A stretch of 64,000 nucleotides of DNA. It comes from a virus. Of this stretch, positions 1 to 64,000 are shown piece after piece. The position numbers were made by a program, and so were the translations under genes. The notes under the pieces were generated by a model. The model was given only the letters and a program-made list of their open reading frames with translations. It did not search any database and was not told the origin of the DNA. Location of the stretch: positions 19,462 to 83,461 of the IMG/VR virus record IMGVR_UViG_3300036780_000171; one strand, 5' to 3'. Every line of letters starts with the position of its first letter. The first letter of the stretch is position 1.

Positions 1-1
1 A

Positions 2-172
2 TTTACCGATAAAGAAATTCTTAAAGCACCAGAGTATTGTATAAGCAAGATACTTGCAAATTTAACTCCTTCTACCGTAGCTTTGCCATCACAGCAATCA
101 CCCACAGACACTACAAACTGGGACAATAGACTTTTTACTGCACCGGATGGCAGCTTATTGTATTACGGGTAG
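2..172 (+). CDS. Partial ORF (3' end only), hypothetical, converging on the portal gene
   Basis: Open frame from window edge FTDKEILKAPEY...LLYYG to TAG at 170-172, read manually. Confidence 0.45.
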   Translation, partial: FTDKEILKAPEYCISKILANLTPSTVALPSQQSPTDTTNWDNRLFTAPDGSLLYYG

Positions 173-2692
173 CACAGTACACATACAGTTCGGGTGAAGC
201 CCTGCAGCTTGTATATCTTCGTAGTCAATTAATAATGTGCCTCCATCAACACCAGTTATTGACTGGCCTTTGCTAACGAAAGCGTCGCTATTTGGAACTA
301 TACTACCATTTAAAGCCTCACAAAATTGGCAAGGGTCTGGCCCTGCTGCGTAGTATTCCTTAGCAATTACAAAACCTGACTGAATATAAGCATCAACAGC
401 TGCCGAGTTGGCTTCATGCATGGTTTCGGTGCGGGCAATGCGAACACTACGGTAGCCCATTGCTTGGCCGAATACGTCATCAATTTCCTTTGACAAGTCT
501 TTTAGTGATAGCCCTTGGTTATAGCCACTTTTAATAACAGAAATAAGTTTGGCTTGCGTTTCTTCACTAAAATCTTTGGCAACCTTTTCCACGCGCTGGG
601 TAATGCGGTCAATGCTTGATTGGCTTAACTCGAACTTAATTGAACTATCAACAATATTCGTGGCTGATTGGCCAGACTGTTTCATAAGTTCAATTAGCAA
701 TGGCATCATATTCGTTGACATTTGTGCAACAAAGCCATCACCGCCAAAATCTAAGGTATCGGGGTCGGGCTGGTCTTGCTGGTCATTAGCAGCCTTGCGC
801 CGTGGCTTGGTGGCTACGAGCAGGCCATGTACTTTCAGACGTTGGTCACCAACCGCATTTTTCATTAAGTCAATGACTTGCGGTTGATAGGCCTGTGCCA
901 TTTTGACAATGCCAAGCCTATAGTTTTCTTTTGCGGCCACGCTTAGTGGGAGCGGCTTGTAAGCTTTTTTTTTAGATTTTAGTATCAGCTTCTTTTTAGC
1001 TGATTTCTTTTCTTCGGCATGACGATATCTACCTTTTTCATCGACCCATATATTCGGGCTATCTTCACGGCCATCACAAGGAACCGGCTCTTTGGCTTCT
1101 TCACTATTAACGTAGCCACTAGCGTCACAACGGTAACATTCGAAGCCGGTTTCATAATGCTCGCCCTTTGAATCGCAGCATTCACAAGCTATGCTGCCTT
1201 TTGGAATTTCAGCGCCATAGGCAGTCTGTGCTTTTTTAGCAGGCTTCACCTTGACATGCTTTTTAATAATACTAGTAATCGCCAATTGTGTTGCGTCGGC
1301 TGTTGCGCCACCGGCATCGCCCACACTGGTTTCGCCGCCACTTTGTGATGCTTCATTGCCACCGTCACTATTATCATCGGGTGAACCACCGCCGCCTTGG
1401 TTAGTCTGGTCATCGCTTCCGCTATTGCCAAAACCGGTAGTATCAGTGGTTTCCATATTGGTTTTTACTTCAAGTGGTACCAAGTTAAGCGGAACCATCA
1501 AAGTATCACCGCCATCGAATGACTGCAAGCCTTCCAAAGCACGTACTTCGTTTGGTGTCATAAATGGCATGGTCGGGCCGACAGCTTGCTTATAGTAGGC
1601 AATTTTCTCGTCGTTATCTTGTGGAATTGGCGACTTGTAGGTAACGGCCAGATTATCTTTGTATTTCTGGTTGTAGAAGGTTTGGATAAAGTCGACCAGC
1701 CGGTTCATTTTTGGGTCAATGACCCGCTTGGCAAAAATATATTCTGCTGTTTTGGCACTGGCATAGTTAACGTTTTCGGTAATACCAAGGATAGGCTTCG
1801 AAACGCGGAACATAAACATAATGTCATCACGAGTCATGGTTTTTAGCTCGCTCAAGTTAATATCAGAGAACGTGCTGCCAATCTTGGTATAGTTCGCATC
1901 CACATTACGAAGAAAGGCTGTCTTGCCCGCATTTTGGACATCACCATACTCACGACGCCACTGGCGCTTAATTTTCTCGAATTCTGGTTCAGGAATAGTG
2001 CCTTTGAAATTTACTATACCGGCTGGTGTGGCATTATTAGCCAAGAAGTTACGGCTATAACGCGAGGTATATTCCTCGGTTTGGATATAGACAATACCGG
2101 CTTGCACCGTACCCATACCACGATAGGGATTAATCGGGTTGGGCATCTTAAAGTGAATGACTTCGTCAAGTTCGAGTGGCACTTGCACGCGGCCATTCCA
2201 TTTATGGTAGATATAGCCGGAAACTTCGCCCGTTTCCTGGTTATAGACAATCTGCACCAAGTCAGGCCGCATAATCCATAATTCTTTTGGCTTGGCAGTA
2301 ATAGTACCTTTTGGCACGTACCAAAAGGCTTCACCGGCCAGCTCGATATGTGTTTGTGTCATTTCAATGAACTCATACGAGCTTTGGGTGGGATTCGGAT
2401 GTTTTAATAATTCCAAAAACGGATGCTGCTTGGTATATGGTGCTAATGAGTCATCGGCTTGCTTGGTCGCCAACTGAAACTCAATACGGGCTACATCTTC
2501 GGCAATAGCACTTACGCAGGCATATGTAATGCCCGTGTACTTTTCGAGTTGCTCAAGCTCACCAACCAAGTTGTTTGGATTAAACCATTGACTAAAAAAC
2601 GACAATGGCCCGACATCGCTAATAATGTTTGCCAAACCATTTAAAAGTTTAGTTCTGATATTTTTTACACCGTTAGATAAAAAGTTTGGCAT
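155..2692 (-). CDS. Portal protein (HK97 family) fused to C-terminal phage Mu gpF/SPP1 gp7-like head morphogenesis domain
   Basis: Portal motifs (YACVSAIAEDVA, LAGEAFW, EVIHFK, MTPNEVRALEGL); C-terminal RIARTET...CQFC...HPNCMC is gpF-like; ATG at 2692. Confidence 0.92.
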   Translation of the reverse strand: MPNFLSNGVKNIRTKLLNGLANIISDVGPLSFFSQWFNPNNLVGELEQLEKYTGITYACVSAIAEDVARIEFQLATKQADDSLAPYTKQHPFLELLKHPNPTQSSYEFIEMTQTHIELAGEAFWYVPKGTITAKPKELWIMRPDLVQIVYNQETGEVSGYIYHKWNGRVQVPLELDEVIHFKMPNPINPYRGMGTVQAGIVYIQTEEYTSRYSRNFLANNATPAGIVNFKGTIPEPEFEKIKRQWRREYGDVQNAGKTAFLRNVDANYTKIGSTFSDINLSELKTMTRDDIMFMFRVSKPILGITENVNYASAKTAEYIFAKRVIDPKMNRLVDFIQTFYNQKYKDNLAVTYKSPIPQDNDEKIAYYKQAVGPTMPFMTPNEVRALEGLQSFDGGDTLMVPLNLVPLEVKTNMETTDTTGFGNSGSDDQTNQGGGGSPDDNSDGGNEASQSGGETSVGDAGGATADATQLAITSIIKKHVKVKPAKKAQTAYGAEIPKGSIACECCDSKGEHYETGFECYRCDASGYVNSEEAKEPVPCDGREDSPNIWVDEKGRYRHAEEKKSAKKKLILKSKKKAYKPLPLSVAAKENYRLGIVKMAQAYQPQVIDLMKNAVGDQRLKVHGLLVATKPRRKAANDQQDQPDPDTLDFGGDGFVAQMSTNMMPLLIELMKQSGQSATNIVDSSIKFELSQSSIDRITQRVEKVAKDFSEETQAKLISVIKSGYNQGLSLKDLSKEIDDVFGQAMGYRSVRIARTETMHEANSAAVDAYIQSGFVIAKEYYAAGPDPCQFCEALNGSIVPNSDAFVSKGQSITGVDGGTLLIDYEDIQAAGLHPNCMCTVLPVIQ

Positions 2693-2753
2693 CAATGCTT
2701 TCCTGGTTCTAAAGTTTATAATACCAGTTTAAGCTATTTATAACCAAAATACT

Positions 2754-3263
2754 CTAGTTATTGAGTAGTGGTGCAAAGTATTTTTTTTCAGCAATCCTAC
2801 GAGCATTAATTGCAGCTTGTTTTTCAATGTAGTAACCAAGTGTTATTTGTTTACCGTTTAGTCCTATTCTAACACGCCATCTTCGTTGGCTTTGAACCCA
2901 GTACACACCTTTTGTACCAGATTTATTATTGTTTTGGATTCTTCTATTAATTTGTTGAACTGTTCGACTTACCCATCGGCAGTTAAAAAGCCAACTATGT
3001 GTTTTACATTCACTACACTTTCCACAAGTATAATTATCATTATTATTTTTTCGGTCAAGGGTATAGTTACTAGGTCGTTCACCCATATCTTCTGTAAAGT
3101 TATCTAAGCCGTTATTTTCTCGCCATCTTTCACAAACTTTAATACCCCGACCACCATAATCTTTATATCTCTTATGCTTTGTATTATAACAACGCTGAAG
3201 CATGTCTTGATATATCTGTCCTAAGGGGTTTTTCGGTATATGAGTACGCCTATGATAATTCAT
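2754..3263 (-). CDS. HNH homing endonuclease with AP2 domain
   Basis: YGGRGIKVCERW...TLDRKNN...NCRW and C-terminal SGTKGV...W...LGY AP2-like domain. Confidence 0.88.
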   Translation of the reverse strand: MNYHRRTHIPKNPLGQIYQDMLQRCYNTKHKRYKDYGGRGIKVCERWRENNGLDNFTEDMGERPSNYTLDRKNNNDNYTCGKCSECKTHSWLFNCRWVSRTVQQINRRIQNNNKSGTKGVYWVQSQRRWRVRIGLNGKQITLGYYIEKQAAINARRIAEKKYFAPLLNN

Positions 3264-3282
3264 AATCTATATTATAGCATAC

Positions 3283-3438
3283 TTACCATATTTTTTCAAT
3301 TTTAGCGCATAAATAGCCTACTATTAGTATAGCAGCGGTAAATAAGGCCATACCAATATTAGAAAATATTGCTATGAGAAAACAAATAATAAATACGAAG
3401 ATGCCATACCATCTGGAAATTGCAACGCGTTTATTCAT
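3283..3438 (-). CDS. Small membrane protein (51 aa)
   Basis: Manual translation MNKRVAISRWYGIFVFIICFLIAIFSNIGMALFTAAILIVGYLCAKIEKIW*, two hydrophobic segments. Confidence 0.55.
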   Translation of the reverse strand: MNKRVAISRWYGIFVFIICFLIAIFSNIGMALFTAAILIVGYLCAKIEKIW

Positions 3439-3444
3439 GGTACC

Positions 3445-3585
3445 TCAATTTAAAAGTAAGGCATGGCTATATCGAGCCTGGTTAATAGCTTGATTTATTG
3501 AATCATTTATATACAAGCAACACATGACTACAGTTAAAATAACACATATAGCTATGACCGGTAAGCTGAAAAGAACATTTTTCAT
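3445..3585 (-). CDS. Small membrane protein (46 aa)
   Basis: Manual translation MKNVLFSLPVIAICVILTVVMCCLYINDS...LLLN*. Confidence 0.5.
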   Translation of the reverse strand: MKNVLFSLPVIAICVILTVVMCCLYINDSINQAINQARYSHALLLN

Positions 3586-3639
3586 AATTAAGCTCTTATC
3601 ATTAGTATAAATTCGTAACAGATATAAAACAAGAAAATA

Positions 3640-3668
3640 TTGATAATTTTACACTCGTGCTATATAAT
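3640..3668 (+). promoter_or_regulatory. Sigma70-type promoter of tRNA array 1 leader
   Basis: TTGATA(3640-45)-17 nt-TATAAT(3663-68), 6 nt before ATG 3675. Confidence 0.8.
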
Positions 3669-3674
3669 AAAAAT

Positions 3675-3737
3675 ATGGCTAAACTAAACGTATTATCAAG
3701 TTCGTTTTATCTCTTGGAAACTCCAGAGGTCTATTAG
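3675..3737 (+). CDS. Attenuator leader peptide 1 (MAKLNVLSSSFYLLETPEVY)
   Basis: Leaderless ORF with codons CTA,TTA,TCA,AGT,TCG,TTT,TAT,CTC,TTG matching the downstream tRNAs; contains antiterminator TCCAGAGGT (3722-30). Confidence 0.8.
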   Translation: MAKLNVLSSSFYLLETPEVY

Positions 3738-3762
3738 CCATATGCTAACTTGGTACGAGAAT

Positions 3763-3794
3763 AAAACCTCTGGAATTTAACCAGAGGTTTTTTT
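3763..3794 (+). terminator. Intrinsic terminator (attenuator) upstream of tRNA array 1
   Basis: AAAACCTCTGG-aatttaa-CCAGAGGTTTTTTT. Confidence 0.88.
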
Positions 3795-3803
3795 AATACC
3801 TAA

Positions 3804-3878
3804 TGCCTTGTAGCTCAACAGTAGAGCATCGGCCCGAAGAACCGAGTGTAGTGGGGGCAGCACCCACCGAGGCAACCA
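3804..3878 (+). tRNA. tRNA-Phe(GAA), atypical (C33, C31-A39 mismatch, T-loop GGCAGCA)
   Basis: Cloverleaf TGCCTTG/CGAGGCA, loop CCGAAGA, encoded CCA. Confidence 0.8.
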
Positions 3879-3881
3879 TAA

Positions 3882-3969
3882 TCGGGAGCGGCGAAGATGG
3901 CGAGTCGCAGCAGTCTGTAAAACTGTTGTCCTTGTGGCTAAATAGGTTCGAATCCTATCTCCCGAACCA
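3882..3969 (+). tRNA. tRNA-Tyr(GTA)
   Basis: TCGGGAG/CTCCCGA, loop CTGTAAA, long variable arm, TTCGAAT, CCA. Confidence 0.92.
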
Positions 3970-3970
3970 T

Positions 3971-4048
3971 GCTCATGTGGCGCAACTGGTAGACGCAAAC
4001 GGCTCAAACCCGTTCCAACTACAGGTTCGAATCCTGTCATGAGTACCA
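3971..4048 (+). tRNA. tRNA-Leu(CAA), short variable region
   Basis: GCTCATG/CATGAGT, AACGG-CTCAAAC-CCGTT, TTCGAAT, CCA. Confidence 0.92.
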
Positions 4049-4049
4049 A

Positions 4050-4126
4050 GCCCCGGTGACGGAACTGGCATACGTACTTGGCTTAGAACCAAGGTTTTAG
4101 GGGTTCGACTCCCCTCTGGGGTACCA
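4050..4126 (+). tRNA. tRNA-Leu(TAG), short variable region
   Basis: GCCCCGG/CTGGGGT, CTTGG-CTTAGAA-CCAAG, TTCGACT, CCA. Confidence 0.92.
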
Positions 4127-4132
4127 ATTTAT

Positions 4133-4216
4133 GCGTCGTTGGCGGAACAGGTATACGCAGTCGGCTTAAACCCGATGCCGCAAGGTTTACTGGTTCGAAT
4201 CCAGTACGGCGTACCA
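4133..4216 (+). tRNA. tRNA-Leu(TAA)
   Basis: GCGTCGT/ACGGCGT, GTCGG-CTTAAAC-CCGAT, variable arm, CCA. Confidence 0.92.
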
Positions 4217-4222
4217 AAATAT

Positions 4223-4310
4223 GGAGGGTCGCAAGGCTGGCGTGCTTATCGGTTTTGAAAACCGTGATGGGGTAAAACCTGTGGGGAATCGTTCTCTCCA
4301 CCCTCCGCCA
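4223..4310 (+). tRNA. tRNA-Ser(TGA), atypical T-loop
   Basis: GGAGGGT/ACCCTCC, G73, loop TTTGAAA, long variable arm, CCA. Confidence 0.85.
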
Positions 4311-4336
4311 AGTACCATCTGAAAACTGGAAATTAG

Positions 4337-4422
4337 GGTGAGTGAACTGGTTGGGAATCAGCTTTGTTTGCTAAACAAATGGCACCGCAAGGTGTGAGTG
4401 TCGGGAACTCCGCTCACCGCCA
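4337..4422 (+). tRNA. tRNA-Ser(GCT), atypical T-arm
   Basis: GGTGAGT/GCTCACC, G73, TTTGT-TTGCTAA-ACAAA, long variable arm, CCA. Confidence 0.82.
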
Positions 4423-4437
4423 TGTTATAATCAGAAT

Positions 4438-4575
4438 ATGTTGGAATTTATAATTTTAATTCTAGTCTTGCTTTGGGTTGGCGGCTTATTGGCAAATGTT
4501 GGCGGCTTAATAAATCTGTTGCTCATAGTTATTCTGGTCTTAGTGATTGTTAAGCTTGCACAGCGTGCCAGATAG
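4438..4575 (+). CDS. lmo0937/DUF5670-like small membrane protein
   Basis: MLEFIILILVLLWVGGLLANVGGLINLLLIVILVLVIVKLAQRAR*; TGTTATAAT just upstream. Confidence 0.75.
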   Translation: MLEFIILILVLLWVGGLLANVGGLINLLLIVILVLVIVKLAQRAR

Positions 4576-4589
4576 CTTATAATCAAAAG

Positions 4590-4710
4590 TGCAACTACTC
4601 TTAGTTGCAGGGTGAGTCATGGGGTGGCCTTTTGAAAAAACCACTTGCGTTGAACTGAAACGAGCTTTTATCGACCGGGGCTTGGTAGCAGGAAGCAAGT
4701 GGTTTTTTCA
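4590..4710 (+). ncRNA. Candidate structured small RNA
   Basis: TATAAT 4578-83; hairpin TGCAACTA/TAGTTGCA; perfect 16-bp inverted repeat 4633-48/4695-4710. Confidence 0.35.
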
Positions 4711-4718
4711 TGGCAAAG

Positions 4719-4749
4719 AAAAAAGGCCAGATTTTCGCTGGCCTTTTTT
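4719..4749. terminator. Bidirectional intrinsic terminator between the convergent tRNA arrays
   Basis: AAAAAAGGCCAG-attttcg-CTGGCCTTTTTT. Confidence 0.88.
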
Positions 4750-4768
4750 ACTCACATATAAGATTCTC

Positions 4769-4844
4769 TGGTTGCGGGAACACGAGAGTTGAACTCGCTT
4801 AAGAAGCCTTATGAGAGCTTCGAGATACCGACCTGCCGCCCGCA
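4769..4844 (-). tRNA. tRNA with CAT anticodon (Met or Ile2), atypical
   Basis: TGCGGG/CCCGCA, AAGCT-CTCATAA-GGCTT, TTCAACT, CCA; own TATAAT 6 nt upstream. Confidence 0.72.
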
Positions 4845-4861
4845 TTATTAATTATATCATA

Positions 4862-4936
4862 TGGTTCAGGTGCTTGGATTCGAACCAAGATTGCGTGAGT
4901 CAAAGTCACGAGTCCTACCTATTAGACGACTCCTGA
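4862..4936 (-). tRNA. tRNA-Gln(TTG)
   Basis: TCAGGAG/CACCTGA, CGTGA-CTTTGAC-TCACG, TTCGAAT, CCA. Confidence 0.9.
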
Positions 4937-4937
4937 T

Positions 4938-5014
4938 TGGTTGGCGAGGTTGGATTCGAACCAACGAATTACCAAGTTCAGAGCTTGGAGCCTTACCAGC
5001 TTGGCCACTCGCCA
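4938..5014 (-). tRNA. tRNA-Gln(CTG)
   Basis: TGGCGAG/CTCGCCA, CCAAG-CTCTGAA-CTTGG, TTCGAAT, CCA. Confidence 0.92.
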
Positions 5015-5086
5015 TGGTACACCTAGTCGGATTTGAACCGAACATCAAGGCTTAGAACACCTTTTCACCTGTCCTGGGCTGGGTGC
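5015..5086 (-). tRNA. tRNA-Arg(TCT), degenerate or atypical D-arm
   Basis: AAGGT-GTTCTAA-GCCTT, TTCAAAT T-loop, acceptor with one mismatch, CCA. Confidence 0.65.
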
Positions 5087-5087
5087 T

Positions 5088-5162
5088 TGGAGGGCTAGGA
5101 GAATTTCGAAATCTCGACTGCCGCATTAAGAGTGCGGTTCTCTGCCTCTGAGTTACTAGCCC
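5088..5162 (-). tRNA. tRNA-Lys(CTT)
   Basis: GGGCTAG/CTAGCCC, CCGCA-CTCTTAA-TGCGG, TTCGAAA, CCA. Confidence 0.88.
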
Positions 5163-5568
5163 GTTTTCTGCGCCCAGTACGCCAGCGATATTTATTCTGA
5201 CTATCTGCCGAAGCTCTCTTACAAGCATTACATCGACAGCCATATTTATATCCTGTATATGTACCATGGATTAAATGTCGTTTTCTTCTTCCAGCTAACC
5301 TACCTTTACGAGAAGCATCTTGCATATTGTCAGCGCGTGTACCAAGAAATAAATGGCTAGGGTTTACGCATATCTTATTGTCACATTTATGGCATACATC
5401 AATTCCTTTGGGTATATCCCCGTTAGAAATAATCCATGAAACACGATGTGTGTCAATAACTTTTTTGCCGACTTTAAAACAGCCATAGCCATTTTTAGTA
5501 CGTCTTGCGGCCATCCATAGCCAGCAATTGCTAGATTTATCGACTTTAAGCCAAAAACGCTTCTCCAT
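5095..5568 (-). CDS. HNH homing endonuclease; 3' end overlaps tRNA-Lys
   Basis: [47 protein letters not shown]. Confidence 0.9.
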
Positions 5569-5608
5569 TGGTCGTCATTATAGCACGAACCTTTTTAATG
5601 TACAATAT

Positions 5609-5684
5609 TGGTCAGGGTTGCAGGCTTTGCTCCCGCCGCCTCTGAGTCCCAAACCCAGCGCTCTACTAAATGAGCTAAACCCTG
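5609..5684 (-). tRNA. tRNA-Pro(TGG), atypical T-loop AGCAAAG
   Basis: CAGGGTT/AACCCTG, CTGGG-TTTGGGA-CTCAG, CCA. Confidence 0.85.
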
Positions 5685-5687
5685 ATA

Positions 5688-5758
5688 TGGCACCGGTGTA
5701 AGGGTTCGAACCTCATCTCGCAGTTTTGGAGGCTGCTACGCTCCTAAGCGTCACCGAT
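5688..5758 (-). tRNA. tRNA-Trp(CCA), shortened D-arm
   Basis: ATCGGTG/CACCGGT, G73, GCAGC-CTCCAAA-ACTGC, TTCGAAC, CCA. Confidence 0.8.
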
Positions 5759-5761
5759 ACG

Positions 5762-5789
5762 AAAAAACCGCCCTTGTGTAGGCGGTTTC
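5762..5789 (-). terminator. Intrinsic terminator (attenuator) upstream of tRNA array 2
   Basis: GAAACCGCC-tacacaag-GGCGGTTTTTT on the - strand. Confidence 0.85.
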
Positions 5790-5812
5790 CTTTGCTATGT
5801 TAAGAATTCTGA

Positions 5813-5887
5813 CTATGCTAAGAAACCACCCGTGCTAATCGGATTATCGTGCTTCCACACGCGGACTGGTTTACATATGTTAGCCAT
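5813..5887 (-). CDS. Attenuator leader peptide 2 (MANICKPVRVWKHDNPISTGGFLA)
   Basis: Leaderless ORF with the same 21-nt start as leader 1; GGGTGGTTTC (5822-31) pairs with the terminator 5' arm. Confidence 0.75.
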   Translation of the reverse strand: MANICKPVRVWKHDNPISTGGFLA

Positions 5888-5893
5888 ATTTTT

Positions 5894-5922
5894 ATTATAT
5901 GGTAGTGAATAAAAAAAATCAA
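5894..5922 (-). promoter_or_regulatory. Sigma70-type promoter of tRNA array 2 leader
   Basis: TTGATT-17 nt-TATAAT, 6 nt before ATG 5887. Confidence 0.8.
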
Positions 5923-5925
5923 GTC

Positions 5926-7326
5926 CTACATAAATACCACATCATTTGCCGTTACTGCTACAGTGTTACTAAATGTCATTGAAGCGGCATCGGCTATGTC
6001 AGGACTAGCAATACCACGTTTGCCAAGCTCTTCCTTTGGCTCAATTTTCACTCGGCTGGCGCTATCCGGCTTATAGTTAATTAAGCTAATCTGATAAAAT
6101 TCTTCGGTTTTAACAATTTTGCCGCCGCCCTTTACCCACTGGCCAAGTAACCAGTATGCTTCCGCGCGCAAGTTAGCATAGCTGTCTTTTTCGTATGCTG
6201 TAGTTCCGCCTTTGAATGTATTGACTACTATATTTCGTTCGGCCAAACGGTTGCCCACGCCATGACCCACGCCGCTATCGTCAACCGTAACGTCTGTGCT
6301 GGTTATCTCGTATTCTTTCATATAGCCTTCAATCCGGCCGACTTGTGCCATTAAATCAGGGTCACGGTTCTTTTCTAGCAAGCGCATATAATTGTCGTAA
6401 CGCAGCACAAACGTGGTGTAGTTACTTCCACCGGCCGCGATGTCAACACCTAAGCGCGGCCGACCCACGGGGCGCGGTATTTGTAGCTCGGCATCTTCGT
6501 ATGCTCTCTCAAGGTCACTATCCGTAACCAGCTTCCGCCAGCCCTGCTCATTAACTTCATCTTCTTCGGGGAATTGGCAAGCATAGAGAATATCGAAAAA
6601 GGCTTCATTTCGCATTTCCTCGATAAAGGCTTCGCTATAGCGATTTTCTCTAAGTGCCTGCACATAGTCGATAAAAATACGGAAATAGCGGCCATTGTTC
6701 CATGTCCGGTGGAAGTGATTGCGATAAAATGGGTTGCCAATTTTGAGCAAGAAGCTATCTTGCTGACCACCAAGCATACGCATAACCATGCTCTGTAGGT
6801 CATCTGGAATCAGCGCTGACTCGTCTTCTATAATATTTGGGCTACCAAAGCCAGTTAATGACTCTTTCACGCGTTGGCGGTTGCGAGAGTCGGCTGTAAA
6901 GGTACGTATGCCGCCGCCGCCTTTCCAAGTCACCTGTCGCTTATTTCTGGTACGACGCAATTTATCTAGCGGTTCGTTCGGGTCAAGCTCAAGCTGGCTA
7001 TAGAATTGTTCATGGTCGAATGAGTGCTGTATCACCTTTTCCATAATAATCTGCGACTTTGGTTCTGACCCCGTCACAATAGCAAACTGCTCATGAAAGG
7101 CTTGGCTACGCACGATTAAAGCCATCGCCACCGTTGAGCTTTTACCATACTGTGTGCTGGCAATAACCTGCACCCGTTGGTGGTCTTTTATAAATATGAC
7201 ATTAAAAATATCTGCCTGGCCGTCTGTTAATTCAAACGGTAAGCCTTTATCATCTCTAAAATAGCGTCTAACTATTTGCTTCGCTATTTCCCGATTCTGC
7301 TGTCTCGCTTGGCTCGTCGTCGGCAT
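5926..7326 (-). CDS. terL: Terminase large subunit
   Basis: Walker A-like ASTQYGKS, Walker B IIEDES, GNP motif, RNase H-like LGVDIAAGG and SPDIADA. Confidence 0.92.
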   Translation of the reverse strand: MPTTSQARQQNREIAKQIVRRYFRDDKGLPFELTDGQADIFNVIFIKDHQRVQVIASTQYGKSSTVAMALIVRSQAFHEQFAIVTGSEPKSQIIMEKVIQHSFDHEQFYSQLELDPNEPLDKLRRTRNKRQVTWKGGGGIRTFTADSRNRQRVKESLTGFGSPNIIEDESALIPDDLQSMVMRMLGGQQDSFLLKIGNPFYRNHFHRTWNNGRYFRIFIDYVQALRENRYSEAFIEEMRNEAFFDILYACQFPEEDEVNEQGWRKLVTDSDLERAYEDAELQIPRPVGRPRLGVDIAAGGSNYTTFVLRYDNYMRLLEKNRDPDLMAQVGRIEGYMKEYEITSTDVTVDDSGVGHGVGNRLAERNIVVNTFKGGTTAYEKDSYANLRAEAYWLLGQWVKGGGKIVKTEEFYQISLINYKPDSASRVKIEPKEELGKRGIASPDIADAASMTFSNTVAVTANDVVFM

Positions 7327-7711
7327 TTTCAAGGTTCTTTCTCATAAGATTGGCTAGTTCACGCAACTCGTCATCTTCTTTGGTTTTAATCTCGCCCTCG
7401 ACTTCAACCTTGGCTTTATTTGTAAAGTTTGGGTCTTTTTTCTCCAAGTACCATTTGGCCGTTGGTAAATCTTTCCCTGATGCAAGGGCTTCGGCCACTA
7501 TATCACGGCTGGTTTGGGCTAGAAAGTTTTTAGCTGCTTCCATTCTTTGGGAAAACTCAGGATATTTTTTCAGCCAATCATAATAGGTCGTTATATCTAT
7601 AACAGCGTAACGACAAGCTGCTTCGATTGAGCTATCACGCTGAAGCATAGCAACGAGTTTCCCAACGATTTCCTCGCTATAAATTGTTGGTCTACCTATT
7701 TTTTTTGCCAT
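7268..7711 (-). CDS. terS: Terminase small subunit
   Basis: GRPTIYS N-terminus, HTH (ACRYAVIDITTYYDWLKKYPEF), AKWYLEK; overlaps terL. Confidence 0.8.
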   Translation of the reverse strand: MAKKIGRPTIYSEEIVGKLVAMLQRDSSIEAACRYAVIDITTYYDWLKKYPEFSQRMEAAKNFLAQTSRDIVAEALASGKDLPTAKWYLEKKDPNFTNKAKVEVEGEIKTKEDDELRELANLMRKNLENADDEPSETAESGNSEANS

Positions 7712-7869
7712 ACTATTCTTTCGAAAGCTCGCCTGATATTTTGGCAGCCATTAGGCACCAAACGCAAGTCCAGCCTCGTTTATTCGTCTTAATATTTAAT
7801 GTGCGTACAAGCTTGGTGCCTGGACCTTGAATCGGGCAGTCATGTACTGGTGGTTTTTCGGCCATCTTT

Positions 7870-8319
7870 TTATCCTATACTCAATACTATATTCTCTGGC
7901 ATACAGTCGCACTTCCATAAATATCCGGTTACTTTTTTGGCAATACTATCATACTGTGGTTGCATTGGTTGACCACAGTTCAGACACTCATGTTTGGCTA
8001 AAAGCCGGGGATTCTCATATACATTGCCAAGCACCTCGTAATCTACCGTGGGTTCGTCAATATTGAAGCCAATGGCTTGTATCGTGCCAATAAACTTTGA
8101 GCCATATTTGACTTCGAAAATAGCTCGTCGGTCTGACTTATATGATACAATATCGCCTTCGTATATTGGTTTGCCAAATTTATCTTTGTAGCCGGTATAT
8201 TGCATAACATGGAAATTGTACTTAATGCCATACCGCAAGACATTCCAAGGTGTAGCATCAGGTGAAGCAAGCATTTCTCTACTGTCTTTATCCCAAGCCC
8301 GAAATTTAAACTCACGCAT
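7870..8319 (-). CDS. YopX family protein
   Basis: MREFKFRAWDK..MQYTGYKDKFGKPIYEGDIV..EVLGNVYENP. Confidence 0.9.
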   Translation of the reverse strand: MREFKFRAWDKDSREMLASPDATPWNVLRYGIKYNFHVMQYTGYKDKFGKPIYEGDIVSYKSDRRAIFEVKYGSKFIGTIQAIGFNIDEPTVDYEVLGNVYENPRLLAKHECLNCGQPMQPQYDSIAKKVTGYLWKCDCMPENIVLSIG

Positions 8320-8320
8320 C

Positions 8321-8911
8321 TTAATTCTCGTTGATTAACTCAAGCAATGCGGTTTCTTTGCTCTCATCAATAGCCAATAAATGCTGCATGACTCTATCGC
8401 CATCATCCTTGCCAAAGTGAAATACGATGGTCACACCATCACCGGCTACTTTACCGCTGCTATCATAGTTATCAAAGTCAAAGTTCGCAATTTCCTGCAG
8501 CTCTTCCAGTTCGGTTTCCGTGTAAGGCAATAGCACTTGGCCGGGGTACTCAATAAGCAATTTGTTTACCAGGTAGGCTTCTTCGACCCTATCGAATGGT
8601 ACTTGCTGCTGGTACCAGATAGTTAATTCACGGGCGCGTTTATCGTCAACCTTACCTTCATTGTAGATATTTATTTCTGTAAAGCCTAGCTCTTTTGCCG
8701 CAGTGTATCTTTGGGCACCATCAATAATTTCGTAAGAATCTTTTTCTAATTCTCTCACTAATATTATGCCTCTTAAACCATTAGTTTGAATACTTTTAAC
8801 TATCTTGTGGTATTCACTGGTGTCTGCTTTTTTCGGATTATACTCATTAGGTTTAACACTATTAATGTCAACCTTTAGTATCTTAGCTGGTTCGAAGTCT
8901 AGATTTGCCAT
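8321..8911 (-). CDS. ParB/Srx-like N-terminal domain protein
   Basis: PNEYNP..SIQTNG..YEIIDGAQR; such genes often lie beside dpdA. Confidence 0.8.
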   Translation of the reverse strand: MANLDFEPAKILKVDINSVKPNEYNPKKADTSEYHKIVKSIQTNGLRGIILVRELEKDSYEIIDGAQRYTAAKELGFTEINIYNEGKVDDKRARELTIWYQQQVPFDRVEEAYLVNKLLIEYPGQVLLPYTETELEELQEIANFDFDNYDSSGKVAGDGVTIVFHFGKDDGDRVMQHLLAIDESKETALLELINEN

Positions 8912-8966
8912 ATACTCTTATATTCTTGTTATGCCAGGTCGTATGGTTATTATTATACTGCTGTAG

Positions 8967-9713
8967 TTATGACCAATCAACCCCTCTCTTGCGCCATAGG
9001 TCTGTTACCTGGTGTTGTAATTTTATAAAATGTTGGGCTTCTTTGGCGAGTCTGATAGCATAAGGCGTTACCTTAGCATTGACAATAATTGCCCGTTTGT
9101 CTTTGAGCCGCTTGGTACTACCATACTTGCCCGGGCTTAACCAGGCGGTGCTATCCACGCTATAGTATGGGTAACGCTGCAGCATTGGCGCATTGGTCAT
9201 GCCAAGCCCGTGAACGCGTACATCGCCCCGTGTATGCGAAAAAACATAGTCCAAAAAGCTAGTTAGGACATCGCGATTGGTGTTTACTCCGGCCACACCG
9301 CCCACGGCCATGAGCGCATCGTTATCTGACATAGCCCGTTGTAGTACTTTATCGCGCAGCGAACTATCGCAGTAATCCGAGTAGTGGTATATGTCAATGA
9401 TTTTGGCTTTGGTTTGCGCTCGCAGCTGATTAAGATTTTTTTCCGTTTGGGTTGGGTCGCTGGTGTCGAGATTAAAGGCCAGCTTTACGTTGTAGCGATT
9501 TATATAGTCTATATATTGCTGGACAGGTATATTAATACCTTTGACGCGAGCGGTATAGCCGCCGCTATCAATAATCATTTGCTTAAAATCTGACTGTCGG
9601 GGATTCTTTTTATATCCCAATGACCATGCGGACTTTAAGCAGTAATCAGCGCCTTGTTGTTTGAGAATATCATGGAATAGCGGGGTTTCCGAGCCAGCAA
9701 AAAATAATTTCAT
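8967..9713 (-). CDS. dpdA: DpdA, TGT-like DNA 7-deazaguanine transglycosylase
   Basis: IIDSGGYT, VHGLGMT, YPYYSVDSTAW motifs; next to que genes. Confidence 0.85.
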   Translation of the reverse strand: MKLFFAGSETPLFHDILKQQGADYCLKSAWSLGYKKNPRQSDFKQMIIDSGGYTARVKGINIPVQQYIDYINRYNVKLAFNLDTSDPTQTEKNLNQLRAQTKAKIIDIYHYSDYCDSSLRDKVLQRAMSDNDALMAVGGVAGVNTNRDVLTSFLDYVFSHTRGDVRVHGLGMTNAPMLQRYPYYSVDSTAWLSPGKYGSTKRLKDKRAIIVNAKVTPYAIRLAKEAQHFIKLQHQVTDLWRKRGVDWS

Positions 9714-9973
9714 TGCTCATCAATTTCAATCGGCTTGCCATTAAATACGTAAATACCTTGGGCTATCATTTCGTTAAATAAATCGACCCTATCTTGCAAT
9801 ATGTGGTCGGATAGTAATTTATGCTCTGATTTGGTGGCTGCCCATTCTGAAAACTCGGCATTGGTCAAGCTATCTGCACCAACATAATAAGGCTGGCCAT
9901 TTTTAAACTTGACTAATTCAACATTATGTAAATTATCCAGCGTACACTGTTCCATGACTCGCAAGACTCTCAT
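9710..9973 (-). CDS. Hypothetical protein in the dpdA-que cluster
   Basis: ORF with 4-bp overlaps on both sides. Confidence 0.65.
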   Translation of the reverse strand: MRVLRVMEQCTLDNLHNVELVKFKNGQPYYVGADSLTNAEFSEWAATKSEHKLLSDHILQDRVDLFNEMIAQGIYVFNGKPIEIDEQ

Positions 9974-10944
9974 ATGGCACCTCTCATCTCAAACCAACGT
10001 TTTAGTAGCATCTTGGTACGGCCAATACGATAATCCCGTATATCCAGCTTGCTGGTCAATATGCTAGGGTCTGGCTCTTCCAGATGTGGTTCGTGAATAC
10101 CGTTATTTTCCATGGCTATAGCACGACTGACACAGGCATTGCAAGTACCGCAAGCTATCTCGGAATCACTATAACATGACGTTGAGAAATCGGTTAGCTC
10201 TTGGGCATCGAACTCCTGACCGTATTTGTGGATGAGCTGGCTTTTTGTCCACTTGCCAAACGGCGTATGCACTTTGACTTTTTGTGGTTCAAGCCCTTGA
10301 AATTTGCCGGTGGTAATAGACTTGAGCAGTTTGCTGGCGTGACGGTAAAAGGTGGGATTTTTATCAGGTGCCCATTCGGCAATCTGGCTTAGTACAATAT
10401 CAGGCGAATACGTGCTGGCAGCCATAAGAAAGTATAGATTACGATATGGAATATAGCCATTATCCATTTCATGCTGACCAAGTTGTAGGCTACGGTCAAT
10501 GGTAATGTCACCGTCAAACCGTTCACGTATTTTTCCAACGGCTGCCAGTTCTTTGTCTTGTGCTCTATGGCCTATGGCAAAGTATACGGCTTTTGGCTGG
10601 CCTAGTAACCGCCAAGTGGCAAAGCTATCCAATCCGCCCGATAATAGCATGACACTGTCTTCTGGTGGCTGCTCCACGCGTTTATGCTGATATGGTTCGT
10701 AAGCAAAGTTGTGGGTATACCTATCTTGTTCCATGTGTCGTTGCCAGGCTTCGCCAAGCGCTGGTGCAATGGCTGATGCCCTACTGACTGCCACATCGGT
10801 ATTATGGTGGTTGCGACATAAACGTTGCCAAGTCTCGATTTGCACGGCTTGGCCGAGTACAAACATATCAGGCAAGGTCGTTAATACCGCTTGCTCAAAA
10901 CCGGCTTCTTCGTATGTAGTCGCAAAATGTTCGTGGGTTTTCAT
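9970..10944 (-). CDS. queC: 7-cyano-7-deazaguanine synthase QueC with N-terminal extension
   Basis: LLSGGLDS PP-loop, YIPYRN, SCY..CGTCNAC zinc motif. Confidence 0.88.
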   Translation of the reverse strand: MKTHEHFATTYEEAGFEQAVLTTLPDMFVLGQAVQIETWQRLCRNHHNTDVAVSRASAIAPALGEAWQRHMEQDRYTHNFAYEPYQHKRVEQPPEDSVMLLSGGLDSFATWRLLGQPKAVYFAIGHRAQDKELAAVGKIRERFDGDITIDRSLQLGQHEMDNGYIPYRNLYFLMAASTYSPDIVLSQIAEWAPDKNPTFYRHASKLLKSITTGKFQGLEPQKVKVHTPFGKWTKSQLIHKYGQEFDAQELTDFSTSCYSDSEIACGTCNACVSRAIAMENNGIHEPHLEEPDPSILTSKLDIRDYRIGRTKMLLKRWFEMRGAI

Positions 10945-11055
10945 GTCTATTGGAATGACGTAAATATTGATGTAGCAGCGCCGACAAAAATAAGTGCAAA
11001 AAATAGAATAATGCCGACAATTAGCGCGGCAAATATTAAGTTATTTAGATTATAT

Positions 11056-12138
11056 TTAAGCTTTACCATTAATAAATGAAATCCATTCCTGGCGTGTAGC
11101 CAGCTGCTCCTTAAATGCCCCGAGTAAATGAGCTGTAGTGACTTCTTGACCATCTTGTTTGACCCCACGCATAACCATACAATAGTGCCTGCCCTTGATA
11201 GATACTGCTACTCCTTTTGGTTCTAGGTTACTATAAATTGCGTTTGCAAGATGAACAGTCAGCTGTTCCTGGAGAATAGGTTGACGACCGAGTAGTTCAG
11301 CTATCCTTGTAAACTTAGATAACCCCATAACTGACCCGTCAGGAATATATGCTAACGCAATGCTATAGTCAACTGGCAATAAATGATGCGGGCATAAACT
11401 ATAGACCTTTATATTTGTGAATACTATCATCTCATCATTGTCACAAGGGAATTTTGACTTGAAAATTGCTTCTATTTCTTGCTTGGCTTTTGGCTTGTTA
11501 CCTTCAAATAACTCCTGATACATTCTGGCAACCCGCAGCGGAGTTTCTTTAAAATCAGGTTCATCAAGGTTGACGCCTAGAGACTTAAGAATCTTCGCAA
11601 TGTAGTTCTCAACGGTAGCTAAACCAGCAAAGTGACCACTTGTTTTGCCGACTTCATTATGTATTTTTGAATGGTCTGGACGACATAAAATAATTAGGTT
11701 GGAAGTATCATTATTCCATTTCCTACCGTCAAGATGATGCACGATTAAGTCAAAGCCATCAACTGGTTCTCCACATCTTTGACAAAACTTACCACGTTCT
11801 TTAATAATAATTTTTTTGGCGATAATAAAAGAATCTTTGGTTAAGCTTTCTTTTATCTTTTCTATCTGTTCGGCCGTCTTTGGATATTTACCGCTTTTTT
11901 GTCTTAATTCTATTTGTTTCTGGTCTTGCATTTGTCTGGTAGCAAGCTCACTTTTTAGTTGTCTCAGCTTAGGGGTATATGATTTCTTAATAATATTGCT
12001 ATGGTCTTGATAGCGACAAGTAACCGAACAATAAATTCCTTTTTGCATACTAGGGTAATACTCAAACTTTTTGTCGCAAACTAGACAAGTTGCAGTTTTT
12101 TTGGCACCATTTTTGCTGCTTTGGTTATTTTTTACCAT
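11056..12138 (-). CDS. folE: GTP cyclohydrolase I (FolE) with N-terminal HNH endonuclease fusion
   Basis: C-terminal ETPLRVARMY, SLCPHHLLP, GLSKFTR, QEQLT, HYCMVMRGV; N-terminal CQRCG..VHHLDG..NN..NLIILC..H. Confidence 0.9.
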   Translation of the reverse strand: MVKNNQSSKNGAKKTATCLVCDKKFEYYPSMQKGIYCSVTCRYQDHSNIIKKSYTPKLRQLKSELATRQMQDQKQIELRQKSGKYPKTAEQIEKIKESLTKDSFIIAKKIIIKERGKFCQRCGEPVDGFDLIVHHLDGRKWNNDTSNLIILCRPDHSKIHNEVGKTSGHFAGLATVENYIAKILKSLGVNLDEPDFKETPLRVARMYQELFEGNKPKAKQEIEAIFKSKFPCDNDEMIVFTNIKVYSLCPHHLLPVDYSIALAYIPDGSVMGLSKFTRIAELLGRQPILQEQLTVHLANAIYSNLEPKGVAVSIKGRHYCMVMRGVKQDGQEVTTAHLLGAFKEQLATRQEWISFINGKA

Positions 12139-12176
12139 GTATTTATTATATATTACTAAAAAGATAAGTACAAACT

Positions 12177-12950
12177 CTATGTGCCTCTCACGTCTCCGAA
12201 TAGCGCGATATGCAGCCTGCCGGAGAGATTAAAGCCGTGCTCGATACAAAAGTCCACTAATTGGCGTTGACCCGACTGGATTTTTTCAGCCGTGCGGCCT
12301 TCGGGCATCAGAAAGACGCGCTGTGGCGGTATGTCATACTTGTCCACCAGGCTAAGCGCTTCTTCCAGGTCATGGTAGGTTGAGATAACAAACTTAAAGT
12401 CGGCTTGCGGCAACGCGACAAAGGCTTCCATGGCACGCGGTTTGTCGCGTTTCTTCGGGTAGTTGCCGGAATTTTCGAGCTTGGGGCTGACGTTAAATTG
12501 GCCAACCCTGGCCGCCAGCTCAGGTTTTGGGGCAATGGTGCCGTTGGTTTCAATCTCAGTGGCAAACGACGGGTCACGCTGCCACACTTTGTCTATAAGG
12601 TCGACTATGCGGCCTTGTTGGAGAAGCGGCTCGCCGCCAGTCACTATTAACCGGCGTGGGGCTTTGGCCACCACTATATCAGCTACGGCGTCGGTATCCA
12701 GGCTCATTTCTTCGGCCGCACGGCGGAATATGCGATTGTCGTCGTGTGGTGCGCTTTCGGCAGCGCTATTCTCAAACCGCCATGTTTCTGGCACATCGCA
12801 CCACGAACATGTCAAGTTGCAACCGCTCAAGCGCACGAACGTTGAAGGCTCGCCAGCGTGTCGACCTTCGCCCTGGATAGTATCGAATATCTGTGGTAGC
12901 TCCGAGCCGCTTTCCATACGCGAAAGCGTTAGGTCGACAACTTCGCTCAT
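12177..12950 (-). CDS. queE: 7-carboxy-7-deazaguanine synthase QueE (radical SAM)
   Basis: TIQGEG..FVRLSGCNLTCSWCD, TGGEPLLQ, ETNGT, VSPK. Confidence 0.93.
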   Translation of the reverse strand: MSEVVDLTLSRMESGSELPQIFDTIQGEGRHAGEPSTFVRLSGCNLTCSWCDVPETWRFENSAAESAPHDDNRIFRRAAEEMSLDTDAVADIVVAKAPRRLIVTGGEPLLQQGRIVDLIDKVWQRDPSFATEIETNGTIAPKPELAARVGQFNVSPKLENSGNYPKKRDKPRAMEAFVALPQADFKFVISTYHDLEEALSLVDKYDIPPQRVFLMPEGRTAEKIQSGQRQLVDFCIEHGFNLSGRLHIALFGDVRGT

Positions 12951-13108
12951 ACGAGTTCCTCGAAGATACCAAGTATTTCAGCCACGATAAGCAAAATGCC
13001 AGCCCATACCAGCCATGCTAGATGTAACGTTGTTACAACCCCGACAAGTGAGATACCTGCTAGGATTCGAATAAGCGACTTTGCCAGACTAATATTTTTA
13101 TGATTCAT
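12947..13108 (-). CDS. Small membrane protein (53 aa) between queD and queE
   Basis: Manual translation MNHKNISLAKSLIRILAGISLV...AEILGIFEELV*; overlaps both neighbours. Confidence 0.7.
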   Translation of the reverse strand: MNHKNISLAKSLIRILAGISLVGVVTTLHLAWLVWAGILLIVAEILGIFEELV

Positions 13109-13481
13109 AAGTAACCTCGGCATAGCTGGTATCGGTTTCGTATAGTTTTATATGGGTAACTTCAACTCTATCATTATTAATTCGCTCGCTAAACTCTTTA
13201 AAAAGCAACATGCTAATGTTTTCGGCCGATGTCTGTATGCCGAGACTTATATTCAAATCTTGATGGTCGTATTTTGGTTCCAGCTCTTTCCAGAATGCTT
13301 TGACAAGACCGAAATCTTCTACAAAACCTACCTTACTGACTTGTACATCTTGCCGTAAGCTTACGGTGACAAACAATTTGTAATTATGGCCATGTTGGTT
13401 CTTGCACTTGCCCTCGTAACCATTGCCGAGATGATGAGCTGCACTAAAACTAAATTCTTTGGTTATACTCTGTTTTAACAT
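13098..13481 (-). CDS. queD: 6-carboxytetrahydropterin synthase QueD
   Basis: FSAAHHL..CKNQHGHNY, DFG, DHQDLN, SAENI, LYET. Confidence 0.92.
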   Translation of the reverse strand: MLKQSITKEFSFSAAHHLGNGYEGKCKNQHGHNYKLFVTVSLRQDVQVSKVGFVEDFGLVKAFWKELEPKYDHQDLNISLGIQTSAENISMLLFKEFSERINNDRVEVTHIKLYETDTSYAEVTYES

Positions 13482-13511
13482 ATTATTTATCTCCCCCTTA
13501 TTATATTAAAT

Positions 13512-14036
13512 TTATGCACCAGCGTCAACTAGTTTTCCCTGTTTTATGTCTCGTAAATATTGCTCAAAGGCGGGATTACACAAGCAAGCTGGCGAGCGTT
13601 TTTCACGCAGGATTTTTATGGCTTCGTCGGCGCTTTTCCCGCTCAACATCAAGGCTCGTGCGGCCACCAGGCTGGAACGATTCAGCCCGGCTTGGCAGTG
13701 GACTAAAACCGGCGCGGTCTTACGACAAACATTGACCCAGGTGGCAATGGCATCGACTTCTTCGGTATTCTGTTCCAAGCTGTCATACATGGTGACCGAC
13801 ATGGCCGAACTAAGTTCATGTTTGATGGTGTAGTGTTCCCATGGATAGAGCGAAACGAGGTGCTTGATAAAAGTTGGTAAGACTAGCCCGTTCTCGCAGC
13901 CGCCTTGCCACAGGTTGTAACCTATCTGGCTTATGAAAGGCACGTCAAATGGGGTGTTACCATGGCGGGCGATACCGACCATGCGCTTGCTGGTCGGGTC
14001 GAACTTTATATCTATCTTGGTTGGGTCATTATTCAT
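13512..14036 (-). CDS. Dual-specificity/tyrosine phosphatase family protein
   Basis: VLVHCQAGLNRS (CX5R) motif. Confidence 0.88.
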   Translation of the reverse strand: MNNDPTKIDIKFDPTSKRMVGIARHGNTPFDVPFISQIGYNLWQGGCENGLVLPTFIKHLVSLYPWEHYTIKHELSSAMSVTMYDSLEQNTEEVDAIATWVNVCRKTAPVLVHCQAGLNRSSLVAARALMLSGKSADEAIKILREKRSPACLCNPAFEQYLRDIKQGKLVDAGA

Positions 14037-14437
14037 TGTTTCAACTTCTTCTCCAAGCGATATGTATAACCGGCTACGTTTAGGATAACCGGCACGTAAT
14101 CCTCGGCTTGCCCAAATGGACGGTCGTTATAATTGTAGCGATATAAAGCAAGCTCTAATAGTTGATAGGCTTCTATACCATTTACTTGAAAACCGCTGCC
14201 AGCTACTTCACCATCTTCGGTCATAAGGCCGTGTGCTGTGTATATAAACCCAAGTTTCTTAAATGGTTCAAGCAGTGTCTTTAGTTCGTTACGGTTCATG
14301 TTGGTGGCTTTCTCAAGGCTAGTATAGTTATGACAATACTCATGCTGGTATGACCACCATAGTGTCTCTGCCAAAGCTGCCGTCTTTTCGTTAAACTCTA
14401 GCACAACATGCACCAAGTCTTTTTTATCTTCTGTCAT
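14033..14437 (-). CDS. Hypothetical protein
   Basis: Tightly packed ORF in the - strand operon. Confidence 0.7.
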   Translation of the reverse strand: MTEDKKDLVHVVLEFNEKTAALAETLWWSYQHEYCHNYTSLEKATNMNRNELKTLLEPFKKLGFIYTAHGLMTEDGEVAGSGFQVNGIEAYQLLELALYRYNYNDRPFGQAEDYVPVILNVAGYTYRLEKKLKQ

Positions 14438-14742
14438 TTGAACTTCTTTATGGCATCTTTAGATTTCTTTGGATTTTTGACCGGCACAAACTCGTCGCCA
14501 ATGGTGGCAAATACCAACATCCGCCATTTATGGTTGACGGCTTGACGAGCTATTTTATGTGGTATTTTGGGATGACGGGTTTGGTGGAGACTAATCATAG
14601 TTTTGAAATAGTCATCGCGTTGTTGTAACGTGTATGGTCCAACTAAACGTTGTTCTGTCTTGCCATCTTCTCTGGTAATTTCAATATAATGCTCTGGCCG
14701 TGGCTGTACTAAGCGGTGGTCTGCCTTTTTATAGCTGCTCAT
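14434..14742 (-). CDS. Hypothetical protein
   Basis: 4-bp overlaps with neighbours. Confidence 0.65.
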   Translation of the reverse strand: MSSYKKADHRLVQPRPEHYIEITREDGKTEQRLVGPYTLQQRDDYFKTMISLHQTRHPKIPHKIARQAVNHKWRMLVFATIGDEFVPVKNPKKSKDAIKKFK

Positions 14743-15035
14743 TTTTTGCTACTTTCTTTCTCAATTAGCTTTTTAATAAGAAAACTCCATTCATCAGTTT
14801 TGAATTCTATATAATCTGAACTTGACATCGTGATACTTTTCAAACGTACAAGTAATTCGTCTTCGTATGGTGCTGGTATATATTCGGTAGCTATCTTGTA
14901 GCCATTTTGTGTCCGTTCAAACGGCCAAGTAGTCTCCCACTTACCGTCTATCTTGCACCAATAGTGTCTGGCTCTAATAAATGGGCACGTTTCGTAAAGT
15001 TTTTTTGATAGCTCAAAGTTTAGATTCATTGTCAT
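14739..15035 (-). CDS. Hypothetical protein
   Basis: Packed ORF. Confidence 0.6.
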   Translation of the reverse strand: MTMNLNFELSKKLYETCPFIRARHYWCKIDGKWETTWPFERTQNGYKIATEYIPAPYEDELLVRLKSITMSSSDYIEFKTDEWSFLIKKLIEKESSKK

Positions 15036-15420
15036 ATTCCATAACGTAATCTTTGGCTTGTTGCTTTGTCATGTATTCCCCGCTCCAATCACTATAAATT
15101 ACACCATCGCAAAGGTCTATAAGCTGACAAATAATTTTCTTTTGTTCGACAGTATCACGCTGTGTCATAGCAGATATGGAAGAACCGATATTGTTGTATT
15201 TTTCCATTAAAATTATTGCTTCGGGGTTTTCGGTAAAATCCCACCTTTTTAGCGTTCCCCATTTCAAAGCTAGTAAATCATGGCCGGTTTCGGGTTCAAA
15301 ATTTTCCAACTCATTACGAGCTTTTTCAATAGCGTTGTGAGCTTTGGCTGCCTCGTCAGTCGATAGTTTTTGGCCTTGATATTTTTTAATAAGTGCGTGC
15401 ATATAACCCCTTATCTGCAA
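15013..15420 (-). CDS. Hypothetical phage protein
   Basis: Packed ORF (LKWGTLKRW..QKKIICQLID..WSGEYM). Confidence 0.65.
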   Translation of the reverse strand: MQIRGYMHALIKKYQGQKLSTDEAAKAHNAIEKARNELENFEPETGHDLLALKWGTLKRWDFTENPEAIILMEKYNNIGSSISAMTQRDTVEQKKIICQLIDLCDGVIYSDWSGEYMTKQQAKDYVMEYDNESKL

Positions 15421-15850
15421 AATTTTTAATTTCCTGTAGTTCTATATCCATTGCTTGGCGAGCCAACTTCGGATTACGTTCAGCATTAGCCAGAACACCT
15501 TGATAGCCGGTTTCCATCATAAATCGAAAAACTGATTGAATATCCAAAATAATGCCGTAATAGGTGGCTGGCATAATAATATCTGCACCCTTTTCAGTAG
15601 CCCGCCAGGTTGGGTCAAGCGCATGTTCGCCGTCAGTTAGCCATGCGTGCAATATCCAATGCTTTTTGCTAGAAGGCTTGGCATAGCCTTCTACATACTT
15701 ATACTTTGGAAAACAGGCCATTGCTTGCATAATACAGGTATCGAAACATTGACCGACTTCGCCGCGTTGGATATCTTCTGGTAGTAATGCCGACTCATAG
15801 TATCTCGCGCCAAGTTGTTGCAATTGCTTAAATTCCCATTCGTCAGTCAT
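15386..15850 (-). CDS. Hypothetical protein, possible transglutaminase-like/Cys-protease fold
   Basis: GQCF..YVEGYA..ILHAW..DPTW pattern. Confidence 0.55.
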   Translation of the reverse strand: MTDEWEFKQLQQLGARYYESALLPEDIQRGEVGQCFDTCIMQAMACFPKYKYVEGYAKPSSKKHWILHAWLTDGEHALDPTWRATEKGADIIMPATYYGIILDIQSVFRFMMETGYQGVLANAERNPKLARQAMDIELQEIKNFADKGLYARTY

Positions 15851-15852
15851 GC

Positions 15853-16587
15853 TTAGCCTTTCAATCTAAATACTGCCGACTCATTAAAACGTCGCTCAAT
15901 TTCAAAACCAAGTTGTACTAGCACCTGTGCTTCTTCGCTGATATGCACTAATCCGTGACCACTTACCAGATAAATGCCATATAGCGAAAATAGGCCGCCA
16001 CGTTTTAGTACATGCTTTACTTGCTTATAGAATAGTAGTCGTTCATTTCTATCCATAAGACCAATGACAGCCGAGCTGCTAACCGCATCAACGGTTTTGC
16101 GTTTTAGTGGTATCTTCTCGCATAAATCGGCACAAATAAACTCGCTATCGAAATTGTATTTGTGCCAGCCTTGGCTATGCTCAATAAGGTCGACCGCATA
16201 GGCTTTATCATAGCCAAGCAGCAATGCCACGTCAGCATCGCAGCTATCGCCACAACCGGCATCAAGAAATATGCCACCATCGACTTTCTGGCTACTAAGT
16301 GAACCATGGAATAGCTGGCGCATGGCCGTACTCATGATGTAATTGATACTCTTGTAGCGATTAGGGCTATGCATATTATTCTCGACTGTGCATTGTGGTT
16401 CTGGATAATAACCGGATTTCCAATAAAACTCATAGTGGCGACGGCGTTCACCGCCTTTTGCCCGTATTTTGCTTAACATGAGCTTCATGCGTTCGGGGTC
16501 TTTGCGATTCCACTTAATGGGTTCATTGACGAAAATTTGGAAATTTCCTATGTTAACTGGTTTCATATCTACTGTTAAACTAATCAT
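15853..16587 (-). CDS. Class I SAM-dependent methyltransferase
   Basis: FLDAGCG, AVDL, VLKRGG motifs. Confidence 0.8.
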   Translation of the reverse strand: MISLTVDMKPVNIGNFQIFVNEPIKWNRKDPERMKLMLSKIRAKGGERRRHYEFYWKSGYYPEPQCTVENNMHSPNRYKSINYIMSTAMRQLFHGSLSSQKVDGGIFLDAGCGDSCDADVALLLGYDKAYAVDLIEHSQGWHKYNFDSEFICADLCEKIPLKRKTVDAVSSSAVIGLMDRNERLLFYKQVKHVLKRGGLFSLYGIYLVSGHGLVHISEEAQVLVQLGFEIERRFNESAVFRLKG

Positions 16588-16851
16588 ATTTTAAATGTCC
16601 TATTACACTTTTGACACTGCAGTTTATTCCAGCCGGTAACTTCCAGCATCCTGCCATAGCAGTCAGGACAGCGATAGCCGAGAAAAATCATTAATCTGCG
16701 CCATAAATATATCATTTCTTTTTACCCAATAGACTACTGATTATGAAATACGGATAAATCTTGCCGTTACTTCGCACTCTGGCACGCAAGCGGCCATTGC
16801 CAATACTCGCATATGGCTTTAGGCCTTTTGGTGATAGATAAAACCCAAATC

Positions 16852-17088
16852 TCATGACTTTATCTCCGGTGGTAACATGCCATTTTTACGTAACTCTTGG
16901 GTTATGGCTTCCTCGGTTTTACCATATAAAATAATTACTTCGTGGCTTTCCAGCCCTAACTCATCAAGTGCAAAATATATTGGTTTGCCTTGTTTCAGCC
17001 GTTCAATATTGCCGTCGCTCAAACCAAAGCCAAAAACAGTTATGCCATTCTTTCTTTTTGCTTGAAACTTTATCATGGCTTGCTCCAT
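16852..17088 (-). CDS. Hypothetical protein
   Basis: Packed ORF (FGLSDGNIERLKQGKPI). Confidence 0.65.
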   Translation of the reverse strand: MEQAMIKFQAKRKNGITVFGFGLSDGNIERLKQGKPIYFALDELGLESHEVIILYGKTEEAITQELRKNGMLPPEIKS

Positions 17089-17363
17089 GTCAAATCTTCG
17101 TAGTCAGTCGCTGCCGCAGTATACCTATCGTAATGGTCAATTTTGGCATTATTGCCATTAGCATAAACAACGAAAGCTAACTTGCTTTGATTCTTAAAAC
17201 TCTTAATACGACCACGTTCCCATTGCTTAGGGTCATCAATAGCATGTAGTGGTATGTAATAAATGGTCTTGCCAATATCCTGCTCGGTTAGTTTGGTAAT
17301 TGGCTTACCCATTGGTAGCCTCGCAATATGGATTTGGCTTGCCGCTAATAGGGTCTGGTTCAC
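17073..17363 (-). CDS. Hypothetical protein (true start probably the internal MGKP)
   Basis: Packed ORF. Confidence 0.55.
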   Translation of the reverse strand: MNQTLLAASQIHIARLPMGKPITKLTEQDIGKTIYYIPLHAIDDPKQWERGRIKSFKNQSKLAFVVYANGNNAKIDHYDRYTAAATDYEDLTWSKP

Positions 17364-17856
17364 AACTGCCTATTTTTAATAGTGTACCAGTGGCCGACCA
17401 CTCATTTCCCCACAAGTCATATTGTGGCCGGTTTGGGTCAGTACAATTCTCATAGCACTTATTGGTGCTGGTCACCGGCGCATCTTTGTCAAGCGCACCA
17501 TTCGGGTTAAACTCGCAGACATCATTGCCCGTGTTGCCGACACATGTGCCGCTGGTATTGTGTGATGTGCTAGTAACCGGCTTTGCTGGTATAGTGGACT
17601 TTACCACTGGCTTTGGTGCTGGCACAGCAGGTGTGACAGTCGCTGAACTTGCCTTGTATGTTGGGGTTGGAGCTGGCTTGCTAGGATGAGTCACGGGTTT
17701 AGTAGGTTTATTATCACTTATTTGTATATCGGGCTTGGAGCTGGTTAGTGTAACAGGGGCAAGCTTATTGGTATTTGATAAACTAACAAGGCTGGCAGCT
17801 ATGGTCACCAGTGAAAATAGTATCAAGCGTTTCATGATTTTTTTAATCCCGCTCAT
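17305..17856 (-). CDS. Secreted Pro/Thr/Ser-rich protein with Cys-rich C-terminus
   Basis: N-terminal signal-like segment, low-complexity linker, six Cys. Confidence 0.65.
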   Translation of the reverse strand: MSGIKKIMKRLILFSLVTIAASLVSLSNTNKLAPVTLTSSKPDIQISDNKPTKPVTHPSKPAPTPTYKASSATVTPAVPAPKPVVKSTIPAKPVTSTSHNTSGTCVGNTGNDVCEFNPNGALDKDAPVTSTNKCYENCTDPNRPQYDLWGNEWSATGTLLKIGSCEPDPISGKPNPYCEATNG

Positions 17857-18683
17857 AGTTCTTCCAAAAACTTCACTTCCTTATCCCACGCGCCAAGAAT
17901 TTGCCAGAAAAATCCGAATGGCGACTGCGCCAGTAAGATTGGGTCACGACGTCTTGTTACATCAGTAGTCTTGGCTTTCTCTACTATTAAGTAATAGTTG
18001 GTTTTCTGGTCACATAACTTGTCGGTCAGCTTTTCATACCTGGCAATTTCCTTCACGGCCTCTTTTGGTAAGTCTGGAATAAGCGTAGCGATATTCTCGG
18101 CCTTAAGATGGGTATGCGCGTTTAGAACGGCTGCTATGGCCTCGCTGGTGGTATATGGCCAGTCGTTATAGCCATCTTTAAATGATTCATATTGCCTTCT
18201 ATTTTCAAGCCTGATAAGCATCGAACACATTTCCTGATAGGCATATTTGTAAACGCCGGTCATGTCACTACTATCACGGACTTCCCAGGCATCGGCTATA
18301 TGGCCGCCGAGCGCTTTTGGCAGCTTAACTTTCTGAGCCCTTGGTTTCTTGGGAATAAGTAGCTCTATCTTTTGCTTTAGTACGATGAGCTGTTCGTCAA
18401 GGTAGTCTGGGCGGCAGTTAATTGCCATTTTGGGGATAGTCAAGGTGCCTAACTCGTAGATTTCCTTGGGAGTCAGTTCCGGCAATTTCTTTTTGGAAGG
18501 CTGCTTTTTCTTTTTGGTGATTCCACTTACCTCGCTGCCGCTATAATCCAGGTCGGCTATCTGAACATAGTCACCATAATCCATGGTAGTTGAAGTACCT
18601 TTTAAAATACCATGCTGGGCAAAATCGTATAATCTGCTTTCTTTCTGCTGCTCAAATAGCTTATGTCCAAATATTTTTATCAT
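17853..18683 (-). CDS. Hypothetical phage protein
   Basis: 276-aa ORF ending DPILLAQSPFGFFWQILGAWD. Confidence 0.75.
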   Translation of the reverse strand: MIKIFGHKLFEQQKESRLYDFAQHGILKGTSTTMDYGDYVQIADLDYSGSEVSGITKKKKQPSKKKLPELTPKEIYELGTLTIPKMAINCRPDYLDEQLIVLKQKIELLIPKKPRAQKVKLPKALGGHIADAWEVRDSSDMTGVYKYAYQEMCSMLIRLENRRQYESFKDGYNDWPYTTSEAIAAVLNAHTHLKAENIATLIPDLPKEAVKEIARYEKLTDKLCDQKTNYYLIVEKAKTTDVTRRRDPILLAQSPFGFFWQILGAWDKEVKFLEEL

Positions 18684-18862
18684 TGTTTTTCCTTTTTATG
18701 TAGAATAATCAGCTCCGTGGTAATAATGGCACCAAGCAAAAATCCTATGCCGACTTGCCAGCCAATGAAAATTGCCAGAAATAATGTGACTGACACGACC
18801 AATACAATGTAATGTGCTGCTTTATTTACCTGTTCGTCATTCTTCATTGTTTTCATCTTCAT
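18680..18862 (-). CDS. Small membrane protein
   Basis: Two hydrophobic segments. Confidence 0.55.
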   Translation of the reverse strand: MKMKTMKNDEQVNKAAHYIVLVVSVTLFLAIFIGWQVGIGFLLGAIITTELIILHKKEKQ

Positions 18863-18981
18863 CCTCCACTACTTCACCGCTTGTATAGCCTTCCTTAATT
18901 AGTTCGCCAATGTGCTCCTGGTCGACTTCGCTAAGCTCAAGGTCGTTCGGCGAAAGCGTTAATTCCCACCAACCGCGTTGG

Positions 18982-19434
18982 TCAGCCATCATCTTCTCCC
19001 ATGGTATCAGCATCGCGTTGGAATATACTAATTGCATCTTTAGCACGTTTCCAGCCCTTTTTACTACCTAAAATCTCATTGAGTTTTTCTACAGCAGCAG
19101 TATTACGGTTTAAGCTATTAATCAGGTGGTCGGCTGAATTATTGCGTTGTATATCGAGCTTTTGTTTAATGTTTTCGGCACTATCTTCACTCTTTGGCGT
19201 TGGTAATGTTTTCTGCTCATCGCTAGATTTTTTCATATACTTTTCGCCGTGCTTTGCCATTTCCCTTTTATAGTCTTCATAGGTAATGACTTCTGGTATG
19301 CGACAAATGGTAATTACACCTTGGCCTCGGCCGGTGATTTCGGCAATTACCTTGCTGCTTTTGTGCTGCTTGAGCAGCATTTTAATCAGGTCAAAATCAT
19401 CCTTACTGACCCGTGTGTGTAGTTGCTTTGGCAT
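18982..19434 (-). CDS. Hypothetical protein, possible N-terminal HTH
   Basis: SSKVIAEITGRGQGVI segment. Confidence 0.6.
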   Translation of the reverse strand: MPKQLHTRVSKDDFDLIKMLLKQHKSSKVIAEITGRGQGVITICRIPEVITYEDYKREMAKHGEKYMKKSSDEQKTLPTPKSEDSAENIKQKLDIQRNNSADHLINSLNRNTAAVEKLNEILGSKKGWKRAKDAISIFQRDADTMGEDDG

Positions 19435-20200
19435 TGCTGTATCTCCCTGCCTTTAAAATAATATCAACTGCCCGAAAAATGGGGCGGATTTCTTCGTTAC
19501 TTGGCATCTTGCCATTCAGCCAATGCTGTATGTAGCCGCGAGCACCTTTCTTATCCCAATCCTGGCCGTCTATAGCTTCTGTTTCGTTCATAATGATATA
19601 TGCCACGGCTTCGGCTTGAAACTCACGTATATCGCGTTCTATAGCCTTTGAGTCCATAATCTCTTTGTCAGTATGGCCAAGTATAATATGGGCAATTTCG
19701 TGTATTGCAGTTTCTATAGGGTATTCCGCTATCGGATTTATCGCGAATGAATGGTGGTGGGCATATCCCTGCACGTTGCCATTGGTGCGTTTAAATTCTT
19801 CTTGGCCAATAATCAGCTCACTGCAGGCCGCTAATACGCTCCAGGCTGGTAGTTCAATATGCTTTTTAAGTTCTTCGCCTTCCGTATCTGACAATGTAAA
19901 CACGCATTTGAGCGGTTTGAAGATAATAAATTCTTCTTTCTTTTCGCCTTTTTCATTTGTCTTATAGACCGGCGTGGGCTTGACAATGATTTTTGCTTTG
20001 CTGCCCTTTTTAACTGTACGTCCGAGTTGTTTCCAACGTAACCACGTAGCTACCGGCTCTTCGACATCTTGCGACCATAATAGTAACTGATTGCCATAGC
20101 TGTAGTTATAAAAGCGGTTAAATATTTTGCTTAGGCTGCCTTCCACCTTGATTGCCTCTGTAATTAAGGCTGACCAATCTGGTGTTTTTATTACTTCCAT
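19403..20200 (-). CDS. ardC: ArdC-like antirestriction/ssDNA-binding protein with zincin HEXXH domain
   Basis: FYNYSYGNQLL..ATWLRWKQLGRTVKKGSKA; HEIAH..EFQAEAVAY; start moved to ATG 20200, 6 nt after TATACT. Confidence 0.85.
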   Translation of the reverse strand: MEVIKTPDWSALITEAIKVEGSLSKIFNRFYNYSYGNQLLLWSQDVEEPVATWLRWKQLGRTVKKGSKAKIIVKPTPVYKTNEKGEKKEEFIIFKPLKCVFTLSDTEGEELKKHIELPAWSVLAACSELIIGQEEFKRTNGNVQGYAHHHSFAINPIAEYPIETAIHEIAHIILGHTDKEIMDSKAIERDIREFQAEAVAYIIMNETEAIDGQDWDKKGARGYIQHWLNGKMPSNEEIRPIFRAVDIILKAGRYSNAKATTHTGQ

Positions 20201-20206
20201 ACCATA

Positions 20207-20249
20207 AGTATACACAACCGTGATACATAAATCAAGTAGTTTATCCACA
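20207..20249 (-). promoter_or_regulatory. Promoter of the GTG-TA family with upstream DnaA box
   Basis: TGTGGATAA-5 nt-TTGATT-17 nt-TATACT. Confidence 0.75.
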
Positions 20250-20726
20250 CTTATGTTTATGTTGTACCCATCGACCAAGAGTATCTCTGACAAAACAAGA
20301 TTTATTATGCATCTTTATATGCTCGCCATTTGAAACAAAAACTTCTAAGTTGCTCGGGTCATTATTTTTAGTATTGGCATCTTTATGATTTACAACTTCA
20401 GTGGGCTTTAATCTACGTCCTATGAAAATTTCGGCTATTAGCCTATGCTCCGCGACATAACCATCAGCTCTAGCTAAATGATGTTCAGGCAGTAATATAT
20501 GTTTATAGCCTTTTATCCATCGTATGCCGCCTTTCCAGTGACCATTTTTTTCACCTGATGCTCTAGCCCAACTAGTACGGCGCGGTGTTTTTGTACGCTT
20601 AAGAGATGTTAAAACCGACTGCTCATAGCATCCATACTGGTTAGCAATTTGTTTGCCGGTTTTGCCAGATAAGTAACATTTTTTGATTTCTTGATCTTGA
20701 CTAGGATTAAATAGAGATTTTCCCAT
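20241..20726 (-). CDS. HNH homing endonuclease with N-terminal HTH
   Basis: HWKGG..GYVAEHRLIAE..VVNHKDANTKNNDPSNL. Confidence 0.85.
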   Translation of the reverse strand: MGKSLFNPSQDQEIKKCYLSGKTGKQIANQYGCYEQSVLTSLKRTKTPRRTSWARASGEKNGHWKGGIRWIKGYKHILLPEHHLARADGYVAEHRLIAEIFIGRRLKPTEVVNHKDANTKNNDPSNLEVFVSNGEHIKMHNKSCFVRDTLGRWVQHKHKCG

Positions 20727-20757
20727 AGTAAGATTATACCTAAATTAGGGAATAGCG

Positions 20758-21231
20758 TTAACGAAAGAGTGGATAATATATTTCATACTTTTCGCTATTT
20801 TTATACATCGTTAGTGGTTGACCTTTCTTACTTTGATGCCACCATAAAATCAGACGACCAGTCCTGCCATTTCCATCCGCCCAAGGATGACAATGTTCTA
20901 ATGCTATATGAGCAACGAGCGGGTCAAACTCTTTGTTAGGGTCGCCATAATCCAGGAGCCAATTTTCCATCAGATGCGGCACTATATGCCAAGCAGGACA
21001 AACTCTACCGCCGACACTGACGTTAATGTCACGGTAATAGCCGCGCCAGTTTGGTTGCAAGTCGTCCTGAAACAACGTCAGTTGTTTCTGTAGCTTACAA
21101 ATTACGCCTTTGTTGAGTTGCTTTTGCTTGATAAGCCATGCCCAGGCGTCTATGCCAAGCTTATCTGCTTTTTTGCTATCATAGCCTTCTATACAGTTTG
21201 ACTCATGAATATATGCAAGCATGTCTGTCAT
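20758..21231 (-). CDS. Fic family protein
   Basis: HPWADGNGRTGR Fic motif; ESNCIEG. Confidence 0.92.
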   Translation of the reverse strand: MTDMLAYIHESNCIEGYDSKKADKLGIDAWAWLIKQKQLNKGVICKLQKQLTLFQDDLQPNWRGYYRDINVSVGGRVCPAWHIVPHLMENWLLDYGDPNKEFDPLVAHIALEHCHPWADGNGRTGRLILWWHQSKKGQPLTMYKNSEKYEIYYPLFR

Positions 21232-21378
21232 AACAACTCGATACCAATACAGCTGCCACCGAGCAGAAAACCGCCCAAACCTATCCAGCCGCTAGGCGGC
21301 TTGCCATGAGCCACCAGAAAGGCTTGAAATGCCAACGTGACAGCCCATATAAGAATGGCTGCGATAAATTCTAATACT

Positions 21379-21888
21379 CTATTCATTTGGCGATACTCCG
21401 CGCATTACGATAGCTTCTACGTCGGTCACATCATTTAATCTTGCAAATTCACCAAAAAGTTCATCTGCTTTTTCATTATATGCCTTCGCTGCATTCTTAC
21501 TATCATCAAATATTCCTATGTAGTGATTTTTTCCATTGTATTGTATTTGTGCTATCCATTTCATACCATTTGCTTGTTTGCGGCAGGTAATACCTTTATA
21601 ACCAGAAGTATTATTCGATTGCTTAAGTTTATTACTACCATTATTTGACCGTCTACCAATTCTAAGATTATTGCGCTGACAGTTTAGTTTATCCAAATCT
21701 TTATGGTCAACTTCTAATCCTATTGGCTCGCCAAGTAATAATCTATGTAAGTATATTTTTCTTTTGCTAGGCCACTCTTTTCTATGAGCATATCGGCCAT
21801 CATATGTCCATTTCCATTTACTCAACCAATCGTAATCGGCATCATCAACCATTGCGACCTTACCCTTTGTAAGTTTTACAAGCTTCAT
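21379..21888 (-). CDS. HNH homing endonuclease with AP2 domain
   Basis: LTKGKVAMVDDADY..LHRLL..VDHKDLDKLNCQRNNLR..AAKAYN..FGEFARLN. Confidence 0.9.
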   Translation of the reverse strand: MKLVKLTKGKVAMVDDADYDWLSKWKWTYDGRYAHRKEWPSKRKIYLHRLLLGEPIGLEVDHKDLDKLNCQRNNLRIGRRSNNGSNKLKQSNNTSGYKGITCRKQANGMKWIAQIQYNGKNHYIGIFDDSKNAAKAYNEKADELFGEFARLNDVTDVEAIVMRGVSPNE

Positions 21889-21892
21889 ATCT

Positions 21893-22243
21893 TTACTTTT
21901 CTCGCACAATTAAATTGAGCTTGCCTATTGCTGTACTTTGAATGTCATCAAAAGCTATGTCAACATTTAAGAGCTGCCAATCAGTTTTACTGGCATAATT
22001 ATCAACCCAGTGATTAATATGTAACTCTCTAGCAACTTGGCGGGCATATAGTTCGCCACTACCTGACCAGACTAAAATCTTAGTATTCTTGAACTTATGA
22101 AAAATTCTAACCAATGTGCGTATATCTTCATTGGCAACTATAGTTTTACTTGTATTATTACGAAGCGTACCGTCTATATCAAAGGCAATAACTACTTTTT
22201 TCATTTCTCTAGTAGGTAAACCGAGTTCTTTATTTGCGTCCAT
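21893..22243 (-). CDS. HAD-superfamily hydrolase-like protein
   Basis: IAFDIDGTL, VWSG, AFDD motifs. Confidence 0.75.
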   Translation of the reverse strand: MDANKELGLPTREMKKVVIAFDIDGTLRNNTSKTIVANEDIRTLVRIFHKFKNTKILVWSGSGELYARQVARELHINHWVDNYASKTDWQLLNVDIAFDDIQSTAIGKLNLIVREK

Positions 22244-22270
22244 AACTATTTAAAAATTAACTTGCTATAT

Positions 22271-22498
22271 TTAGTAACTGTTTCGCATCAGGTTTATAAA
22301 ACTTTCCTTCGGGTAGCTTTTTTTGCCATATTTCTTGGCGATTTCGGCTCGTCCAGCGTTTATCCGGTTGATAATTGGCTGTGCTTCGCGCTGGGCTTGT
22401 TCCCTGTTAATTTCGCCATTGTCGTACCGCTTTTTGACTTCTGCTATGTCCATTCTATTCTTGACTGCTTCTGGTTTCATTGCTTTTTCGCCTTTCAA
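22271..22498 (-). CDS. Hypothetical protein
   Basis: Downstream of promoter 22519-22547. Confidence 0.6.
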   Translation of the reverse strand: MKGEKAMKPEAVKNRMDIAEVKKRYDNGEINREQAQREAQPIINRINAGRAEIAKKYGKKSYPKESFINLMRNSY

Positions 22499-22660
22499 TG
22501 ATTAACCTTTATATTATTAGTATACACCACCTCGATATATAATTCAAGTCTTTTTTGCTCAACTTTTAAGAATTCCTTAAAAATTGTGGATAACTATTTT
22601 ATCAAAATAAAAGCGAAAAAACGAAATATATATGGAGAACTCTTTTTCTCGCTTTTACAT

Positions 22661-23233
22661 TTAGTAGTAGTTGTTTGCTTTATGGAAAGCTACCTCGGCA
22701 GCCCATGAACCATACCGGCCAAGTACATATTTATTTGCCCAGCGTAACTGGCAAACTTCATCTGCGGCTGAACAACCATCTTTGCCGCATGGTACGGTTT
22801 GCTCAAGATGACAAGCTCCTGATGATGGTTCAACTTCATTTGGGTTCCAACCTGATTCAGCATTTATTGTCCATTCGACATAACCATAATCTGACGATGC
22901 TATACCAGCTTCGGCCATGAGTTCTTTATGCGAACCAGTCGGATAGTTTGGTGCTACAGGTGCTGGGTCAGGTGTAAGTTTTGGTGCCGGTGTGGACGGT
23001 GGGGCTGGTAAATGGCAAGTGCCATCTTGCGCCCATATTATATCCTTGGAGTTTGGACAATGTGGCCATGTCGCCGGATTATTCGGGTCAAACTTTGGTT
23101 TTGGCGGCTTCTTTGGCTTGGCAATTTGTGGCACTGGTAAAATAATTGCCACATCTTTTGAAGATGTCACAGGTTTTGTATTTGGAACATTATTCGCGCG
23201 TGGGGAAATATTGAATGGCTGGAATAAAGCCAA
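22661..23233 (-). CDS. Secreted lytic transglycosylase-like protein (start uncertain)
   Basis: Pro-rich linker; AESGWNPN..SSGA..Q..YVLGRYGSW lysozyme-like domain. Confidence 0.75.
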   Translation of the reverse strand: MALFQPFNISPRANNVPNTKPVTSSKDVAIILPVPQIAKPKKPPKPKFDPNNPATWPHCPNSKDIIWAQDGTCHLPAPPSTPAPKLTPDPAPVAPNYPTGSHKELMAEAGIASSDYGYVEWTINAESGWNPNEVEPSSGACHLEQTVPCGKDGCSAADEVCQLRWANKYVLGRYGSWAAEVAFHKANNYY

Positions 23234-23409
23234 TGAGAAGAAAAAAATTAACGCACGTTCAAAGTTTCTATAAATAAAAAACCTACTCGTTAACTAGACC
23301 AGTATATCAAATGCTGGCAAGTCGTTTAATAGTATTCAATTTCAAATATCTGGTAAATAAATACTTACCAATGCTCAATTATAAAGTATGCACCAGAGCA
23401 ATGCAAGAC

Positions 23410-24114
23410 CTATAATGGTCTTCCGTGCCTATCATATTTACGTATTGAAATTGGCCTAAAGTTTTCAAATATTTGTTTTTTTCTATCCATGTAAATAGTG
23501 GCATCGCTATAGAGATACTCGTAGAAAGCTTTACAGCGTTTTTGTGATAATAACTTTAGTTGCCAAGTATTTGTAGCTCGTCGATTATCTTTGTATATGC
23601 ACTTATCTTTGTCAGTTAGAAATGGTAAATGAGCCTTAATACTAAATAGAAATTCTTGAGTACCACAGATAGATACCCCTAAACTTTGCCAGTCTTTGAC
23701 CTTATGAATAAATACGCTACCATCGCCATCGAAATAACCACGTATAAAATGTGGCTCTAATCGTTGGCTAATTTTTGGAAATTGTAATACCAATGACTTT
23801 CTTTGTATGCAGCCATATCTTTCTAAATCGGCGACCAGTTTTGTGGATATTATAGTCTGTAAATAATATGCTTTATCTACATTATAGCCGCTATGCGATA
23901 TATAAATTCTAACAGGTTTATTTGTACCAATGCTTTTTGAGAATAACTCCAATGGTTCTAGCTCACCTAATCTAATACCTAGAACATCCTGACCTTGTTT
24001 CCTTTTTGTTATATACCCATCTGCAAAAATAAAACCAAGCCAGTAAGCTTTTTCAGCAGTATTGATAGTTTCAAAGAAATTTTCATTTAGCGTATACTGC
24101 CGTTTCCTTGCCAT
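23410..24114 (-). CDS. Free-standing LAGLIDADG homing endonuclease
   Basis: YWLGFIFADG and HFIRGYFDGDG motifs. Confidence 0.9.
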   Translation of the reverse strand: MARKRQYTLNENFFETINTAEKAYWLGFIFADGYITKRKQGQDVLGIRLGELEPLELFSKSIGTNKPVRIYISHSGYNVDKAYYLQTIISTKLVADLERYGCIQRKSLVLQFPKISQRLEPHFIRGYFDGDGSVFIHKVKDWQSLGVSICGTQEFLFSIKAHLPFLTDKDKCIYKDNRRATNTWQLKLLSQKRCKAFYEYLYSDATIYMDRKKQIFENFRPISIRKYDRHGRPL

Positions 24115-24160
24115 TTGTATATTATATCAAAATGTACAATTTAATTCTATACCCTAAAGC

Positions 24161-24344
24161 AAAAAGCCTCTAACAAGTAGAGACTATGCCGGATACATTT
24201 GTGACTGTATTAGTGGTGGTTTGTGTAGCTTAAAAACTACGTTTCCACATTTCAAGCCAGAGACTTTCAACTCCTGTATTTTTGGTGCCGGCCTAACCAT
24301 TTCCGGACTACATGCGCCTGTTTAGTCGGTGCAATACCGTATCC
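24161..24344 (-). ncRNA. Candidate multi-stem ncRNA with its own promoter and terminator
   Basis: TG-TAAAAT 6 nt upstream; closing helix GGATAC/GTATCC; several hairpins; terminator AGTCTCTA/TAGAGGCT-TTTT. Confidence 0.55.
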
Positions 24345-24348
24345 TTTT

Positions 24349-24546
24349 TTATTTTAGCATAGAACGACAATTCTGGCATAAGATATATTCTTTGAACGAT
24401 TTATCGTCAAACCAGATAATTTCAAATTTAGTTAAACAACGCACACATTTTTTAGTGCGCTTATGGGCTTTAGGCTGTGACTTTACTTGGCGAGGTTTAT
24501 CACGCCAAAAGTTAGCATTAGGTTGTAATGACTCTAGCCGAGTCAT
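24349..24546 (-). CDS. Small zinc-finger protein
   Basis: CVRC...CQNC. Confidence 0.55.
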   Translation of the reverse strand: MTRLESLQPNANFWRDKPRQVKSQPKAHKRTKKCVRCLTKFEIIWFDDKSFKEYILCQNCRSMLK

Positions 24547-24551
24547 TTATA

Positions 24552-25151
24552 TTACACTCGATGACGCTTGAGCCGTAGCAAATTGCCAAGATATCCAACT
24601 ATACCAACCAGGGCTGCTGCGGGCAGCAAAAAATTACCGGCACCAGTATTTGGTAGTGTTGTAGGCTGTTCTACAGCAACTGGCTTCGTGGGCTTGACTG
24701 TTGGCGTTGTCACATTGGTAGTAGTTGTCACTGGTGGCACAAAGGGTGGCGGCACACTAGGCGGGGTGCTTGGTGTTGTTGCTGGCGGAGTAGTAGGCAG
24801 TGGCGTAGTGATTGGTGGCGGCACTGCTGGCGGAGTAGTACTTTTGTGGCACGGTTTCTTGTGCGGCTTTGGTTTGACATACAAAACCACTACAGGCTTT
24901 TTGTGGCACGGTTTCTTTGGTGCAGGTTTGACATATACTATGGACTTGGGCTTTGGTGGGCATGGTTTAGTTTGTTTTGGCTTGGTATAAACCGGAGCCG
25001 GTTTATGACATGGCTTCTTATGGGAACCGGCCTGATATGTATTCGTGTGCTTATCGTTCTGGCTATATTGCTGGTTGCCGTGTGCCGAAGCAGTGGCCGG
25101 TGTCACCAGAACAGCTATTGCCACCAGCACGCCGAGTAATAGCTTTTTCAT
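24552..25151 (-). CDS. Secreted surface protein with LPXTG-like sorting signal
   Basis: Signal peptide MKKLLLG..ASA; KKPCHK repeats; P/T stalk; LPNTG + TM + basic tail. Confidence 0.8.
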   Translation of the reverse strand: MKKLLLGVLVAIAVLVTPATASAHGNQQYSQNDKHTNTYQAGSHKKPCHKPAPVYTKPKQTKPCPPKPKSIVYVKPAPKKPCHKKPVVVLYVKPKPHKKPCHKSTTPPAVPPPITTPLPTTPPATTPSTPPSVPPPFVPPVTTTTNVTTPTVKPTKPVAVEQPTTLPNTGAGNFLLPAAALVGIVGYLGNLLRLKRHRV

Positions 25152-25227
25152 ATTTACAACCCTACAGCAAATATTCAGACTGTGCAAGTTTTTATTTTTT
25201 ACACAGTGGTGTATAAAATGTATTCAC

Positions 25228-25578
25228 TTATTTAGATTTACTACATGTATCAGAACACCAGCGAGTCCGATGTCCTGTTAACGTTTTACCACATCGTTCA
25301 CACGTTAAACGTGAGCCGTTTTTAAGTTTTTGCTCAATCTTTTTATCACGGACAAGACCAATGCTTTGTTCAAAGGTTTTATCCCGTGCCTCACGTACTA
25401 ATTCATGCCTAATTTGCCGATAATGGGTTCTGTAGCGTAAGTCATAGGCTAACATTTTTAATTCAAGCTTGAGTGAAGCCCTGAGATAATCCGCTTTTGT
25501 TGGTGTTTGTTGTTCTGGCTCATCTGCTACTAGTTCGCCGTCGATATATATTTTTAGTGGTTGTGTTTGTGTGACCAT
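25228..25578 (-). CDS. Hypothetical protein with C-terminal zinc finger
   Basis: CERCG..WCSDTC; ATG 6 nt after TATAAT. Confidence 0.65.
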   Translation of the reverse strand: MVTQTQPLKIYIDGELVADEPEQQTPTKADYLRASLKLELKMLAYDLRYRTHYRQIRHELVREARDKTFEQSIGLVRDKKIEQKLKNGSRLTCERCGKTLTGHRTRWCSDTCSKSK

Positions 25579-25629
25579 AACTATATTATACACGAGCTTG
25601 ATAAAATGTCAAGTCCATTATCCAAAATT

Positions 25630-25665
25630 AAGAAAACACCACCTGAATATTTGTGGTGTTTTCTT
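25630..25665 (-). terminator. Intrinsic terminator
   Basis: AAGAAAACACCAC/GTGGTGTTTTCTT inverted repeat. Confidence 0.75.
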
Positions 25666-25677
25666 GACTAGACTAGC

Positions 25678-26250
25678 CTACATCTTGAGTGCTAACTTGC
25701 TAGTTCCACTACTTAATGTGACAGTATTGGCTGATGAGTTGGCAGTATAGCCAACCGTGTTCAGCTTACTAAAGCTATTTGCATTACTGGCATTGTAGTA
25801 ACCAATTCTATTATCCCATTTGGCATTTTCAGAAATGGAACCATAAGCTGCCGGCCAGCCCGCTGTTGAGACACCTGACGTGGTTGTAAGCACGGCTGGT
25901 ACAACGGAACCACTCATTACTGTGGGTGCCTCATTTACTTTTTTTTCAGCTTTTTTCTTGACTTCGGAAACTTCCTCGCGAGTATCTTCGCGCAGGTTTT
26001 GCTTCTCGCTTTCGGACAACTGCACATCGTCTAGCGAGTTCACAAAGTCGATAATGCGCTTGGCATCTTCTGCTGACACGCCGACTGCTTCGAGTAACAT
26101 ATTGGTTTGCTCTTTGAGCAGCAATACTTCGTGGGCTTTTTCTTTTAGGGTTGATAGAACGTTAGCGAGTGTCTTCGCCCTGACAGCACGGTCTATGCGC
26201 TTAATATCGTCAAGAATATCAGGTTTCTTGTCTTCTTCATCTTTTGCCAT
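25678..26250 (-). CDS. Hypothetical coiled-coil protein
   Basis: 190-aa ORF with GGAG RBS. Confidence 0.7.
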   Translation of the reverse strand: MAKDEEDKKPDILDDIKRIDRAVRAKTLANVLSTLKEKAHEVLLLKEQTNMLLEAVGVSAEDAKRIIDFVNSLDDVQLSESEKQNLREDTREEVSEVKKKAEKKVNEAPTVMSGSVVPAVLTTTSGVSTAGWPAAYGSISENAKWDNRIGYYNASNANSFSKLNTVGYTANSSANTVTLSSGTSKLALKM

Positions 26251-26392
26251 TTTCTAACTCCATATATTAAAATAGGCCTGCAAATGTCTTACCCTCTCGG
26301 ATTGATTTTTCGCAAGCGATTTAAAATGACTGGTTGATATTAAGGAACTACTTATATCGTAGCATACACGACTATGATTTACAATAAACTCA

Positions 26393-26580
26393 TTGAACCT
26401 TAGCGGCCAGCATTATATAATTGGGTTAAGTAGGTTACTATCCTAAGCAAATAGAAACCTACTTGAGTTATAAACTCGTAATGGCTGGGCTTCACAGTTT
26501 GGTATTCCTATGCTATAATTTTGGTAGCTTAGGATAGTAACAAATCTAATAGAAGCCCGCCGGAAAGGAGGGCTTTTTAC
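26393..26580 (+). promoter_or_regulatory. Tandem promoters, antisense-type sRNA and terminator-like leader upstream of the replication initiator
   Basis: TTGAAC-17-TATAAT (26393-421); TTCACA-17-TATAAT (26491-519); 15-nt complementarity 26434-48/26527-41; AAGCCC/GGGCTTTTT hairpin. Confidence 0.65.
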
Positions 26581-27360
26581 ATGGCAAATTCCCGTATCGT
26601 AAGTACCAACTTTTGGCGCGATACATATATAACAAATCTCGACCCGACAGAAAAACTGCTATTTTTATATTTTTTGACAAACCCGCAAACAAATCTAGCT
26701 GGCATTTATGAAATCGACTTGCGCCTCGTGGCATTTGATACCGGCATAGATGAGAGCATGGTCAAAAAAATACTAGAGCGTTTTTGCGATGACAGAAAGA
26801 TATATTATGAAAATGGTTGGCTAATTCTTTGCAATTTTATTAAATATCAAAAACTTAACGCGAATATGAAAAAGGGCGTTAGAAATATTATTGACTCGCT
26901 ACCTGATTGGCTGCAAAAGAAAATTACACTCACTAATAACAGGGGTATTATGCAACTAAAATTAAAACCCTTACCGAATGGTTCCAAACCCTTACCGAAT
27001 GGTTCCGATAATATAATTAAATTAAATATAAATAAAATTAAATCTAATAAAAATAGAAAGTCGGTGGAAAAACCACCGGATATTATTGGTTCACTATTCT
27101 ACCAAGCTATAAAAGCTTTGGGACTACCGGTTACAAACCACAATACTATTAAAGCGAAAATTGAGGCATTAAAGCGTGAAATACCCGAAATCAAAGCAAT
27201 CAGCTACCTTGAATTCATTCGTGATAAGTACTTATCACTTGAGATTGATTTTAAACCGCAAATTAATACTGCCCTCGATATTTATACGAAACGTGTACAA
27301 ATTGAGAATGCAATTCGACAAGCCAGTAAAGAACAAAGTAATCAAGGGGTACGTTTATGA
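26581..27360 (+). CDS. Phage replication initiator (replisome organizer-like, N-terminal wHTH)
   Basis: SRIVSTNFWRD..EKLLFLYFLTN..NLAGIYEI..AFDTG; internal tandem repeats and AT-rich tract. Confidence 0.8.
   Translation: MANSRIVSTNFWRDTYITNLDPTEKLLFLYFLTNPQTNLAGIYEIDLRLVAFDTGIDESMVKKILERFCDDRKIYYENGWLILCNFIKYQKLNANMKKGVRNIIDSLPDWLQKKITLTNNRGIMQLKLKPLPNGSKPLPNGSDNIIKLNINKIKSNKNRKSVEKPPDIIGSLFYQAIKALGLPVTNHNTIKAKIEALKREIPEIKAISYLEFIRDKYLSLEIDFKPQINTALDIYTKRVQIENAIRQASKEQSNQGVRL
26965..27006 (+). repeat. Two perfect 21-bp direct repeats (iteron-like; putative origin)
   Basis: AAACCCTTACCGAATGGTTCC x2, followed by AT-rich 27009-27058. Confidence 0.75.
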
Positions 27361-27764
27361 GTTATCGCGTAACATTTAGAGACAGAACTACAGCCTTGCT
27401 CGAAAATAGCAAAGGCGAACAGCTAAAGAAATACCTACTTTCCAATAGACCGCCAGTAAACATTGAGATTAATGGCGAGCTATACAGAGCCAGTGAAATT
27501 ATTAGCGTTAAGAAAGCGGTAGCCACTGAAGATAATATTCCAGTAGCCGATTGGAATACTTTACGACTACCGACTGGCAAAAAATGTCACGGCCAATATT
27601 CTGTCCAGAATGAAATAAACAAAATTGCAAAAAATACATATGGTAAGGTCCATTGGTCTAAACTTATTCATGATAAAAAGTGGCGCGAAAGTATATATCA
27701 GGAGTTACTAAAAACCCCAGATAAATGGTGTGACTATAAAAAAGGTACATGTTATTGTGAATAA
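27357..27764 (+). CDS. Hypothetical protein following the initiator
   Basis: 4-bp overlap. Confidence 0.65.
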   Translation: MSYRVTFRDRTTALLENSKGEQLKKYLLSNRPPVNIEINGELYRASEIISVKKAVATEDNIPVADWNTLRLPTGKKCHGQYSVQNEINKIAKNTYGKVHWSKLIHDKKWRESIYQELLKTPDKWCDYKKGTCYCE

Positions 27765-27897
27765 CAATAGTTGGAAAAACTTTAGCTTACCAGATAGAGA
27801 TAATATCCGTAAGGCATATAAATCTGTGTGGCCTTTAGTTATATCAGGTCAATCGGTTGACCCATATTCAATTTGGCCACATGACTGAACCAGCTAT

Positions 27898-28227
27898 ATG
27901 TCACCTATCGAAAAAAATGTTTGGGAAGATATCCGTTATTACGGGCTTCCATTTTATCCACAGATACCATGTGGCAGGTATTTTATAGATTTTGCCGACC
28001 CTTATAGACAAATCGCTATAGAGGTTGACAGCAAAGAATATCATCAGGATAAACAAAAAGACCTGGAAAGAGAAAACTATTTACGTAAAAATGGCTTTAT
28101 AACTATCTTAAGGTTTAGAGGAAAAGATACATTCGCAAACTTAGAAGATTATTCTGGCAATAAAAAAGAAATCGCTGAATATACTATCGCTATGCTATGG
28201 GCTGACCATTACAAGCAATCGCGCTAG
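27898..28227 (+). CDS. DUF559/Vsr-like PD-(D/E)XK endonuclease
   Basis: PQIPCGRYFIDFA..IAIEVDSKEYH..D..RE..L..G..ILRF. Confidence 0.8.
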   Translation: MSPIEKNVWEDIRYYGLPFYPQIPCGRYFIDFADPYRQIAIEVDSKEYHQDKQKDLERENYLRKNGFITILRFRGKDTFANLEDYSGNKKEIAEYTIAMLWADHYKQSR

Positions 28228-28269
28228 TGTGGATAAACACTTGATTTTTGCATTGCGGTTGTGTATATT
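28228..28269 (+). promoter_or_regulatory. Promoter with upstream DnaA box
   Basis: TGTGGATAA-4-TTGATT-17-TATATT. Confidence 0.75.
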
Positions 28270-28276
28270 AATGGTT

Positions 28277-28474
28277 ATGGATTTTGACAAAGATAAGGAA
28301 CTTATCACAATGGGTGTTGACTTAGGGGTTTATACCATTGCCCGATTTTTTAGCGAAGGCGCAAAACCAAATAAAAAAGCATTTGAGATACTGGCAACAC
28401 ATTGCGCTAATAATTTGCAAAAAAACCGGCATGCCTGTCGAAGATTTAGCGCTGCATTGTCAGCCAGTCCTTGA
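28277..28474 (+). CDS. Hypothetical protein (leaderless start MDFDKD)
   Basis: ATG 7 nt after the -10 box. Confidence 0.55.
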   Translation: MDFDKDKELITMGVDLGVYTIARFFSEGAKPNKKAFEILATHCANNLQKNRHACRRFSAALSASP

Positions 28475-28519
28475 CGACATGCTTGCAAAGTTAAAGCCAA
28501 CTAACCAAAAGGAGAATTA

Positions 28520-28735
28520 ATGGCAGGAACAAGAGCCGGTGGCAAAGCTGCGGCAGCTACCAACAAGGCTAAATATGGCGCAGGCTTCTACGCGAAGATT
28601 GGTGCTTTGGGCGGAAAGAAAGGAACAACCGGCGGCTTTTATGCAAACCGTGAGCTGGCAAGGATAGCTGGCGCAAAGGGTGGCACTATTAGCCGACGAA
28701 CAAAAACTTTAAGCACGACAGGTGCAAGGGCATAA
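28520..28735 (+). CDS. KGG-repeat stress-induced protein (YciG/GsiB-like)
   Basis: MAGTRAGG..FYAKIGALGG..NRELARIAGAKGG. Confidence 0.85.
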   Translation: MAGTRAGGKAAAATNKAKYGAGFYAKIGALGGKKGTTGGFYANRELARIAGAKGGTISRRTKTLSTTGARA

Positions 28736-28976
28736 AATGACAACTTTAGTAGCAAAATTAAAAACTACAACAAAACCAATCAACTTTAATCTTAATTTTA
28801 GGCTACCAGCAATCAATAAAAAGTTAGCCACGATTATTTGCACAATATTTCTCGCGGTTATTCTGCAAAATCCGTTGGGAATAATATTAACCGATATGAC
28901 TAATGAAATGATAATGCTGGCCTGGAATTGCTCAACAGTGATAGATAACTTACTGTTTGGCGGAGGTTACCAATGA
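28722..28976 (+). CDS. Membrane hypothetical protein
   Basis: Hydrophobic segment; packed ORF. Confidence 0.55.
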   Translation: MQGHKMTTLVAKLKTTTKPINFNLNFRLPAINKKLATIICTIFLAVILQNPLGIILTDMTNEMIMLAWNCSTVIDNLLFGGGYQ

Positions 28977-29308
28977 AAGATTTACCAATTCAACGCTTGA
29001 GCGAGAAAGAGATAGAATCAGATTTCTTGCTTTTGGAATCAGACCCAAAGTATAGAAAATTAAGGAAGCGTATGGGAAAACCAAATTTGAAATCGTTTAT
29101 TAAACCAAAGTCGAAAAGGGCTGCCAAGAAGCATCGTACCGAAAGCGGCTACTGGCGTATTATCAGACCTGTACTTGGCTATCCGCTAGTCATCTATATC
29201 GTGTTTAGGTTTTTGGTAACAAAATTTTACAAATTTGTCGGTCAGCCAGCTTTGCTCAAACTTGAAGCAGTCGGCAACATACTATACGATACAGCTATCA
29301 CCAAGTGA
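28973..29308 (+). CDS. Membrane hypothetical protein
   Basis: One TM segment; 4-bp overlap. Confidence 0.6.
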   Translation: MKDLPIQRLSEKEIESDFLLLESDPKYRKLRKRMGKPNLKSFIKPKSKRAAKKHRTESGYWRIIRPVLGYPLVIYIVFRFLVTKFYKFVGQPALLKLEAVGNILYDTAITK

Positions 29309-29492
29309 AAGAAATTGCGTATTTTACGTAAATAGCCCAGCATGGTAACCAGAGTAGAACCACCAATCGAAATCCCGCCAAGTAAATTTAGCGTTACTGT
29401 GCTGGGTGGTAAAATGATTTTACACGAGTGGTTATATATCAACCCGAACTTAACAGTTGGCGAAGCACAGAATATTTTTCGCAAGGTTAGTC

Positions 29493-29717
29493 ATGGATAC
29501 GTATAGAGTTCGAATTATTAAACGGAACAATGGCAGTCGTCCATGGCGCTATGAATGGCATATATGGGTAAATGAAACTGCTCATCAAGAAACAAGTTAT
29601 GCAATGACTAAGTTTGGTGCAAAACTGGCCGCCCACCATGCGGCAAAGCAATTTCTAAGTCGTCAGAAACGCAGCACAAACCCTGTCATTGTTGATGACT
29701 ACGAAAGAAAAGTGTAA
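29493..29717 (+). CDS. Hypothetical protein
   Basis: Packed ORF. Confidence 0.55.
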   Translation: MDTYRVRIIKRNNGSRPWRYEWHIWVNETAHQETSYAMTKFGAKLAAHHAAKQFLSRQKRSTNPVIVDDYERKV

Positions 29718-30076
29718 TGATTAATATAGAAAAGTACGTTACCAATAAGCTGTCAGGTTTACAAGTCCGCTCGCTTGGCAATCATGATATCAAGGAAATT
29801 AACGACAAGGATGAAAAGATGCTCAATGCCTATATTAGAGAAATGACCATGGCATTGACTACCAACCAGCAAAAGGTTTCCAAAGTCGCCACCATGCATG
29901 CATTCGAGGGAACCAGCCAATACTTACATGGCTACTATCAAGCTGTGCTGGCTGGCATTGCCGAAGCGCTTGATAAGGAGTTACCCGATGCCGCCATAAT
30001 AGTACGTAACATAGCTGAAAAAGCCAAATTTGAGATGTTTGAAGAATTCGTCAAGAACACGAAAAAAACTAGTTGA
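29717..30076 (+). CDS. Hypothetical protein
   Basis: 1-bp overlap with the upstream gene. Confidence 0.65.
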   Translation: MINIEKYVTNKLSGLQVRSLGNHDIKEINDKDEKMLNAYIREMTMALTTNQQKVSKVATMHAFEGTSQYLHGYYQAVLAGIAEALDKELPDAAIIVRNIAEKAKFEMFEEFVKNTKKTS

Positions 30077-30110
30077 AATATTATCATAGTGGTGTATAAT
30101 ATAGCGATAT

Positions 30111-30434
30111 ATGGGAAAACTATACTGTATCATATGTGACCGCGAAGATACCGACGAGTCGCCAAAGCTGCTAACTTGCCAAGATTGTTACAATGGCTTC
30201 GGACCTAATGGCATTTATTATACCGAGGAAGAAAAACAACTCCATGCCAAACGTTGGCAAGCCGTTATAGAAATTATCCAAGAGCAGTCATACCAAGGAA
30301 CACAAAATGGCATTGAAGACGGCTTACAGACTGCCATTGACGTAGTAAGTTTTCGCGGCATGAAAAAAGGCCTTGAAGATTTAAAGCAACGCTTGGAAAT
30401 GGTCAAGGTGGAAAAAGATGCTGATAGCGCTTAG
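30111..30434 (+). CDS. Hypothetical protein with N-terminal zinc finger
   Basis: CIIC..CQDC; promoter upstream. Confidence 0.65.
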   Translation: MGKLYCIICDREDTDESPKLLTCQDCYNGFGPNGIYYTEEEKQLHAKRWQAVIEIIQEQSYQGTQNGIEDGLQTAIDVVSFRGMKKGLEDLKQRLEMVKVEKDADSA

Positions 30435-30556
30435 TATTTTGGTTTTAATAATTTTAATAGCTGCCACCAATAGCAGGTTAAATAATCTTGAGGAAAGTCT
30501 GCGTTACCACACCAGCTGTCAAGGCGATAGCTGTATATGTAAGCAGAAAGAAGGTT

Positions 30557-30829
30557 ATGAATAAACTCGTAAAACCAGTCATTCGCCAGAAGCGCGTTGA
30601 CTTCGCCGTAAAAGCCTTTAAAAAGCTGGTGCAATATCGTACAATACTAAGGAACCATAGCAAGATAGCTAATAGTCCTTTACCAAAACACAAGGATAAA
30701 AAGCACCAACAGCTAGTAGCCGATTGGCTGGTGAACGTACAGAACGCGCAAAATGAGCTTGCCAAAGTCGAAAAGAGACTGAATGCCAATGAGTTCAAAG
30801 AATACGAAAAGCTATGCAGGGGAATATGA
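30557..30829 (+). CDS. Hypothetical basic protein
   Basis: ORF from MNKLVKP. Confidence 0.55.
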   Translation: MNKLVKPVIRQKRVDFAVKAFKKLVQYRTILRNHSKIANSPLPKHKDKKHQQLVADWLVNVQNAQNELAKVEKRLNANEFKEYEKLCRGI

Positions 30830-31540
30830 ATGAGTTCAGAAGAAAGACAGAGACATAATGCTCGCAGTAGAGTATGGAAGAAAGCTAACCCTGAAAAGGT
30901 TAGGGCTTCTAGTAAGAGATACCGGGAAGCAAATCGTGAGAAAGTTAATGCATGGCATAGACTTTATCTAGAAAAGAATAGAGAAAAAATTAATGCTCGT
31001 CGAAGAATTTGGCATAAGGCTAATCCAGAGAAAGTAAAAGCCTATAAAAAAGCTACTTACGAAAAACATGGAGAGGCATATAGAGCTTATGGTAGAGAAT
31101 ACCATAAAACTAACCGTGAACGTTTGCGTATCTATGAAAATCAATACAGGGCTGCTAATTTAGAAAAAGTTCGACTTGAAGAAAGAACAGCTCAAAAAAA
31201 CAGAAAAGCTAATGATATACAGTTTAAACTAAGTGCAGTGCTTAGAACCCGTCTAGCAGTGGCAGTTAGACAGAACAGAAAAGTTGGTTCAGCTATTAGT
31301 GACTTGGGGTGTAGTATCTTTGAACTAAAAATTTATTTAGAAAAACAGTTCAAAGATGGCATGACTTGGGATAACTATGGCTTATGGCATATTGACCACA
31401 GAAAGCCTTTGGCAAAATTTGACCTTACAAATAGGCAGCAACTATTAGAAGCTGTGCATTATACTAATTTACAGCCACTATGGGCATATGATAACCAGCA
31501 TAAAGGGGCTAAGGTCTATGAGCAATACACCATTCGGTAG
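30830..31540 (+). CDS. HNH-type homing endonuclease with repeated basic helices
   Basis: (K)ANPEKV repeats; LGCS..LEKQF..GMTWDNYG.WHIDH.KPL..HYTNLQPLWA..N. Confidence 0.85.
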   Translation: MSSEERQRHNARSRVWKKANPEKVRASSKRYREANREKVNAWHRLYLEKNREKINARRRIWHKANPEKVKAYKKATYEKHGEAYRAYGREYHKTNRERLRIYENQYRAANLEKVRLEERTAQKNRKANDIQFKLSAVLRTRLAVAVRQNRKVGSAISDLGCSIFELKIYLEKQFKDGMTWDNYGLWHIDHRKPLAKFDLTNRQQLLEAVHYTNLQPLWAYDNQHKGAKVYEQYTIR

Positions 31541-31793
31541 GATCCAGGGTGTGCAGACTATGCGACGTAAATATGGGTCAGATATTTATACTAAGATTGG
31601 CGCAAGAGGCGGCAGAAATAGTTCAAGCCGACCCATGAAAGATGCTACTTATGCTAGTCTGGTTGCCAAAATTGGCTGGGTAAAGCGTAAATATAAAGCC
31701 GGTGATTTGACTGATAAACAATACGAGGAACAGCTTGGCTTGGCACAGCGAAAACTTGCCCGTTATCTCAAGAAAAACATAAAAAATGCATAA
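31518..31793 (+). CDS. KGG-like small basic protein
   Basis: KYGSDIYTKIGARGG resembles the 28520 protein. Confidence 0.6.
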   Translation: MSNTPFGRIQGVQTMRRKYGSDIYTKIGARGGRNSSSRPMKDATYASLVAKIGWVKRKYKAGDLTDKQYEEQLGLAQRKLARYLKKNIKNA

Positions 31794-31796
31794 AAC

Positions 31797-31838
31797 TGTG
31801 GATAATCTCTTGAATTAGTTATCAAGGTGGTGTATTAT
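31797..31838 (+). promoter_or_regulatory. Promoter with upstream DnaA box
   Basis: TGTGGATAA-4-TTGAAT-17-TATTAT. Confidence 0.75.
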
Positions 31839-31881
31839 TAAAGTACATTAATAAATTATTTCATAGAAAGGCGAAAAAACT

Positions 31882-32091
31882 ATGGAAAAATATAAGATAC
31901 ATGGGGAAACAATATTTATTAAAAGCAATGGTATCATTGGACATTATATGGTAAACGGTAATGAAGTCGACAAGGTGATGACCCACAGTAATGGTGATGA
32001 TTACTTGAGCAAATTTCATACGTTAGGTGAACTTCCACTAAATACAGAAGCCAAACTTCTAAATAAACTTCGAAAAGAAGGTAAGATTTAA
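31882..32091 (+). CDS. Hypothetical protein
   Basis: GAAAGG RBS; downstream of promoter. Confidence 0.65.
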   Translation: MEKYKIHGETIFIKSNGIIGHYMVNGNEVDKVMTHSNGDDYLSKFHTLGELPLNTEAKLLNKLRKEGKI

Positions 32092-32130
32092 TTCTTGATT
32101 TTAATATCACGCTGGTGTATAATAAAATAT

Positions 32131-32826
32131 ATGAGTACAGCAACCCAAGACGCATTACTAAAACAACTAAAAAACCCTTTTGACCCAAAATTCGTTAAAT
32201 GGCGTATAGGGTCAACCACCCAAGATAAAACTAAGGGTCAGGCCGTAGCATATATTGATGCCCGTGAAGTCAGAAAGCGGTTTGACGAAGTATGTCGTAT
32301 TGGCGGTTGGCAAGATAGACTTATTCCTTGCACCGATGGCTTTATATGTGAAATATCAGTACTGATTGATGATAAGTGGACTACTAAGACAAATGCTGCG
32401 GGCTACACAAAGGTCGAAGCTGTAAAGGGTGGTGCTTCCGACGCTTTCAAGCGAGCGGCTACAATGTTTGGCGTGGGCGTTTATCTCTATTATCTACCGA
32501 AAATTTGGTTGCCCATTAAGCAAGCCGGTAAATCGTATGTGCTTGCGGAAATACCAGAACTACCCGATTGGGCGCTACCTGGCAAAGTCGAAAATTGGGA
32601 AGATATTGCCGAAATGGAAACCGATTTGAGTTCCGGCGAAGATGATATTGACGTTGATACTATCGTGTCAGTAGTCGACACGCTGCGGGCAGCGCAAACC
32701 AAAACAGAACTGGCAGAGCTTATCAAAAACCTATCGCCAGATGATAGGCTTATTTATGCTAACCAAATAGAAGTTAAGCGCAAGGAGTTAGAACACAATG
32801 CAAAGATTAACTCCGATAACAATTAA
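32131..32826 (+). CDS. Rad52/Sak family ssDNA annealing protein
   Basis: LKNPF..VKWR..AYIDAREVRKRFDEV..W..KGGASDAFKRAATMFGVGVYLY. Confidence 0.9.
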   Translation: MSTATQDALLKQLKNPFDPKFVKWRIGSTTQDKTKGQAVAYIDAREVRKRFDEVCRIGGWQDRLIPCTDGFICEISVLIDDKWTTKTNAAGYTKVEAVKGGASDAFKRAATMFGVGVYLYYLPKIWLPIKQAGKSYVLAEIPELPDWALPGKVENWEDIAEMETDLSSGEDDIDVDTIVSVVDTLRAAQTKTELAELIKNLSPDDRLIYANQIEVKRKELEHNAKINSDNN

Positions 32827-33637
32827 TGCTCCCCAACGTAGTCCTGAATGGTATGCGGCTCGTCTAGGTTGTGTCACTGCTTCCGAAGTTTTCAAAGTAA
32901 TGGCTTACTATTCCGTTACCGATGCCATGATAAAACAAGCCACTGAAATTTATGTAGAGCATGGCATTGACGAAGAGTATATCTTAGAAGTTAGCGAGAA
33001 GTGGCCATGGAAATTTGTGACAGATGTTGGCATTGAGTTGCAGGAAACGAGCGCCCGGCTGACCTACCGACAAGACCTAGTAGCCGAACGCATTACCAAA
33101 ATGCGGGGTGATGACGATAGATATATTACGCAAGATATGAAACGGGGCATCATTAATGAAATTGCTGCCAAGTCAATTTATGCCGACCAAACCGGCAACA
33201 TTATAAAAGACGCACTATTTATGACGCATCCGCATCTCATGCTTGGCGCTTCGCCTGATGGCCTGGTAATTGATACAGTTACGGGCGAACTTGGCAATGC
33301 CGAAATAAAGTGTTTAAAGTCACGAAACCACTTGTATAAAGTCATTGATATGGACGAGGTGCCAGCAGATTATATTGACCAAATCCAGTTACAAATGTTT
33401 ATTGATGGCCGCGATTGGTGCGACTTTATCGCCTACGATAAGCGAGTCCTAGAAGATTTGCAGCTATTTATTAAACGAGTATCTTATGACAAGTTCTATG
33501 TTGAGCATGTAATGCTACCCGCAATTCTAAAATTCCTTGATGAGTGCGACCGTGATGAACGCCGTTTCTATGCTATTGCGAAAGCAAAGCGAGAAAAACT
33601 ACAAGCTGAAATTGCAGCTAGATTGGTAACGGCATGA
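32798..33637 (+). CDS. YqaJ/lambda exonuclease family protein
   Basis: QRSPEWYAARLGCVTASE, GASPDGL, EIKC, QIQLQM, WCDF. Confidence 0.92.
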   Translation: MQRLTPITINAPQRSPEWYAARLGCVTASEVFKVMAYYSVTDAMIKQATEIYVEHGIDEEYILEVSEKWPWKFVTDVGIELQETSARLTYRQDLVAERITKMRGDDDRYITQDMKRGIINEIAAKSIYADQTGNIIKDALFMTHPHLMLGASPDGLVIDTVTGELGNAEIKCLKSRNHLYKVIDMDEVPADYIDQIQLQMFIDGRDWCDFIAYDKRVLEDLQLFIKRVSYDKFYVEHVMLPAILKFLDECDRDERRFYAIAKAKREKLQAEIAARLVTA

Positions 33638-34002
33638 GTGACAAAGAGCTATTTGAAAAGATTGGTGCGCTTGATAAGTTTATAGCTTACTGTGAGAATA
33701 CTAGCCCTGACGATTGGGCAACTGACGTAGTCCGAACCGTTGACGGTCGTAATTGCTTGCTCGGCCATTTTATAAATTATATCTATGGCGAAGACTATGA
33801 AGGCAATATTATGCCAGCCTGGGATATATTTGAGGAAATGTGGGCTACACAGTTTATGTTTTATCCTGTCAATGACGGTCAGAGTAACAAGTATCAGCAA
33901 CCAACTGCCAAAGAACGAGTTATCGCATATCTAAAAGACCTATGGCTTGCCATCGAGAAACCGACGTGGGCATTAATGGACGAATATCATGGCACGAACT
34001 AA
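33634..34002 (+). CDS. Hypothetical protein
   Basis: 4-bp overlap. Confidence 0.7.
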   Translation: MSDKELFEKIGALDKFIAYCENTSPDDWATDVVRTVDGRNCLLGHFINYIYGEDYEGNIMPAWDIFEEMWATQFMFYPVNDGQSNKYQQPTAKERVIAYLKDLWLAIEKPTWALMDEYHGTN

Positions 34003-34489
34003 ATACTTAAAAAATACTAGGTTACAGCAAACGCTCGACAACTATGCCAAAGACTTAAACGAGCTGGTAACAATTAAACCTATTAGCTTTGATATCCCAA
34101 CAGTAGCAACAATGGTTAGACAAACCCCACAACGTAAATGGAATGCAGCTCAGGCGATAGTAAATGCAACCATTGAGAAAAAGCAGTGCGAAAGCCACGT
34201 AAAAAGACTTAGAGCCATGAAAATGCTTGAAGCTTCACATCATACTAAAAAAGGTAGATTAAGTAATGCTGATGACCGTAAGGCATTTGTAGACGCTGAC
34301 GAGAAGGTAATAGCGGCAGAGATTGACTTAATAAATGCTGATGCAACATTAACTGCTGCTCGAATGGGGTATGACTGCTTGACAGATTTATATGAAGCTG
34401 GTAAAAAAATAATGAATTGGCTCATTGAAGAAGATAAGGCTACCCGTGATTATAACCGCTTTGTCGACGAAGGAAAAAGACATGCCTAA
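33989..34489 (+). CDS. Helical protein, possibly UvsY-like recombination mediator
   Basis: All-helical; RKAFVDADEKV segment; lies in the recombination module. Confidence 0.4.
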   Translation: MARTKYLKNTRLQQTLDNYAKDLNELVTIKPISFDIPTVATMVRQTPQRKWNAAQAIVNATIEKKQCESHVKRLRAMKMLEASHHTKKGRLSNADDRKAFVDADEKVIAAEIDLINADATLTAARMGYDCLTDLYEAGKKIMNWLIEEDKATRDYNRFVDEGKRHA

Positions 34490-34949
34490 AGGTATTTATA
34501 CTAGAACAAAGCAAGCTCGTATGAATATGAGCCAAGTACAACGTGGTCGCATACCTTGGAACAAAGGAAAGAAAATTACCAAAACACTTGGTAAAAATAA
34601 TGGTAACTGGAAAGGAGATAGCGTTGGATATCAAGGTGTACATGGTTGGATTCGGCGTACGCTTGGTACACCAGAACTGTGCGAAAATTGTGGCACTAAC
34701 CGAAAAACAAGATACGAATGGGCTAACCTAAGTGGTGACTATAAGCGCGATATATCTGACTGGGCAAGACTATGTGTAGTTTGTCATAGATTAATAGATG
34801 GTAATTATACTTGGAATAATAGAAAGTTGTTTGATAGAAACTGTCTAAATTGTACTACAGCTTTTCGACCATCTAGTGCTATCCGTAAATTTTGCTCGCA
34901 ATCTTGTGCTGGTAAATATAGTTGGGCTATTAGAAAGGGCACAACTTGA
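34482..34949 (+). CDS. NUMOD3/HNH-like homing endonuclease
   Basis: PWNKGK..NWKGDSVGY..H.W..CENCG..WAN..LCVVCH. Confidence 0.8.
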   Translation: MPKGIYTRTKQARMNMSQVQRGRIPWNKGKKITKTLGKNNGNWKGDSVGYQGVHGWIRRTLGTPELCENCGTNRKTRYEWANLSGDYKRDISDWARLCVVCHRLIDGNYTWNNRKLFDRNCLNCTTAFRPSSAIRKFCSQSCAGKYSWAIRKGTT

Positions 34950-35009
34950 TTTTATTATCACGGTTGTGTATAATAAGAGCATGAAAAGTAAAACTATGGA
35001 AAAAGTCTT

Positions 35010-35321
35010 ATGGTATTTATAGGCTTTATCTATCTACTTCTCGGTTTTATATTCGGTGCATTTGTCGGCATAATGGCGATGACTGTTTATGGCGATACCA
35101 TTATCAATGACGAGGTCAAAGAAATTCGCGGACAGCGAATAGAAACCGCTAAACTACACTTTGAAACCAAGGTTTTTAAGAAGCTAATAAAAGAAAACCG
35201 CATTATAATGCTGCCCAAAGGCTTGACAAAGCGCCAGTTCTACTTGCTTAGATTAATTGCTCATTCAATATCAAAAATTGATAACGAAATTGCCCAGGTG
35301 ATAAAAGAGGTCGAGAAATGA
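35010..35321 (+). CDS. Membrane-anchored hypothetical protein
   Basis: N-terminal TM segment. Confidence 0.6.
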   Translation: MVFIGFIYLLLGFIFGAFVGIMAMTVYGDTIINDEVKEIRGQRIETAKLHFETKVFKKLIKENRIIMLPKGLTKRQFYLLRLIAHSISKIDNEIAQVIKEVEK

Positions 35322-35496
35322 GAATCTTTATACTTCGCATGATTTGTGATGCAATGGAATGGCTGATGGTTAGATACATGCGATTGGCGGTATGTATCTA
35401 CTCACCAGTAATACAATATAACGAAAGGAGTAAACTTTAAACTGGTGCTGTAGAGGCAGATTAATTTTACCATAAAGTAATAAGGAAGAAAATACA

Positions 35497-36099
35497 ATGA
35501 GTGTATCTCTTACAAAAGGCGAAAGCGTAACTCTGAGCAAAGCAGCTTCCGATGCTGGTTCTACCGCACCACTTACCAAAGTGATTGCGGGTGCTGGCTG
35601 GGATGGCACAAGCAGTGACCCGATTGACCTCGACCTGATGGCCGTGCTAATCGGTGACGACGGCAAGGCTTTGCCCGACGCTAATAATAATGGTAGTAAT
35701 GCCGATGAAGCCCTGTTGTTTTTTAACAACAAGACTCTGCCAGGTTTGGCTCACAGTGGTGACAACCTGACCGGCGAGGGCGAAGGTGATGACGAGCAAA
35801 TCGTTATTACACTTGCCGATGTTGCTGCCACCGTCAAAGAAATCGCTATTGTGGTCGCAAGCTACAGCGGTGAAAGCTTTGACAAGGTTGCAAACGCAAG
35901 TGTCCGTCTCGTGAACGAAGCCGACCAGAAAGAACTCGCCAAGTACGAGCTGACTTCTGGCGCGGAGTTTGCAGGCAAGCACGGTGTTGAGCTTGGTCGC
36001 CTGACTCGCAATGGTTCTGAATGGGAATTCAAAGCCACTGGTGCAGTCGTTGAAGGTGCTGATTTCGACGCAGTTGTCAAGACTCTTGGCATTAGCTAG
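35497..36099 (+). CDS. terD: TerD family protein
   Basis: SLTKGE..L, GAGWD, DLDL, HSGDNLTGEGEGDDEQI, WEFKATG. Confidence 0.93.
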   Translation: MSVSLTKGESVTLSKAASDAGSTAPLTKVIAGAGWDGTSSDPIDLDLMAVLIGDDGKALPDANNNGSNADEALLFFNNKTLPGLAHSGDNLTGEGEGDDEQIVITLADVAATVKEIAIVVASYSGESFDKVANASVRLVNEADQKELAKYELTSGAEFAGKHGVELGRLTRNGSEWEFKATGAVVEGADFDAVVKTLGIS

Positions 36100-36157
36100 A
36101 GCCAATCGGGGAGTTTCGACTCCCCACCAATTTCATAAACATAATGAGGTAAAACAT

Positions 36158-36742
36158 ATGTCAGATACGGTAAAGCTAGTAAAAGGGCAAAACGTAGAAT
36201 TGAGCAAGGTTGCTCCGGGCATGACCAAGGCCATTGTTGGCTTGGGTTGGGATGAATTGCAAGGTTCAGAAACGGCCGACCTTGACGCGATGGCCTTTCT
36301 TTTGAAGACCGATGGCAAGGTTCGTAGTGACAAAGATTTTGTCTACTACAATAACCTCGATGGTGCTGCTCCTGCGGTTAAACACAGTGGCGACGACTTG
36401 ACGGGCGGAAGTAGCGAGCATGGCGACGATGAGCAAATTCAAGTCGACCTATCAGCTATTCCAAGTGATGTTGAAAGCATCAAGTTTTTGGTTGACATTT
36501 ACCAAGCTGCCGAAAAAGGTCAGAATTTTGGTCAAGTAAAGAATGCCTATGTTCGGTTAGTCGATGCAGCAACAAATCAGGAAGTAGTACGCTACGACCT
36601 GACGGAAGACTATAGCGGCAACACCGATGTCATGGTTGCCGAACTCTATCGCCACGATGGCACATGGAAATTTAAGGCCATAGGCGAAGGCTCGACTAAA
36701 GGCTCTAGCCAAATTGCGAAAGACCTTGGTGTTAACACATAG
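36158..36742 (+). CDS. terD: TerD family protein
   Basis: LVKGQNVEL, GLGWD, DLDA, HSGDDLTG..DDEQI, FGQVKNAYVR, WKFKAIG. Confidence 0.93.
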   Translation: MSDTVKLVKGQNVELSKVAPGMTKAIVGLGWDELQGSETADLDAMAFLLKTDGKVRSDKDFVYYNNLDGAAPAVKHSGDDLTGGSSEHGDDEQIQVDLSAIPSDVESIKFLVDIYQAAEKGQNFGQVKNAYVRLVDAATNQEVVRYDLTEDYSGNTDVMVAELYRHDGTWKFKAIGEGSTKGSSQIAKDLGVNT

Positions 36743-37169
36743 TGATGTCCTTCCAGTCACATTCACTAAAAAAGTAGATTTTATTTCTAGTGAATGTTGG
36801 CTTTGGAAGGCCGGACTAACAAGTGCCGGCTATGGTAACTTCAGATTCGATAAAATATACTACTTAGCGCATAGATTTTCATACTTAGTATTAGTGGGCA
36901 AGTTAAAACCAGCCGATATTCTCGACCATAAATGCCATAACGAAGATAAGTATTGTAAAGGTGGTAAAAGCTGTCGGCATCGAAGATGTGTAAATCCTAG
37001 TCACTTAGAGATTACTACACAAAGAACCAATGTCTTAAACGGCAAAGGTATAGCAGCAGTCAATAGTAAGAAAATCTATTGTAAAAGAGGTCATTTATTT
37101 GACAATGAGAATACTCGTTATCAAAACGGTAGAAGACATTGTCGCAAATGTAATAAATTAAGGAGTTAA
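36714..37169 (+). CDS. HNH homing endonuclease inside the ter module
   Basis: CWLW..GYG..AHRFSY..LDHKC..CVNPSHL..N; CKRGH..CRKC. Confidence 0.88.
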   Translation: MRKTLVLTHSDVLPVTFTKKVDFISSECWLWKAGLTSAGYGNFRFDKIYYLAHRFSYLVLVGKLKPADILDHKCHNEDKYCKGGKSCRHRRCVNPSHLEITTQRTNVLNGKGIAAVNSKKIYCKRGHLFDNENTRYQNGRRHCRKCNKLRS

Positions 37170-37170
37170 A

Positions 37171-37305
37171 ATGTTAGAACTAATAATAGTGCTTGCAATT
37201 TACAGTATCTTAGTGTTGTTGTTTGTTCCGCTCAAAAAAATTGGTGAATGGCAGAGCAAAGTTCGCGGCTGGGAAAAGAAAGTTAAAGACAAGCTCGACG
37301 AGTAA
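37171..37305 (+). CDS. Small membrane protein (44 aa)
   Basis: MLELIIVLAIYSILVLLFVPLKK...LDE*, with AGGAG RBS. Confidence 0.6.
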   Translation: MLELIIVLAIYSILVLLFVPLKKIGEWQSKVRGWEKKVKDKLDE

Positions 37306-37310
37306 ATAGT

Positions 37311-38324
37311 ATGTTCAAACTATTTCGCATACCCCTACTTGTAAATGGGGTAGCTCTATTAATTTCGTACTTCATATGGGGTTTGCCAGCAGCAATAACC
37401 GTTGCCATTCTAACGGTTTTAGAAATTAGTTTTTCGTTCGATAACGCAGTTGTAAACGCCAAGATACTTGGCCGCATGAATGAGTATTGGCAACGCATTT
37501 TCCTGACCATAGGCGTGCTTATCGCCGTGTTTGGCATGAGATTGCTATTTCCGCTCATTGTCGTGGCTCTGGCAGCCCATATGTCGCCACTAGCCGCTTT
37601 ACACTTGGCGCTACAGCATCCTGACGAATATGCCAAGCATTTAACCTATGCACACCCTGCAATCGCAGCATTTGGCGGTACATTCCTAGCTATGCTATTT
37701 TTGGACTGGCTGCAGGAAGAACGGGAAATACAATGGCTAACACCGATTGAAAATACCTTGTTTAAACTTGGCCGCGTTGAGAATATATCGGTCATTATCA
37801 TGGCCGTGGTTTTGGCTATCATATCGTTTACGCTGGGTCACTCGGTCATGGTGTTAACGTCAGGCATACTTGGCTTGGCAACATACTTGGCTGTCAACAG
37901 CCTAAGCAGTTTCTTTGATAAAGACACTGTTGCCCAAGTCGCCAAGGCAGGACTTGCCACATTCCTATACCTTGAAGTTTTGGATGCCAGTTTTAGCTTT
38001 GATGGCGTGGTTGGCGCATTTGCCGTGACCAGTAATATCTTTTTAATTGCTATTGGTCTTGGCATTGGTGCCGCCTATATTCGAGGTTTGACCGTCTATC
38101 TGGTACGCAAAGGCACGCTAAGCGAATATGTGTACTTAGAACATGGCGCTCATTGGGCGATTGGTATTTTGGCTGCGTTGTTATTACTGACAATTAAATT
38201 CGATATTTCAGATATAATCACCGGCTTAATTGGTGTGGCGTTTATTGGTACCGCGTTTATAAATTCGATAATAGTAAAGAAAAGAGGCGATAATGCGCAA
38301 GTTATATCGGCTACTGAAAGATAG
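37311..38324 (+). CDS. TerC-like integral membrane protein (DUF475)
   Basis: LEISFSFDNAVVNA, FLYLEVLDASFSFDGV, YLEHGAHWAI. Confidence 0.92.
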   Translation: MFKLFRIPLLVNGVALLISYFIWGLPAAITVAILTVLEISFSFDNAVVNAKILGRMNEYWQRIFLTIGVLIAVFGMRLLFPLIVVALAAHMSPLAALHLALQHPDEYAKHLTYAHPAIAAFGGTFLAMLFLDWLQEEREIQWLTPIENTLFKLGRVENISVIIMAVVLAIISFTLGHSVMVLTSGILGLATYLAVNSLSSFFDKDTVAQVAKAGLATFLYLEVLDASFSFDGVVGAFAVTSNIFLIAIGLGIGAAYIRGLTVYLVRKGTLSEYVYLEHGAHWAIGILAALLLLTIKFDISDIITGLIGVAFIGTAFINSIIVKKRGDNAQVISATER

Positions 38325-38586
38325 CCCTGAACTCAAAAAGGATGCAATCTTACAAGAAGATTGCGACAATGGCGACCAAGGTTTTAGTATTCTTACTAAA
38401 GAGTATCTAAAGCATAGCGACCAAGGTGGTCTAAGTTACTCGCGTAAAACCGTCATGAATTCACCCGAATGGTTCGAGGAAGTGTTCGACTTGAGCAAGA
38501 TATTCTATGTTACTAAAAGTGAGCTGGATAAAGTCAAGGAATTACTTAAAAGTCCAAACTTTAACAAGTTTGTCAAGAAAAAATGA
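38293..38586 (+). CDS. Hypothetical protein
   Basis: Packed ORF. Confidence 0.65.
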   Translation: MRKLYRLLKDSPELKKDAILQEDCDNGDQGFSILTKEYLKHSDQGGLSYSRKTVMNSPEWFEEVFDLSKIFYVTKSELDKVKELLKSPNFNKFVKKK

Positions 38587-38981
38587 ACCTTTTGCACCAT
38601 ATGAAGCGCATACACCATTTGCCAAGAAAGTATATTACTATTTTAAGGCATGGCACCGAATCAATACAGGAATTACTGATAGTGTATTTATGCACCGTGC
38701 TTCTATGTGCCACAATTTTTTCGATAACTGAACATCAAGGCGAATTTAACTCAATTTGGTGGGCTTTTGTCACGGCATTAACTATTGGCTATGGCGACTT
38801 TTACCCGCATACGGTGGTAGGAAAAATTGATGCCGTATTGTTAATGCATTTGGTCACGTTATTTATTCTGCCAATCGTCATTGCACGAATGGCTAATAAA
38901 ATCGTTAAAGATAAGGATAAATTCACGCTTGAGGAACGTGAAGAAATTAAGACAATATTACGTAAATTAGATAAGAGGTAA
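38583..38981 (+). CDS. Two-TM potassium channel (KcsA-like pore)
   Basis: SIWWAFVTALTIGYGDFYP selectivity filter. Confidence 0.92.
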   Translation: MNLLHHMKRIHHLPRKYITILRHGTESIQELLIVYLCTVLLCATIFSITEHQGEFNSIWWAFVTALTIGYGDFYPHTVVGKIDAVLLMHLVTLFILPIVIARMANKIVKDKDKFTLEEREEIKTILRKLDKR

Positions 38982-38984
38982 GTT

Positions 38985-39758
38985 ATGTTTGGTCATCATA
39001 GTAATTCAAATTCAAAAACCGTTGCCAGAAGTGTACCGCTAGTCAAAGATAATAGCGGTGCTTCGGCGGTTAGTTTCGATAAAATAGAACAAAGCGGTGG
39101 TATTGACCTTCGTAAAAAGAGTGAAGCTGTCACTATTTCGCTACAAAAGCGTAACATTGGTGGTCTACGTGCACAAGTGGTAGTTATTCTTGACCATTCC
39201 GGTTCAATGTATGGCGACTATGCAAACCACAAGGTGCAGGATTTAGTCGAACGTTTTCTCGGTTTTGGCCTCGCAGTTGACATTGATGGAACTGTGCCGG
39301 TTATCCCATTCGACAGCGTGGTGCATAATGCTACCGAAGTTACACTCGAAAACTACCATAATGTAGTACAAGACAAAATTTGGAAGCCAAGCGGAATGGG
39401 CAGCACAAACCTGACCGACGCACTTAAAAAAGTGCGTGATATAACTGCCAGTACCGATGCACCCATTTTCTGTGCTATTGTTACCGATGGTGAGCCAAAT
39501 GATGATAACTCGGCCACGGAGCTTGTTTGCGACCTTGCCCGTTATCCCGTGTTTATTAAGTTTTTGGCAGTACAAAAAGTTTACTACCTCGAGAAACTCG
39601 ATGACCTGCCAAGCAGCGAGCGTTTAGTCGATAATGTCGATACCAAAGAATATGTAGGTAATATGTCGAGTGTAACTGATGAGCAATTTGCCGATGACCT
39701 AACCGATGAGTGGCAAAGCTGGGTCGATGCCGCTAAGCAGGTTGGTATCCTGACATAA
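38985..39758 (+). CDS. vWA domain protein (TerF-associated vWA type)
   Basis: ILDHSGSM MIDAS, G.T, IVTDGEP, LEKLDDL..R.VDN. Confidence 0.85.
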   Translation: MFGHHSNSNSKTVARSVPLVKDNSGASAVSFDKIEQSGGIDLRKKSEAVTISLQKRNIGGLRAQVVVILDHSGSMYGDYANHKVQDLVERFLGFGLAVDIDGTVPVIPFDSVVHNATEVTLENYHNVVQDKIWKPSGMGSTNLTDALKKVRDITASTDAPIFCAIVTDGEPNDDNSATELVCDLARYPVFIKFLAVQKVYYLEKLDDLPSSERLVDNVDTKEYVGNMSSVTDEQFADDLTDEWQSWVDAAKQVGILT

Positions 39759-39798
39759 ATAGTTTGTATTCTTAATTGCGCTTGTGTATAATAAGACT

Positions 39799-40137
39799 AT
39801 GGATAAGAAAGTAAAACAAGAATACAAACCACAAGAGCCAGACCCGAGTAGCAATACACAACGTAAGAGGTCAGGGAAGCCAGCTATTACGCTGGCTTCC
39901 AAGACTAAAACGACTACAGAAACTCGCAGATATATTGTTCGGCTCGGCCGTTTGACCGCTACGTTTGAAGTTACCCATGATGCCAAAATGACATTTTTTG
40001 ACGGTCCAAAATCCAAGCAAATCAAGGAGTACCATTTTGAATTAAGCGACCCTCTAGTAGTTAAGAAAGTTTCGGCACTAATTACAGAATGTGCCAAGGT
40101 CGCATTAAAAGCTGTCAAGGAAATGAAGCATGACTAG
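39799..40137 (+). CDS. Hypothetical protein (leaderless start)
   Basis: ATG 6 nt after TATAAT 39787-92. Confidence 0.6.
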   Translation: MDKKVKQEYKPQEPDPSSNTQRKRSGKPAITLASKTKTTTETRRYIVRLGRLTATFEVTHDAKMTFFDGPKSKQIKEYHFELSDPLVVKKVSALITECAKVALKAVKEMKHD

Positions 40138-40573
40138 ATATGGGCCGGACTGCTTTTGTGGTTCACGAACTATTTACCAAGATAGCAAAGAATACTATCA
40201 TGGCACCAGCTATGGCATGCGCTATATTTGTGAGCGCTGGCCTGAATGCCTTGGTTCGGTCGGTGCTCATCCCGATGGCCAGCCACTAGGCACTGTGCCA
40301 GACCCCGAAACAAAGCGACTGCGTGGCGTTTGTCATGGCATGGTTGACGCAATTTGGCGCGACGCAAATCTGACCGCCAAAGAACAACGACAAAAGCGTG
40401 GTTCGGTATATCGTTGGCTACAAAATATTACCGGCCTATCGCAAGGAGAATGTCATATTGGAAAATTTAATGCCGAGCAATGCCGCTTTCTAATTAAGTG
40501 TATTAAAGCCGTGCCGTATGAACAGAGACATGAACTACTGCCAAATCTTTATACGGGCAGAAAAATAGCATGA
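40130..40573 (+). CDS. DUF3268-like zinc-finger protein
   Basis: CFCG..YIC..C..VGAH..PLGT..H..D.IW..Y.WL..CHIG.F..EQC. Confidence 0.8.
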   Translation: MTRYGPDCFCGSRTIYQDSKEYYHGTSYGMRYICERWPECLGSVGAHPDGQPLGTVPDPETKRLRGVCHGMVDAIWRDANLTAKEQRQKRGSVYRWLQNITGLSQGECHIGKFNAEQCRFLIKCIKAVPYEQRHELLPNLYTGRKIA

Positions 40574-40763
40574 CAAGAAATTCGGTATATTTTGCTTTGC
40601 TGATTTTTATAATTAATATACCTTTAGCATTTATGCTTTTATTCGGCGGTCTTGCAATGGCCGCCATAGTGGTAATAACTACTGGAACACTCATAATATG
40701 GGCAATCGCACTTGGCATAATCTCGTTGTAATAGTTCTAAGCTCGTGCAATAATTACTCCAGC

Positions 40764-41717
40764 ATGAGAATAACATTCTTGGGAAATTTTCAAGTTCCCT
40801 TTAGTAGCGAAACACACCATAAAATAAGTCTCGAATCACTTGGTCACTATGTTATACCGTTGCAGGAAACCCAAGCCGGCAGCGAGCAGATAATGCGTGA
40901 AGCCTTGCAGTCAGATATATTCGTTTGGGTGCATACGCATGGCTGGAATACCCCGGGTGAGCGCAGCATGGCTTCCGTGCTTAATATTTTGCGTGATAAG
41001 AGCATACCAACCCTCACCTACCATCTTGACCTTTGGTTCGGCTTAAATCGTCAAGCCGAACTGGAAGCCGATGATATTTACAAGCATATCCAGCACTTTT
41101 TTACGGTCGATAAAAAGATGGCCGACTGGTTTAACGAAAATGGCAATGGTGTTCAAGGTCACTATCTACCAGCCGGTGTGCTTGGGCAGGAATGCTTTAT
41201 CGACGAAAATATCCAAAAGGTGAACGACGTGGTATTTGTTGGCTCACGAAATTATCATCCCGAATGGCCGTATCGTCCGACATTAGTAAATTGGCTGCAG
41301 CAGACTTATGGAAACCGCTTTATACACGTTGGCGGTGATGGCATTGGTATAGTACGCGGCCATGAACTAATTGGCTTATATAACGCCACTAAAGTAGCCG
41401 TGGGCGACTCATTGTGCGTTGATTTTATTTATCCGTACTATTGGAGCGATAGAGTATACGAAACAATGGGGCGTGGCGGTTTTCTTATTATGCCATATAT
41501 CAAAGGCTTAGAAGACGAGTTTAAACTATGGGGCGATGACAAAGAACTTGTAACTTATCCTTTCGGTGATTTTGAACGACTCAAAGAAGTAATCGACCAT
41601 GCCCTAGTGAATGATAAAGAACGCGAAGCCATACGGATACGCGGGCATAACAAGGTCAAGAATAACTATACATATAAACACCGCTGGCAAACCATTCTAA
41701 CGGAGATTGGAAAATGA
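40764..41717 (+). CDS. Glycosyltransferase (GT-B, CgeB-like)
   Basis: DVVFVGS, YWSDRVYETMGRGGFL, HNKVKNNYTY..RW. Confidence 0.85.
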   Translation: MRITFLGNFQVPFSSETHHKISLESLGHYVIPLQETQAGSEQIMREALQSDIFVWVHTHGWNTPGERSMASVLNILRDKSIPTLTYHLDLWFGLNRQAELEADDIYKHIQHFFTVDKKMADWFNENGNGVQGHYLPAGVLGQECFIDENIQKVNDVVFVGSRNYHPEWPYRPTLVNWLQQTYGNRFIHVGGDGIGIVRGHELIGLYNATKVAVGDSLCVDFIYPYYWSDRVYETMGRGGFLIMPYIKGLEDEFKLWGDDKELVTYPFGDFERLKEVIDHALVNDKEREAIRIRGHNKVKNNYTYKHRWQTILTEIGK

Positions 41718-42415
41718 GAACAATTATTAATGGTCGATACTATTTAGAGCTACCTGAATTTAGAGCTAAGTTCTGGCACAATAGCCCCGATTGGGAAAAA
41801 GAACGCATCGAAGCCATGAGCAACGTGGTCAAGCGCGGGCAAACGGTTATTGACGTCGGCGCGGAAGTGGGCGACATTACGGCGTTGCTGGCAACATGGG
41901 TAGGTGACACGGGAAAAGTTATTGCCATGGAGCCAGTTGAACGTACATGGCCGTTAATACGCCGTATCTTCAAACTTAATAATTTACCCGCGCCGGTTAG
42001 CTTTGTCGGTTTTGCAGCCAATGAAACCAAAAACTATTCTGGTATTCCACGGGCAGGCTGGCCTGAATGTGCCTATGGTCAGATAATGGAAGAGCCAGGG
42101 TTCCAGTTCCTTGATGAACGCTGGGATTTACCGGCCATAAAAATTGACGACTTGTATGTTCAGCCGCAGATGATTACCATTGATACCGAAGGCTCGGAAT
42201 TTGAAGTCATAAAAGGCGCGACCAGAACAATTAAATTATGCAAGCCAGATATTTTTATTTCTATCCATCGTCAATTCATGATTGACCGCTTTCAACAAAG
42301 TGCCGACGAGTTGGTGACGTATATCGAAGATATTGGCTACCGTTCAGACCTATTAGTTATCGACCATGAAGAACATTGGGCATTTACACCGAAAAGGGGA
42401 AAAAGTGAATCTTGA
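41714..42415 (+). CDS. FkbM family methyltransferase
   Basis: VIDVGAEVG, VIAMEP, IDTEGSEFEVIKGA. Confidence 0.88.
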   Translation: MRTIINGRYYLELPEFRAKFWHNSPDWEKERIEAMSNVVKRGQTVIDVGAEVGDITALLATWVGDTGKVIAMEPVERTWPLIRRIFKLNNLPAPVSFVGFAANETKNYSGIPRAGWPECAYGQIMEEPGFQFLDERWDLPAIKIDDLYVQPQMITIDTEGSEFEVIKGATRTIKLCKPDIFISIHRQFMIDRFQQSADELVTYIEDIGYRSDLLVIDHEEHWAFTPKRGKSES

Positions 42416-42950
42416 AGATGTTGCCCGTAAACACGGTGCCGATAAGTTTGAGCATGGCTATTGTCCTCACTATCAAGCGCATCTACCACACAGGTTAGAC
42501 AAGTTTACCATGCTTGAAATTGGAGTCGCGAAAGGTGCCTCAATGTTCATGTGGCATGAGTGGTTTAAGAACGCTACCATTATCGGCATTGACAATAATC
42601 CTGATATTCTAGACATACCAAATGACGGCTTTACTTTGTTTCATAGTGATGGCACTAGACAACATGAGCAGTTGGATACGTACAAATTCGATATAGTTAT
42701 TGATGATGGTTCGCATACTTCAGGAGACATAATCAAAAGCTTTAAGCTATACTGGCCGAAGCTGAATTCCGGCGGCATTTATGTAGTAGAAGACCTAGCC
42801 ACTCAGTTTGACCAGTTTTGGGAAGGCCGTCCGAACGGCTCTGATGCAACTGATATAATTGCGAACATGCTTCTCAAGACTTACCGGCAGTTTGGCATAA
42901 GTGAGTTTCACGCCTATAGAGAAATTGTATTTATGAAGAAAGACCAATAA
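42366..42950 (+). CDS. Class I SAM methyltransferase (sugar O-methyltransferase-like)
   Basis: GADK..HGY, MLEIGVAKGAS, FDIVIDDGSH, GGIYVVEDL. Confidence 0.85.
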   Translation: MKNIGHLHRKGEKVNLEDVARKHGADKFEHGYCPHYQAHLPHRLDKFTMLEIGVAKGASMFMWHEWFKNATIIGIDNNPDILDIPNDGFTLFHSDGTRQHEQLDTYKFDIVIDDGSHTSGDIIKSFKLYWPKLNSGGIYVVEDLATQFDQFWEGRPNGSDATDIIANMLLKTYRQFGISEFHAYREIVFMKKDQ

Positions 42951-43612
42951 TGAAGTACGCAATAGTCATGCCATTCATCTATAAGCCGTGGGCCGACGCC
43001 TGCCTGGCGTCATGCAAGCTGCCTGTCGAGAACATCTTGGCGGTCGACAATACTGTCGAAAATAGGGGTGTCGCGGCTTCCTGGAACCTTGGCATCGAGA
43101 AGATGAAAGTCCAGGATGCCGACTGGTTAATTATTTTATCGGCAGCCATCAGATTTGGTGAAAAGGGCGGCCATGACTTTATTCAAGCTCTTGAAAATCA
43201 TCCCGAGTGTGCCGTTATAGAAGCGGCTATGGGTATTGGCTGGCACTTAATAGCCTTTTCAAAGAAAGCTATTGAGTTGGCGGGCAAGTTCGATGAAAAC
43301 TTTTATCCTGCTTACTACGAAGACTTAGATTATTCATGGCGGCTCAAAATGGCTTACGAAGACCTTGACCCAACGCATAATATCTCGAACAGCCCGATTT
43401 GGCATAAGGAAATAGTTGACGTAATGATTGCCGGTTTCGCCCACGGTGTGACCTTGGGTGGCGTACGAGCCGATACCACTAAACTCGTACAATACTATAT
43501 TCAAAAGTGGGGTGGTGAGACTGGCCGCGAACGATTTATGCGGCCATTTAATAATGTTGAGAATTTAATTAAGTTTTGGCCGCATAGTGAACGGGGCGGT
43601 GAGTGGATATGA
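42950..43612 (+). CDS. GT2 family glycosyltransferase
   Basis: VDN..NRGVAASWNLGI, GKFDENFYPAYYEDLDY. Confidence 0.85.
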   Translation: MKYAIVMPFIYKPWADACLASCKLPVENILAVDNTVENRGVAASWNLGIEKMKVQDADWLIILSAAIRFGEKGGHDFIQALENHPECAVIEAAMGIGWHLIAFSKKAIELAGKFDENFYPAYYEDLDYSWRLKMAYEDLDPTHNISNSPIWHKEIVDVMIAGFAHGVTLGGVRADTTKLVQYYIQKWGGETGRERFMRPFNNVENLIKFWPHSERGGEWI

Positions 43613-45306
43613 AAATTCCCTATACATTACTTGATTTTAGCGGTGAAGTAAAAACCATTGCCAGCCAGTGGGATATGGCACTCATAAAAGACTTGCTTGA
43701 CTGTAAAATATGGCAACCAGCCCAAGGTTATGAGTTTTTTGAAGAAACTGATAGAAGCAAGATAGGTGAATATTCTGATGGGGCTATTACTATAATCCCC
43801 GCTAGACAGAATGCTCAATACTTGGACAAAGTTCAAGACTGGATTGAATGTCTAGGCTGGACAGTGTTAATTATCGTAGGTGATGAGGAGCGCAGTTTTG
43901 ATTACACAAAGCTGAAGCATCCTAACATGAAAGTCTGGCTCATGCAGCCAAAGCTTGACGACAAGGCCGACTTCTTTATTGGTTCAGGCTATGCACCATT
44001 TACCAGGGAACTCATCGCACAAAACAAGCCATTTTACATGGATAAACTTGGCGACTGGTTTTTTGCAGGACAAGTTAACCATCCACGTCGTAAGCAGGCA
44101 GTTGATATCTTAAAGCAAATAGAAGAACGCGAAAGCTTGAGCGGAAAGCTGGTTGAGACAAATGGTTTTACACAAGGCCTAACCCACGATACATACTGTG
44201 CTTTATTAGCAAACAATAAAGCCGTGCCATGTCCAAGCGGAATCCAGTCGCCGGATAGTTTTAGGGTTTACGAAGCACTAGAAGCAGGAGCCGTACCGAT
44301 TGCCGATGATATTAGCACCGTACTTATCCATGAATCCGGCTATTGGCGAAAAGTTTTTAATGGTGAAGATGTGCCATTTAAGATTCTTGACGACTATGCC
44401 AACCTTGAAGGTTATATACTCGATATACAGCGCGAGTACCCGGCTTATAGCAACAAGGTTTTTGCCTGGTGGGTTGGATATAAGCGACGCATGGCCTATG
44501 TACTTAATGAACAAGTCCACGAGCTATCTGGTATCGAATATTCAGACAATGGTATTTCTAACAAAATTACTGTAATAATTCCTACAAGCCCGATTAAAAG
44601 CCATCCAGATACGAAAGTCATTGACCAGAGTATTAGAGACATACGAACTGTGCTGCCCGAGTGCGAAATCATAATTGGCATTGATGGTGTGCGACCCGAG
44701 CAGGAACACTATAGGGAACGCTATGAACAATACAAGCGGACATTGCTTTGGAAGACCAATTATGAATGGTCAAATGTGGTGCCGGTCATATTTGACGAAC
44801 ATATGCATCAAGCCCTTATGACAAAAGAACTACTAAAAATGGTTAGGACACCCACCCTTTTATTTATCGAGCATGACACCGCCCTCACGCCAGACTTTGA
44901 ATTTGATTGGCAGAGTTTCGTAAAAGTTATCGAAGATGGCGAGGCAAATATAATTCGTTTTCACTTTGAAGCCATGATACCGAGTGACCATAAGGATTTA
45001 ATGATTGGCGATGTTGAACGAATAAATAATATGCCTTTGCTCAAGACCATGCAATGGTCGCAACGGCCGCATTTGGCATCAACCGTATTCTACAAAGACA
45101 TGCTGGAACGATACTTTACTGACCAGAGCCGCACCATGATAGAAGATGTGGTGCATGGCAAGGTTATTGAAGATTGCCAGAATGATGGCATGATGGGCTG
45201 GTACAAATGGCGGCTTTGGATTTACTACCCCGATAACGGCAATATCAAGCGTAGCTATACGACTGATGGCCGTGAAGATGACCCTAAATTTGAAATGGTT
45301 TTCTAA
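43603..45306 (+). CDS. Two-domain glycosyltransferase (GT-B/exostosin-like plus GT-A-like)
   Basis: FFAGQ, CPSG..DSFRVYEALEAGAVP; ITVIIPTS, LFIEHD. Confidence 0.75.
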   Translation: MDMKIPYTLLDFSGEVKTIASQWDMALIKDLLDCKIWQPAQGYEFFEETDRSKIGEYSDGAITIIPARQNAQYLDKVQDWIECLGWTVLIIVGDEERSFDYTKLKHPNMKVWLMQPKLDDKADFFIGSGYAPFTRELIAQNKPFYMDKLGDWFFAGQVNHPRRKQAVDILKQIEERESLSGKLVETNGFTQGLTHDTYCALLANNKAVPCPSGIQSPDSFRVYEALEAGAVPIADDISTVLIHESGYWRKVFNGEDVPFKILDDYANLEGYILDIQREYPAYSNKVFAWWVGYKRRMAYVLNEQVHELSGIEYSDNGISNKITVIIPTSPIKSHPDTKVIDQSIRDIRTVLPECEIIIGIDGVRPEQEHYRERYEQYKRTLLWKTNYEWSNVVPVIFDEHMHQALMTKELLKMVRTPTLLFIEHDTALTPDFEFDWQSFVKVIEDGEANIIRFHFEAMIPSDHKDLMIGDVERINNMPLLKTMQWSQRPHLASTVFYKDMLERYFTDQSRTMIEDVVHGKVIEDCQNDGMMGWYKWRLWIYYPDNGNIKRSYTTDGREDDPKFEMVF

Positions 45307-45515
45307 TGAAATACCCTACGAAAGCAAATATTGCACGGATTAAATACGTTGCTTATGGCGCGTACGGTTTTCAGATATCGACAAGCCGAGCTATTGATAT
45401 TTTCCATCTATGGTATCGAGATATGCCCGTAATTGTCGAAGACTGGCCGCCACGCTCAATCATGCGTAGAATAGCTAGAGATGAGTGCTGGAAAATCCTA
45501 CCCAAAATTACCTAG
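45306..45515 (+). CDS. Hypothetical protein
   Basis: 1-bp overlap. Confidence 0.5.
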   Translation: MKYPTKANIARIKYVAYGAYGFQISTSRAIDIFHLWYRDMPVIVEDWPPRSIMRRIARDECWKILPKIT

Positions 45516-45634
45516 GCCTAATAATACACAACCCATTAAAAAGGGGCGCTTGGCCGAAGCAATCATAATTATTTTATACGCATTGATAATTTATTTGTTT
45601 ATACACTACCGATAAAATGCGCTATAATGCCACT

Positions 45635-45817
45635 ATGATTATTGAGTATAAAATAGTATCGCACCACGACCACGAGGTAATTGCGACAGAAGTTAATAAT
45701 CTGCTCAAAGAGGGATGGGAATTACATGGTAGTATTGCCGCGGTCGGCGTCGTGTATGCTCAGTCAATGGTTCGCCGCGTGGCGAATTCGATGACAGAGT
45801 CCATGGTCAAGAAATGA
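45635..45817 (+). CDS. DUF1737-like small protein
   Basis: EYKIV..VNNLLKEGWELHGS..YAQSMV; leaderless start. Confidence 0.7.
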   Translation: MIIEYKIVSHHDHEVIATEVNNLLKEGWELHGSIAAVGVVYAQSMVRRVANSMTESMVKK

Positions 45818-46890
45818 GATGGGGCTTAGCAGGTGCCCGTGCTGATTCCTCGGGATTAGCCGTACAAACAAAATGTATTTATGACCAGCTTCATCCCGAT
45901 AAAACCATGGTCGTAGATATTAGTAGCTACAATAAAAGATTAAACCAGCAAGGCTATGATAACTATCCAGAAAAGTATAAGTATGGCGAAGTGATACATA
46001 GTGTTAACTTCCCGTCGGAAAAGCTCATAGATAGCTTCCTGGACGGCCTGGACATAATTTTTACAGTCGAGTCACCATATAGCTACTATCTATACACAGC
46101 CGCTCGTGAACGTGGCATTACAATAATTAACCAGCCAAATTATGAATTTATCGATTATTTTGTTTACCCTGACTGGCCAAAACCTGATATATTGCTTGCA
46201 CCAAGTATGTGGAACTATGATAAGTTGCTAGATAAAAAAGGCGGCTATTTTGATACCAGTATATGGGGAACAAAACTAAAATATTTACCTGTGCCGGTTG
46301 ACCGTATAGTTCTACCTTATTCACAACGGAATCAGGCTAAGACTTTTCTGCATATCGCTGGCCACGAAACCTATGAAGACCGCAATGGTACCAAAACCGT
46401 ATTACGAGCCATTCCTTTTGTTAAATCAGATGTGCAGTTTATTATTCGCAGCCAGCATTTTATCGACTATGGAACAAGCGACTATCGTGTGCATATCGAA
46501 AATCGGAATGTACCAAATTATTTTGAGAATTTTCTCGGTGAGGATGTACTGCTGCTACCCCGCAAATATGGCGGATTAAGTCTCCAGCTTGCCGAAGCCA
46601 TGAGTACCGGCATGATACCATTAATGTTAGATATCTCACCACAACGTGATTTTCTAATGAAAGAAACACTCATACCCGCTTATCATGAAAAAACTGTAGC
46701 TCCTCGCACGCCAATTGACGTATATACCTGTACTCCCGAACAACTAGCTGAGAAGATAGATTGGCTCGCTAATCAACCATCCCAAGAGATAAAAAAAATG
46801 TCGGAATTTAGCAACGAGTATGCCGACAGCATTGGTTGGGATACTTTACTGCCATCTTATACTGAACTTTTAGAAAAAGCTATTTTATAA
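45814..46890 (+). CDS. GT4-like glycosyltransferase
   Basis: DVLLLPRKYGGLSLQLAEAMSTG motif. Confidence 0.85.
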   Translation: MRWGLAGARADSSGLAVQTKCIYDQLHPDKTMVVDISSYNKRLNQQGYDNYPEKYKYGEVIHSVNFPSEKLIDSFLDGLDIIFTVESPYSYYLYTAARERGITIINQPNYEFIDYFVYPDWPKPDILLAPSMWNYDKLLDKKGGYFDTSIWGTKLKYLPVPVDRIVLPYSQRNQAKTFLHIAGHETYEDRNGTKTVLRAIPFVKSDVQFIIRSQHFIDYGTSDYRVHIENRNVPNYFENFLGEDVLLLPRKYGGLSLQLAEAMSTGMIPLMLDISPQRDFLMKETLIPAYHEKTVAPRTPIDVYTCTPEQLAEKIDWLANQPSQEIKKMSEFSNEYADSIGWDTLLPSYTELLEKAIL

Positions 46891-46902
46891 TATAATACCT
46901 AT

Positions 46903-47373
46903 ATGGTAAAATATATAAAACTTAATAGAAATAGTCAGGCAAAAGTAGACGACAAAAACTATGAGTGGTTGAATCAATGGGAATGGAAACTTGATGGCCA
47001 AGGATATGCAGTTCGTTTAGTGTGGCAAAATAATACTTGCGTTAGAATTGCTATGCATAGGATAATAAACCATACCCAAAAAGGTATGGTTACAGATCAT
47101 ATTAATCACGACAGACTAGATAACCGTGAAGATAACCTAAGGTCATGCACGTGGCAACAAAACTGCCAACATAGAGCAATATCAAAAGTAAATAAGTCTG
47201 GTATTAAAGGAGTTTACTGGAATAAAAATTTAAAGAAATGGCATGCTCGCATTGGCACAACTATCGAAGGAGTATATAAACAGAAGCACCTAGGTTTTTT
47301 TAGTAGTAAAAACTTGGCCGCTAAGGCTTATAAAGAAGCTGCCGAAATATACTATGGTGAGTTTGCATGTTAG
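46903..47373 (+). CDS. HNH homing endonuclease with AP2 domain
   Basis: MHRII..TDHINHDRLDNREDNLR..SGIKGV..AAKAY..YGEFA. Confidence 0.9.
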   Translation: MVKYIKLNRNSQAKVDDKNYEWLNQWEWKLDGQGYAVRLVWQNNTCVRIAMHRIINHTQKGMVTDHINHDRLDNREDNLRSCTWQQNCQHRAISKVNKSGIKGVYWNKNLKKWHARIGTTIEGVYKQKHLGFFSSKNLAAKAYKEAAEIYYGEFAC

Positions 47374-48212
47374 AACACATTAGAACCCCAGCCATAACAC
47401 CAAAATACTCACTTTTTATACCGTTCACACGCGAGTGGGTCTTGGACGAATTCTTACCGATGCTCGACTCGCTAGCAATACCTACCGAAGATACCGAAGC
47501 AGTTTTCTACAATGATACCAACGATTTATATTTACAAAGTCGGCTACGTTGGTATCTTGAGCAAAGCAGATTTGCTGGCGCAAAACTATATATGTCAAGA
47601 AACCAAGCGCCACCAGAAATTGGCGCTTCGACTATTAGGCGTGACCGCATTGTCGCCATGAAAAATAAAAGCCGTGAGTTACTCGATAACACAAAGTATG
47701 TTATTGGCCTTGAAGATGATACATTTCCGGTCTATAGCAACACAATTGTAAAGCTTATCGAGCATATTGAAGCTAAAGGTAATGAAAATGTCGGTTTTAT
47801 TAGCGGTATCGAACGTGGACGCTGGGGCTATGCTATCCTTGGAGCTTGGCAGGTCAATAATGTCCACGAACCAACCCATGCTAAGACAATGGCTTACAGG
47901 GAACAGGGAATGACTTCTGTTGATGCCGCTGGCTGGTACTGCTATATTACGCCGACAAGTCTGTATAAAGCCGCTGAGTACCATGTCGAAGGCGAATGCC
48001 TCGGCCCTGACGTCACGTATGGCCTTGACGTGCGACGACGTGGATTTAAGTGCCTCGTCGACTGGTCGCTGGTTTGCGGTCATAAGCTCAGAACCTATAG
48101 TTTGTTTCCTGGAAAAGATTGCATGGTGGTAGAATGGGAAAAGAAGGATAATACGTGGAATATCATACATGAGAATCTTGCACAAACCAGTAACAACCAC
48201 GAAGGCTGGTAA
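47367..48212 (+). CDS. GT-A/GT2-like glycosyltransferase
   Basis: LEDDT, VDAAGWYC, LGPDV motifs. Confidence 0.7.
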   Translation: MLEHIRTPAITPKYSLFIPFTREWVLDEFLPMLDSLAIPTEDTEAVFYNDTNDLYLQSRLRWYLEQSRFAGAKLYMSRNQAPPEIGASTIRRDRIVAMKNKSRELLDNTKYVIGLEDDTFPVYSNTIVKLIEHIEAKGNENVGFISGIERGRWGYAILGAWQVNNVHEPTHAKTMAYREQGMTSVDAAGWYCYITPTSLYKAAEYHVEGECLGPDVTYGLDVRRRGFKCLVDWSLVCGHKLRTYSLFPGKDCMVVEWEKKDNTWNIIHENLAQTSNNHEGW

Positions 48213-48627
48213 GAAATCATTTAATGACCGTTTTGTCGATATAGCCGATAAGGTTAGTTATGCCATTGGTACGCCAGTAAATATTGGCTTCTGGATTTTT
48301 GCGGTTGTTCTATGGATAGCACTTGGACCTTACTTTGCCAGTCATAGCTTTCTACCAAGCTGGTTTACTTCAAACGGATTTAACTTCCCGTTAAACACCG
48401 TTACCACGCTTGCCGAACTATATATCGGGTTTCTGGTGGCCGCAGCCACAAATCGCGCGCAAAAAGCTCTAACGCAGCTTTTTGACCATATGATGAAGTC
48501 GTTAGAAAATGACGAAATCGTGCAGGAAAACTTAACCAAGCTAATCCAAGACAACACTATTCTGACGCAGCAGGTACACGATTTAACCAACGAAATCCAT
48601 GAACATGTAGTCGGCAACCCTAAATAA
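48169..48627 (+). CDS. DUF1003-like membrane protein
   Basis: IADKVSYAIGT..F..WI; two TM segments; NR. Confidence 0.65.
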   Translation: MRILHKPVTTTKAGKKSFNDRFVDIADKVSYAIGTPVNIGFWIFAVVLWIALGPYFASHSFLPSWFTSNGFNFPLNTVTTLAELYIGFLVAAATNRAQKALTQLFDHMMKSLENDEIVQENLTKLIQDNTILTQQVHDLTNEIHEHVVGNPK

Positions 48628-48645
48628 GCATAAAAATCATTAAAC

Positions 48646-48687
48646 TGTGGATAACCCCTTGAATTAGTTTTTGCGGTGGTGTATATT
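48646..48687 (+). promoter_or_regulatory. Promoter with upstream DnaA box
   Basis: TGTGGATAA-4-TTGAAT-17-TATATT. Confidence 0.75.
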
Positions 48688-48998
48688 ATAATTATGGTTG
48701 TGAAATAAAAAGCACAACCGGCACAATGACAAAGGGGAAATAGCAGCCATAAAATACGCCAAATAGAGTGCGGGCGCTTTCCCCCAAGTCATGGAAGACC
48801 AAAGAGCTTAACCGACGAGCAAGCTTTATCGGCGAGACTTGAGGCAATTTGAACATTAAAAATCTAGATACATGTAGGCACGCTACGGTCAGCGAGAAAG
48901 CAGGAAAATATGCAGAAAAAGCAAAGCGTAAATTCACTTCCCGTGTCACTTGTCAAAGAATATGTTGGCAAAGGATACACAATTAAGTTGGCCTAAAT

Positions 48999-49190
48999 AT
49001 GAAATATATTTGGATTAAGCTTACTGACCAGCAGCATTGGGAACTAAAAACACTTGTAACTAACAAAATTGTTAGGCTACAAGAACAGCTACTCAAGAAA
49101 GAAGCTAAAGTTTGGAGAGATGAAATAGCTTTCCAAAAACGATTACTGGCCACACTATCCAAGGGTAAAATACCAACGGATAAGAGTTAG
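48999..49190 (+). CDS. Hypothetical protein
   Basis: ORF in the + strand unit. Confidence 0.55.
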   Translation: MKYIWIKLTDQQHWELKTLVTNKIVRLQEQLLKKEAKVWRDEIAFQKRLLATLSKGKIPTDKS

Positions 49191-49719
49191 TTAAACTATA
49201 GATAACTAAACTAATACCGCTGACCGTAGCGTGCCTACAATTTGACCAGATAAAGAGTTTTGAAGATAAATTCTTGCCTTTGAGACTGCCTGGTCAAAAG
49301 AAATACTTGCATTTTTAATTGCGGTAGTGTATAATATAATTGTAAGGTCAAAAAATAAATACCCTATAAAGGAATTACCAAAATGAAAAAATGCACAAAA
49401 TGTCACCGATATATTCGAAAACAAAAATCACTAATTCTACGGTTAAGCTTTGATACATATGCGTTGCTGACAATACTCGCATGGGTAATTGGCACGGGTA
49501 TCTACGAGGTCACCATAAAATAAAATGACATTTCACGATATAGGCATCATTTAACGAAAGAGGGGCTTATGGATAAAAAACGGTTAATTAAGAACCTTGC
49601 GACAAAAACTAAGCAGGTTGAAACTGAACTCGAAGAAATCTATATACTTGTTGGCGAAAAGCTTAATGACTTAAAGCAATTTAATCTGACTATGGCTTCT
49701 CTCGCAGAGAAAGAAATGG

Positions 49720-49932
49720 ATGAGTGAAATGAACTTACAATTAAAGCTTAAACAACTATTCTGTAAACATGAAGAATGGGGCAGCCTTTTTAGAATCACA
49801 GAAGGTACGTTTCATGACTGGCATGTTTACTATAACCGGCGATGCGCCAAGTGCGGCAAGTCCTTGCCAGACCAGACCCGGGTCGGAGAATCACGTGATA
49901 CACTATTCGGGTCAGTGCTTGGCAACAAGTAG
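49720..49932 (+). CDS. Small zinc-binding hypothetical protein
   Basis: LFCKHE..RCAKCGK. Confidence 0.6.
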   Translation: MSEMNLQLKLKQLFCKHEEWGSLFRITEGTFHDWHVYYNRRCAKCGKSLPDQTRVGESRDTLFGSVLGNK

Positions 49933-50214
49933 TCTGATAGCAGGGGTAGTTAGCGTCACTGGAGAGCGGCTTTTGTCGACTAAAGATTGTGCGCGTATCT
50001 AAAGGGTATACACTTTTGGTACGAAATACGTTCTCACCCTGCGCCTAGGCTATTTGCTTATGTTCCTAATCGGCATATACTAGATATCTTAAGGGAGATA
50101 TGCGGCTTGCCCGCTCACTTTGAAGCAGACCAAACGCAAGGTAACAAAAACCAAGGCTATAGACTTCAAGTTATACTACGAATACATGGAACATGAAAAA
50201 GTGTTCTTTAAGCA

Positions 50215-50248
50215 CTAAAATAACCCCCGAAAATGAGGGTTATTTTAG
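50215..50248. terminator. Bidirectional terminator between the + unit and the late - unit
   Basis: CTAAAATAACCC/GGGTTATTTTAG. Confidence 0.8.
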
Positions 50249-50268
50249 ACTCGTTGTCATTGAATAGC

Positions 50269-50550
50269 CTATTGTGTTGGCTGGTCGGCTGATTGTTCAC
50301 CGGCTGCTGGTTCAGCAGTAGCCTCTTCACTGCCTGCAGAGCTATCGGCTGGCGTAGCAGACTGATCTTCACTTGTCGTGTCGCTGGCATTATCAGCTGG
50401 TGGCGCGACAGTATAACCAAGATTCACAAGGCAAGCAACAACTGCATCAAGCACTTGGTCGCCCACGCTGGCCTTCTGGTTACTTAATACTTCGGCAGCT
50501 TGCTGTAATACGGCGACTGCTTCATTCACCTTAGAGACTGCATCTTGCAT
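50269..50550 (-). CDS. Hypothetical protein with acidic tail (lysis region)
   Basis: AGGAAGGA RBS before MQDAV. Confidence 0.6.
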   Translation of the reverse strand: MQDAVSKVNEAVAVLQQAAEVLSNQKASVGDQVLDAVVACLVNLGYTVAPPADNASDTTSEDQSATPADSSAGSEEATAEPAAGEQSADQPTQ

Positions 50551-50594
50551 GGTTTTATCCTTCCTTTCTTCTATGATTTTAACATGAATCTTTT

Positions 50595-50885
50595 TCATTG
50601 TACTAAAGGAGGCTTTGGTTTGCTAGTATCCGGTTGCATAACGACGGTTGTACTGGTTGTTGGGTTCGGGTTGGCAGCAGCGGGCTGCACTGTCTGGCTA
50701 GTTTGGTAGGATGTTTCAAGCTTGACCGCAAAGTTCCACACGGCCGAAATACCTGCGGCGGCGGCGCTTAGCACCGCATCCTTGCCAAAGCTAAAGTTAG
50801 TAGCTGCCCACAGTGGTACAGCGGCTTCGACAAACGTTTTAGCAGCCTTAACCACTATATCACCGACGTGTTGCTTTATTGTCAT
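50595..50885 (-). CDS. Putative holin
   Basis: KAAKTFVEAA..AAAAGISAVWN; directly after the endolysin. Confidence 0.7.
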   Translation of the reverse strand: MTIKQHVGDIVVKAAKTFVEAAVPLWAATNFSFGKDAVLSAAAAGISAVWNFAVKLETSYQTSQTVQPAAANPNPTTSTTVVMQPDTSKPKPPLVQ

Positions 50886-50893
50886 TTTAACTC

Positions 50894-51508
50894 CTATCGT
50901 ACCCTTACCCGTTCACCAACGTAGATAAGGTTAATATTAGTAATGGTTGGATTTAGCTTCTCAAAGATTGCGAGCGTAAGGCCGTATTCTTTTTTGAACT
51001 TAGCACAAATGCCCGTAACCGTATCACCTCTCACCACATTGTAATACTCTGGTTGTACGACTGGTGTTGCACTTGACTTGAGCCGTAGGAAACCAAAGAC
51101 ATCGGTGTAGGTATGCTGCACATCATGAGCGGCCGGATAGCCATTTGAAGCCCTTACTCCGCCCCAGTTTGAATCAAAGCCGGTATAGCCCGAAGAAGTC
51201 ACGTTTGCCACTACAATGTCGATATGGCCGGCAAGTGGCGAATTAATTAGGTTCGAAGCTCCATACACTGCTATATCACCGACTTTCGGCAGCGCCGGCC
51301 GGGCAATCTTATCGAAGTGAGATTGAAGCACGCTATTGCTAAATTCAGTCCACCAGTCAACAGCATAAGGCGCGTACAATACCGGCGCATTCAGAACCTG
51401 TTTACAATATTCAGCAACGAGCTGTACACACTGGCCGGTGTCGCTAGGGATACCATCAAAGTCAATTGCTTTACCTTGATAAGTCTGAATAAATTGCGCT
51501 AAGGTCAT
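50894..51508 (-). CDS. Endolysin, CHAP amidase plus LysM
   Basis: DFDG..GQCVQL, GDIAV, GHIDIV, DSNW; YNVVRGDT..LNP.I.N.NLIYVGE. Confidence 0.92.
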   Translation of the reverse strand: MTLAQFIQTYQGKAIDFDGIPSDTGQCVQLVAEYCKQVLNAPVLYAPYAVDWWTEFSNSVLQSHFDKIARPALPKVGDIAVYGASNLINSPLAGHIDIVVANVTSSGYTGFDSNWGGVRASNGYPAAHDVQHTYTDVFGFLRLKSSATPVVQPEYYNVVRGDTVTGICAKFKKEYGLTLAIFEKLNPTITNINLIYVGERVRVR

Positions 51509-51560
51509 TTGTAAGCCTCTTTATAGTTCCATTATACCGCGTAATTAGCAATACACAAGC

Positions 51561-52025
51561 TTATTTTTTTAGCGTAAATGACTGTGAATGGAACGTAATG
51601 GTCGTTGTTTTCAAAGGGTTTATCTTATACGTCACGGTAAACATAAAATAGTAGGTAGTATCGTTAGCGATATATGGTGGCAGAGCAATTGGTGCTTCGG
51701 TTTTTAGGCAACCTTTGGCCTGCGATTCTATCGGCCAAGGAAGCTTAATTATAGCGCTTGGGCTTACCAATTGAGCGTTGACAGTGCCTTTTATATTGCT
51801 ACTTTTACAGTAATCGAATGTAACCAGCTCGTAAAGTCCTGTTGTATTAGTTACTGGCCGTACGGGCAGTGGATTTTCCCTTATCTGCAGTATATTTGTA
51901 CTCTGCGTGTTCCAGTAAAGCAACATACCGCCGGTAACAATTAGTCCTACTACGACTAGATAGGCTAGATACTCGAAGATTCTCTGCATAACGAGTTTGT
52001 TACGTGGCTGTTTTTCTTCATCCAT
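51561..52025 (-). CDS. Membrane-anchored protein
   Basis: One N-terminal TM segment and a beta-rich extracellular domain. Confidence 0.65.
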   Translation of the reverse strand: MDEEKQPRNKLVMQRIFEYLAYLVVVGLIVTGGMLLYWNTQSTNILQIRENPLPVRPVTNTTGLYELVTFDYCKSSNIKGTVNAQLVSPSAIIKLPWPIESQAKGCLKTEAPIALPPYIANDTTYYFMFTVTYKINPLKTTTITFHSQSFTLKK

Positions 52026-52309
52026 TACTGATGACCCCCATGTAATCCAATGGCATACAAAATACTGGCAATGACAATGATGCCCATGGCAGCAATTAGG
52101 CCGTATACAATACGCCTGACAGGGTCAAACTGAGCTTGGGAAACATAGGAATTTTTAATTGGTTCAAATTCTGCTCGTGGCACATACTGCGAAGTCACGG
52201 TATTGGTAAGTTTGTCGACTGAGTCACGCAAATACTTTACATCCTGGCCAATTAGAGCCAACTTAACGTTGTCTGACTGTGGCTGTTCGTTAGTGGCTGA
52301 ATTATCCAT
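52025..52309 (-). CDS. Coiled-coil plus C-terminal TM protein (holin/XhlA-like)
   Basis: YVPRAEFEP/YVSQAQFDP repeats then a TM segment. Confidence 0.6.
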   Translation of the reverse strand: MDNSATNEQPQSDNVKLALIGQDVKYLRDSVDKLTNTVTSQYVPRAEFEPIKNSYVSQAQFDPVRRIVYGLIAAMGIIVIASILYAIGLHGGHQ

Positions 52310-52361
52310 ATGGCAACTAGTATGCCGCAGCAATGCACACCACGTCAATAAAAAATACCAC

Positions 52362-55148
52362 TTAAGTTATGCTGACCTGGGTTGGCGATGTTGGGTTATT
52401 GCTGGTCTGCACCTGTTGCACCGCATCTTGTGCGTCGTTCAGAGCGTTATTAATTTTTGGCGGCACGGTTGAAGCACTAAGGTTAACCGAGTATCCATTG
52501 TAATCAACTTCACTAATTTGCAGATTCACCGCGCCGCTCATGCCTTGTATGAAGAACACGTCGCCAGGCTTGATGCTCTCGATATTGTAGCCATCGTTTG
52601 GCTGGGCAAGCACCGTCACTGGTGCACGCGAGGTCGGCAGCTTGGATTGCGTAATAATTTTGGTAGCTACCTGTAGCGCCGCCGCTGATGTAATAATATT
52701 GCTGTCACTATAAACCTGTACGCGTTTGCCATAGCGCGAAATACTGGCAGTATTAAAGTAGTTATAGAATAAGTTTTTGGCACCGCTCGAAGTCGGGCCA
52801 CCAACCACCAGCACATCGTTAACCACCGTTTCCATAGTCTTCTGCAGCTGGATACTTGTTATATCCTTGCCGATAGTAAAGTAATGCTTGGGCGTGGTTT
52901 GCATGGCATGGAAATGCAGATAGTTCGTGGCCATGTCCACATACCAGTACCAGCCTGCTGGCGCAAAGTCGTTACATACCTGGATGGCTTCCAAAACCGT
53001 GTTGGTCTGGAACGTATAAGTCATGGTCGTGCCAGGGTCGTCAATGGTTGTCGGAATACCATTGTCATCAAGCGGAATTATAATATTGCCACCCTGGATA
53101 TTGTAGTTGCTGATAAGGTCTTGTAATACCGTCTGGATGTCTTCGGCAGTGTAGGTAACTGTAGTGTTGCCAACACTTGAGTAGGTCGTTAGATCGGTAA
53201 TATCGAGGGTAGTATGTTGTGTCCAAGTCGAGCCGCTATAGGTTGCCAGGTTACCGCCGGAATAAGTGTTGGTGTTTGAGTATGGCATGTAAGCACTGGC
53301 ACCAGCTTTAGCTACAACCACCACCCAATACTTCGAACTGGCAGTTACCGTAATATTTGGCGAGAAATTAATATAGGTATCGCCATCGTCACCAATATTA
53401 CCAGGGTAGGCAAATTCAATATGGTAGAGTGCGGTCGTATTATCCGGCGTATTACTGCCATTATCCTTGTAAATATAGAGGTCGACCCCTGGGCCAGTCC
53501 ATGAAAACGGCACTGACATGCTTGAAAGGTTGGTTATACCACTGCCGGTTGTCCAACTCTGCGCGATGCGCGCATACGGGCCATAGTCACCGTTATACTT
53601 GAGTGGAATAGTTACATCTGCCGTTGGGTCAGCAATGGCTAAGTACTGGCTAAACTCCGCGCCATAGCTCAATACAATAATATCCAAGTACTCGTTATCC
53701 GGCTCAATGTTTGGTGTATAGCTGCTTAAGTAGCCTAACATTATTATCTGCCCATTCGGGTAGTCTTCCGTAAAGGCTTTTACGACAATATGGTTGTTAT
53801 AGTCGACCAAGGTGCCTTCGCCAAAATTCGTGGGGTCAACGCCGCGCCGGATAGTTAGTTGGCCGCCAGGGTTATTCACTTGCTGCGGGAATTGCGGGTC
53901 GGTAATAACATCGGCATACTGACCCACAAAAGTTGGCACTTGCGTATGCAAGGCTTGGGGTGTGTACACGTCGTAGGTAAAGTATCTTTGGAAGTTTTTT
54001 ATAAATGTAATATTTGAGTTATCGCCTAAGTCTAGGCTGCGGTAGGCAATGACCGGCGAACCCTCGATATTAATATCACGGGCTGACCACCAACTGACCA
54101 TTAAAGTAGCGCTGCCGATATTTATGCTGGCCTGTGAGCCAACGATACTTGACACCAGACTAATATTTGAATAGTTCAGACCGTTTGGTGTGTTGGCAAA
54201 CGCTGTAATGGTTTGCGTCGTACCACTCGTGAATATCCATGATGTGCCAGCATCGAGCGCCCAAGTAGAAATTGTATTGCTGCCGGTAATAATATTGGCG
54301 GTACCACTATTTGCCTCAAACTCAAAGAGCGTATTATTGCCGGTGATAGTAAGATGACCGAAGTTATTATATATATATGGCCATGTTAGGCCACCACCGT
54401 TAAATGTGGTGGCAGGCGAAGTAATAGCAGCATTACTAGTGGTATCAAAAGTAAACTTTGACCCCGCACCGCTATTAAGCACAGTCAGACCAGTTATTAC
54501 TGAAATATCCAGCAGTTTGCTAATGAACATGTTGGTACCGCTGCTAAAGTCAACTGTCCGTGTGTTTGTAGAGTTGCTAACAGTAAATGTGTCAACGTAT
54601 ACAGCAGATACTTCAAGCTCATGGGGACCAAAATCGTTGTAAGGCATCGTAACGGTACCTTGTAGAACATCGAAATAGTTGACCGTGGTAAAAGTTGCAT
54701 CCCATGAACCACCACCAGCTGACTGGCCATTACTTATAGTGAAAGTTGCACCACTACCATTAAACCCAAGGTATGGAAGATAGCTTCTACAGAACTGTGT
54801 GTACACACTAGTCGCAGTCATAATACAACCGCCCAAACCAGAAGTAGTATTCATGAAACCTACTTCGCCGCCAAAAAAGATATTACCCGCCACTGATATT
54901 TGGTAGTTATTGCTATCCCATTTCAGATACATGGTTTTAGTAGTATCAAAAACCGCCGCACCCATAGTAAGGCTGCCAAGCGTTGCAGCCGCGTTAATGG
55001 TAATTGTCGGGCTGCCTGAACTACTGTTTACAATTGCCGCATCGCTTGCGCCAGGAACCGAAGCGCCGCCGGTACCACCGCTGGTGGTCGACCAGTGCGA
55101 GGTATCATTCCAGTTTCCAGAACCGCCGCGCCAGTAACGATTTGCCAT
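52362..55148 (-). CDS. Tail tip/baseplate hub protein with N-terminal beta-helix-like receptor domain
   Basis: Follows Dit; C-terminal hub-like NDVLVVGG..SISRYGKR..IKPGD; N-terminal RYWRGGSGNWND..HW. Confidence 0.75.
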   Translation of the reverse strand: MANRYWRGGSGNWNDTSHWSTTSGGTGGASVPGASDAAIVNSSSGSPTITINAAATLGSLTMGAAVFDTTKTMYLKWDSNNYQISVAGNIFFGGEVGFMNTTSGLGGCIMTATSVYTQFCRSYLPYLGFNGSGATFTISNGQSAGGGSWDATFTTVNYFDVLQGTVTMPYNDFGPHELEVSAVYVDTFTVSNSTNTRTVDFSSGTNMFISKLLDISVITGLTVLNSGAGSKFTFDTTSNAAITSPATTFNGGGLTWPYIYNNFGHLTITGNNTLFEFEANSGTANIITGSNTISTWALDAGTSWIFTSGTTQTITAFANTPNGLNYSNISLVSSIVGSQASINIGSATLMVSWWSARDINIEGSPVIAYRSLDLGDNSNITFIKNFQRYFTYDVYTPQALHTQVPTFVGQYADVITDPQFPQQVNNPGGQLTIRRGVDPTNFGEGTLVDYNNHIVVKAFTEDYPNGQIIMLGYLSSYTPNIEPDNEYLDIIVLSYGAEFSQYLAIADPTADVTIPLKYNGDYGPYARIAQSWTTGSGITNLSSMSVPFSWTGPGVDLYIYKDNGSNTPDNTTALYHIEFAYPGNIGDDGDTYINFSPNITVTASSKYWVVVVAKAGASAYMPYSNTNTYSGGNLATYSGSTWTQHTTLDITDLTTYSSVGNTTVTYTAEDIQTVLQDLISNYNIQGGNIIIPLDDNGIPTTIDDPGTTMTYTFQTNTVLEAIQVCNDFAPAGWYWYVDMATNYLHFHAMQTTPKHYFTIGKDITSIQLQKTMETVVNDVLVVGGPTSSGAKNLFYNYFNTASISRYGKRVQVYSDSNIITSAAALQVATKIITQSKLPTSRAPVTVLAQPNDGYNIESIKPGDVFFIQGMSGAVNLQISEVDYNGYSVNLSASTVPPKINNALNDAQDAVQQVQTSNNPTSPTQVSIT

Positions 55149-55948
55149 TATACATACCTCTTAATATATGCACCGCTCACCACAATACTTCTGGCAGAAA
55201 ACGTATCACTAAAGCTAACTTGACCATTTCCCACCGGCCAGACTGGTAATGCACCCGACCATGGAGTTGTCACGCCATTTACTGTAATACGCCGGTTCTT
55301 AATATCGACTATGAGTACATCAGAAGCTGCCCATGCCCGGGTGATTGTAGTTGCCAGGCCGGTACTAGGATTGGTAATAATAATGCTATCGCTGGCGTTG
55401 ACGGTCGTAAAACTACTTAAAGTTAGGGTAAATACTGGCCGCGCATCCCAAGTACCGCCAAGGGTCATTGAATAAGTAGTTGGTGATGCGGTAATAGTAC
55501 CGAGCGATAGGTTTGTGCTCACCGTATCGTACCCAAACGGGTCGTATGCGTTAAAGTGTACCTCAAAGTTGGCATAGCCGCCATAGGCCGCGCGGCCACT
55601 GCCAAAGTCGGGAAAGTTTGTGTTATCACTTAGCGTACAAGTGAATTGCCGATTGCTACCGGCACTAGGCAGCTGAAAGATGCTTGACTGTGGTGAAATA
55701 ACTGATAACAACGTATCACGCGCTGTCTCAAAACTTGACTTATTAGGTGCCACAAAAGAGCAGTACATGATAATCTCGCGATAATCGAAGAAGCTTGAAA
55801 CAATGGCCTCGCCGCTCACGCGAGCCAGCTTATAGCTTTCCAAGGCTCGTTGCGGGATAGTATAGACATCAACCGCATTGACCATAAAGTTTGGTATGGT
55901 ATTTAGCAATGTGCCGTTAACATATACGTTATCGCCCGGGTATACCAT
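55148..55948 (-). CDS. Distal tail protein (Dit)
   Basis: Follows the tape measure; F.AYDPFGY..P..LIVD..VNG..GN. Confidence 0.8.
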   Translation of the reverse strand: MVYPGDNVYVNGTLLNTIPNFMVNAVDVYTIPQRALESYKLARVSGEAIVSSFFDYREIIMYCSFVAPNKSSFETARDTLLSVISPQSSIFQLPSAGSNRQFTCTLSDNTNFPDFGSGRAAYGGYANFEVHFNAYDPFGYDTVSTNLSLGTITASPTTYSMTLGGTWDARPVFTLTLSSFTTVNASDSIIITNPSTGLATTITRAWAASDVLIVDIKNRRITVNGVTTPWSGALPVWPVGNGQVSFSDTFSARSIVVSGAYIKRYV

Positions 55949-55952
55949 ATAA

Positions 55953-58712
55953 TTATCCTATCGGAGTTAATCCCTGCTGGGTTAGTTCGACATTTCGGCC
56001 AAGTTTCTGGAAGAAATAGTTTATGTCACTCTGGTTCTGGAAGTTGAGGTCACCATTAATGGTTAAATTAGCAAAGGCCATGGTATTATTGACCCCGCCA
56101 AGCCCCGTGGTCTTGCTACCGCTAACTGCAGTCGTGGCTTTCTGTGATAGCGAAGTTAGTTTACTTACACTATTTGTTAGCTTGCTTACTGTCTTGTCGC
56201 CTTCGTCGGCTATATTGCTAAAGGCTTGCTCAATATAGCTTGGCGAGTGAATACCAAGGCCGCTCTTAAAGCTACTCCACATGCTACTGGCAACATGTTT
56301 TGCGCCATCAGCCAGTTTTCCAGCCGCTCCCTTAATGCCATCGTATACCTTATCCCAAATGCCGCTAATCAGTTTTGGCAACTGGTTTAGCGTATCCATG
56401 AAGCCGTGCCAGATGCCAGATGCCGCGCTGCGAGCGGCACGAGCCATTGAGCTACCAATTCTGCTAATATCACCTGGCAAGCCTGTAATAATTCTCACAA
56501 TCGTGCTAATCATTTGCGAAATAAAGCTGGTGGTATCATGCCACATGCGGCTTATCCAACTCGTAAACGCACTCCACGTATCATGCCCTACTTTAGTTGC
56601 TCGTCCTGGGAGCTGGACAAACCAGTTGATAATACCACGGTACATTGCACTCACTATATTGACTGCGTCATGCCACATGCGGCTTAACCAGCTGGTCGTC
56701 GCATCCCATACCGAACTCATTATACTGGCAATTTGTCCTGGCAGTTTCTTCATTTCGTTGACTATCGCCCTAACAATATCTGGAATCCAATGCATAAATA
56801 AGTCTTTCCATAGACGAAGCTCATAGCCAATCATAAAAGCTATAGCATCAAGAACTTGTAGTATATGATGTGGAGTTTGTGCAAACCAACTTACAATATC
56901 ATGAATCCAGTTAAGCACGTCCTGACGAACCCGAAGCAAAGTCTGCACCCATATAATAAATGGCTTACTCAAGTGGTCGGCAGTTAGTGTAATGTCACCG
57001 CCCGTAAAGAAGTCAAAGAGATTCCTAAATATCTGAACCACATCGCCAACTATACCTTTAATCCAACCTGAAAAAGCTTTCCAATTGGCTACTATTAAAC
57101 CGAGTGGCCCAAGTAACCCAAGAAGTAATATATCTTCAATTACTTTAAGGTGTCTGCGGAAAAAACCTTCGACATCCTGCCACATCCTATCAAAGAATTT
57201 GCTAACAGTACTCCAGTGCTTGACAAGCTCGTATACGCCGACTGCCAGCAGAGCCACGGCGGCAATAATACCGGCAGTCGCAATAATAGCCGCCCCCATG
57301 CTCAGGCCTAGCTCAACTCCAACCTCTACGGCTAACCGTAGGAATGCCGTGTATAGCACATCTATAATGCTTTTTAAGTAACCGCCAAGTTTAATTAAAT
57401 CACCTACCACTTTTAGTACAGGGCCAAGGGCTGCCACAAATAGTAGGAAATCAGCAATCAATTTCTTGTTACCATCACTCAAATGTCCAAACCAGCTGGC
57501 GACTTTTCCAAGGTCTTTTACCAGATTCTCAAGTGTTGGTAAAAAGGCATTACCAAGCTGCACTTGCAGTGTTTGGATAGAAGCCTTAAAATCTTCCATT
57601 TTCTGCTTGGCTTGTTGCTGTTGTGAAGCCCAATCAGACTGGAATTTGCCAGCATTTTCGCCAATGATACCAAACTTGGTATTCATACGGTCGATATTCG
57701 TTAGCAATGTCAGCATGGCTGCGTCTGAACGGCCACCACCAAATGCCCGCGCCATTGTAGCTGCCGCCGCGCTTGACGACAATCCAGCCGCTTCCAGGTG
57801 CTTTTTCAAGTCTTCCATGGCAACGGTAATACCATTTGGCTTTCTCATGTCACCGGCCAGGGTTGCCTGACTAACGCCGGCCTTTTCGAGTACTGCGTCC
57901 ATGCCCTTAATACTTGACATGGCGGCTGTACTCTTCAATCCAACGGCTTCCAAGGCTTTCATGGCTTGTTGCGTCGGCGCACCCATCAAACTCATGGTCA
58001 TGCGCAAACGGGTAGCGGCTTCGGTAGCTGGTTCACCATTATCGGTCAATGTTGCCAAGGCTGTACCAATTGACCGCAGGCTTACACCGAATACCTTGGC
58101 GGTACTCAAGAAACCGGTGCTAATGGCACCATTCAAGTCCTGCATATGCATGTCACCAGCGCCAACAATAGCATTTAATAGACCCATTGCTTCGGTTGCG
58201 CTTTGAGCACCTTTTACCTGGGTTGCCATGGTACTTGTCAAAGCATAGGTAGTATCATTTAAATCTGCTTGGCCAACTTGTGCGCCTTCGGCGGCCAGCT
58301 TCAAAATATCTAGTTGTTGGCTAGTCGAGAATATACCTTCCCCGGCACTCGTAACATGGTAAAGCGCATTGGCAAGTGATGTGGGGCTAAAACCAACTTG
58401 TGATGCTAGGGCTTCAACTTTTGGTGTCATCTCCTGGACTTGCTTGGTGCTGGCACCGGCTGATGTATGCAATAACTCCATTGTTTGGTTGAAATCAAGC
58501 GCTGCTTTGACACTCAGACCCAAAGCCGCCCCAGCGGCTATTGAAAATGGCATAAATGCGCTACCAAGTTTGCTTACTTTACCGCCAATGTCAGTCAACT
58601 CATTACTGAATAAACCGGCCTTTGCTTTGGCCTGTAGCATATTGGCATCGAACATGGCCGTGTTCAGGTCAAGGTCATAGTAAATTGCGCCGACTTCCGT
58701 ACCAGCTGGCAT
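55953..58712 (-). CDS. Tail tape measure protein (TP901 family)
   Basis: Ala/Gly-rich helical, W-spaced repeats, LGIHSPS motif. Confidence 0.93.
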   Translation of the reverse strand: MPAGTEVGAIYYDLDLNTAMFDANMLQAKAKAGLFSNELTDIGGKVSKLGSAFMPFSIAAGAALGLSVKAALDFNQTMELLHTSAGASTKQVQEMTPKVEALASQVGFSPTSLANALYHVTSAGEGIFSTSQQLDILKLAAEGAQVGQADLNDTTYALTSTMATQVKGAQSATEAMGLLNAIVGAGDMHMQDLNGAISTGFLSTAKVFGVSLRSIGTALATLTDNGEPATEAATRLRMTMSLMGAPTQQAMKALEAVGLKSTAAMSSIKGMDAVLEKAGVSQATLAGDMRKPNGITVAMEDLKKHLEAAGLSSSAAAATMARAFGGGRSDAAMLTLLTNIDRMNTKFGIIGENAGKFQSDWASQQQQAKQKMEDFKASIQTLQVQLGNAFLPTLENLVKDLGKVASWFGHLSDGNKKLIADFLLFVAALGPVLKVVGDLIKLGGYLKSIIDVLYTAFLRLAVEVGVELGLSMGAAIIATAGIIAAVALLAVGVYELVKHWSTVSKFFDRMWQDVEGFFRRHLKVIEDILLLGLLGPLGLIVANWKAFSGWIKGIVGDVVQIFRNLFDFFTGGDITLTADHLSKPFIIWVQTLLRVRQDVLNWIHDIVSWFAQTPHHILQVLDAIAFMIGYELRLWKDLFMHWIPDIVRAIVNEMKKLPGQIASIMSSVWDATTSWLSRMWHDAVNIVSAMYRGIINWFVQLPGRATKVGHDTWSAFTSWISRMWHDTTSFISQMISTIVRIITGLPGDISRIGSSMARAARSAASGIWHGFMDTLNQLPKLISGIWDKVYDGIKGAAGKLADGAKHVASSMWSSFKSGLGIHSPSYIEQAFSNIADEGDKTVSKLTNSVSKLTSLSQKATTAVSGSKTTGLGGVNNTMAFANLTINGDLNFQNQSDINYFFQKLGRNVELTQQGLTPIG

Positions 58713-58753
58713 TATATGTTCTCACTTATTAACATACTTACAGTTTACTACAA

Positions 58754-59063
58754 TTACTCTCCAAACAACTCTTTTAACTCACTCTTGTTCGTCGATATTT
58801 GTCCTTCACGTAACTTTTCTATAATATCGAATTCCATAGAATCAAACCTATCCATTAACTGTTGTTTCCCCGAATCATCCATGTACGGATAGGCCGCTAC
58901 CATGGCCATAACTTTCCAATCGCTGGCATCAATTCTAATCGACTGTTCGAGCAGAGTATAGAAACGCAAAGCATACTCTTCGAGCATTGACTCTGCGGTG
59001 TAGCCAGGAAATCTTCTCAAAAAGTATGTATATGACCGTATTATTCTGGTGGGGCTTTTTTTT
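58754..59063 (-). CDS. Tail assembly chaperone -1 frameshift extension (gpGT-like)
   Basis: The -1 frame is open from the A8 run at 59056-63 into RRFPGY...LFGE. Confidence 0.8.
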
Positions 59064-59454
59064 CCTGTGACTGCGTTGGCTCTACGCCCATAGCCTTGAG
59101 CGCACTATTTTCAGCGGGTGAGGCCATGCCACTGATAAAGTTAAATAATGATTCCATCTGTGGCAGCGAAAGGTCAACCCCATCTTGTTTAAGTGCTGGC
59201 ATCAGTCGGTAAAAGATATTTAGTAGCCCGTCGAGTCCTTCGGTACCATTAGCATTACTGCTGGATAGCATTGCACCATAACGCATGAGTTCCGCCACGT
59301 CCTTGACTTTTGGCGGGTGAACGTCATAGACCTTATCACCGAGCTTGACATGCTTGGTTTGTGGCTGTAGCAAGTCAAGGTCAAGGTCGTATGGCTCGTT
59401 TGTCGCTGGTGTATCAGAGGGCACACTAGTAGGTGGACTTTGGTTATCTTCCAT
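59041..59454 (-). CDS. Tail assembly chaperone (gpG-like)
   Basis: Lies between the tail tube and tape measure genes; ends QEKKAPPE at the slippery site. Confidence 0.82.
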   Translation of the reverse strand: MEDNQSPPTSVPSDTPATNEPYDLDLDLLQPQTKHVKLGDKVYDVHPPKVKDVAELMRYGAMLSSSNANGTEGLDGLLNIFYRLMPALKQDGVDLSLPQMESLFNFISGMASPAENSALKAMGVEPTQSQEKKAPPE

Positions 59455-59460
59455 AACTTA

Positions 59461-59991
59461 TTAGCTAATTGCTTCCAAGCCAATTTGACCAAGACGGAAG
59501 CCATTGCCACGGTTCTCATCCACTAGGCCACGGAATGTAACTTTGTAAACACGTTGTTTATCAATCATGTAGTCGAGTGCCACCGGCTGGTCGTTTACTG
59601 CTTTATAAATAAGGACATCTTGCGTAAGGTCGGTAAGAGCACGGTTAACAGGGTGAAGCTGAATTGGAACACCATATTGACGAAGCGTTGCGCCAGCGTC
59701 CACACCAATGCCTAACTTTGAGCCAAGGCCACCGGTAACTTCTGTCTGTTCAGGGATAGCAGTATAAATGTTCTGCAAGGTTGGCTCGGCCATAGTAGTT
59801 TCGAGTTTCAGCTCGTTACCTGTCAGCGCCAATTCGACAGGAGTTTCACCATACTGGTCAACGCGAAGTTCAACAAATTTTCTATCAATGGTTAATGTGC
59901 TTCCACCAAGCGTGTGACCGATTGCGACGCCATTGACCGTAATGGCACATACGCCTACGGTTATGTTTGAAATATTCCCTTGATTAGCCAT
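59461..59991 (-). CDS. Major tail tube protein
   Basis: NITVG..IGHTLGG..VDQYGETPV..YKVTFRGL; gene position. Confidence 0.8.
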   Translation of the reverse strand: MANQGNISNITVGVCAITVNGVAIGHTLGGSTLTIDRKFVELRVDQYGETPVELALTGNELKLETTMAEPTLQNIYTAIPEQTEVTGGLGSKLGIGVDAGATLRQYGVPIQLHPVNRALTDLTQDVLIYKAVNDQPVALDYMIDKQRVYKVTFRGLVDENRGNGFRLGQIGLEAIS

Positions 59992-60049
59992 TTAGCGTCC
60001 TCTCCTTGCGTTAAATATACCATACATTTTTAATGTCAAGCAACTTTTT

Positions 60050-60478
60050 TTACGCTGGCATATTCATGTCACGATACATGAAGCGGAATGTTATTTTAAG
60101 CAGCTTACGTTGCTGGTTATCCCTGTCCATATCTTGCACCTGACTCGTCGCGTATGCAAAGTAAACATAGAAGTTATCGCCAATTGGGTAATTCTGCATT
60201 TGATGGAGCAGCTGGTATATGGTATATAGCCGTAGCTCGCCCTCTTTGGTTTTACTGCTTTGACTGCGTGTCCACACATCAACGACCGTGTATTGCGTAT
60301 CAAGGTATTTTTCCTGCTCGGCAGCGCCAGCTCCAAAAATCATGGTGCAGCTATCAGGGTCAACCGTGAAGTGGCCAACAAAAATATCTTCCGAAACCGT
60401 GCCAATGCCATTAGCAGCGAGGTAGTTGGCTATCTCTTCGGAAAGTGTGGTATCGGTGGTAACTGGTATTGGTGGCAT
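60050..60478 (-). CDS. Tail terminator / minor capsid-like neck protein
   Basis: IANYL..GIG..IFVG..P; upstream of the tail tube gene. Confidence 0.7.
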   Translation of the reverse strand: MPPIPVTTDTTLSEEIANYLAANGIGTVSEDIFVGHFTVDPDSCTMIFGAGAAEQEKYLDTQYTVVDVWTRSQSSKTKEGELRLYTIYQLLHQMQNYPIGDNFYVYFAYATSQVQDMDRDNQQRKLLKITFRFMYRDMNMPA

Positions 60479-60849
60479 TATAATCTCGCTCTATGTGCTG
60501 CTTTAAAATATGTTTCGCCTTTATCAACAACGATTTTGGCCGAGCCGCGTAAATAGTTCTTGCCCGTACCAGCTTTGGTATAGTTTCTCACCACATGACT
60601 ACCATCGCGTCGCTGTCCGTATTCCTGATAAGCGGCATAAGCCATTGCTGGCCCTTGGTAGCCAGCCCAAATCTGAAAGTGCATAAGCCCTGCTCGAACA
60701 TGCTGGATTGAGCTGACCAATTCGCCAATTTTAACGGGAGCCTTTTGTTTCGCCAATCGCTCAATATCGGCTGCCATGAGCGCCAGCGCCATGTCAAGTT
60801 CGGCATCACGTTCTTCCAAAAATGGTAGCCATTTATCGATTACGGGCAC
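60478..60849 (-). CDS. HK97 gp10-like neck protein
   Basis: APVKIGELVSSI..YAAYQEYG..YL. Confidence 0.8.
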   Translation of the reverse strand: MPVIDKWLPFLEERDAELDMALALMAADIERLAKQKAPVKIGELVSSIQHVRAGLMHFQIWAGYQGPAMAYAAYQEYGQRRDGSHVVRNYTKAGTGKNYLRGSAKIVVDKGETYFKAAHRARL

Positions 60850-61317
60850 TTAATTCTCCTTCCAGCGTTCATTATTAATTATACGATTAATTGTTTGCTG
60901 AGGTAAATTAAATATTTTGACTATATCAACTTGTCTATAACCTATTTCTCTAAATCTTCTAATTTCACGTACTATATCCCAGTTTAATGTTGTGGTTCGA
61001 CTATTTCTTATATTTTCAGCCTGTGTAACTAATTGTAAATGTTCGGGGTTAACACATTTTCTATGTAAACATGTTTTGCCACCCTTACAAATTTTATCTT
61101 TTGTATGACATAAGTGGTCAAGTTCATATCCTTTTGGCACTTCGCCAATGAACTCCTTATAAACAGCTTTATGAGCACTCAAGCTATGATATTTACCATC
61201 TTCAAACCAACTAAAAACACCATAGCCAGCCCAGTTGATACTACTTTGCCATAGCCAACAAGTTTCTGTTTTTCTAAGCCGTTTAAGTAAAGCATCTTTT
61301 CTATTAATTCGTTTCAT
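60850..61317 (-). CDS. HNH homing endonuclease
   Basis: CWLW..GYG..AHKAVY..LDHLC..CVNPEHL..EN. Confidence 0.9.
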   Translation of the reverse strand: MKRINRKDALLKRLRKTETCWLWQSSINWAGYGVFSWFEDGKYHSLSAHKAVYKEFIGEVPKGYELDHLCHTKDKICKGGKTCLHRKCVNPEHLQLVTQAENIRNSRTTTLNWDIVREIRRFREIGYRQVDIVKIFNLPQQTINRIINNERWKEN

Positions 61318-61356
61318 TTTTATATTATAATGGGTGCTTGAAGTTATATCTATTAT

Positions 61357-61692
61357 CTAGCTTAGTTGCCCGAAGCTCATCATATAGCATTTTAGGAATA
61401 GAATTTCGGTGCCGCCAAGCCTACGGGCTTCGGTGAGCTTCTGTACCTGCCAGTAACTATTTTCATACTGTACAATATCGTTTTCCTGTATATTGGTCGT
61501 CGGATTAAACCAAGCCATTGCTTCTTCGGAGTGCTTTTCTTCACGGTTAGTACTGCGCTGAATATTCGTGATGACTCGGAAACGACAGGGAATTATAGTC
61601 GTTGGTTTTGTTGAGTCAATAGTAAAGTCGCCATAAGCATCACGCTCTAGCCCGTATTTGGTAACATATTGTACATAGTATTCTTCGAGCAT
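61357..61692 (-). CDS. Head closure/head-tail adaptor protein
   Basis: RDAYG..PCR; size and position. Confidence 0.7.
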   Translation of the reverse strand: MLEEYYVQYVTKYGLERDAYGDFTIDSTKPTTIIPCRFRVITNIQRSTNREEKHSEEAMAWFNPTTNIQENDIVQYENSYWQVQKLTEARRLGGTEILFLKCYMMSFGQLS

Positions 61693-61697
61693 TACAA

Positions 61698-62336
61698 TTA
61701 CAACATAACCCTTCGATAAATATCCAAGACTTTCTGTATAGTTGGATTCCAGTTCTGGCTGAACTCCCTACTATAGCCTTCAATGGCTTCTCTGGTTATA
61801 CCGTCGGGTAAGTTAATAACATCGGCACAGATAATGGTCGAAGCCATGACAATACCTTGTGGTGGCGTTAAATAATCGGCAAAGCATCCATAGATAAAGT
61901 TGTTAGCAAGACCATACGGAAAAATACCGAGATTTCGCATAACACTGGTTTTGACCGAACTATTGAGTGGATAAAAAACGTAGTCCTTGGGGTCAATAAG
62001 CGACCACTGTCCGGTGTCCACGTCAACATAGCCAATATATGGTGCGAACACGCTATCCTGCGTTGTATCGGTTTGCAATGGCTGGTCAAAGAAATATTCG
62101 GTAATACCGCCATCAAACTTTTCAAATGGGTTGCTGCTACCATCACCTTGGGTAGTATCGACAGTCTTGGCATATGCTCTGGCAAGTGAGAATGAGCGGG
62201 CACAGTAGTTGTCTATAATATCGGCCACCGCATTTTCAAGAGTCAGAAATACAGCAGCTTCGTCATCTGATAAAGTTCTATTCAGGTAATTTTCTACATT
62301 TTGCTGGTTAGTGTAGATTGCTGTCTGGGTTGCCAT
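61698..62336 (-). CDS. Head-tail connector (gp6-like)
   Basis: VENYL..IIDNYCARSF..EAIEGYS..LDIYR. Confidence 0.75.
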   Translation of the reverse strand: MATQTAIYTNQQNVENYLNRTLSDDEAAVFLTLENAVADIIDNYCARSFSLARAYAKTVDTTQGDGSSNPFEKFDGGITEYFFDQPLQTDTTQDSVFAPYIGYVDVDTGQWSLIDPKDYVFYPLNSSVKTSVMRNLGIFPYGLANNFIYGCFADYLTPPQGIVMASTIICADVINLPDGITREAIEGYSREFSQNWNPTIQKVLDIYRRVML

Positions 62337-62508
62337 AATGCTTTCTCTTTAAGTGTCGCTTGATACCAATTAAACCATACCGCTCATCATCACGCAGCAA
62401 GTCATGCATTTTTCTTCGTGGTTCGTAGCTAGTTACTTTTTTTTTAGCTTTCTTGGCACGTTTCGGCTTGAGCAACGCACCATTCTTAATATTCTTGCGG
62501 TTAAGCAT
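62308..62508 (-). CDS. Small basic hypothetical protein
   Basis: GGAGG RBS upstream. Confidence 0.5.
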   Translation of the reverse strand: MLNRKNIKNGALLKPKRAKKAKKKVTSYEPRRKMHDLLRDDERYGLIGIKRHLKRKHYGNPDSNLH

Positions 62509-62611
62509 TGTATACCTCCGGTTCTCATTATAGGATACTGAATAGAATATATAAACAGTAAAAATAAATAAACTAACTTGTGTTTCTATTTACTTTACCA
62601 TATACTATAAG

Positions 62612-63740
62612 TGTGGTTAAAGGTTATAAATATCGTATCTATCCTACAGACGAACAAAAACAATACTTCGAAAAATCCTTTGGTTGTATCAGATATATCT
62701 ACAACTGGGGACTAGAACGAAAATTAGCCGAGTATGAAGCTACTAAGAAATCTTTGAGTTATTTTGAATTACAAAAAGAACTTACGATTATTAGACGTGA
62801 GCTAACTTGGTTACAAGAAGTTGGTAGCGACAGCCTACAATATTCACTTCGTCATCTGGATAATGCTTTTACCAATTTTTTTAGGAAACATACTAATTTT
62901 CCCAAGTTCAAATCTAAGCACCATTGTAGAAATAGCTTTAGTACTTACCAAGCTACGCACATAGATTTTAACAATTATTTGCTTAGTATTCCAAAGTGTA
63001 AGAATATTAAAGTTAAAGTAAGCCGCAAGTTCGAAGGAAAGTTTACTGGCTGTACTATTTCGAAAGCTTCCAGCGGTAGATATTTTGTTTCATTTAGGGT
63101 TGATAATAGTAGTGACTTTCCAGCAAAGCCAAAACCTCAAGAATCAGAAACAATTGGCGTTGACCTTGGCTTAAAACATTTTGCTATCTTATCCTCTGGC
63201 GAGAAGTTAGCCAATCCAAGATTTCTAAGAAATTCTGAGATACGATTAAAAGTAATGCAGAGGAGACTAAGTCGCAAGCAGAAAAAAGGCAGTAATAGAA
63301 ATAAAGCACGAATTAAAGTTGCAAGTTACCATGAGCATATAACGAACCAACGAAATGATTTTTTACATAAGCTAACCTCAAGGCTCGTTGCTGAGAACCA
63401 AAGCATAGCCGTTGAGAATTTAGCAGTTAGCAATATGCAGAAAAATCATAGTTTGGCAAAAAGCATAGCAGATGCCAGCTGGTATGAGTTTAGACGACAG
63501 CTTATTTACAAATGTGACTGGTATGGTAAAAACTTACTCGTTATTGGCCAGTTTGAACCGTCAAGCAAAATCTGTTCATGTGGCAGTATTAATACTAGTT
63601 TAACCTTAGCAGACCGTATATGGACTTGTGAAAACTGTGGTACAACCCACGATAGGGATATTCTGGCAGCCAACAATATTAAGCATTTCGCTTATGCACC
63701 GTCGGGAAGACGGGGTGAGCCTGTGGAGTCGCTGGCATGA
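62612..63740 (+). CDS. tnpB: TnpB RNA-guided endonuclease (IS200/IS605 family), no TnpA nearby
   Basis: YKYRIYPT..FGCIR.IYN HTH; RuvC GVDLG, AVENL, DRDILAA; zinc ribbon CSCG..CENCG; GTG start 6 nt after TATACT. Confidence 0.93.
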
Positions 63741-63784
63741 GCTTGGGCCGTGAAGCAGGAAATAACTTATGTTATAATTCAAGC

Positions 63785-63943
63785 ATGGAATTATTACTAA
63801 TAGGGGCATGGCTTATCGTCTACGGGTTAGCACTCGCTGGTTGGGTAAACTTTAATCCCGTATTCTTGGGCGTGTTTGCCATTGTGGTAGGCATAGTCTG
63901 TATCGTCAAGTATATCTACTTGCATAGAGAATTTTTTAAATAA
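63785..63943 (+). CDS. Small membrane protein
   Basis: Two TM segments; TGTTATAAT just upstream. Confidence 0.65.
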   Translation: MELLLIGAWLIVYGLALAGWVNFNPVFLGVFAIVVGIVCIVKYIYLHREFFK

Positions 63944-63955
63944 TCTTTGCAAAAC

Positions 63956-63997
63956 TGTGGATAACTACTTGAATATATTATTGTGGTGGTGTATTAT
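63956..63997 (+). promoter_or_regulatory. Promoter with upstream DnaA box
   Basis: TGTGGATAA-4-TTGAAT-17-TATTAT. Confidence 0.75.
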
Positions 63998-64000
63998 TAA

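Follow-up and report, generated by a model that had tools for sequence, protein, structure and literature searches.

What decides whether the tRNA genes of a phage are transcribed? To our knowledge, the control of phage tRNA gene expression is essentially unknown. The genes themselves are now discussed in two roles, supplementing codon usage and countering defence systems that cleave tRNAs (PARIS, the retron effector PtuAB, PrrC, Schlafen). Here we ask whether a locus in a 64,000-nt stretch of DNA from an uncultured soil phage (the window) places its tRNA genes under leader-peptide attenuation, as an earlier note on the sequence had proposed.

Two tRNA arrays, each preceded by a promoter, a short ORF and a terminator

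Array 1, on the plus strand, was said to hold seven tRNAs, and ARAGORN, Rfam and folding together do place seven tRNA-like genes there; three of them, however, are non-canonical. tRNA-Tyr(GTA) (3882-3969), tRNA-Leu(CAA) (3971-4048), tRNA-Leu(TAG) (4050-4126) and tRNA-Leu(TAA) (4133-4216) are called by Rfam and by ARAGORN at default settings. The first gene, tRNA-Phe(GAA)-like (3804-3875), is detected by the Rfam tRNA model alone, at 39.2 bits against a gathering score of 29; it folds as a cloverleaf, has C33 and the T-loop GGCAGCA, and is not called by ARAGORN at default or relaxed settings. tRNA-Ser(TGA) (4223-4310) has a non-canonical T-loop and a cloverleaf fold, and ARAGORN reports it only at the relaxed -ps90 setting. 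The last gene, tRNA-Ser(GCT)-like (4337-4422), receives no program call and is recognized by its unaided cloverleaf fold, with a long variable arm, the anticodon GCT and a GCCA end. These three non-canonical genes may be non-functional.

The promoter, 20-codon leaderless ORF and terminator that had been described upstream of array 1 (unit 1, plus strand) are all in the sequence, the ORF exactly as given. A sigma-70-type promoter (3640-3668) consists of TTGATA (3640-3645), a 17-nt spacer and TATAAT (3663-3668), with 11 of 12 matches. Six nucleotides separate the -10 box from the ATG at 3675, which coincides with the predicted +1, and the ORF (3675-3737) closes with TAG at 3735-3737. In the minimum-energy fold the 5′ domain (3675-3741) is held by a helix between AUGGCUAA (3675-3682) and UUAGCCAU (3734-3741). 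Start and stop codon both lie within this helix, one in each arm, so the ATG...TAG frame could be partly a by-product of the helix. The whole leader folds with z = -5.0 relative to shuffles. The intrinsic terminator (3763-3794; hairpin 3763-3791, T-run 3788-3794) has an 11-bp stem, a 7-nt loop, seven T and a hairpin energy of -14.9 kcal/mol, and it is missing from a simple terminator scan only because its stem includes part of the T-run. Read on the minus strand, the same hairpin likewise qualifies as a terminator; no gene there would need it as a transcript stop. The first tRNA follows 9 nt downstream, with no promoter in that gap. Since the genes that precede unit 1 run in the opposite direction and there is no room for a promoter after the terminator, array 1 can be expressed only by terminator read-through.

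A paralogue of this unit lies on the minus strand (unit 2, 5922-5762), repeating the layout with different helix sequences. Its promoter (5894-5922; TTGATT, 17 nt, TATAAT) leads into a leaderless ORF of 24 codons plus TAG (5813-5887) and an intrinsic terminator (5762-5791; hairpin -15.6 kcal/mol, followed by a T-run), and tRNA-Trp starts 3 nt downstream, which leaves no room for a promoter. The two units share 21 identical nucleotides from the -10 box onward, after which the ORF bodies have diverged to near-random similarity; both frames are nevertheless open throughout. Relative to shuffles, the unit 2 leader folds with z = -2.8. Array 2 (4773-5758, minus strand), annotated with ARAGORN, Rfam and folding, comprises tRNA-Trp(CCA) (5688-5758), tRNA-Pro(TGG) (5609-5684), tRNA-Lys(CTT) (5088-5162), a weak Arg(TCT)-like gene (5019-5092), tRNA-Gln(CTG) (4938-5014), tRNA-Gln(TTG) (4862-4936) and tRNA-Met/Ile(CAT) (4773-4843), and contains an HNH endonuclease gene with its own promoter (5095-5568). 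The convergent arrays form a 3.2-kb accessory island inserted between the terminase and portal genes. In the nearest relative that we obtained (TerL 67% identical), terminase is followed directly by portal and the island is absent.

Leaderless start signature and the search for relatives

The spacing between -10 box and start codon is characteristic of this genome. TATAAT-N6-ATG occurs at 15 sites, against 0-4 for other spacings, and at 9 of the 15 the ORF that begins there is at least 100 codons long (binomial P 1e-5). Both leader ATGs, at 3675 and 5887, sit in exactly this configuration. As this is the phage's regular leaderless gene start, both mini-ORFs are predicted from sequence to be probably translated. 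A 20-mer common to the two units was found in 10 viral and 79 metagenome stretches, where 51 occurrences open ORFs of at least 100 codons and no tRNA array on the same strand follows any of them; these occurrences are generic leaderless gene starts. Patescibacteria MAG contigs with TerL relatives did not show the signature clearly, and the host therefore remains a guess.

Searches for another copy of the island yielded only partial matches. Megablast and blastn against 50,697 phage records gave tRNA-level matches only, IMG/VR portal, TerL-profile and HNH searches returned 0, 40 and 7 loci, none with tRNAs, and exact-pattern scans with three tRNA 3′-end or T-arm motifs had no matches. The closest TerL homologues (P0002, P0007 and P0008; 67-69%) exist only in Logan assemblies. 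Because no island-bearing relative was obtained, there is no covariation evidence for the element itself.

Antiterminator pairings and folding

Attenuation of the trp type depends on competing hairpins, and the segments of unit 1 can be assigned accordingly from folding. Region 1 (3709-3718, codons 12-15) pairs with region 2 in an anti-antiterminator hairpin; region 2 (3722-3730, codons 16-19), which ends 4 nt short of the stop codon, is the 5′ strand of the antiterminator; regions 3 and 4 form the terminator. The proposed complementarity between region 2 and the 5′ arm of the terminator is well beyond chance: the duplex of TCCAGAGGT (3722-3730) with ACCTCTGGA (3766-3774) has an energy of -15.6 kcal/mol, compared with -6.7 ± 1.8 kcal/mol in shuffles, and 0 of 2000 shuffles were as good. 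In unit 2 the corresponding strand (5820-5832, minus strand, codons 19-22) ends 6 nt before the stop codon and forms a duplex of -17.6 kcal/mol (shuffles -8.6 ± 2.0 kcal/mol; 4 of 2000 as good). Both antiterminator strands thus fall within the last 3-5 codons of their ORFs, with a stop 4-6 nt beyond. When the 10 strict terminators of the genome are compared for such a pairing, unit 1 is the strongest (z = -4.65) and unit 2 has z = -2.65, the others ranging from -1.2 to +2.1. Two further alternative pairings had been suggested for unit 1, of which ATGGCTAA/TTAGCCAT is part of the minimum-energy fold, whereas GTTTTATCTC/GAGAATAAAAC appears only with a ribosome placed on the stop codon.

The earlier note had called for folding with and without a ribosome footprint; with the footprint, folding reproduced the trp logic. 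In unit 1 the modelled antiterminator occupancy is 0.94-0.97 with codons 2-12 in the A site, falls to 0.74 with codon 13 there, and is 0 once codon 14 or any later one, the stop included, is reached, so that a ribosome reaching the stop would mask the antiterminator as that note had inferred. In unit 2 the occupancy is ~0.95 through codon 15 and 0 from codon 19. The units differ in their default setting: without a ribosome, unit 1 is in a mixed state (0.35 antiterminator), although its minimum-energy fold contains both the 1:2 hairpin and the outer helix, while untranslated unit 2 favours read-through; its 1:2 hairpin is confined to the full-length fold, and after truncation the RNA prefers 2:3. 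At equilibrium the terminator is always formed in the full-length RNAs of both units, and the switch would therefore have to be kinetic. Direct obstruction of the terminator by a ribosome at the stop codon was also considered, and is unlikely because the hairpins begin 22-25 nt past the stop.

Leader codons and array anticodons

Identifying both leaders and both arrays allowed the choice of leader codons to be compared with the tRNAs downstream. The claim that the leader carries a codon for every tRNA of its array holds for unit 1, at a nominal and post hoc p of ~0.002-0.02, and fails for unit 2. In unit 1, codon 4 and codons 7-14 are those decoded by the downstream tRNAs, and the leader covers 7/7 tRNAs of array 1. 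Such coverage is reached in 0.7% of stop-free 19-codon genome windows (p = 0.007), in 1.1-1.9% of open dinucleotide shuffles (p = 0.011-0.019) and in 0.23% of random subsets of 7 of the 14 tRNAs (p = 0.0023). The unit 2 leader matches its own array no better than chance, covering 4/7 tRNAs (p = 0.36-0.5) and lacking any Gln or AGA codon. Counted by codon, 9/19 in unit 1 are cognate to array 1 and 1/19 to array 2, and 5/23 in unit 2 are cognate to array 2 and 3/23 to array 1; the resulting leader-by-array table (9, 1; 3, 5) gives a Fisher p = 0.043, which is carried by unit 1. The codon match of unit 1, as judged from these sequence comparisons, is thus only nominally significant.

Comparable units in Cellulophaga phage phi38:1

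The same design recurs in a cultured phage. Cellulophaga phage phi38:1 (NC_021796.1) has three units, each a repeated promoter box, a short ORF, a terminator and a tRNA sub-array, with leader ORFs at 206-283, 1667-1756 and 2910-2999 of the stretch analysed (L147); in coordinates of the record, the three terminators are at about 35,390-35,415, 36,880-36,915 and 38,100-38,140. As in the window, the phi38:1 units are paralogous, sharing promoter and first codons and having divergent ORF bodies; the terminator stands just 5′ of the tRNA sub-array, and the antiterminator strand lies in the 3′ end of the ORF. The leaders favour codons read by their own sub-array, a match that is much stronger in phi38:1 than in the window, where it is nominal and carried by unit 1. 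The phi38:1 leaders cover their own sub-arrays 8/8, 5/5 and 6/6 (p<1e-4), and the leader-by-sub-array table (16, 2, 2; 5, 15, 3; 7, 5, 11) gives a chi-square p = 7e-6, with 0/20000 permutations as extreme, compared with 7/7, 4/7 and p = 0.043 in the window. The antiterminator strand in the ORF 3′ end has p = 0.001, 0.004 and 0.053; in the third unit it is only marginal. Unlike the promoters of the window, that of phi38:1 is Bacteroidota-type, and there is no sequence similarity between the units of the two phages. The phi38:1 genome is published, and we found no description of these leader units in the literature searched.

Proposed mechanism and alternative explanations

The reading that we favour, and hold to be rather probable on the strength of the sequence, is that the two tRNA arrays of the window are each gated by a transcription attenuator of the ribosome-mediated (leader-peptide) type, and that the two attenuators are paralogues. 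Host RNA polymerase would start at the A of the ATG, 7 nt past TATAAT, and a 70S ribosome would load on the leaderless 5′-AUG and translate the 20-codon (unit 1) or 24-codon (unit 2) ORF. With fast decoding, the ribosome at the last codons or the stop would cover the 5′ strand of the antiterminator, the terminator hairpin would form and transcription would end before the tRNAs. Were it to lag or stall early, within ~13 codons of the start in unit 1 or ~16 in unit 2, pairing of the antiterminator with the 5′ arm of the terminator would let the polymerase read into the array. As the sensitive codons of unit 1 are mostly decoded by its seven tRNAs, array 1 would be made on demand; unit 2 may be a more general gauge of translation speed. 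The trp-type layout suggested earlier is thus upheld, at the level of sequence only, by the leaderless start, a real antiterminator in the ORF end, a strong terminator, the paralogous unit 2 and the phi38:1 units. Transcription start, ORF translation, kinetic coupling, the response to tRNA shortage and read-through are all inferred; no transcript or ribosome data are at hand, and a sequence search of datasets listed no RNA run, only the soil metagenome from which the record probably derives.

A different way to use the same pairings would be a real antiterminator switch set by an RNA-binding protein (phage or host), a small RNA, polymerase speed or nucleotide level, with the ORFs incidental. 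We regard this as unlikely, though not negligible: the alternative pairings are the statistically solid part of the evidence, the complement of the start region contains TAG and so makes an ATG...TAG frame easier by chance, and unit 2 lacks codon matching. Such a switch leaves unexplained the codon match of unit 1 and the three matched leaders of phi38:1. It also has to contend with two ATGs in the exact TATAAT-N6-ATG configuration that opens the phage's long genes, and with two frames that stay open through diverged bodies and stop 4-6 nt past the antiterminator strand.

The promoter-to-terminator segments, ~120 nt each, might instead be small-RNA genes, the tRNAs arising from constitutive leak through the terminators. 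Their structured 5′ domain, A/U-rich linker and terminator with a U tail would suit small RNAs, as would folding much better than shuffles (z = -5.0 and -2.8) and weak sub-threshold Rfam matches to several small-RNA families; attenuator RNAs acting in trans are known elsewhere, for example rnTrpL. We nevertheless find this improbable as a full account, which would leave unexplained the antiterminator strands in both ORF ends, the leaderless start signature, the codon matching, and two strong terminators standing only 3-9 nt ahead of arrays for which no other promoter is present. It does not exclude attenuation, as a terminated leader could double as a small RNA.

That there is no regulation at all, the hairpins being bidirectional insulators of a mobile tRNA/homing-endonuclease island and the ORFs and codon matches chance in AT-rich DNA, we consider very improbable: the unit 1 hairpin does read as a terminator on both strands, the island is an insertion between terminase and portal genes, and the codon match is only p ~0.01, post hoc and in one unit, but no minus-strand gene is there for that hairpin to terminate, the antiterminator z-scores are outliers among the genome's terminators, and the layout is duplicated here and triplicated in the unrelated cultured phi38:1.

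Returning to leader-peptide attenuation, one broader hypothesis is that codon-census leader peptides with switchable terminators are a widespread, undescribed form of on-demand control of phage tRNA arrays. On a tiny ORF the phage would sample the decoding speed of exactly those codons that its own tRNAs read, and would open the array only when these slow, through host codon-usage mismatch, host shut-off or a tRNA-cleaving defence; the units of the window and of phi38:1 would be independent inventions or very old relatives. We offer this tentatively, with confidence a little short of even. That the trigger is anticodon nucleases or starvation is speculation. If the hypothesis is true, decoding would feed back directly on tRNA supply, textbook attenuation would gain a new type of target gene, there would be an explanation for many of the mini-ORFs annotated as 'hypothetical' in phage tRNA regions, and a compact, portable sensor of codon-specific translation speed would be available for engineering. 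Since the same design is present in the cultured pair phi38:1 and Cellulophaga baltica, the idea is directly testable; RNA-seq of phi38:1 infection has been published (PMC5335546).

Relation to known leaders and other phage tRNA regions

Enterobacterial leader peptides include multivalent ones, such as thr (Thr and Ile codons) and ilvGMEDA (Ile, Val and Leu codons), in addition to trpL and hisL. The pheL leader is a further attenuator of an enterobacterial amino-acid operon (PMC3082878). The window resembles these systems in having, close to the promoter, a mini-ORF with the codons that would be sensed, segments that can fold as competing 1:2, 2:3 and 3:4 hairpins, and an intrinsic terminator ahead of the genes under control. 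The proposed logic is likewise shared: region 2 would be covered by a ribosome that has reached the stop and left free by one that has stalled. The targets differ, being tRNAs and neither synthetases nor enzymes of biosynthesis, and the codons that would be sensed occur singly, for as many as seven different tRNAs, in place of runs for one amino acid. In the window, moreover, the short ORFs are leaderless and belong to an accessory island of a phage, and sequence homology to the enterobacterial leaders is absent. Full-text literature searches turned up no report of an attenuator that precedes tRNA genes, in keeping with the earlier note, which knew of no such case. The mycobacterial 'Cys ribulon' (Canestrari et al., bioRxiv 10.1101/834739), made up of leaderless polycysteine short ORFs with a sensory role, resembles the proposal in having a leaderless 5′-AUG short ORF whose translation speed acts on downstream expression through mRNA structure. 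There, however, control is translational, by sequestering a ribosome-binding site, and concerns one amino acid and metabolic genes, whereas the window would use a terminator and tRNA genes.

Among Rfam families, Phe_leader (RF01859) aligns to unit 1 end to end, AUG on AUG and terminator on terminator, at 32.4 bits, below its gathering threshold of 55 (E = 0.0098 in 3.5 kb, 0.00064 in 231 nt). This is resemblance in layout and not membership of the family. The T-box model found no match in 3600-3830 (E up to 10) or in 3000-6500 (E up to 1), and the leader is only ~120 nt long. A T-box-like reading was nonetheless tried, since UGGUAC (3750-3755) complements the GUACCA 3′ ends of three Leu tRNAs, and was rejected: the complementarity spans only 6 nt, is expected by chance in ~2% of cases, has no counterpart in unit 2 and lacks support from the T-box model.

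In a mini-survey of seven named phages, picked by tRNA similarity and scanned with the strict terminator finder, the T5-like, Felix-O1-like, cyanophage and actinophage tRNA regions had no terminator directly before a tRNA. The T5-type regions of Aeromonas phage AhP_Mru1 and Proteus phage Stubb are like the window in having small ORFs and homing-endonuclease genes among the tRNAs, and unlike it in that the scan found neither a terminator between the small ORFs and the tRNAs nor a promoter-ORF-terminator unit. In a Mesorhizobium phage a 43-codon ORF is followed by a terminator that lies ~95 nt upstream of a tRNA.

Paired leaders ahead of the tRNA arrays

The two related leaders in this phage, unit 1 on the plus strand and unit 2 on the minus strand, are most likely, and we hold this with moderate confidence, a pair of ribosome-mediated attenuators that would gate two tRNA arrays through leaderless leader ORFs. 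This would place a known mechanism on a new kind of target, tRNA arrays, with all function of both units inferred from sequence. For unit 1, an earlier note had described a promoter (3640-3668), a 20-codon ORF (3675-3737), a terminator (3763-3794) and several alternative pairings, all of which were found where it had placed them. The antiterminator is the alternative pairing between the end of the ORF and the terminator 5′ arm; its 5′ strand also pairs with segment 3709-3718 in codons 12-15, and the 8 nt at the very 5′ end of the RNA form an outer helix with the region around the stop codon. Together these give the classical 1:2, 2:3, 3:4 set of helices. Searching the genome for matches to the unit 1 leader returned a 21-nt identity on the opposite strand, which starts at the -10 box and reaches into the ORF of unit 2, whose promoter (5922-5894), 24-codon ORF (5887-5813) and terminator (5791-5762) all lie on the minus strand. 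The two leaders can be aligned only at their start and at the antiterminator/stop region, and their ORF bodies and terminator stems are dissimilar.

The earlier note's seven tRNAs after unit 1 are present as tRNA-like genes (array 1, 3804-4422), although only four are canonical. Ser(TGA) was detected by ARAGORN only at a relaxed threshold, the Phe(GAA)-like gene was called by the Rfam tRNA model alone, and Ser(GCT), which no caller reported, adopts a class II cloverleaf without constraints when folded, shows the expected anticodon and ends in GCCA. Unusual T-loops occur in several of the seven, the Phe-like gene carries C33, and the length of Leu(CAA) and Leu(TAG) is just 77-78 nt. Their identities are exactly the bacterial class II set (three Leu, two Ser, Tyr) plus Phe. 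Abutting the CCA end of the last tRNA is TGTTATAAT-N6-ATG, with a very hydrophobic 45-codon ORF at 4424-4575 (plus strand). Array 2 begins 3 nt downstream of the unit 2 terminator and comprises, in order on the minus strand, Trp, Pro, an HNH gene with its own promoter, Lys, a weak Arg-like gene, Gln, Gln and Met/Ile(CAT). A TATAAT box within 4844-4856 (minus) ends 7 nt ahead of the first base of this tRNA-Met/Ile(CAT) (4843-4773), which may therefore have its own promoter and a transcript starting at or beside the mature 5′ end.

Terminators with a predicted switch

The terminator 5′ arm has an upstream partner of -15.6 kcal/mol in unit 1 (shuffled, -6.7 ± 1.8; 0 of 2000 as good) and of -17.6 kcal/mol in unit 2 (shuffled, -8.6 ± 2.0; 4 of 2000 as good). 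The whole genome has ten strict intrinsic terminators, and none has a stronger upstream complement than those of units 1 and 2 (z = -4.65 and -2.65), the remaining eight ranging from -1.2 to +2.1. In both units the partner strand lies within the final ORF codons, with the stop codon 4-6 nt further on. Folding was run on each nascent leader as far as the terminator loop, keeping a 28-nt ribosome footprint unpaired. For unit 1, predicted antiterminator occupancy of the terminator arm stays at 0.94-0.97 while the A site is anywhere in codons 2-12, drops to 0.74 when it reaches codon 13 and is 0 beyond that, from codon 14 through the stop, compared to 0.35 without a ribosome. For unit 2, it is approximately 0.95 without a ribosome and through codon 15, falling to 0 from codon 19 through the stop. 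Folding with and without the footprint therefore reproduces a trp-like logic for both units in the model, in which completion of the ORF favors termination and a lagging ribosome favors read-through. The full-length RNAs of both units always form the terminator at equilibrium, so the choice between terminator and antiterminator would need to be kinetic, as it is in attenuators in general.

Among known families, unit 1 can be aligned to the whole of the Rfam Phe_leader model at 32.4 bits, below its threshold of 55, and no T-box model matched in the Rfam search of the leader region. Full-text literature searches found no description of attenuators before tRNA genes, whether phage or cellular.

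Codon matching between leaders and arrays

The proposal that every array 1 tRNA has a cognate codon in the unit 1 leader holds for all seven, and the codons of six fall within the sensitive codons 2-13. Such 7/7 coverage is reached by 0.7% of genome windows without a stop, by 1.1-1.9% of dinucleotide shuffles that stay open and by 0.23% of random 7-of-14 tRNA subsets. Unit 2 covers four of its own seven tRNAs, which is at chance level (p = 0.36-0.5); its leader ORF has no Gln codons and no AGA codon, and its 24 codons specify 17 different amino acids. The leader-by-array codon table for the window is [[9,1],[3,5]] (Fisher p = 0.043). Taken from the window alone, the evidence for per-tRNA sensing is suggestive but not decisive: such sensing is plausible in unit 1 but has no support in unit 2, which rather resembles a general gauge.

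Seven named phages with tRNAs resembling those of the window were scanned for a terminator just before a tRNA, and Cellulophaga phage phi38:1 alone was flagged. It carries three units, each consisting of a common promoter-like box, a short ORF, a terminator and a tRNA sub-array, with the leader ORFs at 206-283, 1667-1756 and 2910-2999 of the compared segment (L147; NC_021796.1 35078-42202). Leader 1 is rich in Lys, Thr, Ile, Met, Asp, Arg, Gly and Val (sub-array Lys, Ile, Gly, Met, Asp, Thr, Val, Arg), leader 2 in Tyr, Asn, Ser and Phe (sub-array Tyr, Ser, Ser, Asn, Phe), and leader 3 in Leu, His, Gln, Glu, Pro and Arg (sub-array Pro, Glu, Gln, His, Leu, Arg). Own-sub-array coverage is 8/8, 5/5 and 6/6, and permuting the tRNAs between arrays 20,000 times never matched the codon table [[16,2,2],[5,15,3],[7,5,11]] (chi-square p = 7e-6). 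Antiterminator strands are found in the ORF ends at p = 0.001, 0.004 and 0.053 for units 1, 2 and 3. The design thus exists elsewhere, which raises confidence in our reading of the window's units. In the phi38:1 annotation, two leader ORFs appear only inside longer hypothetical proteins spanning the promoter box and the third is unannotated; the phi38:1 transcriptome paper does not mention an attenuator before tRNA genes. A tRNA-Tyr at about 1854-1936 of the same segment also lacks annotation.

The design is not universal, since it was absent from the T5-like, Felix-O1-like, cyanophage and actinophage arrays sampled. In Mesorhizobium phage Cp1R7A-A1 (L148, 3080-3366), a strong terminator (about 3239-3272) lies downstream of an annotated 43-codon ORF, and tRNAs Trp, Leu (three), His and Asp start about 95 nt past this terminator; the ORF includes codons for these Trp, Leu, His and Asp tRNAs, without a comparison with chance.

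Probable leaderless translation starts

Both leader ORFs lack a Shine-Dalgarno sequence, and both ATGs lie exactly 6 nt past TATAAT, so transcription is expected to start at the A of the ATG. Genome-wide, TATAAT-N6-ATG occurs 15 times, versus 0-4 for other spacings tested (2-13 nt), and at nine of the 15 sites the ORF that begins there runs to 112-360 codons (binomial P 1e-5); example starts are 4438, 5568(-), 12138(-), 20726(-), 24114(-), 32131, 39799, 46903 and 61317(-). First genes of the phage regularly begin with this arrangement, which shows a sharp spacing preference, and the 15 sites point to leaderless mRNAs being widespread and efficiently translated by the host. Judging from these sequence features, the two leader ORFs are probably translated. 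The 20-mer common to both units is present in 79 metagenome contigs, 51 of which have an ORF of at least 100 codons beginning at it; this is a generic strong leaderless start, which accounts for its being kept in both units. Leaderless sensory short ORFs have been shown experimentally in mycobacteria (bioRxiv 10.1101/834739). A 13-codon ORF with TATAAT-N6-ATG at 34981-35022 is overlapped by a longer frame from 35010 and has no terminator after it.

Genomic setting

The virus record (83,461 bp, of which the window is bases 19,462-83,461) has direct terminal repeats, and a soil metagenome is the only sequencing run containing it. Its closest terminase relatives in prokaryote assemblies (45-48% identity) are on Candidatus Daviesbacteria and Levyibacteriota MAG contigs, a weak hint that Patescibacteria may be the host group. 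Both units are located in a 3.2-kb stretch (2696-5925), with the portal gene (155-2695, minus; Pfam Phage_portal) on one side and the large terminase gene (5926-7332, minus) on the other, that contains both tRNA arrays as well as two genes for HNH-type endonucleases. In the nearest relative compared (terminase 67% identical), the portal comes only 51 nt after the terminase and the tRNA stretch is absent, which indicates that the stretch is an inserted accessory island. The island contains five of the ten strict intrinsic terminators in the genome. Between the convergent arrays, 4590-4750 holds hairpins readable as terminators on both strands, among them a long inverted repeat at approximately 4640-4705.

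Follow-up and report, generated by a model that had tools for sequence, protein, structure and literature searches.

Leader-peptide attenuators in enterobacteria include those of trp, his, leu and pheA as well as the multivalent systems thr (Thr and Ile) and ilvGMEDA (Ile, Leu and Val). T-boxes read uncharged tRNA directly and do not need the ribosome. In T-box systems and in the pheST attenuator with its pheM leader, a shortage raises a component of aminoacyl-tRNA supply, and the genes under control are those for aminoacyl-tRNA synthetases, not tRNA genes. The attenuator leader peptides of Corynebacterium glutamicum are leaderless. They belong to ribosome-mediated attenuators of amino-acid biosynthesis operons in a cellular genome, namely trpE, leuA, ilvB and aroF (PMC3890552). 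For tRNA genes, the trn operon of Anabaena sp. PCC 7120 is a long tRNA array that is silent and becomes induced under translational stress (PMC8421152), and its repressor is TrcR (PMC10272220); neither of these two papers mentions a leader peptide, attenuation or a terminator. Escherichia coli pheU/pheV, which we considered as a precedent for a leader-peptide attenuator, proved unsupported, one paper giving them leaders of 3-4 nt. A full-text literature search found no published account of leader-peptide attenuation of tRNA genes, so that trp-operon-style attenuation over such genes appears not to have been described, with the Anabaena trn operon as the nearest system in print.

Here, we analyze a 64,000-nucleotide stretch (the window; positions 19,462 to 83,461) of the IMG/VR virus record IMGVR_UViG_3300036780_000171, which comes from a soil metagenome, measures 83,461 bp and has direct terminal repeats. 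We propose that positions 5922-5762 on the minus strand are probably a ribosome-mediated leader-peptide transcription attenuator of a horizontally mobile phage tRNA cassette, in a copy that has been partly orphaned. Its leader, here called leader 2, resembles the enterobacterial attenuators in having a promoter, a short ORF rich in regulatory codons, predicted alternative 1:2, 2:3 and 3:4 helices and an intrinsic terminator, in the placement of the stop codon such that a terminating ribosome would mask region 2, and in sampling several amino acids in one leader. It differs from them in that it appears to regulate tRNAs, not biosynthetic enzymes, so that the product would relieve the stall directly, in that at least 10 amino acids are sampled, mostly once each and not in runs, and in that it would lie on a leaderless mRNA within a mobile phage cassette. 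As in the pheST and T-box systems, a terminator/antiterminator switch would raise a component of the aminoacyl-tRNA supply in response to a shortage. With the C. glutamicum attenuators it shares the predicted dependence on the ribosome and a leader ORF with which the transcript is expected to begin. Like the Anabaena trn operon, the cassette is a horizontally spread, supernumerary tRNA array accompanied by a homing endonuclease and expected to be switched on when translation is impaired, whereas the Anabaena operon uses a protein repressor and is cellular, not phage-borne.

A tRNA island between the terminase and portal genes

A tRNA island of approximately 2.7 kb lies between the terminase and portal genes (Table 1). 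It consists of two convergent arrays, with an HNH gene within array 2 and an AP2-domain ORF at the island edge, and an 83,347-bp contig spans it with zero differences. Among sequencing runs, a search with this DNA found one DNA run, probably its source, and no RNA run. A search of the whole genome (Infernal) found no tRNAs outside the island. In the nearest relative by large terminase (TerL) that we read, L003 (67% TerL identity), the portal gene directly follows TerL and the tRNA island is missing, indicating that the island is an insertion. Likewise, no tRNAs were present near TerL in the relatives retrieved from IMG/VR (L003-L009); the closest TerL relatives on long Logan contigs (P0002, P0007 and P0008) share 67-69% identity. 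The TerL of this phage has at most 29% identity to that of any cultured phage, and a blastn search with positions 3500-7400 against cultured phages returned only tRNA-to-tRNA matches.

A leader ORF and terminator ahead of array 2

Table 1. Coordinates of the proposed leader 2 attenuator, the tRNA island and the flanking genes (positions in the window).
Feature	Position	Strand	Remarks
Portal gene	2692-155		
Unit 1 (paralogue, internal comparison)	3640-4421	+	promoter, leaderless leader MAKLNVLSSSFYLLETPEVY, terminator, then Phe, Tyr, three Leu and two Ser tRNAs
21-mer ATATAATAAAAATATGGCTAA, copy of leader 1	3662-3682	+	
End-of-array terminator, array 2	4749-4719	-	
CAT tRNA	4844-4773	-	own promoter; same arrangement in L032 and L070
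Internal promoter TGATATAAT	4859-4851	-	before CAT tRNA
tRNA-Gln(TTG)	4936-4862	-	
tRNA-Gln(CTG)	5014-4938	-	
tRNA-Arg(TCT)	5086-5019	-	
tRNA-Lys(CTT)	5162-5088	-	
HNH homing-endonuclease gene	5568-5095	-	leaderless; Pfam HNH_3, E 4.9e-13
Internal extended -10 box TGcTATAAT	5585-5577	-	before HNH gene
tRNA-Pro(TGG)	5684-5609	-	second gene predicted to be gated
tRNA-Trp(CCA), non-canonical	5758-5688	-	first gene predicted to be gated; Rfam tRNA model 26.5 bits; ARAGORN at 85% threshold
Leader 2 terminator	5791-5762	-	12-bp stem and T6 run
Region 4 (terminator 3' arm and T-run)	5773-5762	-	GGGCGGTTTTTT
Region 3 (terminator 5' arm = antiterminator 3' arm)	5791-5780	-	AGGAAACCGCCT
Region 2 (antiterminator 5' arm)	5832-5819	-	CGGGTGGTTTCTTA, contains GGGTGGTTTC; codons 19-23
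Region 1 (anti-antiterminator arm)	5872-5863	-	AAACCAGTCC; codons 6-9; pairs with region 2 in free RNA (MFE folds)
Leader 2 ORF	5887-5813	-	ATG at 5887, stop 5815-5813; 24 codons, MANICKPVRVWKHDNPISTGGFLA
21-mer ATATAATAAAAATATGGCTAA, copy of leader 2	5900-5880	-	
Sigma-70-type promoter	5922-5894	-	TTGATT 5922-5917, 17-nt spacer, TATAAT 5899-5894; 10 of 12 consensus matches
Large terminase (TerL) gene	7326-5926	-	upstream of leader 2
Small terminase gene	7711-7271	-	upstream of leader 2

The first-pass annotation of this DNA had described, ahead of array 2, a TTGATT-17-TATAAT promoter, 21 nt in common with leader 1, a 24-codon ORF and a terminator ending 3 nt before tRNA-Trp, followed by tRNAs for Trp, Pro, Lys, Arg and two Gln and a CAT tRNA, with internal promoters ahead of the Lys-to-CAT tRNAs. 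All of these were recovered at the positions given in Table 1. The shared 21-mer has exactly two copies in the window (approximately 0.01 expected by chance). Since the -10 box of leader 2 ends 6 nt before the ATG, the transcript is expected to start at or beside the AUG and to be leaderless. No Shine-Dalgarno sequence was found for leader 2, so that its translation would rest on leaderless initiation in the host. Eleven long ORFs in this genome begin 4-9 nt past a TATAAT, and operon-internal genes use GGAG-like sites. Leaderless starts appear to be the norm for operon-first genes in this phage, and such a start is plausible for leader 2. The same spacing recurs in the leader family described below, where the -10 box places the ATG 4-7 nt downstream in 10 of 11 leaders. 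The combination of a -10 box, an ATG 5-8 nt further on, an ORF of 8-45 codons and a terminator occurs at only two sites in the 83-kb genome, both of them at tRNA arrays. The 20-mer of this promoter and start (TATAAT, AAAAAT, ATGGCTAA) also opens long protein genes in 10 other viral contigs; we rejected these sites as further leaders, as all are ordinary leaderless protein genes.

Array 2 is split by the HNH gene, the 3' end of which overlaps tRNA-Lys. The Lys, Arg and two Gln tRNAs are downstream of both the attenuator and the HNH-side internal promoter. With the Lys-to-CAT tRNAs behind internal promoters, only Trp and Pro would be gated exclusively by leader 2. At its default setting, ARAGORN misses tRNA-Trp(CCA) and tRNA-Arg(TCT); both were found at a lowered threshold and by a cloverleaf scan, and tRNA-Trp was also found by Rfam.

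Alternative pairings of the leader RNA

The alternative pairings that define an attenuator emerge from sequence analysis of leader 2. Region 2 comprises nucleotides 56-69 of the ORF and ends 4 nt before the stop codon (nucleotides 73-75). An antiterminator arm near the stop that pairs with the 5' arm of the terminator had been predicted in the first reading of the sequence, and the duplex between regions 2 and 3 has a predicted energy of -17.6 kcal/mol, compared to -8.1 +/- 2.0 kcal/mol in 1000 dinucleotide shuffles of the upstream leader, none of which paired as strongly (p<0.001). When the free RNA was folded, a 1:2 helix (AAACCAG.TCC with GGG.TGGTTT) formed together with the terminator (-36 kcal/mol, z -2.3). 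Constrained folds with a ribosome footprint at codon 6, 9 or 12, before synthesis of the 3' arm, gave the 2:3 antiterminator. With the ribosome at the stop codon, region 2 was masked and the terminator formed. Unlike in the textbook attenuator, 2:3 is thermodynamically favored over 1:2 in nascent RNA that carries no ribosome. The untranslated state may therefore read through instead of terminating, depending on the folding kinetics.

We infer that leader 2 is translated, that ribosomes stall on it and that read-through is conditional. A transcript starting at or beside the AUG would be leaderless, and the ribosome would translate the 24-codon leader. If decoding were fast, the ribosome would reach the stop codon and cover region 2, the 3:4 terminator would form and transcription would stop 3 nt before tRNA-Trp. 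If charged cognate tRNA were short, the ribosome would stall in codons 2-15 and cover region 1, leaving region 2 free to form the 2:3 helix that blocks the terminator. The polymerase would then enter the Trp and Pro tRNAs and, past the HNH gene, those for Lys, Arg and two Gln, and the new tRNAs made by this read-through would in turn relieve the stall.

Regulated tRNA genes behind a terminator and an antiterminator could also be governed by an agent other than the ribosome, such as direct tRNA binding in the manner of a T-box or a phage or host antitermination protein. We give this very little credence. Searches of Rfam at E up to 5 detected no T-box or other riboswitch in positions 3300-6100, the leader does not have the length of a T-box and lacks both a specifier and the T-loop architecture, and its in-frame codon content covaries with the arrays (see below), a property that an RNA bound by protein or tRNA would not need. 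In the same database, leader 1 scored only 32.4 bits (E 0.0078) against the Phe_leader family (RF01859), under the gathering score of 55.

The cassette and its predicted switch in other phages

Using the odd T-arm of the island tRNA-Phe as a probe, we retrieved 42 viral loci, many of which have tRNA arrays. The same cassette is present in two of them, L032 and L042, and in L070, a contig found via a neighboring protein. In none of these three phages did a protein match any ORF of the window phage, indicating that the cassette is mobile. In block A, a leaderless ORF and a terminator precede tRNAs for Trp, Pro, Lys(TTT), Arg(TCT), Lys(CTT), Ile(GAT), Ile(TAT), Val, Arg(TCG), His, Asp, Asn and Cys. 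Block B has a leader of the form MNYVTTQQ(E/A)(A/E)G.. and a terminator, followed by Thr, Gly, Ala or Cys, Glu, Glu, Gln and Gln tRNAs, next to which is a CAT tRNA with its own promoter. Block C has an F/Y/L/S-rich leader and a terminator ahead of Phe, Tyr, Leu(CAA), Leu(TAG), Leu(TAA), Ser(TGA) and Ser(GCT), the same gene order as in array 1 of the window, and F/Y/L/S leaders head Phe, Tyr, three Leu and two Ser tRNAs in four out of four phages. In the window phage, an HNH gene with its own promoter occupies the place that Lys(TTT) has in the relatives, and the Ile-to-Cys stretch, leader B and the Thr-to-Glu tRNAs are absent.

When we searched by pattern for an F/Y/L/S leader and for the odd Ser tRNA, the hits came mostly from these three contigs, and a scan of metagenomes added L081 as well as two short or duplicate pieces. 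As the family examples are few and L032, L042 and L070 are relatives of one another, the set represents only a small number of independent evolutionary events. We dropped a Gln-rich candidate leader in L075, where the tRNA call appears to be spurious and to lie within coding sequence. In Mesorhizobium phage Cp1R7A-A1 and Proteus phage Stubb, inspection of the annotation of the tRNA regions revealed no comparable leaders.

The block A leaders of the relatives (MITICPKPVNKRDTHIV in L032, MFTRCTVKPINKRDIHVSLVSAA in L070 and MKTICQPTNKDAQPEAKADLT in L042) align with leader 2 at the DNA level in ATATGY, AAACCAGTC and AAGCRCGAT. Indels within the ORF measure either 3 or 6 nt, always a multiple of three in all four sequences, and the AAACC of region 1 is kept in three of the four (CAACC in L042). 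We therefore consider the leader 2 ORF as apparently translatable and selected as a reading frame. The four terminators differ from one another (AGGAAACCGCCT, AGAAGCCGCTCCT, AAACCGCCTTC and AGAGACCAGCG as their 5' arms), that of L032 having a poor U-tract, and in each leader a region 2 complementary to its own terminator lies at the stop codon or shortly upstream of it (p<0.001, 0.017, 0.009 and <0.001 for the window, L032, L042 and L070, respectively, by duplex against shuffles). Among all 11 leaders of the family, region 2 is in every case confined to the interval from approximately 17 nt upstream to 8 nt downstream of the stop codon, despite differing sequences, and the 2:3 duplex reaches p<0.02 in nine. 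The duplex of leader 2 is one of the two strongest of the 11, surpassed only by that of L070_A (-18.1). Pair conservation was judged from these per-sequence duplex tests, the MAFFT alignment of the terminator regions being too poor for pair counts. These observations bear out the view of the first-pass annotation that leader 2 is a paralogous leader-peptide attenuator, and its suggestion to look for antiterminator pairing in relatives: the architecture is non-random and is conserved with different stems in other phages, each A-type leader pairing with its own, differing terminator.

The same comparison bears on the possibility that the locus is a gene for a small non-coding RNA of approximately 125 nt, extending from promoter to terminator, with an incidental ORF and with tRNAs made from leaky read-through. 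The RNA is well folded (z -2.3) and there is no Shine-Dalgarno sequence, both of which would suit such a gene, and terminated attenuator RNAs can act as sRNAs elsewhere, as described for rnTrpL (PMC7968998). However, the ORF is open in four homologues with indels that are all multiples of three, the amino-acid composition follows the downstream tRNAs while the RNA sequence is not what is conserved, region 2 is always at the stop codon, and leader 2 has no match to any Rfam family at E up to 5. We regard a non-coding RNA gene as highly improbable and retain the leader-peptide attenuator as the preferred reading.

Leader codons match the tRNAs of related arrays

To relate leaders to arrays, we used the sensor codons, defined as the codons at which stalling would keep the ribosome off region 2. 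There are 14 in leader 2 (codons 2-15: GCT AAC ATA TGT AAA CCA GTC CGC GTG TGG AAG CAC GAT AAT). Of these, five are matched by the array of the window phage at the amino-acid level (p 0.18), and three under strict wobble rules; TGG, CCA and AAG are the codons cognate to its own tRNAs. Leader 2 has no Gln or AGA codon, yet the array includes two Gln tRNAs and an Arg(TCT) tRNA. By comparison, the same codons match block A of L032 in 13 of 14 cases (p 0.001), that of L070 in 13 of 14 (p 0.002) and that of L042 in 14 of 14 (p 0.02). The codons of leader 2 that the first reading had pointed out as orphaned, AAC/AAT (Asn), TGT (Cys), GTC/GTG (Val), CGC (Arg), CAC (His) and GAT (Asp), all have their cognate tRNAs in block A of the relatives. 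The absence of Gln codons is accounted for by the relatives L032 and L070, where the Gln tRNAs belong to block B with its own QQ leader.

The correspondence between leader codons and downstream tRNAs holds across the family. Among distinct array types, the leaders of the relatives match their own arrays better than other arrays (diagonal above off-diagonal in a cross matrix). L042 has no leader B; its leader A has CAA, CAG, GAA, GCC/GCA/GCG and ACT/ACC/ACG codons, and Gln, Glu, Ala and Thr tRNAs are among those of its single unit. The leader MSTNRQQQNPVSLLGLCL of L067 (MSTNRQQQNP...) heads only Asn and Gln tRNAs and matches them in five out of nine codons (0.8 expected, p 0.001). In L081, a different, AT-rich contig, an S/R-rich leader (MNTNINTSSSRSRCNRIKFGKC) precedes an Arg(TCG)-like and four Ser tRNAs, the support for an antiterminator being weaker there (p 0.03). 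The C-type leaders keep their composition but differ from one another in the order of the F, Y, L and S residues, as expected from selection on codon content and not on the peptide or the RNA sequence.

Leaders 1 and 2 also appear to divide the codons between them, as had been suggested from the window alone. None of the 14 sensor codons of leader 2 specifies an amino acid of array 1, and L, S, F and Y are all absent from its residues 1-17, as the first reading had stated. That reading had also guessed that the extra Cys, His, Asp, Asn, Val and Arg(CGC) codons mark tRNAs lost from this array, and had proposed looking for these tRNAs behind homologous leaders in relatives. The arrays of L032, L042 and L070 carry Cys, His, Asp, Asn, Val, Ile and Arg(TCG) tRNAs, in agreement with this guess. 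We propose that leader 2 preserves the codon set of a more complete ancestral array (Pro, Lys, Ile, Val, Arg-TCG, His, Asp, Asn and Cys), of whose block A the phage would have retained only Trp, Pro, Lys(CTT) and Arg(TCT), and that the two Gln tRNAs and the CAT tRNA were joined on from a neighboring block whose leader is absent here. As the codon order of leader 2 is the same as in L032 and L070, loss in the lineage of the window phage is the simpler direction, although the comparison is unrooted. A copy that is partly orphaned in this way would still act as a gate responding to translation stress, with feedback only via the Trp, Pro and AAG-Lys codons, and via ATA if the CAT tRNA is tRNA-Ile2.

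A partly orphaned leader might instead be a decaying relic which, after the loss of most block A tRNAs and the insertion of the HNH gene, acts only as a fixed partial terminator that also ends transcripts of the TerL operon. In favor of decay are the non-significant match of leader 2 to its own array, the internal promoters by which five out of seven tRNAs could be transcribed without it, and the finding that the missing tRNAs are encoded nowhere else in the genome. Against this, leader 2 retains an intact promoter, ATG and reading frame and all four RNA arms, its 2:3 duplex ranks among the strongest of the family, and at the promoter and start it shares 21 identical nt with the well-matched leader 1. 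Moreover, leader 2 has a TGG codon that is found in no relative and, in addition, two Pro codons, directly before the Trp and Pro tRNAs. We consider it unlikely that leader 2 is a relic, and the partly orphaned attenuator is the reading that we carry forward.

Discussion

Our findings point to a family of phage tRNA cassettes in which the stems vary while the parts of the predicted switch recur, as do the position of region 2 by the stop codon and the correspondence of leader codons to arrays. As a broader and more tentative proposal, such cassettes could be sense-and-supply modules, in which each block has a stalling sensor written in the codons of its own tRNAs and is transcribed only when the matching tRNAs of the host run low, are left uncharged or have been destroyed, as might happen through anticodon-nuclease defenses. 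These modules might move between phages that have no detected proteins in common, helped by homing endonucleases. In the phage studied here, the sensor would have outlived most of its tRNAs, so that the supply of Trp, Pro and Lys tRNAs might also answer a shortage in the decoding of Asn, His, Asp, Cys, Val or Arg.

Classical attenuation ties stalling to amino-acid biosynthesis; here, stalling would apparently be tied to tRNA genes, giving direct feedback on decoding capacity. If this is true, it would answer how and when phages express their tRNA arrays, and phage tRNAs would be an inducible response to codon-specific translation stress, possibly including that caused by host defenses that cleave tRNAs. 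It would also become possible to predict from sequence which tRNAs a block serves or once served. Leader 2 may be the clearest case of this, as its codons appear to record tRNAs that are now missing from the phage, and its relatives carry exactly those tRNAs.

Shared tRNA features and associated genes of the island

The 17-mer T-arm of the island's tRNA-Phe(GAA) is present in 42 IMG/VR contigs. The identical 17-mer is carried by a tRNA with anticodon CTT in L032 and L042, two of the three viral contigs that share the tRNA cassette, and a one-base variant occurs in the third, L070 (see table). In many tRNAs of these cassettes the T-loop departs from the usual GTTCRA; GGAGCATTACC and GGGGCAGTACC are examples.

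Besides the tRNAs, the island has an HNH_3 endonuclease gene within array 2, whose end extends into tRNA-Lys, and an ORF with a weak AP2-domain match adjoining array 1. An HNH-like ORF is also found in L032, immediately 5' of leader A, the short ORF that heads its block A. In L003, the nearest TerL relative read, the interval between the TerL and portal genes lacks the island.

Coordinates of features in the window and in related contigs
Feature	Locus	Position	Strand	Remarks
tRNA-Phe(GAA)	Window	3804-3877		C33; T-arm GTGGG-GGCAGCA-CCCAC
tRNA, anticodon CTT	L032	7216-7287		Identical 17-mer T-arm
tRNA, anticodon CTT	L042	9344-9415		Identical 17-mer T-arm
tRNA, anticodon CTT	L070	7999-7928		One-base T-arm variant, loop GGCGGCA
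CAT-anticodon tRNA with own extended -10 box	Window	4859-4773	Minus	
CAT-anticodon tRNA with own extended -10 box	L032	About 8765-8856		
CAT-anticodon tRNA with own extended -10 box	L070	About 6575-6484		
HNH_3 endonuclease gene with leaderless promoter	Window	5585-5095		E 4.9e-13
ORF with weak AP2-domain match	Window	3263-2754		Under Pfam cut-off; adjoins array 1
GTTATAAT and 45-codon ORF, very hydrophobic	Window	4426-4575	Plus	MLEFIILILVLLWVGG...
Double-terminator element	L081	2902-2738 (plus-strand locus coordinates)	Minus	

Predicted transcription outside and behind proposed leader-peptide attenuators

In all three phages in the table with a CAT-anticodon tRNA, an extended -10 box reading TGATATAAT, TGTTACAAT or TGCTACAAT lies approximately 7 nt upstream of the mature 5' end of this tRNA, which may be of the Met or the Ile2 type. 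With a promoter of its own at this position, the tRNA would be synthesized with no 5' leader and escape attenuator control. The CAT tRNA follows Gln(CTG) by roughly 20-30 nt in L032 and L070, whereas in L042 about 800 nt of non-tRNA sequence (10680-11480), containing small ORFs and GC-rich hairpins, separates the two.

In the AT-rich metagenome contig L081, a pair of intrinsic terminators in tandem comes after a short S/R-rich ORF and precedes four Ser tRNAs and, ahead of these, an odd Arg(TCG)-like tRNA. The element may be a further type of attenuator with a double terminator.

Between the convergent arrays of the window, GTTATAAT directly follows the last tRNA of array 1, and 6 nt further on lies the ATG of the 45-codon ORF, which looks like another leaderless gene for a small membrane protein. 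Across its whole genome, the window phage has 11 long ORFs with leaderless starts (TATAAT 4-9 nt 5' of ATG), and in another 10 viral contigs (L010-L019) the exact 20-mer TATAATAAAAATATGGCTAA stands at the start of long ORFs (MAK.../MAN...). Together, these occurrences suggest a promoter-and-start module that is widely reused.

Follow-up and report, generated by a model that had tools for sequence, protein, structure and literature searches.

The leader of a replication-initiator gene in this soil-metagenome virus is most economically read as a two-state RNA leader in which pairing between two complementary segments, arms A and A', would act as the sensor, and in which nested transcripts from two promoters, P1 and P2, would gate both transcription and translation of the initiator operon, a reading to which we assign a probability of about 0.5. 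Its parts differ in strength: that the leader works at the RNA level, as a terminator/antiterminator with a functional A:A' pairing, we hold to be probable, while for a component that acts in trans we put the chances a little short of even. All coordinates refer to the window, i.e., the whole stretch of 64,000 nucleotides that was analysed, which spans positions 19462-83461 of an IMG/VR virus record of 83.5 kb that has direct terminal repeats (Table 1).

Table 1. Genes, promoters and RNA elements at the initiator leader, in window coordinates.
Feature	Position	Strand	Description
190-aa gene	25678-26250	-	unassigned; left flank of the gap
Promoter P1	26393-26421	+	TTGAAC-17-TATAAT; sigma-70 match; predicted start near 26428
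Hairpin H1 of the P1 RNA	26428-26464	+	9 bp, bulge, 4 bp; 9-nt loop CCUAAGCAA
Arm A	26434-26448	+	7 loop nt plus 8 nt of the H1 5' arm; complementary to A'
Small hairpin H2	26465-26477	+	GAGUU-AUA-AACUC; predicted; not conserved in the relatives inspected
Anti-B	26483-26493	+	GGC-U-GGGCUUC; 5' strand of the predicted antiterminator; overlaps the P2 -35; P1 transcripts only
Promoter P2	26491-26519	+	TTCACA-17-TGcTATAAT, extended -10; predicted start 26526/26527
Arm A'	26527-26541	+	first nucleotides of the P2 transcript; complementary to A
Linker	26542-26550	+	AAAUCUAAU; A/U-rich; sequence similar among relatives
Intrinsic terminator T	26551-26578	+	hairpin 26551-77, -14.9 kcal/mol; T run 26574-78
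Terminator arms	B = 26551-58 + 26560-61; B' = 26567-68 + 26570-77	+	
Regulated gene, 259 aa	26581-27360	+	DnaD-like helicase loader / replisome organizer

The cassette lies within a 330-bp gap separating two divergent gene blocks. The 259-aa product of the regulated gene matches PHROG 1701 'DnaD-like helicase loader' (2e-19) and PHROG 6251 'replisome organizer' (1.6e-18), and its homologues in cultured phages, among them Tenacibaculum phage JQ and the Bacillus phages Gamma, Cherry and Wbeta, are annotated as replisome organizers. In Tenacibaculum phage JQ, the cultured homologue that we inspected, the leader is absent and the gene overlaps its upstream neighbour; a search of a phage collection with the DNA returned no match. 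Downstream, the initiator gene is followed by small unknown genes, endonucleases, an Erf-like annealing protein and an exonuclease, which together with the initiator form an early replication and recombination operon. A 71-aa product encoded in this operon (28520-28735) is 67-71% identical to proteins encoded behind the L263 and L165 leaders, in phages with differing initiator genes; judging from this one gene, early modules may be exchanged in mosaic fashion. The divergent 190-aa gene was considered as the source of a protein partner and rejected, as it is not conserved in the relatives.

Both promoters that the initial annotation had placed in the gap are present and rank among the best sigma-70 matches of the 64-kb window, P2 agreeing with the consensus at 11 of 12 positions. 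Among the hairpins it drew behind P1, the first is confirmed (H1, 13 bp, -11.6 kcal/mol, z -4.2) and the second (GAGTT/AACTC) is predicted by folding; the third (GGCTG/CAGTT) is weak as drawn and does not appear in the predicted fold. Its observation that the first hairpin is complementary to the 5' end of the P2 leader holds without a mismatch: arm A is a perfect 15-nt complement of arm A', both on the plus strand and 78 nt apart. An exact 15-nt inverted repeat at this spacing arose in none of 5000 shuffles and one of at least 11 nt in 0.28%, the A:A' duplex reaches -25.4 kcal/mol compared with -12.6 +/- 2.6 in shuffles, and the 15-nt complementarity is not due to chance. Further copies of arm A beyond chance expectation were not found in the 83-kb genome, and no extra trans targets with them.

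Relatives of the cassette were sought in IMG/VR, in the JGI metagenomes and among GTDB genomes by scans guided by proteins or by patterns, covering several hundred loci; the pattern scans of IMG/VR mostly gave chance matches, with L263, L279 and L367 as the only new true members. Together with the window, L003 and L006, these make six complete leaders, all from metagenomic, uncultured phages, and a further leader, L005, is cut at -99 and counted only where seven leaders are given. The complete leaders share one order of elements, namely P1, H1, a G-rich segment at the internal -35, the extended -10 promoter, A', the linker and the terminator, after which the gene starts in the context ATG-GCN. 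In each of the five complete relatives, a promoter occupies the relative position that P1 has in the window. The extended -10 (TGnTA) of P2 is kept in seven of seven leaders, whereas among the six P1 promoters a clear TGn extension is seen in L006 only. A hairpin equivalent to H1 is present in all six leaders, in each of which arm A sits in the apical loop of the local hairpin, and A' begins 5-7 nt past the P2 -10, i.e., at the predicted start, again in six of six.

The sequences of A and A' themselves are unrelated between the six phages. Their cores of 15, 12, 14, 9, 9 and 8 nt extend with G.U pairs or bulges to helices of 11-19 bp, continuing through G.U pairs in L006, L279 and L367, at centre-to-centre spacings of 77-93 bp, a variation of 16 bp. 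When each leader was compared with 1000 dinucleotide shuffles, at least 999 of which were beaten, the A:A' duplexes reached -18 to -26.5 kcal/mol against -9 to -14 in the shuffled leaders (p <= 0.001 for each of the six). When a covariance model was derived from the window alone, it recovered L263 (E 2.6e-6), L279 (0.0028) and L367 (0.011) over their full length. Aligning the leaders with MAFFT left the arms out of register, and the per-locus duplex tests and a model-fitted alignment were used instead. In the latter, the paired arms change together in the five other phages, as the initial annotation had suggested looking for, with 12 of the 15 pairs of the A:A' helix changing on both sides; 94.5% of the A:A' cells are paired, compared with 34-52% when the partner is slid, in an alignment that is fitted to the structure and thereby favours it.

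The genes behind the cassette are not of one kind. They comprise the family of the window (PHROG 1701/6251), a PHROG 678 'replication initiation O-like' / 2514 protein in L279 and a 74-aa initiator form in L263 and L367; by sequence, the cassette precedes three initiator gene types. In the window, L003 and L006 it occupies a divergent intergenic region, and its terminator therefore does not serve an upstream gene.

This terminator, which had been noted earlier as a terminator-like hairpin before the initiator ATG, is present and is predicted to be an intrinsic one. Its hairpin encloses the Shine-Dalgarno sequence AAGGAGG (26566-72), and its U-tract ends 3 nt before the ATG; a hairpin with a U-tract 1-3 nt before the ATG is found in seven of seven leaders, and the terminator stems contain G.U pairs. 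The match of GGGCTTC (26487-93) to GAAGCCC (26552-58), likewise pointed out before, is real and extends with one bulge to 10 bp (26483-93 / 26552-61), with a predicted energy for anti-B:B of -19.6 kcal/mol compared with -10.5 +/- 2.0 in shuffled sequence, none of 1000 shuffles being as good. When the window RNA is cut before the 3' terminator arm, anti-B pairs with 26552-61 at a probability of 0.95-1.0, and in P1 leaders cut before B', the G-rich segment at the P2 -35 is the partner of arm B in all six (probability 0.6-1.0), the G-run of anti-B having the same length as the C-run of B (3/3, 4/4 or 5/5). Covariation support for anti-B:B is thin because the anti-B sequence varies little, and the pairing is individually significant in the window only (p < 0.001), not in L003 (0.24) or L006 (0.10). 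We read this second match as a cis antiterminator; with its 5' strand encoded ahead of the P2 start, it is predicted to occur in P1 transcripts only. Pairing at GAAGCCC would open the terminator, so that the Shine-Dalgarno sequence would be exposed, not masked.

The arrangement is that of attenuators in general, with an intrinsic terminator between promoter and gene and an upstream strand whose pairing excludes it. Leader-peptide attenuation was considered and rejected, as no ORF with a Shine-Dalgarno sequence is conserved across the six leaders; a ligand-type core is not conserved either, and the A:A' pairing is the only conserved candidate sensor.

As a whole, the P1 leader of the window folds better than 200 of 200 shuffles (z -4.6). 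Nested folding gives an ON state, with H1, the antiterminator and a free Shine-Dalgarno sequence, and an OFF state, with the long-range helix A:A', the terminator and a buried Shine-Dalgarno sequence; that A:A' and the antiterminator exclude each other follows from the nesting, and as crossing helices they could coexist in a pseudoknot. The two states are near-isoenergetic in the window (-51.4 versus -50.9 kcal/mol). A second fold, up to the ATG, favours the closed state in all six leaders, by 1.4 kcal/mol in the window and by 2.9-9 kcal/mol in the others, and with arm A blocked, as it would be by a trans RNA, the antiterminator gains 1.3-7.6 kcal/mol in this balance, again in six of six. The 3' arm of H1 was also considered as a general anti-antiterminator and rejected, since it pairs with anti-B in the window fold only and this is unconserved in the relatives; in that one fold, a freed 3' arm pairing with anti-B would link trans binding to termination. 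The RNA predicted to run from P2 to the terminator is about 52 nt long in the window and 49-69 nt across the leaders. Within it, A' is largely unpaired (0.56-0.90) and is followed by the linker, the terminator hairpin and the U-tail, so that the predicted RNA has the classical anatomy of a base-pairing sRNA.

In the mechanism that we propose, the P1 RNA would start with H1, arm A being shown in the loop, and anti-B could pair with the 5' arm of the terminator; because the antiterminator may form during synthesis, before the 3' terminator arm exists, P1 transcripts could read through. As P2 lies inside the leader, its transcripts would be without H1 and anti-B and would begin directly at arm A', and most of them would be expected to end as the RNA of about 52 nt or to keep the Shine-Dalgarno sequence buried. 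The conservation of the internal promoter, with A' at its start and A in a loop, suggests a bimolecular interaction of loop and 5' end, in which the short P2 RNA would be the likely trans partner of the H1 loop on P1 leaders. A discrete small RNA is more likely to be the P2-to-terminator transcript than a P1 product and, given its sRNA anatomy, the roles of regulator and target may be the reverse of those proposed earlier. Such a trans RNA would have to compete with an intramolecular partner, because every P1 transcript carries A' in cis. Occupation of A in trans would remove the helix that stabilises the OFF state and shift the leader toward ON; the computed consequence of trans pairing is activation because the closed state is de-stabilised, and the opposite sign is also possible. 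The output would depend on RNA concentration, which would couple initiator synthesis to the time after infection or to template copy number.

P1 and P2 may furthermore respond differently to factors that block -35 recognition. Because P2 has an extended -10 in seven of seven leaders and P1 clearly so in one of six, a phage-encoded anti-sigma factor like AsiA could reverse the P1:P2 ratio during infection. We regard as tentative, with chances clearly below even, the fullest form of the proposal, an undescribed riboregulator in which the ratio and concentration of two co-linear RNAs, in place of a protein, a ligand or an antisense RNA from the other strand, set initiator read-through and translation and an AsiA-type anti-sigma factor flips P1:P2; if true, this flip would make the device an early-to-middle replication timer.

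The same elements could work in cis only, H1, A:A', the antiterminator and the terminator being alternative folds of the P1 mRNA and nothing acting in trans, with P2 merely a second promoter and its short RNA a by-product; a leader of this kind might be a folding timer that closes the Shine-Dalgarno sequence, an RNase III site or a stabilising 5' structure. Both arms are indeed contained in every P1 transcript, where intramolecular pairing is kinetically favoured, and A:A' together with the terminator is the minimum-energy fold of the full leader in five of six cases and lies no more than 0.5 kcal/mol from the optimum in the window. More distant loci, in addition, have one promoter and a long-range helix near the terminator. 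Yet we consider a leader confined to cis action unlikely, for it leaves unexplained why A' begins at the P2 start in all six leaders and why a strong extended -10 promoter that would make only terminated RNA with a sequestered Shine-Dalgarno sequence is kept in all seven, and it gives no reason for the display of A in a hairpin loop.

We judge decidedly unlikely the direction favoured by the initial annotation, in which a P1-derived RNA (H1 plus GGGCTTC) would act as a same-strand antisense RNA of the C4/CI kind on P2 leaders, pairing with them at the 5' end and in the 5' terminator arm and so setting initiator expression. Both complementarities are present and conserved in position, and C4 and CI, too, are made as part of the transcript that holds their target, from which processing releases them. 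However, a free P1 sRNA is not apparent, because no terminator or evident processing site was found between the P1 hairpins and P2, and on P1 transcripts A faces its own A' in cis. Pairing at GAAGCCC, moreover, would open the terminator and the Shine-Dalgarno sequence, activating rather than repressing, and GGGCTTC lies outside any stable loop. The C4 family of Rfam (RF01695) gave no match in a cmscan of 25000-28000 at E <= 10, in which nothing rose above noise, and a search of 20 related loci gave no meaningful match and no C4. What stands of the earlier proposal is a same-strand RNA device in the initiator leader, conserved and with co-varying arms; its placement in the C4 family is not supported, nor is the direction of action from a P1 sRNA. 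Likewise, the first of the two target sites proposed, that of the H1 loop, is supported, whereas the second appears to be the cis antiterminator described above. A role in immunity, which had also been raised, is unlikely because neither a tyrosine integrase nor an HTH_3 repressor was found in the 83-kb genome.

Very improbable, finally, is an element that acts at the DNA level, with the arms as inverted sites for a phage protein, e.g., the initiator repressing its own promoters, or as a structural element of single-stranded origin DNA. In its favour, each core matches its partner as a perfect Watson-Crick inverted repeat, located from +6 to +20 relative to P1 and from +1 to +15 relative to P2, the sequence of the arms changes from phage to phage as protein specificities would, and plasmid Rep proteins repress their own genes at inverted repeats. 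Against it, the spacing of the arms varies without helical phasing, the arms themselves are not palindromic, one arm always lies in a hairpin loop and the other abuts the terminator/antiterminator, which would be meaningless for DNA binding, the helices extend via G.U pairs that are tolerated in plus-strand RNA and are mismatches in DNA, the cassette occurs with unrelated initiator families, and a better origin candidate, without similarity to the arms, lies inside the gene.

This origin candidate comprises a perfect 21-bp tandem duplication inside the initiator gene (26965-27006), which encodes KPLPNGS twice in an inter-domain linker, and AT-rich short repeats just after it (27010-27055; region 26954-27060); as a repeat with an AT-rich tract, the segment 26965-27055 is a candidate replication origin within the replisome-organizer gene. 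An origin inside the initiator gene is known from lambda O/ori and from SPP1 gene 38/oriL. A motif AACAAATCTA that recurs in the gene was set aside, since repeated Thr-Asn-Leu codons explain its recurrence and it is not enriched.

In the gap itself, no promoter-like site was found on the minus strand within 26250-26580; by eye, a leftward promoter (TTGTAA-17-TGcTACGAT, 26358-26386, minus strand) can be made out back to back with P1, which is absent from the list of the simple scan and with which the gap would be a divergent early promoter region. Further to the left, a perfect 12/12 sigma-70 consensus (TTGACA-16-TATAAT) lies at 25612-25585 on the minus strand, immediately preceded by a perfect hairpin of 13 bp (25630-42 / 25653-65) located behind the 190-aa gene, and the segment 25585-25665 looks like a terminator-then-promoter junction. 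In L006, a TTGACG-17-TATAAT promoter is followed almost immediately by a G+C-rich hairpin and T7 (1215-1265, about -285 to -235 from the ATG), which would make up either a very small transcription unit or, ahead of P1, a terminator working in both directions.

In a broader survey of the family, long-range inverted repeats of at least 11 nt are enriched upstream of DnaD-like genes, and terminator-like hairpins occur in 25 of 198 DnaD-like loci. The layouts of these distant loci are heterogeneous, and we therefore do not count them as members or claim homology. Five of them (L039, L084, L104, L113 and L156) have single-promoter leaders in the order A, B, A', B'-UUUU; there, the first 11-15 nt of the RNA form a perfect complement to a segment inside or between the terminator arms, and this 5' pairing and the terminator look mutually exclusive. 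These leaders may be a simpler cousin of the window cassette. Three others (L172, L143 and L093) carry upstream of the DnaD-like gene structured units of about 70-95 nt with a closing stem of 12-15 bp and then a U-tract, in L172 with a consensus promoter 10 nt upstream, and these are possible stand-alone small RNA genes adjoining the initiator gene.

To our knowledge, little has been established about the control of replication initiators in virulent and in uncultured phages, and RNA-based replication controls are known mainly from plasmids, with countertranscripts from the opposite strand, and from P4. The cassette is compact and, found before at least three initiator gene types, appears portable. 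Because the arm sequences are re-programmed in every phage, its pairing specificity seems to evolve freely while the architecture stays fixed. If the proposed mechanism holds, the cassette would offer synthetic biology a simple, orthogonal and sequence-programmable switch, and its ordinary sigma-70 promoters and intrinsic terminator make direct testing possible in E. coli or in vitro.

Our literature searches turned up no account of an element like this. By analogy, the device would function like P4 CI, IsrK and pT181-type attenuation, yet it belongs to none of these, nor to C4, because it has no Rfam match, no opposite-strand promoter and a different architecture: its promoter P2 is internal, its arms form a single pair, and the Shine-Dalgarno sequence lies in the terminator. 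In the immunity system of satellite phage P4, the CI RNA (seqB) acts together with the seqA and seqC segments of the alpha (replication) operon leader; this leader has a single promoter, and processing of its transcript sets CI free. Regulator and complementary target share one strand of one leader there (PMC4825925). The window shares with P4 CI the same-strand leader, premature termination before replication genes and RNA-RNA pairing as the presumed sensor. It differs in that an internal promoter, not processing of a single transcript, creates the second RNA species, in its one arm pair in place of seqA/seqB/seqC, in the position of its Shine-Dalgarno-containing terminator just before the ATG and, unlike the immunity setting of P4, in showing no lysogeny genes.

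The Salmonella prophage Gifsy-1 makes IsrK as two nested same-strand RNAs, a short one that is terminated and a longer one that arises by read-through. A long-range helix keeps the long form translationally silent until the short form pairs in trans with one strand of this helix, opens it and gives the active fold (PMC4825925). This activation parallels the computed effect of blocking arm A in the window and its relatives. The isoforms of IsrK, however, come from one promoter and differ in their 3' ends, whereas those of the window would differ in their 5' ends and share the terminator; the target of IsrK is the orf45-anrP antiterminator cascade and that of the window a replication initiator, and the two have no sequence or Rfam relation.

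In the rep leaders of pT181, pIP501 and pAMbeta1, an antiterminator (preemptor) and a terminator exclude each other just ahead of the rep ribosome-binding site, and kissing with a hairpin loop decides between them, which makes the leader a dosage sensor for the initiator, read by a countertranscript from the opposite strand. The antiterminator/terminator leader, the RNA-RNA pairing at a loop and the replication-initiator gene are shared with the window, in which, unlike in the pT181 type, the complementary RNA would come from the same strand, by way of an inverted repeat and an internal promoter.

C4 is released from an operon leader by RNase P processing as an RNA of about 77 nt, and it resembles the window cassette as a same-strand antisense RNA whose hairpin loop recognises a downstream site of its own operon. 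C4 has two loops (a, b) for two downstream sites (a', b'), of which b' covers the ribosome-binding site of the target, and the window one loop, that of H1, for one site; C4 masks the icd ribosome-binding site, whereas the loop target in the window ends about 25 nt upstream of the Shine-Dalgarno sequence and its second match would unmask this sequence; and the biology of C4 is antirepressor immunity, that of the window a replication initiator. In the pairing of a hairpin loop with the 5' end of another RNA, the interaction proposed for H1 resembles IS10 RNA-OUT/RNA-IN. If true, the device would add a new design to the same-strand riboregulators C4, CI and IsrK, in which an internal promoter makes the trans RNA.
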